Positions 1 through 22,193 of a stretch of 22,193 bases of DNA are shown in pieces (positions within the stretch are counted from its first letter, which is position 1; the number at the start of each line of letters is the position of its first letter). The position numbers and the translations under genes are program-made. This stretch comes from a candidate division WOR-3 bacterium (GTDB lineage: Bacteria > Hydrothermota > Tepidihabitantia > SM23-42 > JAOAFX01): assembly GCA_039802265.1 (NCBI GenBank), contig JBDRWI010000039.1, positions 1-22,193 of the forward strand. Reading direction: 5' to 3'. Under the pieces are notes generated by a model. It ran no database searches and had not been told where the DNA came from. It saw nothing but the letters and a program-made list of their open reading frames with translations.

Positions 1-442
1 TTGGTCTCACACTCTCAAATTTCCAGGAGGTATCTCGTTCAAGACGCATCCCTGTAAGGGATTGGATCTTATCTTTTTTGAGTGTAGCAGTGAATTCGGT
101 TGCAGGTTGCAAGGTATCAGAAGGTATAAATGCCAAAGTCCTTGAACCGAGCCAGCGATACTTACCTTTTATGGGTGGATCAAACTCAAGCGGTCCTGAA
201 GTCTCTTCTCTGGGTATTGCCTGAACCGGAGTCATTGCCTGATTGAATCCGACAAGAATTTTAAAGGTCTCAAGTTGTCCCTCAACCGAGCCGACAGGTG
301 AGATATGGGTAACCTTCAATGGGATCTTTTCACCCTCAAGAATCTGCTGGGTGGTGATATCAATACCCCTTTTTTCTTTTCTTGGGCACGATACACATAT
401 AATAATTAAAAAAATGATCGGAATAATAAAAAATCTTTTCAT
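1..442 (-). CDS. 5' part of a lipoprotein with an Ig-like (Big_5-type) domain, probably bacterial alpha-2-macroglobulin family; runs off the left edge
   Basis: Absent from the ORF track; manual translation from ATG at 442: MKRFFIIPIIFLIICVSC PRKEKRG...LKVTHISPVG...ILVGFNQAM...LEFDPPIKGKYRWLGSRTLAFIPSDTLQPATEFTATL...WKFESVRP, open to the edge. Lipobox-like Cys18, SD AAGGGGG upstream, and an FNQxM...GxxxW...LxFxP...L pattern typical of Big_5 domains at A2M N-termini. Confidence 0.75.
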   Translation of the reverse strand, partial: MKRFFIIPIIFLIIICVSCPRKEKRGIDITTQQILEGEKIPLKVTHISPVGSVEGQLETFKILVGFNQAMTPVQAIPREETSGPLEFDPPIKGKYRWLGSRTLAFIPSDTLQPATEFTATLKKDKIQSLTGMRLERDTSWKFESVRP

Positions 443-474
443 CTAACCCCCTTTCAATTTTTATCAGGCTTAAT

Positions 475-502
475 AGTTTATTCAGATTTTAGATAAAATC
501 AA
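475..502 (-). promoter_or_regulatory. sigma70-type promoter for the lipoprotein gene
   Basis: Minus strand TTGATT (502-497), 16 nt, TAAACT (480-475); same spacing as the other promoters in the window. Confidence 0.5.
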
Positions 503-515
503 TAGTAGCAAGATA

Positions 516-714
516 TTCAGGGGGATACCCCCTGAAAACCCCCGCTATATAGCAAACCGTCTCTTTGTGCGGAGACCATTTTCATATCATCCTCCCCTGA
601 ATATCTTGAGGTATAAGAATTTGGAAAATTTCAAGGAACCCTCACCTTCATCCTCTCCCTTTTTAAGGGAGAGGGCAAGGGTGAGGGTTGGGGTTTCAGG
701 GGCTTTAGCCCTGA
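516..714. repeat. cluster of GC-rich REP/MITE-like hairpins
   Basis: TTCAGGGGG-ATA-CCCCCTGAA (516-536); AACCCTCACC..CCTCTCCCTT-TTT-AAGGGAGAGG..GGTGAGGGTT (637-689); GGGGTTTCAGGGGCTTTAGCCCTGA (690-714), which resembles the reverse complement of 516-543. Confidence 0.65.
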
Positions 715-747
715 TGATGTTCACTATAATGAAAAATTTCATTACCA

Positions 748-778
748 TTGTATAGGAATTTTTCAAATTCCTATACAA
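748..778. repeat. perfect 14-bp inverted repeat; best copy of a dispersed intergenic motif
   Basis: TTGTATAGGAATTT-TTC-AAATTCCTATACAA; degenerate copies at 611-632, 8001-8031 and 8506-8527. Confidence 0.75.
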
Positions 779-823
779 AAATATAAGTATTTGATACCAG
801 AAAAATCGGTTGGCGTTTTGCGT

Positions 824-928
824 TTACAAAAAGCGTTTTGCAGGCACAAAATCACAGGTCGGTCATTTTACTACATTGCCACTTTTACAATGCAATACAA
901 CTCGATTTGTTTCAGTTTTCTGTTCCAT
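824..928 (-). pseudogene. probable remnant of a small conserved hypothetical gene (DUF6982-like N-terminus)
   Basis: Reads MEQKTETNRVVLHCKSGNVVK*PTCDFVPAKRFL*; resembles a KVVVxxxxGxxxKGxTxDFxP motif recalled from memory, with TGA (865-863) at the Gly position. Confidence 0.3.
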
Positions 929-958
929 AATTAAAATATATTTGGATTTTTACTAAAG

Positions 959-1456
959 TCAAGGACGAAGATGCAGAATTCTTTCCCACAAATTTCTGAA
1001 AAATTCAATTGCCACTGGGTCCCTTATTTTTGGTGACCATATATACTTAGCGAAACCAAATTGACATAAAGCATACCAGCCAAATGCAAACTGTCCTATC
1101 ACAATATAACCAGTGGCAAATTGACCGAGACCAAAAAGAATGCCCATCGCAAACTGGGCAATTGTCGCGATACCAAACATAAATTGTCCAACGCCAAAAA
1201 GAATGCCAATACCGAATTGAGCTATTGTAATCAAACCAATAGCAAACTGTCCAATTGCAATAATTCCTTTTGCAACTCTTAGTTTACCATTTTCATCTCT
1301 GCCCGTTGCAATATGAATCAAAGGAATACCCAGAATTTCAAAATCTGATTTCCATTCAAACCCCGTGCCCTGACCGCTGAACAAAGACCTACCGCAAAAG
1401 GGGCAAAAAGAGACCCCTTCCTTTATTTCTCTATGACAATTCTGGCATTTAACCAT
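959..1456 (-). CDS. zinc-ribbon protein with hydrophobic Gly-rich (G/A)QFxxG repeats, hypothetical
   Basis: CQNC-x10-CPFC zinc ribbon at the N-terminus, then EWKS..LGIPLIHIA..AKGIIAIGQFAIG and seven QF-containing repeats. Start moved to ATG 1456 because the ORF-track extension lies over the promoter. Confidence 0.8.
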   Translation of the reverse strand: MVKCQNCHREIKEGVSFCPFCGRSLFSGQGTGFEWKSDFEILGIPLIHIATGRDENGKLRVAKGIIAIGQFAIGLITIAQFGIGILFGVGQFMFGIATIAQFAMGILFGLGQFATGYIVIGQFAFGWYALCQFGFAKYIWSPKIRDPVAIEFFRNLWERILHLRP

Positions 1457-1469
1457 GGCGCTGGACTTA

Positions 1470-1497
1470 ATTATATTTTGAAAAATGAATGTGTCAA
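1470..1497 (-). promoter_or_regulatory. sigma70-type promoter (perfect consensus hexamers)
   Basis: TTGACA (1497-1492), 16 nt, TATAAT (1475-1470); 13 nt to ATG 1456. Confidence 0.8.
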
Positions 1498-1652
1498 GCA
1501 AAATATCTTTAAGTACTGATGGAAAAGAGTGAAAAAAAAAGCAACAATACAGTTGGGTATTTATGTTAAATGTCTAATCAAGAGAATTTTAGTTTTAAGG
1601 CATTATATCTTCTCGAGTTCCCATCTTTTGGAGAAGAACCTAAAAAGCACCC

Positions 1653-1680
1653 TTGACTTAAGGCATATTTTCCATATAAT
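1653..1680 (+). promoter_or_regulatory. sigma70-type promoter, probably producing a leaderless mRNA
   Basis: TTGACT (1653-1658), 16 nt, TATAAT (1675-1680); ATG at 1687 is 6 nt downstream with no SD. Confidence 0.8.
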
Positions 1681-1686
1681 TAACTT

Positions 1687-4293
1687 ATGAAGATAATTAT
1701 AGAGAAACTAAAACAAAATTTACATTCGGGTTGGGTTATTGCCAACCACATCCTTGTCTCCTTCCATGTTGCATTTATTTCATCCATTTTGTGCATTTCC
1801 AAAGATTTACAAGGGAAGGAAGTATTGGGATTTGTCTTTACAAGTGTTGATACAATAATCTCAGCAATCTTCTGGTTTATAAGCTTCCATACCGGGATTG
1901 CCATCCACGAGATGGGGCATTACCTAAGGGCAGTGAAACTCAATGCCCTGAATGAAAATATTTTACCCGCTGCCCAGAAAAGATACAAAAGCTCAGGCCT
2001 TAGTAAACTATTATGGTATATAGAAATGTTCATCAAAATTCCCTATGGAAAATTCACGGGAGTAAAGAAAGAAGGATTGACATATTATCCAGAAGCCCCA
2101 TTCAATCTAAGCGTTGCGGCCGCCGGTCCTGAAATCAGTGGTAATATGGCACTCGTGATATTGCCCGTCGCTGTGATTCTTCTGGCAATTGGACTTATTG
2201 GTGACCGCTTAATATTCACATATATAGGCAGATTATGCCTTGGTATTGGAACTGTGGGACTGCTTGACTTTCTCCTCGCTGACCCGGGTAAATATCGTGA
2301 ATTTAAAGAACGGGAAACAAAGGCGAAACAGAAGGCGGAAAAGATAGAAATATCAAGAACCGGCTGGTTAGAAAAAGCAAAGGCAGTAAAGCGAATGATG
2401 ATGGAAAAAAGAATTCAAACAATCCATCTAAAGGATGGCGAAATTGTGAGTGCACCATGGCAATTCAGAAATTGTGGTATGGGTGGCAGGCATACTGAAA
2501 AAGAATATCCGGAAAGTAATATCAGTATGCAGGAAATGATGTTTTTGCCATTATGTGCAAAGAATTATGAAGAGGCGCAGATGATCACCGTTGCCCTTCA
2601 GACCCGTCTAAAAGAGATAATAGAAAAGTCCGAAGGTGCTCGGGTGATGGGAATCGGCCTCGAAGGTGGTCTGGCACCTTATATTGCGAAAGAACCTGGG
2701 GATATTGTTCCTGAGCAGAGGCTCTGGCGGATGGCAATTCAGGCAATAAAGGATATCGGTTATCGTCCTGGTGAGGATATTGCCCTTGCATTCGACCCGG
2801 CTTTAAGCGAATTGAGTAATGCCTACCGAGAGGAATTCAATCAACCGGATGCCGTGGGCATGTATTATTTCTGGAGAAGCGAAGAAAAGGTAGTTATGTC
2901 GCGTGACCAATTAATTGAATTGTATAAAAAAGCAGTTGATGAACATCCAATTTTCTCACTTGAGGATGCCTTCGCCGAAGACGATTACGAAGGCTGGCGC
3001 CTATTAATGAAAGAATTAGGGAACAACTTATTTATTATCGGTGATGACATTGTAACCACGAAGGATTCCACGATCGAAAAATGCGCCGATGAGGGTTTGA
3101 TGAATGTCTCTCTCATAAAGGCAAATCAAATAGGTACCCTGTCCGAAACTTTAATCGCAATGCTTGTTGCCTTAGGCAAAGGTATGGATTTACTCGTCTC
3201 CCATCGTTCCAAATCGCCAAATGACGATATGGAGGCACAGATTGCCCTTTCGGCAAATACAATGGGATTAAAAGCCGGAGGCGGTGCTAATACTGAAAGG
3301 CTATTTAAGTATGGTTCAATTACAAAGATAATGAAAGACCTTGAAAAAAGCACCCAACTTGAATATGAGAAAAAAGATTTCAGCGCAATTAAAGAGTTAT
3401 TTAATAATTTGTTCATCACGGATGTCATTGCCTATGAGGAACCGACCAATGCCGGTATTCCCACCGTTGGAGTCGATATTTATGTGGGGATACCCGGCAG
3501 TGAGGAGTATCGCAAAATTCTTAAATTCAGCGGTTCTACTCCATTGGGAACATCGGCTGGAACTGGCGAGGCGATCCACCTTATTGACAGCACAATTGAA
3601 AAAACATCGGTGGTGGAAAAGTACCCTGAACTGTTTACACTCCAGCCCGATAAAACATATAAATTTAAAAAGGGCATAATAGAATCAGAATTAAAGGCGA
3701 AGAATGAACCGGAACTCCTCAAACTATGGTATCGAGTTCAAAGATATGAAGGAAAGGGCTGTCAGAATGCAGTGGAAAATGTTACAAATATCATTGCCAA
3801 AGAATTTATTGGTCAAAAAATTTCTGAATTTAAATCCATTGCCCAGATTGACCGTAAATTATTGATGCTGGAAAAAGGACTGGCAATCAGTCGTGGGAAA
3901 CTTGCTCCGAATGCCTCAATAGAAGAACAGATTGAAATAATGCAGAGGAAGGGCAATTTGGGTATGAATGCAATCCTATCTATGTCTCTTGCCCTGGGAA
4001 GAATGCTTGCTCACCTTCAGGGTAAGGATTTGTGGCAACTTCTCCGTGAAGAGATGAAGATTACTATCGCCAAGGTGCTTGAGGCAAACAATGCTATTGA
4101 ATTGCTGGAACCATTCGTGTCCAGAGATTTATTTAATAAACTAAAATCGGTTCCCAAGGGATACTGGCAACTCCTTGTTCAAATACCATTTTCAGAACTC
4201 GTTAAGTGTCTACAGGCATTAGAGAAAAAACTGAGAGCCGAGAATAAAAAACTATATCAAACATTGCGCAATCAAAATCCAATCTATTTTTGA
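1687..4293 (+). CDS. M50/site-2-protease-like membrane domain fused to a circularly permuted enolase-like protein
   Basis: aa 1-200: about 4 hydrophobic segments, HEMGH (74-78), VAAAGP, LADPG. aa ~256-553: enolase barrel motifs GGRH, QEMM, GLEGG, AFD, SLED, GDD, LIKANQIGTLSET, VSHRS, GLKAG, ERLFKY. aa ~576-786: enolase N-domain motifs GIPTV, PLGTSAGTGEA, RYEGKG..AVENV, IDRKL, KGNLGMNAILSMSLA. Confidence 0.9.
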   Translation: MKIIIEKLKQNLHSGWVIANHILVSFHVAFISSILCISKDLQGKEVLGFVFTSVDTIISAIFWFISFHTGIAIHEMGHYLRAVKLNALNENILPAAQKRYKSSGLSKLLWYIEMFIKIPYGKFTGVKKEGLTYYPEAPFNLSVAAAGPEISGNMALVILPVAVILLAIGLIGDRLIFTYIGRLCLGIGTVGLLDFLLADPGKYREFKERETKAKQKAEKIEISRTGWLEKAKAVKRMMMEKRIQTIHLKDGEIVSAPWQFRNCGMGGRHTEKEYPESNISMQEMMFLPLCAKNYEEAQMITVALQTRLKEIIEKSEGARVMGIGLEGGLAPYIAKEPGDIVPEQRLWRMAIQAIKDIGYRPGEDIALAFDPALSELSNAYREEFNQPDAVGMYYFWRSEEKVVMSRDQLIELYKKAVDEHPIFSLEDAFAEDDYEGWRLLMKELGNNLFIIGDDIVTTKDSTIEKCADEGLMNVSLIKANQIGTLSETLIAMLVALGKGMDLLVSHRSKSPNDDMEAQIALSANTMGLKAGGGANTERLFKYGSITKIMKDLEKSTQLEYEKKDFSAIKELFNNLFITDVIAYEEPTNAGIPTVGVDIYVGIPGSEEYRKILKFSGSTPLGTSAGTGEAIHLIDSTIEKTSVVEKYPELFTLQPDKTYKFKKGIIESELKAKNEPELLKLWYRVQRYEGKGCQNAVENVTNIIAKEFIGQKISEFKSIAQIDRKLLMLEKGLAISRGKLAPNASIEEQIEIMQRKGNLGMNAILSMSLALGRMLAHLQGKDLWQLLREEMKITIAKVLEANNAIELLEPFVSRDLFNKLKSVPKGYWQLLVQIPFSELVKCLQALEKKLRAENKKLYQTLRNQNPIYF

Positions 4294-4335
4294 AATAGAC
4301 TGCTGACCGTAGGCTAATATATATCAAGCCCGATT

Positions 4336-6042
4336 ATGAAACAGAATTTTAAGACCTTCTGGGATATTGAGCGGGAAAAGACGCACAATATCTTCTTGTT
4401 ATTTCTCTTTCTCATCCTCCAATACTTTTTCACTTTTTTTGTGATTACCCTTTTCTTTAAACTTTTGCTTTTTTTTATGAAATCTCTTGGGAATTCCCAT
4501 TTGAGATTTCATATATTCGGCCCTGATACATTAATTGTCTTCAGTGTGGCAATTATTGCTGCATTGATTCACTGGTATTTTTCTAATAAAAATATGATAA
4601 ATAACATTCTGAAATTGCTTGGTGCAATGCCGCCTGATAAAAAGGATAAATACCATCATTTCTTTGAAAATGTGGTAGATGAAATAAGTGCTGCAGCTGG
4701 TGGTATAATAGTGGAGAAATATATTATACCAACTGGAGCAATGAATGCATTTGCTATTGCGGATTTAAAGGGCAGACGGGTTGTTGGTGTAACCGAAGGT
4801 TTGCTTTCGCGATTAAGCCGAGAGGAACTACAGGCGGTTGTCGCCCACGAAATGACACATATTGCCAGTGGTGATTGTGTGATGACAACTATTGCCAGTT
4901 CGCTCTTTGGCGTTTTCAGTGAAATTATAGAGCATTTTAATCAGATATTAACAAAGAGAAGGACAAAAGACGAGGAAGAAGGATTCATTTTTGATATCAG
5001 CAGTAGTGAAAAACAGGCATTAGCATTACAGTCATTGACATATCTACCCATTGCCCTTCCAGCTTTTATTATATTATTTTTTAGCAATATAATGGGACAA
5101 ATCCTCAATATGTTCATTTCGCGGGAGAGGGAATATCGGGCCGATGCTGGAGCAATAAAATATACAAGAAATCCACTTAGCCTTGCTACTGCCTTATACA
5201 AAATTGCCACACACTGGCGGGGCACAGCCGGGCATCTATCGCCAATATTTATCCTGAGTCCCCAGTTTAACCCGCTTGAAGACCGTGAGGATTTCTTTGC
5301 CAATCTATTCTCCACCCATCCACCAATTACAAGAAGACTGCAGATAATCCTGGACATTGCCCATGCCGACATCAATCAAATTTACGAACAAATCAGTAGC
5401 CGGAAAATTGGAAAAGAAGCCGAAGTTAAAAAAACTGAGCCAGTATTTTTTGTAGAATTTAACGATAAATGGTCTGGACCATATACAATTTTACAACTTC
5501 AGACCCTTGATGGGTTATCACCCCAAACCAGAATACGCCTGGCGGAAAGCGATGAGATAATATTAGCAGACTCAATTCCTGCCCTCAATCATTTCTTTAA
5601 GGTAAGGGATGAACCGATATGGAAAATCAGACGCCTCTGCCCTATTTGCCGTCAGTGGTTGATTGTCCAAGCGTATGAAGGACTTTATCTATGGCGGTGT
5701 GCATATTGCGATGGGATTTTAGTAGAAAGAGATAAACTTCCCCGTATATTTGTGCGGGGAGAAAAAGGTTTCAATGAGCAAATCCAGAAAACTGCAAAAC
5801 TTTTGCATACTGAAGCAAAGAAAAAGCAGAGGGTATTTAGGCTCCTCGTTGAGACAGCCCATCCGTATAAATGTCCAAAATGCGGTAACTCAATGATAAA
5901 AAGATTATATAGTTATGCTTACCACATTGAAATTGATGAATGTCCGAAATGTAATTTAATCTGGTTTGATAAGGATGAACTGGAAATTTTACAGTGTTTG
6001 ATTGAACTGGAAGAAAAAAATGAAAGAAGAAGAAATCATTAA
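4336..6042 (+). CDS. HtpX-like M48 zinc metalloprotease with C-terminal GYF-like segment and two zinc ribbons
   Basis: N-terminal TM helices, MNAFA, VTEGLL, ELQAVVAHEMTH (HExxH at 171-175), SREREYRADA, LATALYKI, LFSTHPP..RL; then WSGPY, CPIC..CAYC and CPKC..CPKC..IWFDKDEL (TFIIB-type zinc ribbon pattern). Confidence 0.88.
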   Translation: MKQNFKTFWDIEREKTHNIFLLFLFLILQYFFTFFVITLFFKLLLFFMKSLGNSHLRFHIFGPDTLIVFSVAIIAALIHWYFSNKNMINNILKLLGAMPPDKKDKYHHFFENVVDEISAAAGGIIVEKYIIPTGAMNAFAIADLKGRRVVGVTEGLLSRLSREELQAVVAHEMTHIASGDCVMTTIASSLFGVFSEIIEHFNQILTKRRTKDEEEGFIFDISSSEKQALALQSLTYLPIALPAFIILFFSNIMGQILNMFISREREYRADAGAIKYTRNPLSLATALYKIATHWRGTAGHLSPIFILSPQFNPLEDREDFFANLFSTHPPITRRLQIILDIAHADINQIYEQISSRKIGKEAEVKKTEPVFFVEFNDKWSGPYTILQLQTLDGLSPQTRIRLAESDEIILADSIPALNHFFKVRDEPIWKIRRLCPICRQWLIVQAYEGLYLWRCAYCDGILVERDKLPRIFVRGEKGFNEQIQKTAKLLHTEAKKKQRVFRLLVETAHPYKCPKCGNSMIKRLYSYAYHIEIDECPKCNLIWFDKDELEILQCLIELEEKNERRRNH

Positions 6043-6649
6043 GGGTTTAAAAAGGCATTTTCCCGAACCCAGGATTGAGCTCAATTATAAAAATGCTTAT
6101 GAATTGCTGATTGTAGTATTGCTTTCGGCCCAGACTACTGATAAAAAGGTAAATGAGGTTTCGCCCATACTCTTTTCAAAATACCCAACGCCCAAGGCGT
6201 TGGCTGAGGCAGAACTTAAGGATTTATATAAGGTTTTAAAGCCATTAGGATTTTACCGCCGGAAGGCGATGCTTATAAAAAAGTGCGCCACCGCCATTGT
6301 AGAAAAATATTTCAATACTATTCCTGATACAATTGAAGAACTTATCAAACTACCGGGGGTAGGAAGAAAGACTGCCTCGGCGGTTCTGGTGAATGCATTC
6401 AAAAAGCCCGCAATTGTTGTTGATACCCATGTCATCAGAGTCACCACCGAGCGTTTGAAACTATCTAAATCAAAAAAACCCGAAAAAATTGAGGAGGCTT
6501 TATCAAAATTTTTTGCCCGTGAGAACTGGTGTTTCATCTCTAATGGGCTGGTCTTATTTGGTAGATATATATGCACCGCGAAAAATCCGAAGTGTAGTGA
6601 ATGCGCCCTCCTTGAAGTATGCCCTTATGAACATAAAAACATTAAATGA
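6020..6649 (+). CDS. nth: endonuclease III (HhH-GPD DNA glycosylase/AP lyase)
   Basis: LLSAQTTD, HhH motif LPGVGRKTA, VDTHV, and 4Fe-4S motif CTAKNPKCSECALLEVC. ATG 6020 preferred over TTG 6002; overlaps the upstream gene end. Confidence 0.95.
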   Translation: MKEEEIIKGLKRHFPEPRIELNYKNAYELLIVVLLSAQTTDKKVNEVSPILFSKYPTPKALAEAELKDLYKVLKPLGFYRRKAMLIKKCATAIVEKYFNTIPDTIEELIKLPGVGRKTASAVLVNAFKKPAIVVDTHVIRVTTERLKLSKSKKPEKIEEALSKFFARENWCFISNGLVLFGRYICTAKNPKCSECALLEVCPYEHKNIK

Positions 6650-6669
6650 ACCGCGTCGAATAAAATGTA

Positions 6670-7953
6670 ATGAAAAAACTGGCAAAAAATTTTTTGTATT
6701 TATTTTTGAGTGATGCAGTAAGCCATCTTTTGGGCTTTATCGCAACTGTCTATATTGCAAGGATTTTAGGTATTGCTGGTTTCGGTAAAATAAGTTATGG
6801 CTTAACATTTTTGACCTACGCCTTGCTCTTTGGTAATCTCGGACTGACTACAATCGGGGCGCGGGAGGTTGCAAAGAATGGCAATAATTTAAAGATAATT
6901 TCGGAAATCTTAGGATTGCGTTTTTTTTTAGCCCTGATTATATTTACCTGTTTAATTGCCGGCATACTAATAATTCCGGGAGATGAACTCAGCAAAAAAA
7001 TTATTTTTTTTTATTCCCTGACTCTTTTTCCTTTTGCGGTGCTATTAGAATTTGTATTCCAAGGGCGGGAGGAAATGGAATATATCGGTCTTGGGCGTCT
7101 TATTCAATACAGTGTGTATGTTGGTCTGCTTTTTCTTCTAATTAAAAATAAAGAAAAGATTCTTTTAATTCCGTTTGCTTACTTTATAAGTTATCTTGTC
7201 GTCTCTGTATTTATGATGATTGTTTTTTTGAATAAATATCAAGAGGTCAGGTTGAGATTCAACTTGAGGGCATTTTCTGTTTTAATCATTACTGCCCTGC
7301 CAGTAGGACTTGCCACTCTTACTTATCAAATGGCAATGAACTTTGCCCCTCTGATTTTAGGAATATTTCACCATGATGTTGACGTTGGTTATTTTAGTGC
7401 CGGTTATAAGATAGTTGTTTTTATGTTAATCCTTGAAAGGGTTGCCTATTATCTATTCTTTCCAGTTTTATCCCGCAAATCGGCAGAGACACCGCATAAA
7501 TTACCCGAGACCTTTGTCGCATTTACCCAATTACTTCTTTTGATAACTGTCCCCATAACCATTATTGTATTAATAATCGCCCCCATTCTTATAAGGGTCA
7601 TCTATGGCGCAGGGTATGAACCGTCGGTCGGAATTTTCAGACTACTCTCTTTGTACTTTATGATTGCGCCAATAAACACCATCTGGGGATACGGACTTGT
7701 GGCCCTTCATCAGGAAAGGGAATTTTTCAAGGTAATAGGAATTATATCAATAATCAACTTTATTTTGACATCCATTCTGGGCATTACTTTTAAGGGAATC
7801 GGTGTGGGACTGGCAATATTCTTAAGTGAAGTCGCTGGTCTATTTCTAATGAAGAGTTACCTTGGGCGATATGTCAAATTCAATATCGGACAAAAGATCA
7901 ACAGGGCAGTATTGAGGGAAATATTAATTTTAAAAGAGCCTTCCCAAAGATGA
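6670..7953 (+). CDS. Wzx-type oligosaccharide flippase (MOP superfamily)
   Basis: KNFLYL..IARILG..GFG, LGLTTIGAREVA, FQGREEM, VGYFSAGYKI, FFPVLSR, IYGAGY; about 12 hydrophobic segments. Confidence 0.9.
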   Translation: MKKLAKNFLYLFLSDAVSHLLGFIATVYIARILGIAGFGKISYGLTFLTYALLFGNLGLTTIGAREVAKNGNNLKIISEILGLRFFLALIIFTCLIAGILIIPGDELSKKIIFFYSLTLFPFAVLLEFVFQGREEMEYIGLGRLIQYSVYVGLLFLLIKNKEKILLIPFAYFISYLVVSVFMMIVFLNKYQEVRLRFNLRAFSVLIITALPVGLATLTYQMAMNFAPLILGIFHHDVDVGYFSAGYKIVVFMLILERVAYYLFFPVLSRKSAETPHKLPETFVAFTQLLLLITVPITIIVLIIAPILIRVIYGAGYEPSVGIFRLLSLYFMIAPINTIWGYGLVALHQEREFFKVIGIISIINFILTSILGITFKGIGVGLAIFLSEVAGLFLMKSYLGRYVKFNIGQKINRAVLREILILKEPSQR

Positions 7954-8183
7954 GAGAGCGCCATCACGAAGATATCAATTCCCACAGAAAATCCCCGTTA
8001 TACTAGAAAAATTTGAAAAATTCCTGTACGATAAGATGGCGGTGTCGCATTCGGTAATTCTTTATCAATACCTCTTATCTATTTGTAAGGTCAAATGTAT
8101 CCATTTGGCTATATTTCTTCAGATTTTCTCACTGGAACGGTGTTACTCATTTTTGGTGTAGCAGTCCCATTACTCCTTTGGAC

Positions 8184-8211
8184 TTGACAAATTATTAATA
8201 AAATATATACT
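8184..8211 (+). promoter_or_regulatory. sigma70-type promoter
   Basis: TTGACA (8184-8189), 16 nt, TATACT (8206-8211); SD AAGGGGG before ATG 8233. Confidence 0.8.
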
Positions 8212-8232
8212 TACTTAACCAAAGGGGGTAGC

Positions 8233-8442
8233 ATGGCTGAAGAAAGGGTCAATGAGGAGTTGCTGGCGAATATGGATAAGGCAGCGAGTCAGGCGAAGGA
8301 AGAATTTGATAAACTCCCGGAGGAGGTCAAGATTGAATTTGCCCGCTGGATGAGGAGATGGTATTTAAAAGCTGGATACCGGAGATTGGGTAGGATTGCC
8401 GTCAATTATGCCAAGGAGCTGGAAAAAAGAGAAAATACTTGA
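8233..8442 (+). CDS. small helical hypothetical protein (69 aa)
   Basis: Own promoter and SD; protein-like composition with a WxxxWYxKAGxxRLGR motif. Confidence 0.8.
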   Translation: MAEERVNEELLANMDKAASQAKEEFDKLPEEVKIEFARWMRRWYLKAGYRRLGRIAVNYAKELEKRENT

Positions 8443-8552
8443 TTTGCTACAAAAGAACGCAACCTTGCCATCGCACGGATAAATCTAAAGTCAGGAATAG
8501 TCTCCAATTTTCCAAATTCTTCTACAATAAATTATTTTCTAAGGCATCAATT

Positions 8553-9995
8553 TTAATGTCTAAAATGGCGGTATCCGGTAAATACCATCGCAATATCATA
8601 CTCATTACAGGCATCTATCACCTCATTGTCCCTCTTTGAGCCACCGGGTTGAATTACTGCACTCACCCCACCCTTTGCTGCCGCATCGATGCCATCGCGA
8701 AAAGGGAAGAAGGCATCCGAGGCAAGAACCACCCCTGAAGTTTGATTACCCGCATTCTTTACTGCAATCTCAACCGCCCCAACGCGCGATGTCTGTCCTC
8801 CACCAATGCCCACAGTCCTGCCTTTTATTGCCAGAACAATGGCGTTTGAACGCACCCATTTTACAACCTTCCAGGCAAAATTCAATGCCTCAATTTCATA
8901 TTTTGTAGGTGCCCGCTTGGTAACTACCTTCCATTCAGTAAAATCCTTTTGGTCGCTATCCTGAACGAGTATTCCGCCGAAAACAGACTTGAAGGTCACC
9001 GGTTTTAAAAGAGACCGGGCCGCCTGAATAATCCTTAAATTCTTCTTCGCCTTTAATATTTCCAGTGCCTCTGGTTCATATCCGGGGGCAATTACAACCT
9101 CATAAAATATCTTTGCAAGCTCCTCCGCTGTGCTTGAATCCACCGGTTTATTTAATCCAACAATTCCCCCGAATGCCGAGACTGAATCCGCCATATATGC
9201 CCGCTGGTAGGCTTCACACAGGTTATCGCCCAGGGCGACACCACAGGGGGTTTGATGCTTGATAATCGCACAGGCATTCTGGTCAAAATCCATCGCGCAG
9301 GCAAAGGCAATTTCGGCATCAAGTATATTATTATACGAAAGTTCTTTACCGCCCAGGATTAAAAAGTTTTTCTGCAAGAGGCGATTCATATAAAAATTAG
9401 CCCTTTGATGGGGATTCTCACCGTACCTCATCGGAATAAAGAGCTCGGCGCCGCCAGTAAAAAATTCCCGTTTCTTTAAGTCATCATTAAAATAGTCCGC
9501 AATGACTGCATCATACCAGGCAATATAGTCAAATGCCTTTCGCGCCAGATTTAAGCGGTAAGCTTCATCAAATCTATCTTCCTTCAAGACCCTTATTAAA
9601 TCTTGATACTGGTCAGGACTATATAAAACTCCCACTTTTTTATAATTCTTTGCTCCAGCACGAATGAGTGTAACACCGCCAATATCAATAAATTCAATCA
9701 TCTCATCAAGAGATTTACCTTCCTGTGCAAAAAAGGGATAGAGATTACATACTACAATACTGATTTCGCCAGTTTCAAGAATTTCGTGGGCAATGCGCTG
9801 ACTCAATGTCTTCACACGTTCGCTTTCGGTACCCCCGGTATAATCACTTATTTTGACTGCCGCAATGCCATTTTCGCTGAGCAATTTTTGCGTTCCGCCA
9901 GTGGCGATAATTTCATATCCTAAACTTTTTAATTCTGCGGCAAGTGCTACAATACCTTCTTTATCGGCCACTGAAATGAGTGCTTTTTTGTTCAT
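8553..9995 (-). CDS. purH: bifunctional AICAR transformylase/IMP cyclohydrolase
   Basis: ALISVADK, ATGGT, RVKTL, NLYPF, IDIGG, RAGAKN, RYGENPHQ, KELSYNN, KHQTPCG, SAFGG, ASDAFFPF, QPGGS, RHFRH; SD GGAGG. Confidence 0.97.
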   Translation of the reverse strand: MNKKALISVADKEGIVALAAELKSLGYEIIATGGTQKLLSENGIAAVKISDYTGGTESERVKTLSQRIAHEILETGEISIVVCNLYPFFAQEGKSLDEMIEFIDIGGVTLIRAGAKNYKKVGVLYSPDQYQDLIRVLKEDRFDEAYRLNLARKAFDYIAWYDAVIADYFNDDLKKREFFTGGAELFIPMRYGENPHQRANFYMNRLLQKNFLILGGKELSYNNILDAEIAFACAMDFDQNACAIIKHQTPCGVALGDNLCEAYQRAYMADSVSAFGGIVGLNKPVDSSTAEELAKIFYEVVIAPGYEPEALEILKAKKNLRIIQAARSLLKPVTFKSVFGGILVQDSDQKDFTEWKVVTKRAPTKYEIEALNFAWKVVKWVRSNAIVLAIKGRTVGIGGGQTSRVGAVEIAVKNAGNQTSGVVLASDAFFPFRDGIDAAAKGGVSAVIQPGGSKRDNEVIDACNEYDIAMVFTGYRHFRH

Positions 9996-10028
9996 TTTAA
10001 GTAACCTCCAAATTTTATAGTTTCAAAT

Positions 10029-11222
10029 TTATGCGCCGAATTTCTTGAGTTTTAAGGCATTGGCGAGTAAGAGCGGAAAAAAGTCCATTGCCTTCATTGT
10101 GCCGAGGGTACCTCGGGCACAGTTTCGTTCGTTAAATTCAAAACCATCGGGGAAGATGTAGCGGGAATTTAATAGTAATGGGCATGGATGCCAGGAGTGG
10201 GAGTGCAGGAGGGTCGGGGTGGAATGGTCACCGGTAATGCATAGCACATCGGGTTTCAGGTTCAGAATTCTGGGAAGGCAACGGTCAAACTCCTCTATCG
10301 CCCTTATCTTTGCCTCAATATCTCCATCTTCGCCTGCCTTATCCGTTGCCTTGTAATGGAGATAAAAAAAGTCAAAGTTATTGTAGTTCTCTTCTAATGT
10401 TGTAACCTCATCATCTATTGAGTCACCGGTTTTTAAAATCTCCATCCCCACGATTCGTGCCAATCCGCGATACATTGGATAACTTGCGATCGCACCACAG
10501 TTCAGCCCGTATTTCTGATTCATATTCACAAGATTCGGTAGCCGTGAATAGCCTCGCATAAGTATGTAATTTGCCTTTTTTTCATCTTTTAATATTTCAG
10601 CACTTCTCGAGATAAAACTGTTTACTATTGTAGCACTTCGTTTTGCAGAAGGTATCTTTGCTCGGACCAAAACCGGTGGTAAATTGTCTTTCTGGGGGTC
10701 AGCATCGGTGATTTCCGGTGAGAGACTGGCACCCTTAAATATTACAACAAATCGATGTTCCTTGGCTGGTCTTATTACTACCGGAATACCGTTGATCTCT
10801 TCCATCCCTTTTTGTAGCTTACCACAGAGCCGTGTGCATTCCTCGGTAGAAATCCTGCCTGCCCGACGGTCAATAATAATATTGTTCTTGATTGTGGCAA
10901 AGTTTGCCCTTACCGCCAGGTCCCTTTCATCTATCTCAATGCCTATTCCCAGTGCTTCAAGGACTCCCCGGCCAATTTGATTTTCTATTGGGTCATAACC
11001 AAAAAGGGCGAGGTGTGCCGGACCGCTGCCGGGAGTTACTCCCGGAGCGATCGGGATTAAAAGTCCGAGGCTACTTTTCTGGCTTAATTTATCAAGATTC
11101 GGTTTATGAGCCAGTTCCAGCGCACTTTTTTCAGGATTTGGTAAATCACCCAATCCATCAAGCACAATAAGTAAAATTTTATTATCGTTTTTGTTTAAGA
11201 TATCAGAGAGAATCTTTTCCAT
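10029..11222 (-). CDS. apgM: 2,3-bisphosphoglycerate-independent phosphoglycerate mutase, ApgM type
   Basis: [75 protein letters not shown] 11222 preferred because TTG 11228 overlaps the -10 element. Confidence 0.92.
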
Positions 11223-11227
11223 TGCCA

Positions 11228-11256
11228 AATATATCCAAAATTTTGGTTGGTGTCAA
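11228..11256 (-). promoter_or_regulatory. internal promoter for apgM-purH, probably leaderless
   Basis: TTGACA (11256-11251), 17 nt, TATATT (11233-11228); 5 nt to ATG 11222. Confidence 0.65.
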
Positions 11257-11260
11257 GTCT

Positions 11261-12052
11261 TTAAGAATTTTTACCGATATTCAGTTTGGCAAGCGTTTGA
11301 CGAACAATCTTTTCCACGATCGCAATTTCCTGTTTAATTGTCAATTTTGTGGTATCAATAAAAATTGCATCGGGTGCAATCTTTAATGGGGCATATCTCC
11401 GGGTGGAGTCATACTTATCACGGAACTTCAGATTTTCAATGATATCTTTCAGTTTAACAGACACTCCCTTCGCCTTTAACTCCTTCCTTCTTCTTTGTGC
11501 CCTTACCCTCAACTCTGCATCCATAAAGATCTTTACCTGTGCCTCAGGGAATACAAATGTTGTCATATCTCTTCCTTCACACACAACATTTTTGTTCCGT
11601 GCAATCTCCCTCTGCCTCCGTGCCATCCAATACCGCACGCTTTTTATTGCGGATACCTGAGATACCAAACAATTCACCACCGGATTTCTAATTGTCTCAG
11701 TCACATCCACTCCATCCAGCCAGACCCTCAGATTGCCATTATTATAGATTAGGTCGACTTTTGTATCTTTTAATAGTTTGCGTATTAACTTTGAATCAAT
11801 CTTTGAAAGGCTATGAATATCATCTAAAATAAATTTTTGATTTTTTCTGACAAAAGAATCATAATCGGCGTCCGTTTTTTTTAACCCTGGATACCGTTTG
11901 TACCAGACTGACCTGAGATACTTCAGGGTAAATGCGCGATACATTGCACCGGTATCAAGGTAAAAAAAATTTAATCTTTTGGCAATACCCTTTGCGGTTG
12001 TGCTCTTACCCGACCCCGCTCGACCATCAATTGCTACGATAAAACCTGCCAT
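11261..12052 (-). CDS. cmk: cytidylate kinase with an internal insertion
   Basis: IVAIDGRAGSGKST, YLDTGAMYRA, VCEGRD, VFPEAQVKIF, RDKYDSTR..PL, IDTT. Confidence 0.95.
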   Translation of the reverse strand: MAGFIVAIDGRAGSGKSTTAKGIAKRLNFFYLDTGAMYRAFTLKYLRSVWYKRYPGLKKTDADYDSFVRKNQKFILDDIHSLSKIDSKLIRKLLKDTKVDLIYNNGNLRVWLDGVDVTETIRNPVVNCLVSQVSAIKSVRYWMARRQREIARNKNVVCEGRDMTTFVFPEAQVKIFMDAELRVRAQRRRKELKAKGVSVKLKDIIENLKFRDKYDSTRRYAPLKIAPDAIFIDTTKLTIKQEIAIVEKIVRQTLAKLNIGKNS

Positions 12053-13075
12053 TTATAGTTGTGCCAGACCCAATTGGGAATAGTATTTCTTATAGAAATT
12101 TCGGTATTCGCCGGTCTGCGTATTTCTTAGCCATTTTTGATTCTTCTTATACCATTCAATCGTCTTTTTTATGCCGGTTTCAAATGATGTTGTTGGGTGC
12201 CATCCGAGTTGACGTCTGATTTTATTCAGAGAGAGCGAATATCTTCGGTCGTGACCCGGGCGGTCTTTTACAAAAGTAATCAAATCTTCACTTTTATTTA
12301 AAATCTTTAATATTCTCTTTACAACATACAGGTTCGTGAGTTCATTCTCGCCTCCAATATTATAAATCTCGCCGATTTTACCTTCGTGAAAGACCAGGTC
12401 AATCGCCTGACAGTTGTCTTCAACATAAAGCCAGTCGCGAATATTGAGTCCATCTCCGTACACCGGAACCTTCTGATTATTCAGGGCATTAAGGATGGTC
12501 AGGGGTATGAGTTTTTCTGGGAACTGATATGGACCGTAATTATTAGAAGAGCGAGTAATCAATATGGGTAATCCATGAGTCTTGTAATATGAAATTACCA
12601 GTGCATCGGCTGCTGCCTTGCTTGCAGCATAAGGGCTGGATGGGTCAAGCGGGTCATCCTCACGAAATCTTCCAACCAGAATTGAACCATACACCTCATC
12701 CGTTGAGATCTGTAAAAATTTTTTTACCTTAAAACGCAACGCAAGGTTCAATAAAACACCTACTCCCAAGAAGTTCGTTTTTATAAAGGGTGAAGGAGAT
12801 AGTATGCTACGGTCAACATGGGTCTCGGCTGCAAAATTTATCACTGCATCAGGCTGAAATTTTTCAAAAATTTTTCTCATTGCCTGGGCATTACTAATAT
12901 CAGCGCGGAAAAAGTGGTAATTCTTCTTCCTCTCCAGTCCCTTTAGATTCTCTAAATTTCCGGCATATGTGAGTTTATCAACATTCAATATTTTGTAATA
13001 AGGATGTCGCGAATTAAAATACCTTATAAAATTAGAACCAATAAACCCACAACCACCAGTTATGAGAATCCTCAT
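12053..13075 (-). CDS. rfbB: dTDP-glucose 4,6-dehydratase
   Basis: TGGCGFIGSNF, DKLTYAGN, FAAETHVDRSI, STDEVYG, PYAASKA, NNYGPYQFPEKLIP, DRPGHDRRY. Confidence 0.97.
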   Translation of the reverse strand: MRILITGGCGFIGSNFIRYFNSRHPYYKILNVDKLTYAGNLENLKGLERKKNYHFFRADISNAQAMRKIFEKFQPDAVINFAAETHVDRSILSPSPFIKTNFLGVGVLLNLALRFKVKKFLQISTDEVYGSILVGRFREDDPLDPSSPYAASKAAADALVISYYKTHGLPILITRSSNNYGPYQFPEKLIPLTILNALNNQKVPVYGDGLNIRDWLYVEDNCQAIDLVFHEGKIGEIYNIGGENELTNLYVVKRILKILNKSEDLITFVKDRPGHDRRYSLSLNKIRRQLGWHPTTSFETGIKKTIEWYKKNQKWLRNTQTGEYRNFYKKYYSQLGLAQL

Positions 13076-13096
13076 AATTGTCTCGGATTTATCAAA

Positions 13097-13585
13097 TTAT
13101 CCATCTTTCCTTGACCAGTCGTAGGGAATATCTGAGTTATGTGGTGGCTTGCGATACTCATCAGGTTTTTTATAATTGTAGCATTCAGTCACAATATTCA
13201 AAATAATACATTCATCTTCACTGATACATTTAAAACCATGCCAGACGAGTTTTGGAATATGGATTAAGATATGATTGTGGTCGCCGACAAAGAATTCGTT
13301 GATAATGCCACGGGTTCGGCTTTGCCTGCGGTCATCGTAGAGCACAATCTTTGCCATACCTTTAATCACTGTCATATTGTCATTCTGCAATTTGTGGCAA
13401 TGCCAGGCCTTCACCACACCGAAATAGCCGGTCGTTATATACACCTGTCCGAATTTTTCAAATATTTTGTCATCACTTCTTAATATTTCCATAAGCCGGC
13501 CGCGCTCATCGGGTAATAATCTGAGATTCTTTACGGCAACCCCAGCAATCAATTTTTTACCTTTAAATCCAGGAATTTCTATCAT
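13097..13585 (-). CDS. rfbC: dTDP-4-dehydrorhamnose 3,5-epimerase family cupin
   Basis: DERG, VKAWHCH, LYDDR..S.T, IP..VWHGF; lies between rfbA and rfbB; ATGA overlap with rfbA. Confidence 0.85.
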   Translation of the reverse strand: MIEIPGFKGKKLIAGVAVKNLRLLPDERGRLMEILRSDDKIFEKFGQVYITTGYFGVVKAWHCHKLQNDNMTVIKGMAKIVLYDDRRQSRTRGIINEFFVGDHNHILIHIPKLVWHGFKCISEDECIILNIVTECYNYKKPDEYRKPPHNSDIPYDWSRKDG

Positions 13586-14649
13586 CCTATGAGTTCAACA
13601 TAACTTTGGTCACCCAGAAAGAAACGATGAACACGGGGTGCGGTATCAGTCTGAGTAATTACTACATTTTTTCCAATGATTGAGCGGTCAATCCTTTTAT
13701 TTAAATTTTTAATCTGTGCTCCCTCCATTACGACACTGCATTCAATTTCAGCATTTTGAATTAAAACATTATCACCGATAGAGGAAAATGAGCCAACAAA
13801 GGAATTTATAATCGTGGAATTTCTTCCGATTACCGCCGGTCCCCTGATTGTACTTTTTTCAACTTTTGTATTTTCCCCGATTCTAACCCTTCCATTTACG
13901 TTGGATTCTATCAGGATTCCTTTATTTGATGACTCAATATCCTCAAGCACAAGTAAATTCGCCTCAATGATGTCATCAGGTTTTCCAGTGTCTTTCCACC
14001 ATCCTTTTACCAGATGCGACTCCACCCGGTAGTTATTGTCCAATAACCATTGGATGGCATCGGTTATTTCTAATTCGTTGCGCCAGGATGGCTTAATAAA
14101 ATCAACCGCCCTGAAGATCTCTTTATCAAAAAGATAAACCCCTACCAGCGCTAAATCTGACGGCGGCTGTTTGGGTTTCTCAATCAATCTCTTCACCTTG
14201 CCTTTTTCATCAACCACTGCGACACCGAATTCCTGAGGATTACAGACCCGGGTAAGCAGAATCAGGGCATTTGGCTTTAATGACTCAAACTTTGCCACAA
14301 AGTCTTTTACTCCTTCTTTTAAAATATTGTCACCGAGATACATAATAAAAGACTCATCCTTTAAATAACTCCTTGCAATCTTTATGGCATGAGCAAGTCC
14401 CAAAGGGGCCTCCTGCTGGATATATTCAATTTTTATTCCGAATTGCGCTCCATTACCTACTACCGTCTGAATCTCTTTAGCCGTATCACCAACAACAATG
14501 CCGATCTCTGTTATCCCTGCCTCAACCAGTGCCTCAATTCCATAAAAGATAATTGGTTTATTAGCAATTGGAATAAGTTGCTTAGCGCTGGTATAGGTAA
14601 GGGGACGCAGCCTTGTTCCAAAGCCACCCGAAAGAATCAATCCTTTCAT
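13582..14649 (-). CDS. rfbA: glucose-1-phosphate thymidylyltransferase, long form
   Basis: LSGGFGTRLRPLT, KQLIPIANKP, PLGLAHA, YLGDN, EKP, PSWRNELEITDA, WWKDTG, C-terminal hexapeptide-like beta-helix. Confidence 0.95.
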   Translation of the reverse strand: MKGLILSGGFGTRLRPLTYTSAKQLIPIANKPIIFYGIEALVEAGITEIGIVVGDTAKEIQTVVGNGAQFGIKIEYIQQEAPLGLAHAIKIARSYLKDESFIMYLGDNILKEGVKDFVAKFESLKPNALILLTRVCNPQEFGVAVVDEKGKVKRLIEKPKQPPSDLALVGVYLFDKEIFRAVDFIKPSWRNELEITDAIQWLLDNNYRVESHLVKGWWKDTGKPDDIIEANLLVLEDIESSNKGILIESNVNGRVRIGENTKVEKSTIRGPAVIGRNSTIINSFVGSFSSIGDNVLIQNAEIECSVVMEGAQIKNLNKRIDRSIIGKNVVITQTDTAPRVHRFFLGDQSYVELIG

Positions 14650-14661
14650 TTTTTATGTTTG

Positions 14662-14689
14662 ATTATAGTTATAATCTTGACAAAGTCAA
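14662..14689 (-). promoter_or_regulatory. sigma70-type promoter for rfbA-rfbC-rfbB-cmk with an overlapping palindrome
   Basis: TTGACT (14689-14684), 16 nt, TATAAT (14667-14662); 12 nt to ATG, no SD; palindrome CTTGAC-AAA-GTCAAG at 14676-14690. Confidence 0.75.
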
Positions 14690-14801
14690 GGGGAAAAATT
14701 CAACAACAGAAATAGAAAATAGGAATTTTTTTCTATACTTATTGAGTTATCGAAAGGTATAAAATAGAATGGACTATTACCATAATTGCCTTACAATAAG
14801 G

Positions 14802-14928
14802 CTATTTTATTATCACGGCCTTTTTCTTGGCGGTTTTGTGCTCACCATCATCAGCATAAAAATCAAAGACATAGATATAAACACCAGGAGCCAGCCTCTT
14901 ACCCGCATCATTCTTCCCATCCCAGGGA
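14802..14928. repeat. 127-bp exact direct repeat, second copy at 22067-22193 (cut by the window edge)
   Basis: Base-by-base identity from the stop codon (CTATTTTATTATCACGG...) to ...CCCATCCCAGGGA; identity ends exactly at the stop codon. Confidence 0.97.
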
Positions 14929-17900
14929 TAATAATGAATTCCAAAATCATAATGACGATTGGTTATCAACCTCCGCACCAACTCACCCGCACGAGTATAA
15001 ACCTCTAAGTTAACACGACCCGACTTCGGCAAACTGAAAATAAACTGAGTTCTGTCCCTGAACGGATTACGAAAATTATGCACCCCAAAAGGCGGCACCA
15101 GAATCGTCCTTAGTACCACACTATCCCTCACCTCCTCCCTCATACTACACTCACCATAAACAACCAAATCAAAATAAATCAAACTATCCAGTAAACCAGA
15201 AAAACTAAAAGTATCCGGCGCACTCACCCGCACCACAAAATCCTTGGAAACATCAGGATTAACCACACCCAGATCAACCAAACCATCCTGATTATTATCC
15301 CTTAATAAACTACCACCCTTATCCAACAACTCAACCTGCCAACCACTAACTACATCACTACTCTTGATATTCACAACATCCGAAAGATTCGCCCGCAAAA
15401 CCACCCACAACGGATAACTAACACCCCCACCAACCTCAACCCGACTACCCTGATCCGGCTCAACCAATAATCCCCAGATACCACCCAAACTCCCAGTCAT
15501 TAACACCACATCATCAAATACCACAGTATTATTGCTGGAAATCGCCCGCACAAAGACCGTATCAACCACACCAGGATTCACCAGCGGCACCTTCACCCGC
15601 ACCACCAAACTCTCACAACCACCAAAACCACTGACTAACCCCAAATCCACCAGACCATCACCATCCGTATCCATAAGCAAATTACCACCCAAATCACGCA
15701 GGGTATAACTAAATCCACCACCAATAATACTCAAATCAATCACATCACCAGCATTACCTAAATTATTCACCCATAACAAATAATCAATTGAATCACCACA
15801 ACCCGCTGAATCACTACAATCAGGCTCAAACAAAACCTGGGCAACCGTCCCAACCATCAAAACACAAACCGACGAATCCCGCACCGTAGAATCCCGACCC
15901 GAATAACCATAAACCAATATCGTATCCCTGGTACCCGAAGGCATATTCGCCGGAACCAATACCCTTAAATTAAAATCTACCTCCCCACCCAAAGGACCAA
16001 CACCAGACAAATCCACCAACCCATTACCATTATGGTCAACTAATTGATTACCCAATGAATCCAATAATTGATAACTATAACCAAACTGATCAATATACCG
16101 CAAATCAATGGTATCCGTAAAATTCTGATTGTTGCGACAGGATAAAACAAAATTCACCCAATCACCTGGAAGACCCGTAGCCTGCTGGTCAGGAAAGATA
16201 ATTATTGAACCCATCCCCTCAATAATTGTAATAATCGTTGCATTGTCAGTGACTGACGGATTGAGACCGGAACGACCGGTTAAAACCAATGTATCAGCCT
16301 CACCAGCAAGGGCAGTATCCGGCGAATATACCACCAATCTAAATCTAACCGAATCCGAACTACTAACCCAGAGGTCAACCAAACCATTGTTATTATGGTC
16401 TGTGAGCGGCGAACCCGTTGAATCTAAGAGCACAACACCCCAGGGCTTATTGTGATTGTAGTACAAATCTACCGTATCACGATTCGTCCCTTGATTATAA
16501 ACCCACAAATCATAACCTATCGGCACACCCGCAACTGTTGAACCAACCCGATCCGGCTCAACCAAAATTGCTGCTATATGTCGGATTGTCGTCGTAATAT
16601 ACACAGTATCAACAAGAAGGGGATTGATATTAGAATTACCAATTAACCTCAAAGAATCAACCTCACCACCCTGGGCACTTGAAGGCGGTGTAACCGATAG
16701 AACAATCGGCACTGTATCATTGATATTTATTATTACATCCGGAATTAAATTGTTATTATGGTCAATCAAAGGAATTGTACCCGTGGAATCAAATAACCCA
16801 ACCTGCCAGTTGGTATCATGCTGATAAACTAAATCAACCGTATCAAGACCAATCCCAATATTTATCACCCGGATAGAATAATCAACCCGCACATTGGGCA
16901 AGGTAGAATCCGCCTGATTCGGCTCAAGGATTAATCTAACCGCTGAACCATAACCAATACGCACCTCAAACAAATATGGTAAATACGAAGGATTGGTATA
17001 TCTCAACCTTGCCCGATACTGTAAATACCTTGAATTTAGACTATCCGGAATATCGTCATTCTTACCCAAAGAATCCCAATCGCTCCAGGAGGTATCAGGG
17101 TTTGGTGTATTACCACTACGCACAAAAAAGGCAATGCTTGAACCCGGGGGCAGACTATCATCCCAATCCACCACTCCCCAGGCAACCACCTCACCCGCAT
17201 CAAAGACCGAAGAGATATAATCCTCATAGTATTTACGATTATAGACATTGCCAATCTCCCGGAACATACTACAATCATCGCGTGCATTCGGCAATTGAAC
17301 CATTATACTATTATAATTGGGTCCATTCAAGATATAGCTCGGCTCCGGTGGATAAGAATAATTATTGACAAGAATATCAAGGTAACCATTGTAATCAAAA
17401 TCTGCAATCAATCCGCCACTTGCATCAATTGGAAACCCTATCGCCGTCTTGTTACTCTCAGAATAGCCTGAGGCACTACCCCAGTATATTAGTGGGTTCT
17501 CTTCAACACCATATCCCTTTAAGAAAAGAATATCCAGATAACCATCATAGTTTAAATCCGCAACCGCATTACCACCAAAACAACCACCCGGTAATAATGT
17601 CTGCCATAGACTAAAACCATTCGGCCCACCTGTATAGATATACGCCGTAACTCCATTAGACCAGGTAGAAATGACAATATCCAGATATTGGTCATTATTT
17701 AAGTCAGCAACTGACGCTCCATTAGGAGAATCGCCTGCACAGGGTAAAACCTCCCGATTATTCTCCGAGAATCCACTATCACTTCCCCAGTATAGATAAC
17801 AAGAATTGTTAAGGCCATTTAACTCCAGCAAATCCAACCAGCCATCTCTATCAAAGTCTGCCGATTCGATGTTTCTTCTGTTGTTATAAGAAGGGAAGAT

Positions 17901-18476
17901 ATCCACATTATTAGAGATACCCATTGAATCCCCATATAAAACTGCACCCTGATTGGATGTTCCATATCTATTTACCGCCAAGTCCAGATAACCGTCTTTA
18001 TTGAAGTCAGCGAGATAACAGGTCTCGTTAATTACATTGCCTAAATAAATATCAATGTAATTATTGGGATTCGGTCCTGATGAAGCGCCCCGGAACATCC
18101 TTACTTTACTCGATGACTGTTGTTGGGCAACGAATAAATCAGGGTATCCATCATGGTTTATGTCTCCGGCATTACAACCGATTGAACCAATGGTGCCTGT
18201 TGGATAGTATGTAACATTCACTGGATTATAGCCACTTGCACTGCCCCAATAGACATAAGAATAGTCTGACTGTTCATTGGTTATTACAATATCCAGATAG
18301 CCGTCGCAATTTAAATCCCATCTTGAAGCAAATTCAATAGTTCCGCTGTCTCGCTGTGATGCATAAATATTACACTCATAAATTCCATCCTTGAAATCTT
18401 CCTGAGTAGTTTCAAGCCATTGATTCTCGGCGAAGCCAATAGTCGTGAATAAGAAATAATATAATAATTTTTTCAC
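14802..18476 (-). CDS. large secreted FG-GAP/VCBS repeat protein with five Ig-like repeats and a C-terminal FlgD-Ig/T9SS-like domain
   Basis: Signal peptide MKKLLYYFLFTTIGFA; seven D(L/F/I)(N/D)xDGYxD-type repeats with YWGS; five ~120-aa repeats starting xxEP(D/N) or xxFPD; C-terminal NPF..T...F.LP...V.L.VY...G.LVR.L.....G.....WDGKNDAG....GVY. GTG start overlaps the upstream TGA. Confidence 0.9.
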   Translation of the reverse strand: MKKLLYYFLFTTIGFAENQWLETTQEDFKDGIYECNIYASQRDSGTIEFASRWDLNCDGYLDIVITNEQSDYSYVYWGSASGYNPVNVTYYPTGTIGSIGCNAGDINHDGYPDLFVAQQQSSSKVRMFRGASSGPNPNNYIDIYLGNVINETCYLADFNKDGYLDLAVNRYGTSNQGAVLYGDSMGISNNVDIFPSYNNRRNIESADFDRDGWLDLLELNGLNNSCYLYWGSDSGFSENNREVLPCAGDSPNGASVADLNNDQYLDIVISTWSNGVTAYIYTGGPNGFSLWQTLLPGGCFGGNAVADLNYDGYLDILFLKGYGVEENPLIYWGSASGYSESNKTAIGFPIDASGGLIADFDYNGYLDILVNNYSYPPEPSYILNGPNYNSIMVQLPNARDDCSMFREIGNVYNRKYYEDYISSVFDAGEVVAWGVVDWDDSLPPGSSIAFFVRSGNTPNPDTSWSDWDSLGKNDDIPDSLNSRYLQYRARLRYTNPSYLPYLFEVRIGYGSAVRLILEPNQADSTLPNVRVDYSIRVINIGIGLDTVDLVYQHDTNWQVGLFDSTGTIPLIDHNNNLIPDVIININDTVPIVLSVTPPSSAQGGEVDSLRLIGNSNINPLLVDTVYITTTIRHIAAILVEPDRVGSTVAGVPIGYDLWVYNQGTNRDTVDLYYNHNKPWGVVLLDSTGSPLTDHNNNGLVDLWVSSSDSVRFRLVVYSPDTALAGEADTLVLTGRSGLNPSVTDNATIITIIEGMGSIIIFPDQQATGLPGDWVNFVLSCRNNQNFTDTIDLRYIDQFGYSYQLLDSLGNQLVDHNGNGLVDLSGVGPLGGEVDFNLRVLVPANMPSGTRDTILVYGYSGRDSTVRDSSVCVLMVGTVAQVLFEPDCSDSAGCGDSIDYLLWVNNLGNAGDVIDLSIIGGGFSYTLRDLGGNLLMDTDGDGLVDLGLVSGFGGCESLVVRVKVPLVNPGVVDTVFVRAISSNNTVVFDDVVLMTGSLGGIWGLLVEPDQGSRVEVGGGVSYPLWVVLRANLSDVVNIKSSDVVSGWQVELLDKGGSLLRDNNQDGLVDLGVVNPDVSKDFVVRVSAPDTFSFSGLLDSLIYFDLVVYGECSMREEVRDSVVLRTILVPPFGVHNFRNPFRDRTQFIFSLPKSGRVNLEVYTRAGELVRRLITNRHYDFGIHYYPWDGKNDAGKRLAPGVYIYVFDFYADDGEHKTAKKKAVIIK

Positions 18477-20356
18477 TTCAGCCTTATTATTTTTTTACTG
18501 ATATTCCAATTTTCTTGGTTTATTTTTTGAAGGTTTAAAATCACAAAGTAAATACCTGATTCAACGCTACGATTGGAATTGGTATCTCCATCCCACCAAA
18601 GGCAATAATGACCTTGTTTATAAAATCTATTTTTGATAATATCTTTTATCAATCTTCCTGAACAATCATAAATCTGTAAGTTGACTATTCCTCTATCAGG
18701 GATTATAAAAGAAATCTGCGTCTTACTGCTATATTGAGGGTTAACATTGAGGCCCAACGAATTGAAAAATTTTGAGTGTAGATTTTCATTTACACCAGGT
18801 GCCTGATGATAGAAAACCTTTATACTATCAAACGAAAAAACCGAAGTTCTCTTATAATCTGTTGTGAAAATGCACCGGTACTGAAGATATCTTTTTCCAG
18901 CAAGCAGCGTATCGGTTGCCCCATTGGATAATAAAACCCACCTTCCCCAAGCAGTCGTATCAAGTGCACCCCTTACCCACACCGAGCACGTAACTCCAAT
19001 AGGAAAATTTCCCCACCATTTCACTGAATCAACAACTATTGTATTACCAGCATCAAAAACACTTGATAAATACCTCTCTTTATTTGACCTATCCCAGATA
19101 TTCCCTAAGTCTTCCCACACCGCATCATCACAATTGTCCGGGAAGGTGAATTTTCTTGTGGAGTCAAATCCAATTAAGCTATTCCAATAGAGATATGTTG
19201 GACCGTAAATGCCCCCTGCGAGTAAATCCTTTAATCCATCATTATTCCAGTCGGCAACATTGATTACCATCGGAGCATCCTCAACCGGTAATTGCACCCT
19301 TGATTGATATTGGGGACCCCACCAGATTGAACATGCACCATCATAGCGATGGCTTAATGCTATGTCAATTGCACCATCATTGTTAACATCCTCACAAGAT
19401 ATATCACCTTTACCTGAACCCGGTAAGAAAGTGCGATTACTGACTGAATATCCGACAGATGACCCCCAATATATGCAGGATGAATCGCTGTTTTGAGCAA
19501 ATACTACATCAAGAAAACCATCCATATTCAGGTCTGCAATTGAATGGTCATAGTTAGGAGAAGCCGGTAAATCCTGATAGGAGACAAAATTAGCCCCCCA
19601 GAAGATTCTAATAGTACCATTCTGATTATGGGAAACTGAAATATCAAGTAGACCATCATTATTCAAATCAGCAATGTTTATACCCGAAGCTATACCTGCG
19701 GGACAATTCAGGACATAGATGGGCTCAGTGTTTGCAAAAGGAGGTGGTCCAGGATAGATATAAGTGATTGTTCCTCCACTCACCAATATATCCAGATAAC
19801 CATCATTATTGATATCACATGGCTGTAAATCCTGTGTATAGGGAGGACCATACTTTACCGAATCATCAGGTGTTAATGAATAACCGGTTGCCGAACCATA
19901 AAATATAGACCCCCGCCCCGGGTCATAAGATGCAATCAATATATCCTGATAACCATCGCAATTTAAGTCAGCAAGCGAGATACCCTGCGGATTTAAAGAG
20001 AATCCTGTAAGGTTTGTATAATTTGATGTATTAAATCCATTAGCGGAATTCCAATATATCCTTGCTGTGCCTTGTTGAAACCAATCAAGAACAACATCTA
20101 AGTACCCATCATCATTTAAATCCCAGTCTCGACCAATTATTCGCACCCCCCCTGAGAAAGGTGAATAGACATAACCACCAATCTCCCATCTTCTAATTTC
20201 CGCCGAGTTCCATTGGGTAGCAGTATCACCACCTAAATAGTAATACTCAAAGCCATCAACAAAATCTGAATGGTTCTTTTCAACCCAGACACCTTCAGCA
20301 AAAAGAATGAAAAACGGCAGGCACATCAAATACGAAAGATGGAGATAACCCACCAT
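18473..20356 (-). CDS. secreted FG-GAP/VCBS repeat protein with a C-terminal FlgD-Ig/T9SS-like domain
   Basis: Hydrophobic N-terminus; seven D(L/I/V/W)NxDGxxD repeats; SSVFDAG and RYLQYR shared with the downstream paralog; IYDCSGRLIK..WDG...SGIYF tail; SD AGGGGGAG. Confidence 0.9.
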   Translation of the reverse strand: MVGYLHLSYLMCLPFFILFAEGVWVEKNHSDFVDGFEYYYLGGDTATQWNSAEIRRWEIGGYVYSPFSGGVRIIGRDWDLNDDGYLDVVLDWFQQGTARIYWNSANGFNTSNYTNLTGFSLNPQGISLADLNCDGYQDILIASYDPGRGSIFYGSATGYSLTPDDSVKYGPPYTQDLQPCDINNDGYLDILVSGGTITYIYPGPPPFANTEPIYVLNCPAGIASGINIADLNNDGLLDISVSHNQNGTIRIFWGANFVSYQDLPASPNYDHSIADLNMDGFLDVVFAQNSDSSCIYWGSSVGYSVSNRTFLPGSGKGDISCEDVNNDGAIDIALSHRYDGACSIWWGPQYQSRVQLPVEDAPMVINVADWNNDGLKDLLAGGIYGPTYLYWNSLIGFDSTRKFTFPDNCDDAVWEDLGNIWDRSNKERYLSSVFDAGNTIVVDSVKWWGNFPIGVTCSVWVRGALDTTAWGRWVLLSNGATDTLLAGKRYLQYRCIFTTDYKRTSVFSFDSIKVFYHQAPGVNENLHSKFFNSLGLNVNPQYSSKTQISFIIPDRGIVNLQIYDCSGRLIKDIIKNRFYKQGHYCLWWDGDTNSNRSVESGIYFVILNLQKINQENWNISKKIIRLK

Positions 20357-20380
20357 ATTTCTCCCCCTTTTTACATTAAC

Positions 20381-20408
20381 ATTATAATCATTACTTTTCT
20401 CCCGTCAA
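20381..20408 (-). promoter_or_regulatory. sigma70-type promoter for the FG-GAP gene pair
   Basis: TTGACG (20408-20403), 16 nt, TATAAT (20386-20381). Confidence 0.75.
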
Positions 20409-20496
20409 GGTCCTTGTGCAAGCATAGAGGAACTAAATTATCAGTCTATGGACGAAATCTAAGGTAATCCTTTAAAGAAATGCAATACTCAAAAAT

Positions 20497-21996
20497 CTAT
20501 TTGATTACCCTGAGCAGATAAAATTCAGGAGGCGTTGTTTTATGGACAATCTCATAACGACTGGCGGCTTTTTGAATTACCGGAACAAGGTAGCGCGAAG
20601 TAGTACCTGTCCAGTAAAAATTGTCTAAGATAATGTAGTCAGCAATACTTATAGCATTGTTAATTTTCTCAATATCAGCAGTAAATGGATAACAGAAAGA
20701 CTTATGCCGAGAAAGTAGATATACAAATTCTGGCTTACGTGCCATAATGACTTTTTCGCGGGGAATGTTTCTATTTATCCACTCAATTACTTCAAAATAT
20801 CGTCGCCAATCTGTTGTATAACCTGCGAATTTATCTCCTTTGATATAAGCTAAATTATTAACGAGGGTTCTCTTTGCCTCAGGGATAAACCATAAGACAT
20901 TAAGAAAAATCATAATTCCTGCTATAACTGTAACAAAATACTTTGATTTCAATTTTGTTTGCAACCAGAAAAGAATAACAAAAAAGTAGATGATAAACAA
21001 TGGCAATACAGGTAGAAGGAATCGGTCTGAAGACCAAACCCGGGGCCAGATAAGAAGTATCACTATTGCGAAAATAAAATAAACTTCAACCAGAGAATAA
21101 TTATTAATTCTTTTAATAAAACCCACAATGCTCAAGGAAAAAAAGACTAATCCAAAGACAACAAGAAGTATGTCCGATTGCAATAAGGGTAAAATCGTCT
21201 GTGGTATAATTGTAATTGAATATAAAAGAAAGTTCTGCGATATTCTTGATAATAAATCTAATACACCGATTTTACCAAGTTCCATTTGATATGGATTTTT
21301 AGCAAGTAACTGAGCAACATAACCGGTATTGTCAGGAATACGAGAACTTCTTATTTCCCAGGGGAAAAAGAAGGTCAGAAAGATTATCAAAAAAATCACC
21401 AAATTTAAATAGCGTTTTTTCAAAAAAGTATACACAATAAAAGCGAAGATAAGTGCTATTCCCGCGGTTCTAATGAAAAAGGCGTAGGTGGCAAAGATAC
21501 TTGAAATGATAAAGTAGAGAGAGTTATTTTTAGCAGAATTTTTGAGCGAAAAATACAAGGCACCCAAAGAAAAGAATAAAAAAGGAATCTCAGAGAGAAG
21601 CCAATGGTTATAAATAATGAATATAGGAATAGATAGATAAAAAAGTACTACAATTTTTGCATGGTCTTTAAAGATTATTTGAATAATCTTGGTCATAAAA
21701 AATAGAGCCCCGGACCCTATTAACAAAATTAAAAATTTTAATATGATTATATTTTCGCCAAAAACAAGAATGAATATTGATAAAAGTAAAGGAAATCCAG
21801 GGGGATACTGTGTATGTAGTGGCTCTTCTGGCCGTTCAATATTCCTATAACCCTTACCAGAAATAATTGATTTAGCGAGTATTACATAGACCGCATTATC
21901 GCCACCGGTGAAGAGTTTTGGGTCAAATAAAAGAATAGAAAGAATAATATATATAATAAGCAATGTAAGAGTAGAAATATCTTTCTTTTTTGTCAT
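20497..21996 (-). CDS. GT-C fold membrane glycosyltransferase (ArnT/PMT-like)
   Basis: First TM followed by GDNAVY..LAKSI..GKGY, YPPGFPLLL, LLSEIPF, FIRTAG, RFLLP; about 11-13 TM segments and a soluble C-terminal domain. Confidence 0.82.
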   Translation of the reverse strand: MTKKKDISTLTLLIIYIILSILLFDPKLFTGGDNAVYVILAKSIISGKGYRNIERPEEPLHTQYPPGFPLLLSIFILVFGENIIILKFLILLIGSGALFFMTKIIQIIFKDHAKIVVLFYLSIPIFIIYNHWLLSEIPFLFFSLGALYFSLKNSAKNNSLYFIISSIFATYAFFIRTAGIALIFAFIVYTFLKKRYLNLVIFLIIFLTFFFPWEIRSSRIPDNTGYVAQLLAKNPYQMELGKIGVLDLLSRISQNFLLYSITIIPQTILPLLQSDILLVVFGLVFFSLSIVGFIKRINNYSLVEVYFIFAIVILLIWPRVWSSDRFLLPVLPLFIIYFFVILFWLQTKLKSKYFVTVIAGIMIFLNVLWFIPEAKRTLVNNLAYIKGDKFAGYTTDWRRYFEVIEWINRNIPREKVIMARKPEFVYLLSRHKSFCYPFTADIEKINNAISIADYIILDNFYWTGTTSRYLVPVIQKAASRYEIVHKTTPPEFYLLRVIK

Positions 21997-22007
21997 GCTG
22001 ACTGGAT

Positions 22008-22035
22008 AGTATATTTAGAAACTGAAGCGTGTCAA
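22008..22035 (-). promoter_or_regulatory. sigma70-type promoter, very short leader
   Basis: TTGACA (22035-22030), 16 nt, TATACT (22013-22008); 11 nt to ATG 21996, no SD. Confidence 0.75.
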
Positions 22036-22066
22036 TAAAAAGGTTTATTAGATTTTGTATATTTGT

Positions 22067-22193
22067 CTATTTTATTATCACGGCCTTTTTCTTGGCGGTT
22101 TTGTGCTCACCATCATCAGCATAAAAATCAAAGACATAGATATAAACACCAGGAGCCAGCCTCTTACCCGCATCATTCTTCCCATCCCAGGGA
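22067..22193 (-). CDS. 3' end of a gene with the same C-terminus as the 1224-aa surface protein (FlgD-Ig tail); runs off the right edge
   Basis: Translates to ..PWDGKNDAGKRLAPGVYIYVFDFYADDGEHKTAKKKAVIIK*, identical to the C-terminus of 14802-18476. Confidence 0.88.
   Translation of the reverse strand, partial: PWDGKNDAGKRLAPGVYIYVFDFYADDGEHKTAKKKAVIIK

Follow-up and report, generated by a model that had tools for sequence, protein, structure and literature searches.

A circularly permuted enolase joined to a site-2-protease-like membrane domain in a candidate division WOR-3 bacterium

Introduction

A 22,193-nucleotide stretch of DNA from a candidate division WOR-3 bacterium (the window) encodes an 868-aa protein whose sequence is that of a circularly permuted enolase, with a complete active site, located C-terminal to four transmembrane (TM) helices. 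This fusion is very probably a working enolase and the housekeeping enzyme of the WOR-3 family, in which the normal enolase gene (eno) would have been lost. Enolase is near-universal, and few enzymes in biology vary so little; it is surprising to meet a natural circular permutant that is integral to the membrane, occurs widely and can apparently take the place of normal eno. Among the papers listed in searches of openly accessible literature, none describes a permuted enolase-M50 fusion.

Domain Organization and Authenticity

The gene occupies positions 1687..4293 of the window on the forward strand, as does every feature below, and was delimited by the ORF list, Pfam, profile alignment and an AlphaFold2 model (mean pLDDT 87, pTM 0.84). 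The domain order is an extra TM helix, an M50-like core, a linker, the enolase barrel, a new linker, the cap and a helical tail, with four TM helices predicted by hydropathy. The extra N-terminal TM helix (aa 16-34, 1732..1788) is recognized by hydropathy, a model helix and conservation, and the M50/site-2-protease-like core (aa 54-202, 1846..2292) by Pfam, conservation, and profile and structure comparison. The basic helical linker that follows (aa 203-255, 2293..2451) forms two model helices and is predicted to be cytoplasmic, with 16 lysines and arginines within aa 200-250. The enolase TIM barrel (aa 256-555, 2452..3351) is identified by Pfam Enolase_C, fold match and residue map. A new variable linker (aa 556-575, 3352..3411) runs from the old C-terminus to the old N-terminus, and its column conservation of 0.32 is the minimum for the whole protein. 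The cap domain (aa 576-790, 3412..4056; Pfam Enolase_N, hhalign) bears the lid serine S623 and two family-specific insertions, and the helical C-terminal tail seen in the model (aa 791-868, 4057..4290) evolves rapidly (pN 0.30) and has no counterpart in canonical enolase.

Pfam Enolase_C matches aa 262-558 (E 2.3e-51; 175.3 bits, cut-off 21.5), Enolase_N matches best over aa 684-729 (E 1.4e-11; 45.2 bits, cut-off 35), and Peptidase_M50 matches aa 65-242 weakly (E 0.028; 14.2 bits, under the cut-off of 27.2). Through profile-profile alignment with 80 canonical enolases, aa ~257-555 correspond to canonical residues 144-418 and aa ~575-787 to residues 3-136 (hhalign probability of the cap 99.4), which places the barrel upstream of the cap. 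The preliminary description had read the ORF as a membrane part with HEMGH, AAAGP and D199, followed by a barrel and only then a cap; this layout stands, and Pfam search and profile alignment agree on Enolase_C ahead of Enolase_N.

A species-level genome scan returned 287 matching stretches across many phyla, and the ORF is therefore no misassembly. The best 120 homologues listed are nearly all full-length, with 48-82% identity and identical domain order, and each of the 76 loci where an ORF was called shows that order too. Both domain junctions are bridged by single contigs of runs X1 and X4, and the ORF carries no listed indel. The source genome is a MAG of 110 contigs, which could favor an assembly or gene-calling artefact, but the homologues, the called ORFs and the independent contigs refute this explanation, whose probability is negligible.

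The Enolase Half

None of the 13 catalytic enolase residues checked varies across a 114-row alignment of the closest homologues. In the barrel these residues are H269, Q282, E283, E326, D370, E426, D453, K478, H506, R507, S508 and K529. Together with S623 of the cap, they map to invariant positions of canonical enolase, and the full set of base, acid, Mg ligands (D370/E426/D453), phosphate-binding HRS (H506-R507-S508), loop His and lid Ser is present. The roles of these residues are in part those given in the accessible text of PMC4356359 and PMC8495383. Of the two residues that the preliminary description proposed to mutate, K478 is the general base and E75 the HExxH glutamate. The model barrel superposes on 9no4_I with Z 34.2 and rmsd 2.1 Å over 283 residues, and its matches to the enolase TIM-barrel fold range over Z 32-34 and rmsd 1.8-2.5 Å over ~280 residues; sequential aligners matched the barrel only, in a model of whole-chain pTM 0.84.

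The protein also departs from the canonical enzyme. Its TIGR01060 score is 225.4 bits, under the cut-off of 300, and pathway reconstructions can consequently report a false gap in lower glycolysis in these lineages. About 34 canonical-invariant positions are altered, including dimer-interface residues and the G-E-T following HRS, which could reduce activity or alter specificity. Among the conserved residues of the homodimer interface, canonical R11, D15-S16-R17, E373, R398, N406 and E412 are all replaced. R11 forms an inter-subunit salt bridge with E425 in Plasmodium enolase (accessible text of PMC5494301). Since its counterpart here is Y583 and neighboring invariant residues are altered, the usual dimer is probably remodelled. 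According to the accessible text of PMC4356359, enolase loops are closed when 2-phosphoglycerate (2-PG) and Mg are bound, and open in the absence of ligand or with PEP; closure of the cap onto the barrel by PEP, as previously suggested, is thus not expected.

A quick, midpoint-rooted barrel tree, from which a motif filter had removed 13 of the 80 canonical sequences and with them most WOR-3 tandem copies, sets the 92 permuted barrels apart on one side of a long branch (SH-aLRT 100). The fusion as a recent duplicate of an adjacent eno is unsupported by this grouping. Three tandem eno genes in the tree took three separate placements.

The Fusion as Sole Enolase

The source genome holds a single Enolase_C and a single Enolase_N match, both in this gene. 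Each of 15 genomes of the family (10 of them at least 95% complete) has one Enolase_C match, none within the canonical score range; in the phylum, genomes without any match number only 4 of 189. The search for a normal eno beside the fusion, proposed earlier as a check, accordingly found none in the source genome or in the 15 family genomes. At one locus with the same flanks, fusion and eno occur together (L042, L049), the fusion alone (L044) or eno alone (L255), and in L048 eno is reduced to its last 56 codons, just downstream of the fusion. These reciprocal states and the sole enolase of 15/15 family genomes are the grounds on which we consider the fusion a likely working enolase. An unstudied two-part protein thus seems able to replace a near-universal enzyme, and the membrane-tethered enolase offered as one option in the preliminary description is well supported by the same observations. 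Outside the family the fusion is accessory, because 65 of 79 carriers also keep a normal eno; the genomes compared are incomplete MAGs throughout, and related genomes are not independent.

The surrounding pathway is kept in the family, with PGK in 13/15 genomes, phosphoglycerate mutase in 14/15 and a PEP-utiliser barrel in 15/15. Neither PGK nor pyruvate kinase was found in the source genome. The absence of PGK is read as an assembly gap, since GAPDH lies at a contig edge and PGK is present in most of the family.

The Membrane Domain

An S2P/M50 ancestry of the membrane domain is supported by its motifs. The core features H74-E75-x-x-H78, close to the end of TM helix 54-84, an edge-strand-like IPYGKFTG (aa 118-125), N140, AAAGP, D194 and D199. 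H74/E75/H78, AAAGP and D199 vary little or not at all across the 114 rows of the alignment; among 123 modules, with four gaps at each position and hence 119 ungapped, H74, H78 and D199 are each retained in 115 and E75 in 111. Further conserved membrane residues beyond the S2P motif set are H21, H27, H68 and a second aspartate, D194. The extra TM helix bears the conserved polar residues N20, H21, S25, H27, S32 and S33, and may serve the zinc site as a gate or plug. At pS ~0.6, pN is 0.046 for the membrane domain, 0.036 for the barrel, 0.116 for the cap and 0.30 for the tail; constraint on the membrane domain is close to that on the barrel. Some divergent members (P0160, P0250, P0258) lack the HExxH glutamate and have kept the enolase site, so the membrane domain can persist without catalysis.

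Alignment by hhalign with an RseP profile of 29 sequences (E 3.4e-5, probability 72) brings HExxH, edge strand and AGP into register, pairing IPYGKFTG with IPFGGYVK and AAGP with LAGP; strand 4 of RseP is G67-V70 in the accessible text of bioRxiv 10.1101/2022.01.31.478169. Peptidase_M50 matches at E <= 0.1 were obtained for 51 of 68 members (best E 6.1e-7), and a precomputed PF02163 match exists for 4 of the best 120 homologues listed. In three M50 profiles no segment of the protein aligned with the third-ligand motif NxxPxxxxDG (N-x7-LDG); D194-x4-D199-P-G occupies the topological place of that ligand. Of the S2P-like module first described, the AGP motif and an HExxH lying within a TM helix hold, while the putative third zinc ligand falls outside the canonical LDG motif; the membrane-embedded edge strand is likewise present. 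When the membrane-domain model was ranked against 48,161 chains, RseP (7w6z; Z 7.5, rmsd 4.4, 118 aligned) came first and MjS2P (3b4r; Z 6.7, rmsd 5.1, 117 aligned) fourth, both weak and level with unrelated helical membrane proteins. Foldseek on this model gave no match at E <= 0.001, the domain profile met nothing meaningful among PDB sequences, and for aa 1-215 the ESM Atlas returned clusters with M50 names at 0.90-0.91, which is no more than a lead. A complex prediction of aa 8-215 against aa 226-868 with zinc scored 0.00 and was weighed neither for nor against.

Longer Forms and Genomic Context

A complete long form of 1,900-2,430 aa, with a PPDK-like ATP-grasp and a His domain and no pyruvate barrel, occurs at 30 of 79 loci. 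The module recurs in multi-enzyme polyproteins, alongside PPDK-, GDH-, UDPGP- and GPI-like domains, and in some Omnitrophota homologues it lies inside proteins of 1,400-3,200 aa that also carry domains of sugar and central metabolism. In the long forms a helical domain is linked to the dikinase unit. This domain gave no usable ESM Atlas match; it was found in 0/15 genomes of the WOR-3 family, which speaks against a separate dikinase-like partner there, and in 2/31 mostly short-form genomes, both being split long forms. P0146 and P0182 are pseudo-enolase versions with HExxH intact. No substrate or partner gene conserved across phyla was found beside the fusion.

A putative Sigma70-type promoter (1653..1680; 11/12 consensus matches, 16-nt spacer; located by consensus, start not mapped) ends 6 nt before the ATG, and the transcript is probably leaderless. 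A -35/-10 pair in a similar position precedes 8 of the 10 WOR-3-clade loci listed (L037-L040, L042, L044, L046, L049), and in L043 and L045 it is placed further upstream. Across the source genome, -10-like hexamers are in excess 5-6 nt before starts: 53 and 46 of 1033 ORFs have one there, whereas most other offsets give 7-23. No RNA data sets containing the locus were listed. Two runs labelled metatranscriptomic were flagged as probably DNA, and hence are uninformative on expression. The downstream HtpX-like gene is rejected as a partner, the case for it being weak: it adjoins the fusion within family f1, but in relatives, one of which lacks the fusion, it sits farther down that block of genes, and in other phyla it is no neighbor.

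Proposed Function and Alternative Explanations

We propose a two-function inner-membrane protein, with an enolase half and an M50-like half. The enolase half would interconvert 2-PG and PEP at the cytoplasmic face and, with phosphoglycerate mutase, PGK, GAPDH, PPDK and PTS enzyme I, would complete lower glycolysis and gluconeogenesis. The M50-like half would bind zinc via H74, H78 and D199 and, with E75, cut membrane-embedded peptides, making use of the IPYGKFxG edge strand. We lean towards proteolysis as the activity of this half, and such a second job would account for most carriers keeping the fusion beside a normal eno. Taken jointly, permuted enolase, housekeeping enolase and zinc protease make a reading that we hold to be slightly more probable than not. 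If active as a protease, the zinc domain would define a new subgroup of S2Ps whose soluble domain is an enzyme, and might connect carbon flux directly with intramembrane proteolysis.

Two observations favor the metabolite-gated signalling protease of the preliminary description, namely how strongly the HExxH domain is constrained and the normal eno kept in 65/79 carriers. Loop closure on 2-PG/Mg might pass through the linker from the D199 helix, which joins the barrel ~15 residues ahead of the H269 loop, and so tune the protease. Such gating is speculative and on balance doubtful; no substrate, conserved partner gene or sign of enolase-protease coupling was found. Slightly more doubtful is a single chain in which the glycolytic enzyme also switches an intramembrane protease, 2-PG/Mg occupancy opening or shutting the zinc site. 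The permutation would then place the third zinc ligand and linker beside the H269 loop, and the His-rich extra TM helix would perhaps be moved out of the cleft. If true, regulated intramembrane proteolysis in many uncultured lineages would directly sense whether flux is glycolytic or gluconeogenic, and the same protein would also carry all enolase flux of the WOR-3 family.

The M50-like domain could instead hold a structural metal and tether an active enolase as a metabolic scaffold, the dikinase-like unit of the long forms being tethered to the membrane too. The non-canonical third-ligand motif, the members without the catalytic glutamate, the recurrence inside multi-enzyme polyproteins and the lack of a conserved substrate gene fit such an anchor. 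We nevertheless consider it improbable, as E75 persists in 111/119 ungapped modules and the domain is constrained like the catalytic barrel, beyond the needs of a tether. Less probable again is an active enolase whose zinc site acts on something other than peptides, for instance by hydrolysing a small molecule that is phosphorylated or linked to a lipid. It would do so in a PEP-linked pathway, together with the ATP-grasp/phospho-His unit that the long forms carry. The extra conserved H21, H27, H68 and D194 and the 30/79 loci with a complete long form point to it, whereas the peptide-binding edge strand is kept, and the distribution of the dikinase-linked helical domain (0/15 and 2/31 genomes) leaves the source organism without a dikinase-like partner.

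The least favored of these alternatives, and a very improbable one, is an enolase half that only senses 2-PG, PEP or another substrate and carries no glycolytic flux, 2-PG being made otherwise or dispensable in the WOR-3 family. It would agree with the accessory status of the fusion in 65/79 carriers, with invariant family-specific changes next to the active site and with the pseudo-enolase versions, but the catalytic set is complete, loss at the shared locus is reciprocal, and 15/15 genomes that keep mutase, PGK and PPDK have no other enolase.

Comparison with Known Systems

Canonical enolase is a soluble chain of ~430 aa with the cap ahead of the barrel. The canonical enzyme (EC 4.2.1.11; PF03952 + PF00113; TIGR01060; B. 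subtilis 4A3R) shares barrel fold, cap, catalytic and Mg residues and lid serine with the 868-aa protein, at a barrel identity of about 30-34%. In contrast, the latter is membrane-integral, with reversed domains, a new 20-aa linker, two cap insertions and an 80-aa tail. Some Omnitrophota homologues embed the same module, recalling the multi-enzyme giants of that group (bioRxiv 10.1101/2023.11.21.568195; 10.64898/2026.06.07.730766), whose searched text makes no mention of M50 or a permuted enolase; the protein here is a stand-alone form.

With the M50 site-2 proteases (E. coli and Kangiella RseP, 7W6Z; M. jannaschii S2P, 3B4R) it shares a TM helix that contains HExxH, an edge-strand motif corresponding to L66-V70 of RseP, AGP opening the next TM helix, an invariant Asp where the third core helix ends and the same predicted topology. 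Unlike them, it has D194-x4-D199-P-G instead of N-x7-LDG, no PDZ or CBS domain, an added conserved His-rich N-terminal TM helix and a cytoplasmic C-terminal enolase. Cleavage by SpoIVFB of B. subtilis is reportedly ATP-dependent, and a rise in ATP is also said not to be needed for it. In Group III S2Ps such as SpoIVFB, a CBS domain is joined by a linker C-terminal to the protease (accessible text of PMC9042235 and PMC10202637), and here likewise a ligand-binding soluble domain follows the membrane core. The soluble domain of the 868-aa protein differs from that of SpoIVFB in being an intact metabolic enzyme, and the protein has no known substrate or inhibitor proteins; the likeness lies in the linker-joined arrangement itself.

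Architecture and distribution of the fusion

The fusion gene (window 1687-4293, +) encodes a protein of 868 aa, with four hydrophobic segments within aa 17-193 and a basic linker after them. By Pfam, Enolase_C covers aa 262-558 and Enolase_N has its best stretch at aa 684-729; Peptidase_M50 matches only weakly, over aa 65-242. In a profile alignment with 80 canonical enolases, aa ~257-555 represent canonical residues 144-418 and aa ~575-787 represent canonical residues 3-136. The order claimed in the preliminary description, barrel then cap, is thus borne out, and the enolase has therefore been opened at its natural cap-barrel linker, with the old end joined to the old start through a variable linker of 20 aa. 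The AlphaFold2 model has a mean pLDDT of 87 and a pTM of 0.84, with low confidence in the lid serine loop (aa 623-625), and the barrel superposes on solved enolases with Z of 32-34.

The fusion is real and widespread. A protein search gave 961 matches among 7,995 scored candidates; the best 120 of the 961, at 48-82% identity, are full-length with few exceptions, and WOR-3 bacteria supply the closest named homologues among the matches listed. A species-level genome scan found 287 stretches encoding a relative, and the titles of the best 79 cover many groups, including Acidobacteriota, Planctomycetota, Omnitrophota, Chloroflexota, Spirochaetota, and one Promethearchaeota archaeon. Domain order could be judged in the 76 of these 79 loci with a called ORF, and all 76 show membrane domain, barrel, and cap. 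With the membrane-domain profile as query, a search of 1.84 billion representatives returned 144 matches, and the permuted barrel always follows the membrane domain among the true matches long enough to judge; four weak repeat-like matches were rejected on closer inspection. Misassembly is ruled out by the full-length homologues and by hot-spring run contigs that span both domain junctions, with no indel in the gene among the variants listed. At least five substitutions lie inside the gene, those five at third codon positions. In the tree, the Promethearchaeota-titled copy (L065:5845-8598) clusters with the WOR-3 clade (support 95), at the end of a long branch; it faces a normal eno, and transfer and mis-binning are both possible.

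The enolase half

Roles assigned to the catalytic residues rest in part on established enolase chemistry. They also follow the available text of PMC4356359 and PMC8495383. Thirteen such residues occupy invariant canonical positions (H269, Q282, E283, E326, D370, E426, D453, K478, H506, R507, S508, K529, and S623), and all are invariant in a 114-row alignment of homologues. The enolase half is likely to be catalytically active as an enolase. About 34 canonical-invariant positions are changed (21 in the barrel, and 13 in the cap after removal of three pairs aligned beyond it). Compared with canonical enolase, the fusion has an altered Arg of the inter-subunit salt bridge (described in the accessible part of PMC5494301), an altered DSR motif, and an altered G-E-T after HRS. 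The usual dimer has probably been remodelled, with insertions and the tail perhaps covering the interface; the changed positions could also shift rate or specificity.

The source genome (89% complete) holds no enolase besides the fusion: a profile search gave no second Enolase_C or Enolase_N match, and tblastn with 80 canonical enolases returned the fusion locus only. Exactly one Enolase_C match occurs in each of the 15 family genomes, ten of which are at least 95% complete. Fourteen of these matches fall in the fusion score range (E ~1e-51 to 1e-54), where an intact canonical eno scores 1e-108 or better, and the remaining one is partial, in a 67%-complete genome. Since only 4 of 189 phylum genomes have no Enolase_C match, incompleteness does not explain the missing normal eno. 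PGK is present in 13/15 family genomes, phosphoglycerate mutase in 14/15 (window 10029-11228), and PEP-utiliser barrels in 15/15; the source genome carries a full PPDK, and its GAPDH lies at a contig edge.

The same flanking genes hold fusion and eno at two loci (L042, L049), only the fusion at a third (L044), and only eno at a fourth (L255). In a related genus, five genomes carry both in tandem, one the fusion only, and two eno only. This reciprocal loss is the clearest sign that the enolase half probably works. At locus L048, the last 56 codons of eno are left 23 nt downstream of the fusion (8664-10001 region), followed by an IS200 transposase and an ftsB-like gene; the remnant lies between two short repeats and, given these, may be an assembly error.

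The fusion ATG follows 6 nt after a predicted near-consensus sigma70 promoter (within 1653-1687), which is also seen in relatives and would fit constitutive, leaderless expression. Genome-wide, -10-like hexamers are in excess 5-6 nt before start codons, which suggests that leaderless mRNAs are common in this organism. Ahead of a gene for a zinc-ribbon membrane protein, a divergent sigma70 sequence at 1497-1470 (-) matches the consensus perfectly.

Replacement or second function

Canonical enolase is also present in 65 of the 79 carrier genomes (two split by a stop or frameshift), partial in one, and absent from 13, in counts that overlap the family set, include non-independent kin, and leave completeness aside. 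It is absent from 12/33 carriers of short forms vs 1/40 carriers of C-terminally extended forms, with six of the 79 loci unclassed. Eno lies within the flank at 8/79 loci, immediately downstream and in the same orientation in seven of them, an arrangement in which the fusion might be a recent copy of its neighbour. This is not supported by the tree, which is quick and midpoint-rooted, with a motif filter that dropped 13/80 canonical sequences, including most WOR-3 tandem copies: the permuted barrels form one old group. The fusion is not primarily a replacement for normal eno; because most carriers keep eno and the permuted group is old, the fusion has a second, selected job.

The complete long form (1,900-2,430 aa) occurs at 30 loci (e.g., L070:5983-12063). 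Its extension combines a helical domain of ~600 aa with an ATP-grasp of the PPDK type and a His swivel, and lacks the pyruvate barrel; the ATP-grasp and His-swivel Pfam domains both occur in 10/10 long-form proteins scanned. An HD-domain match was seen at locus L100. The helical domain was found in 0/15 genomes of the window's family by a search positive in two split long forms.

Alignment indicates that the halves can lose catalysis separately. Homologues P0146 and P0182 keep HExxH and D199 with a dead enolase site and are candidate pure sensor-proteases; both look truncated. In P0160, P0250, and P0258, the enolase site is intact and the HExxH glutamate is missing. Three proteins, P0155, P0157, and P0179, contain tandem modules; in each, the enolase site of the first module is dead and its zinc motif damaged. 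At L095:3154-8820, the whole module is duplicated in one chain, with both barrels intact and nearly identical.

The membrane domain

Over five members of the family, pN (at pS ~0.6) is lowest in the barrel (0.036) and the membrane domain (0.046), higher in the cap (0.116), and highest in the tail (0.30). Across 123 modules, three rows of which are fragments of split alignments, H74 is kept in 115, E75 in 111, H78 in 115, and D199 in 115 (four gaps each). Against a 29-sequence RseP profile (hhalign, E 3.4e-5), HExxH is paired, as are IPYGKFTG with IPFGGYVK and AAGP with LAGP. The accessible part of bioRxiv 10.1101/2022.01.31.478169 describes the matching E. coli RseP strand as the substrate-binding edge strand, zinc as bound by H22, H26, and D402, and N394 as a substrate clamp. 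The S2P-like module of the preliminary description is therefore upheld for HExxH, edge strand, and AGP, but not for N-x7-LDG, which aligned in none of three M50 profiles, nor at the Pfam Peptidase_M50 cut-off, which the fusion misses. The small-M50 profile reached a probability of only 7 (hhalign), and the S2P fold match is weak, though RseP ranks 1 and MjS2P 4 of 48,161 chains. D199 ends the third core helix, where a zinc ligand is expected, and would bind zinc. The extra helix at aa 16-34 (N20, H21, H27), H68, and D194 have no counterpart in the S2P motifs compared. The membrane domain is somewhat more probably than otherwise a zinc-dependent intramembrane protease.

Neighbouring genes at 79 loci yielded no substrate or conserved partner gene. 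The gene 42 bp downstream of the fusion (4336-6042, +) encodes an HtpX-like membrane protease of the M48 family whose C-terminal part carries two zinc ribbons; it adjoins the fusion in five other family loci, with endonuclease III and a flippase next in four.

Other features of the window

A Big_5 lipoprotein-like gene (2-442) stands at the upstream end. At 8176/8177, an extra 236 nt is inserted in contigs of sequencing runs X6 and X7, and X4 has loose ends there. Three genes at 12053-14649 (-) resemble dTDP-rhamnose synthesis genes (rmlB, rmlC, and rmlA-like), and profile matches place two FG-GAP-repeat proteins in tandem at 14802-20356 (-), their C-termini being FlgD-Ig/T9SS-like.

Mechanism and comparison with known systems

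Beyond the observed architecture, residues, distribution, and sole-copy status, metabolite gating of the protease by the enolase half is speculative and rather unlikely. From D199, the linker runs into the barrel ~15 residues ahead of the H269 loop, a layout that would favour gating. Closure by either ligand had been proposed; in the available text of PMC4356359, the loop is closed with 2-PG/Mg, as proposed, but open with PEP. The literature searched, including the accessible parts of PMC2575518 and two Omnitrophota giant-protein preprints, gave no description of this architecture. A parallel in favour of gating is SpoIVFB, in which, according to the available text of PMC9042235 and PMC10202637, a soluble domain that binds ligand occupies the position that the enolase has in the fusion. 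The fusion itself is built from two known families.

Follow-up and report, generated by a model that had tools for sequence, protein, structure and literature searches.

A membrane-anchored, circularly permuted enolase encoded by a candidate division WOR-3 bacterium

Introduction

Few enzymes of central metabolism are as strongly conserved as enolase, whose domain order, with the cap ahead of the barrel, is treated as universal. A 22,193-nucleotide stretch of DNA from a candidate division WOR-3 bacterium (contig JBDRWI010000039.1 of assembly GCA_039802265.1, referred to as a whole as the window) carries a gene whose product has this order reversed and placed behind a membrane domain. Its predicted tethering raises the question of why the formation of phosphoenolpyruvate (PEP) would be tied to a membrane.

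Results

Domain architecture of the permuted enolase

The gene occupies positions 1,687 to 4,293 of the window on the forward strand, to which all coordinates below refer. It forms one open reading frame, stop codon included and without internal stop, that encodes a permuted enolase of 868 aa with full-length relatives at 50–81% identity. An initial annotation had described positions 2,452 to 4,044, which correspond to aa 256–786 of this frame, as an enolase with its two halves exchanged, and domain searches bear this description out. Pfam places Enolase_C at aa 262–558 (E = 2.3e-51), ahead of Enolase_N at aa 684–729 (E = 1.4e-11; 45.2 bits against a cut-off of 35 bits), and in phmmer searches of the PDB aa 265–557 match enolase residues ~152–418 and aa 576–787 match residues ~3–136. 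Because the Enolase_C barrel precedes the Enolase_N cap, the protein is circularly permuted. A full-length AF2 model has a pLDDT of 87.5 and a pTM of 0.83. The score of the protein against the TIGR01060 model, 225.4 bits (~198 bits in the genome scan), lies below the 300-bit equivalog cut-off.

The TIM barrel spans aa 246–557 (positions 2,422–3,357; Pfam Enolase_C) and the cap domain aa 576–800 (3,412–4,086), as supported by Pfam Enolase_N and the PDB alignments. The two are joined by a connector (aa 558–575; 3,358–3,411) that links the barrel's C-terminal end to the beginning of the cap and has no counterpart in canonical enolases in a domain-wise alignment; conservation is low in this region, at 0.34 (aa 561–580). 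Downstream of the cap, the model confidently supports the helical tail proposed in the initial annotation (aa 801–868, 68 aa; 4,087–4,290), with helices at aa 804–863 and a pLDDT of 89–97 in this block. Tyr867 is invariant in 69 sequences, and the tail is part of the conserved module. Neither a PPDK_N ATP-grasp domain nor a phosphohistidine domain was found in the 868-aa protein by Pfam.

Conservation of the active site and rewiring of its surroundings

The barrel superposes on E. coli enolase 5ohg_B with a VIA-align Z score of 28.0 (rmsd 2.2 Å over 278 residues) and on solved enolases overall with Z scores of 26–28, aa 246–555 corresponding to residues 140–422 of 1ebg. Its identity to canonical enolases is ~30–39%. 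Columns that are at least 90% conserved among canonical enolases are kept at 38 of 51 positions in the barrel and at 14 of 19 in the cap, the latter aligned domain-wise with 45 canonical enolases.

The barrel carries H269, E283, E326, D370, E426, D453, K478, H506-R507-S508 and K529, and the cap contributes S623 in its GTSAG loop. These 12 residues, singled out beforehand as the catalytic set, all stand at the positions given for them, align with bacterial enolase motifs and show no variation in any of the 118 family members examined (50–81% identity). They sit in the motifs GGRH, MQEMM, GLEGG, AFDPA, SLEDA, GDDI, LIKANQIG, SHRS, LKAG and GTSAG and comprise the acid/base Lys/Glu pair, three Mg2+ carboxylates and the His/Arg/Ser/Lys ligands of phosphate and carboxylate. 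We take H159, E168, E211, D246, E295, D320, K345, H373-R374-S375, K396 and S39 to be the yeast equivalents, which agrees with the range matched in 1ebg. Judged by this invariance across the alignment, the residues for metal binding, phospho-acid binding and acid/base chemistry are under strong selection, as the initial annotation had argued for Mg2+ and phospho-acid binding. The S623 loop of the cap would close over the Mg2+ site of the barrel as in an ordinary enolase.

The surroundings of this site have changed. All of the altered motifs reported earlier (GDEGG to GLEGG, SHRSGET to SHRSKSP, DSRGNPT to TNAGIPT, GASTG to GTSAG and IKTG to LKAG) were recovered in the alignment with the 45 canonical enolases, and the rewired loop positions, near-invariant elsewhere, are fixed across the family. 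The replacements D325L/T, G509K and T511P are family-wide; with I516E, R535N and N265M they represent near-invariant canonical positions that are fixed to other residues, some of them beside the active site. The two cap insertions that had been proposed were found at ~aa 635–685 (3,589–3,741) and ~aa 731–752 (3,877–3,942), and neither has an equivalent in any canonical enolase displayed in the alignment. A further cap insertion of 8 aa lies at ~aa 603–610, and three small insertions occur in the barrel, after H269, after GLEGGLAP and at ~aa 381–388; the initial annotation included none of these four.

The permuted form thus has in common with canonical enolase (EC 4.2.1.11; E. coli 5ohg/1e9i, B. 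subtilis 4a3r, yeast 1ebg) both domains, the barrel fold and all catalytic, Mg2+ and phosphate ligands. It differs in its reversed order, new connector, tail, two large cap insertions and membrane fusion, as well as in its fixed substitutions, its score below the equivalog cut-off and its place in a separate clade. The protein constitutes a natural test of how much rewiring a two-domain enzyme tolerates.

Enolase content of the genomes that carry the permuted form

We surveyed metagenome-assembled genomes (MAGs); the genome studied here is 89% complete and in 110 contigs, and a second, truncated copy of the gene's 5' end is found at one contig end. The search for a canonical enolase (TIGR01060 above cut-off) was negative for all 15 genomes of the taxonomic family, this genome included. 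Eleven of these 15 are at least 90% complete, and the TIGR01060 control genomes were positive in 14 of 14 cases. Across the phylum, the permuted form is the only enolase homolog in 21 of 32 tested carriers; 16 of these 21 are at least 90% complete, and the 21 genomes otherwise retain the lower-glycolysis genes that were checked. A canonical enolase is present in 20 of 21 genomes of the same order that have no permuted form. Canonical enolase appears to have been replaced by the permuted form in several lineages.

The status of sole enolase homolog together with the retention of lower glycolysis argues for ordinary chemistry on 2-phosphoglycerate (2-PG) and PEP, and it fits poorly with the suggestion in the initial annotation that the substrate may differ. 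The permuted enolase is predicted to interconvert 2-PG and PEP, and its metabolic role is probably that of canonical enolase. The other 11 of the 32 carriers tested also have a canonical enolase, often encoded directly downstream of the permuted gene; since these genomes own a canonical enzyme, the permuted protein is not needed there for housekeeping and may act otherwise.

Among the adjoining steps, iPGM is encoded in the window, and this genome also contains a GAPDH fragment and, on another contig, a full PPDK. Thirteen of the 15 genomes of the taxonomic family encode PGK; in this genome (a MAG, 89% complete) neither PGK nor pyruvate kinase was detected. Automated pathway reconstructions based on the enolase equivalog model will call glycolysis broken in carriers of the permuted form.

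An N-terminal membrane domain with an HExxH motif

The protein begins with a membrane domain bearing an HExxH motif, absent from the initial annotation, which belongs to the same conserved module. This four-helix domain (aa 1–200; 1,687–2,286) has hydrophobic segments at ~aa 16–38, 46–72, 145–175 and 178–198; the corresponding model helices span aa 15–36, 44–84, 141–172 and 175–198, and a beta-hairpin is modelled at aa 126–135. The zinc-binding-type motif, HEMGH (aa 74–78; 1,906–1,920), lies within the aa 54–84 stretch of the second model helix. Of the 118 sequences in the family alignment, 114 have H74 and E75 and 117 have H78, the remainder being gaps. D199 never varies and D194 hardly does, an AAAGP motif is conserved, and H21, H27 and H68 are additional invariant histidines. 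The invariance of HExxH suggests that the domain may bind metal and do more than anchor the enzyme. A K/R-rich helical linker (aa 201–245; 2,287–2,421; helices at aa 202–218 and 227–240) connects the fourth transmembrane helix to the barrel. The loops at aa 79–140 and 199–260 contain 10 and 16 Lys plus Arg residues, respectively, a distribution that would orient the enzyme towards the cytoplasm.

The membrane domain remotely resembles M50/site-2 proteases, with all measures of similarity below threshold, and may be a distant relative of them. Peptidase_M50 (PF02163) is matched by 18 of 21 family N-terminal domains at E ≤ 1 (best 6.1e-6), and this protein's own domain scores 14.2–15.8 bits, below the cut-off of 27.2. 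Comparison with M50 alignments by hhalign gave probabilities of 45% (bona fide M50 proteins) and 7.9%. When 48,161 chains were ranked by structure, 7w6z_A came third (Z 7.2; 122 residues at rmsd 4.6) and 3b4r_B fourth (Z 7.0; 102 residues at rmsd 2.8, 20% identity), in a ranking where all Z scores stay below 8 and unrelated helical proteins score as well as the site-2 protease structures. Searches of the PDB gave no match by profile at E ≤ 10 and none by Foldseek at E ≤ 0.001. The two nearest ESM Atlas clusters for aa 1–250 are named Peptidase M50, at a score of 0.86, which falls short of what the tool counts as more than a lead.

As in the site-2 proteases (M. jannaschii S2P, 3b4r; RseP, 7w6z; SpoIVFB), the HExxH motif ends a transmembrane helix and is followed by a beta-hairpin and then a helix with an AGP-type motif, and the last helix holds a conserved Asp. 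The NxxPxxxLDG motif, source of the third zinc ligand in M50, is absent: the last helix reads GLLDFLLADPG, unlike that of the relatives' bona fide M50 proteins (NLIPIPPLDGS). The three extra histidines also set the domain apart from site-2 proteases.

Distribution of the family and fusion to PPDK domains

Of 271 genomes of the phylum, 37 have the uninterrupted permuted architecture. More widely, the family turns up in 287 stretches of species-representative genomes, and the 80 loci retained from these come from many phyla. Hundreds of database proteins share the full-length architecture. In the tree, the permuted family forms one clade on a long stem, apart from canonical enolases. A permuted enolase with a membrane domain occurs broadly among uncultured bacteria from many phyla. 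No description of it was found in titles and abstracts on permuted enolases, on enolase with Peptidase_M50 or on WOR-3 enolase and glycolysis, and the passages of PMC2575518 consulted are unrelated to this protein. The membrane-anchored permuted enolase is therefore a form without description in the literature searched.

Some relatives are much longer (~2,030–2,290 aa) and embed the whole module, aa ~10–867, at 50–59% identity, the matches reaching aa 867 and so including the tail. Membrane domain, permuted enolase and tail are common to both forms, and the 868-aa protein stops after the tail. Among 20 long forms scanned, 19 contain PPDK_N and 17 a phosphohistidine (mobile His) domain, and none contains PEP-utilizers_C; one representative carries a whole PPDK. 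Fusion to PPDK domains links the module to PEP metabolism, and the recurrence of fusions to half a dikinase hints at unrecognized PEP-linked phosphotransfer chemistry. We also considered a barrel-less PPDK-like partner in the present genome and rejected it, the sole PPDK_N gene being a complete PPDK.

Discussion

The 868-aa protein is a permuted enolase behind a membrane domain, and we consider it likely that it works as the only enolase of this organism, facing the cytoplasm as predicted from its loops. A rather unlikely alternative makes the enolase module a metabolite sensor, in which binding of 2-PG or PEP gates an active intramembrane M50-type metalloprotease and turnover is secondary. 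The invariant HExxH (114–117 of 118) and D199, the nearly invariant D194 and the conserved AAAGP motif would suit a working protease, as would the remote M50 similarity; known site-2 proteases also bear soluble regulatory domains, CBS and PDZ domains among them. The 11 carriers with a canonical enolase and the membrane proteases that adjoin the gene in some lineages point the same way. However, the acid/base pair K478/E326 would be needless in a pure sensor, yet it is invariant, and 21 genomes have no other enolase. The M50 assignment is moreover below threshold (15.8 against 27.2 bits, hhalign 45%, Z 7.0–7.2), the NxxPxxxLDG motif is missing and the protease neighbor is not conserved across phyla. 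We know of no fusion of a site-2 protease to an enolase, and the combination of enolase with Peptidase_M50 was not found in the literature searched.

A second alternative, drawn from the long forms, makes the module a PEP-handling core within a larger phosphotransfer machine. In those proteins PEP or its phosphoryl group would pass from the enolase site to a PPDK-type unit of phosphohistidine and ATP-grasp domains that has no PEP barrel of its own, and the short form would feed a stand-alone PPDK at the membrane. This reading accords with the domain content of the long forms, with the embedding of the whole module and with a genome that uses PPDK and in which pyruvate kinase was not found. It is nevertheless quite improbable for the present protein, which lacks a dikinase domain; the only PPDK_N gene encodes a complete PPDK on another contig, to which no physical or genomic link was seen, and we know of no earlier case in which an enolase site transfers a phosphoryl group directly. 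A broader proposal, which we also doubt, is that permutation freed the N-terminus of the barrel for a metal-binding domain and the C-terminus of the cap for PPDK modules, yielding the core of a membrane-associated PEP machine whose active site doubles as PEP donor or acceptor for the dikinase; the 868-aa form would then be a stripped-down version that displaced canonical enolase. That fusion and domain order are artefacts of assembly or gene calling could be supposed of a fragmented MAG with 110 contigs and a truncated 5'-end copy at a contig end, but the chance is negligible, as the frame has no internal stop and the same architecture recurs in the 37 phylum genomes, the 287 stretches from independent projects and hundreds of database proteins.

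Genomic neighborhood

No partner gene is conserved with the permuted enolase: among 79 loci, no neighbor cluster extends past close kin and no protease neighbor is conserved across phyla. Eight hot-spring metagenome runs contain the gene, and no RNA run is listed among them. A gene for an M48 protease adjoins the permuted enolase gene here and in relatives of the same family, the pairing of M48 with a zinc-ribbon protein not extending beyond this family and a single sister genus, and a rhomboid gene adjoins it in two other lineages.

Domain order and fold

A single open reading frame at window positions 1687-4293 on the forward strand encodes an 868-aa protein (P0001), and the span proposed in the initial annotation as a permuted enolase (2452-4044) corresponds to its residues 256-786. 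Pfam places Enolase_C at residues 262-558 (E 2.3e-51) and, after it, Enolase_N at residues 684-729 (E 1.4e-11), with a weak Peptidase_M50 match at residues 65-242 (E 0.028). When compared with PDB sequences using phmmer, residues 265-557 match bacterial enolases over residues about 152-418, and a separate alignment pairs residues 576-632 and 685-787 with enolase residues about 3-136. The barrel therefore comes before the cap, so that the protein is circularly permuted with respect to all solved enolases, confirming the initial observation. TIGR01060, the NCBIfam equivalog model for canonical enolase, scores it at 225 bits, under the 300-bit cut-off.

We modeled the whole protein with AF2 using a 69-sequence alignment as input (mean pLDDT 87.5, pTM 0.83); the tail helices at residues 804-863 are confident in this model. 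By Foldseek, it matches enolases best (E about 4e-14, rmsd 2.5 Å, about 300 columns). VIA-align superposes model residues 252-555 on residues 142-419 of E. coli enolase 5ohg_B (Z 28.0, rmsd 2.2 Å over 278 residues) and yields Z 26.2 with yeast enolase 1ebg_A. Foldseek and VIA-align both depend on chain order, so that the superposition covers the barrel only, and the cap-over-barrel geometry is inferred.

Conservation of the catalytic residues

The initial annotation had named 12 catalytic residues, all of which are at their assigned positions within the expected motifs. The yeast enolase numbers paired with them, which we take to be textbook numbering, agree with the match of model residues 246-555 to 1ebg_A residues 140-422. 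Relatives of the protein comprise 975 sequences scored at E≤0.001, the best 120 being 50-81% identical, and we aligned the 118 of these best 120 that are 780-1000 aa long. H269, E283, E326, D370, E426, D453, D454, K478, H506, R507, S508, K529, S623 and E628 are the same in 118/118 aligned relatives; the homologues thus keep every residue originally named. The family-specific K509, S510 and P511 are equally invariant (118/118).

We then aligned the permuted family domain by domain (MAFFT) with 45 canonical enolases, of which 37 are representatives of 400-470 aa (from 77 listed as P0194-P0270) and 8 come from relatives' loci. The motif changes described previously (GDEGG to GLEGG, SHRSGET to SHRSKSP, DSRGNPT to TNAGIPT, GASTG to GTSAG and IKTG to LKAG) are all seen, as are the two reported cap insertions, at about residues 635-685 and 731-752. 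The alignment also shows a further cap insertion, of 8 aa, and three small insertions in the barrel. Of the columns in which at least 90% of the 45 canonical enolases agree, 38/51 in the barrel range and 14/19 in the cap range hold the same residue in at least 90% of 37 permuted sequences. Fixed differences between permuted and canonical forms include N265M, D325L/T, G509K, T511P, I516E, R535N, S588N and D729E.

Absence of canonical enolase from most carrier genomes tested

In the source genome (89% complete, 110 contigs), TIGR01060 matches this open reading frame alone. No genome of the GTDB family has a match above cut-off (0/15, 11 of them at least 90% complete), and all 14 control genomes do. 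Canonical enolase is found in 29 of the 48 genomes of the order: in 20 of the 21 that lack the permuted form, but in only 9 of the 27 that have it. Among five further carriers, it is absent from G146, G063 and G065 and present in G062 and G067. Phylum-wide, 37/271 genomes have the permuted form; among the 32 carriers tested with TIGR01060 (all but G064, G066 and G255-G257), 21 lack canonical enolase, 16 of these being at least 90% complete. Neither form was found in G016, a 94% complete genome of the same order.

An apgM-type cofactor-independent phosphoglycerate mutase, the supplier of 2-PG, is encoded on the opposite strand 6 kb from the permuted enolase (window 10029-11228, reverse strand). 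The source genome also encodes a complete PPDK and, at a contig end, a GAPDH fragment. PGK is present in 13/15 family genomes; neither PGK nor pyruvate kinase was found in the 89% complete source genome. The missing canonical enolase together with the surrounding pathway constitutes our main, indirect argument for real enolase activity of the permuted form. We consider it probable that this circularly permuted enolase is tethered to the membrane, is catalytically competent and is the only enolase at work in this lineage.

Origin and diversity of the family

The tree suggested in the initial annotation was built with a quick IQ-TREE run (LG+G4, 82 rows by 430 columns). A single branch (SH-aLRT 100, stem 0.8) separates all 37 permuted sequences from the canonical enolases, and canonical enolases of the same phylum group among other canonical enolases. 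This separation is consistent with a single, old permutation event. A canonical enolase lies directly downstream of the permuted gene on the same strand in six loci of relatives, which belong to two families of the phylum, and in 8/79 species-representative loci. Such adjacent genes would be the expected remnant of a tandem duplication followed by fusion, the origin that we infer.

Species-representative genomes contain 287 confirmed stretches with the module. The 80 loci retained all derive from MAGs, with the labels WOR-3/Stahlbacteria, Ignavibacteria, Omnitrophota, Aminicenantes, Cloacimonadota, Planctomycetota, Dehalococcoidia, Myxococcota, Gemmatimonadota and others. The MAG that contains one member (L056, contig JBHLOP010000012.1) bears the label Promethearchaeota archaeon; a canonical enolase lies close by on the opposite strand, and the placement could be due to gene transfer or to misbinning.

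Among the family open reading frames in the 79 species-representative loci, 35 have a length of 780-1100 aa and 43 of at least 1100 aa (mostly 2026-2290 aa). Among 20 of these 43 long forms scanned, PPDK_N is present in 19 and the phosphohistidine mobile domain in 17, with the PEP-utilizers_C barrel in none; one of 20 other representatives has a complete PPDK. Unlike the long forms, the window protein has no PPDK_N, phosphohistidine domain or PPDK. The single one of these 20 long forms without PPDK_N (L070:2738-9607, forward strand) has a C-terminus resembling glucose-6-phosphate isomerase at borderline level (E 4e-4, 20.1 bits; cut-off 20.7 bits). Judging from the HExxH domain, which is invariant, and from the dikinase fusions in other family members, the module probably has a role beyond housekeeping. 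Such an enolase is not described in the literature searched, represented mostly by listings.

The N-terminal membrane domain

Four hydrophobic segments occupy about residues 16-38, 46-72, 145-175 and 178-198. Since loops 79-140 and 199-260 are K/R-rich, the positive-inside rule predicts an N-in/C-in topology with the enolase part cytoplasmic. HEMGH (residues 74-78) is present in 114-117 of 118 relatives, the rest being gaps. The 69-sequence alignment shows no variation at H27, H68, N140, A145, A146, G147, P148 and D199, and at least 90% conservation at N20, H21 and D194.

Of 21 N-domains from the family, 18 match Peptidase_M50 at E≤1 (best 6.1e-6); that of the window protein reaches 15.8 bits against a cut-off of 27.2 bits. 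Using hhalign, ten 350-aa M50 proteins of the same order align to the domain with 45% probability (E 2.2e-4), pairing the HExxH and AGP motifs, and six 210-aa M50s with 7.9%. The domain modeled alone (pLDDT 80.2) has no significant match by Foldseek or PDB profile search. Against 48,161 chains, the S2P structures 7w6z_A (Z 7.2) and 3b4r_B (Z 7.0, rmsd 2.8 Å over 102 residues, 20% identity) rank third and fourth, tied by unrelated helical proteins, and every chain stays below Z 8. We label the domain M50-like and do not assign it to the M50 family.

Neighboring genes and a partial second copy

Directly downstream of the permuted enolase, an M48 (HtpX-like) metallopeptidase of 568 aa with a C-terminal zinc ribbon is encoded at window 4336-6042 (forward strand). 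This gene holds the same position in 7/9 family loci, lies 2.5 kb off in one sister genus, and was not found adjoining the permuted enolase in any further lineage examined. A rhomboid intramembrane protease is encoded directly upstream in two more families of the phylum (L021:6689-7354 and L022:6979-8433, both reverse strand), one of the two carrying TPR repeats; with the window M48, membrane proteases are recurrent beside the permuted enolase.

Outside the window, another contig of the source genome (C70:10090-10632) carries a second copy of the first 181 codons that runs off the contig end. It is 91% identical to the window gene in protein and 87.8% in DNA, its upstream DNA is unlike that in the window, and it could be a paralogue or belong to another strain that was binned together with the source MAG. 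Two FG-GAP repeat proteins of 1224 and 627 aa with CHU_C/T9SS-type C-terminal domains are encoded at window 14802-20356 (reverse strand), and GC skew falls to -0.57 at 15001-16000, within the gene for the 1224-aa protein.
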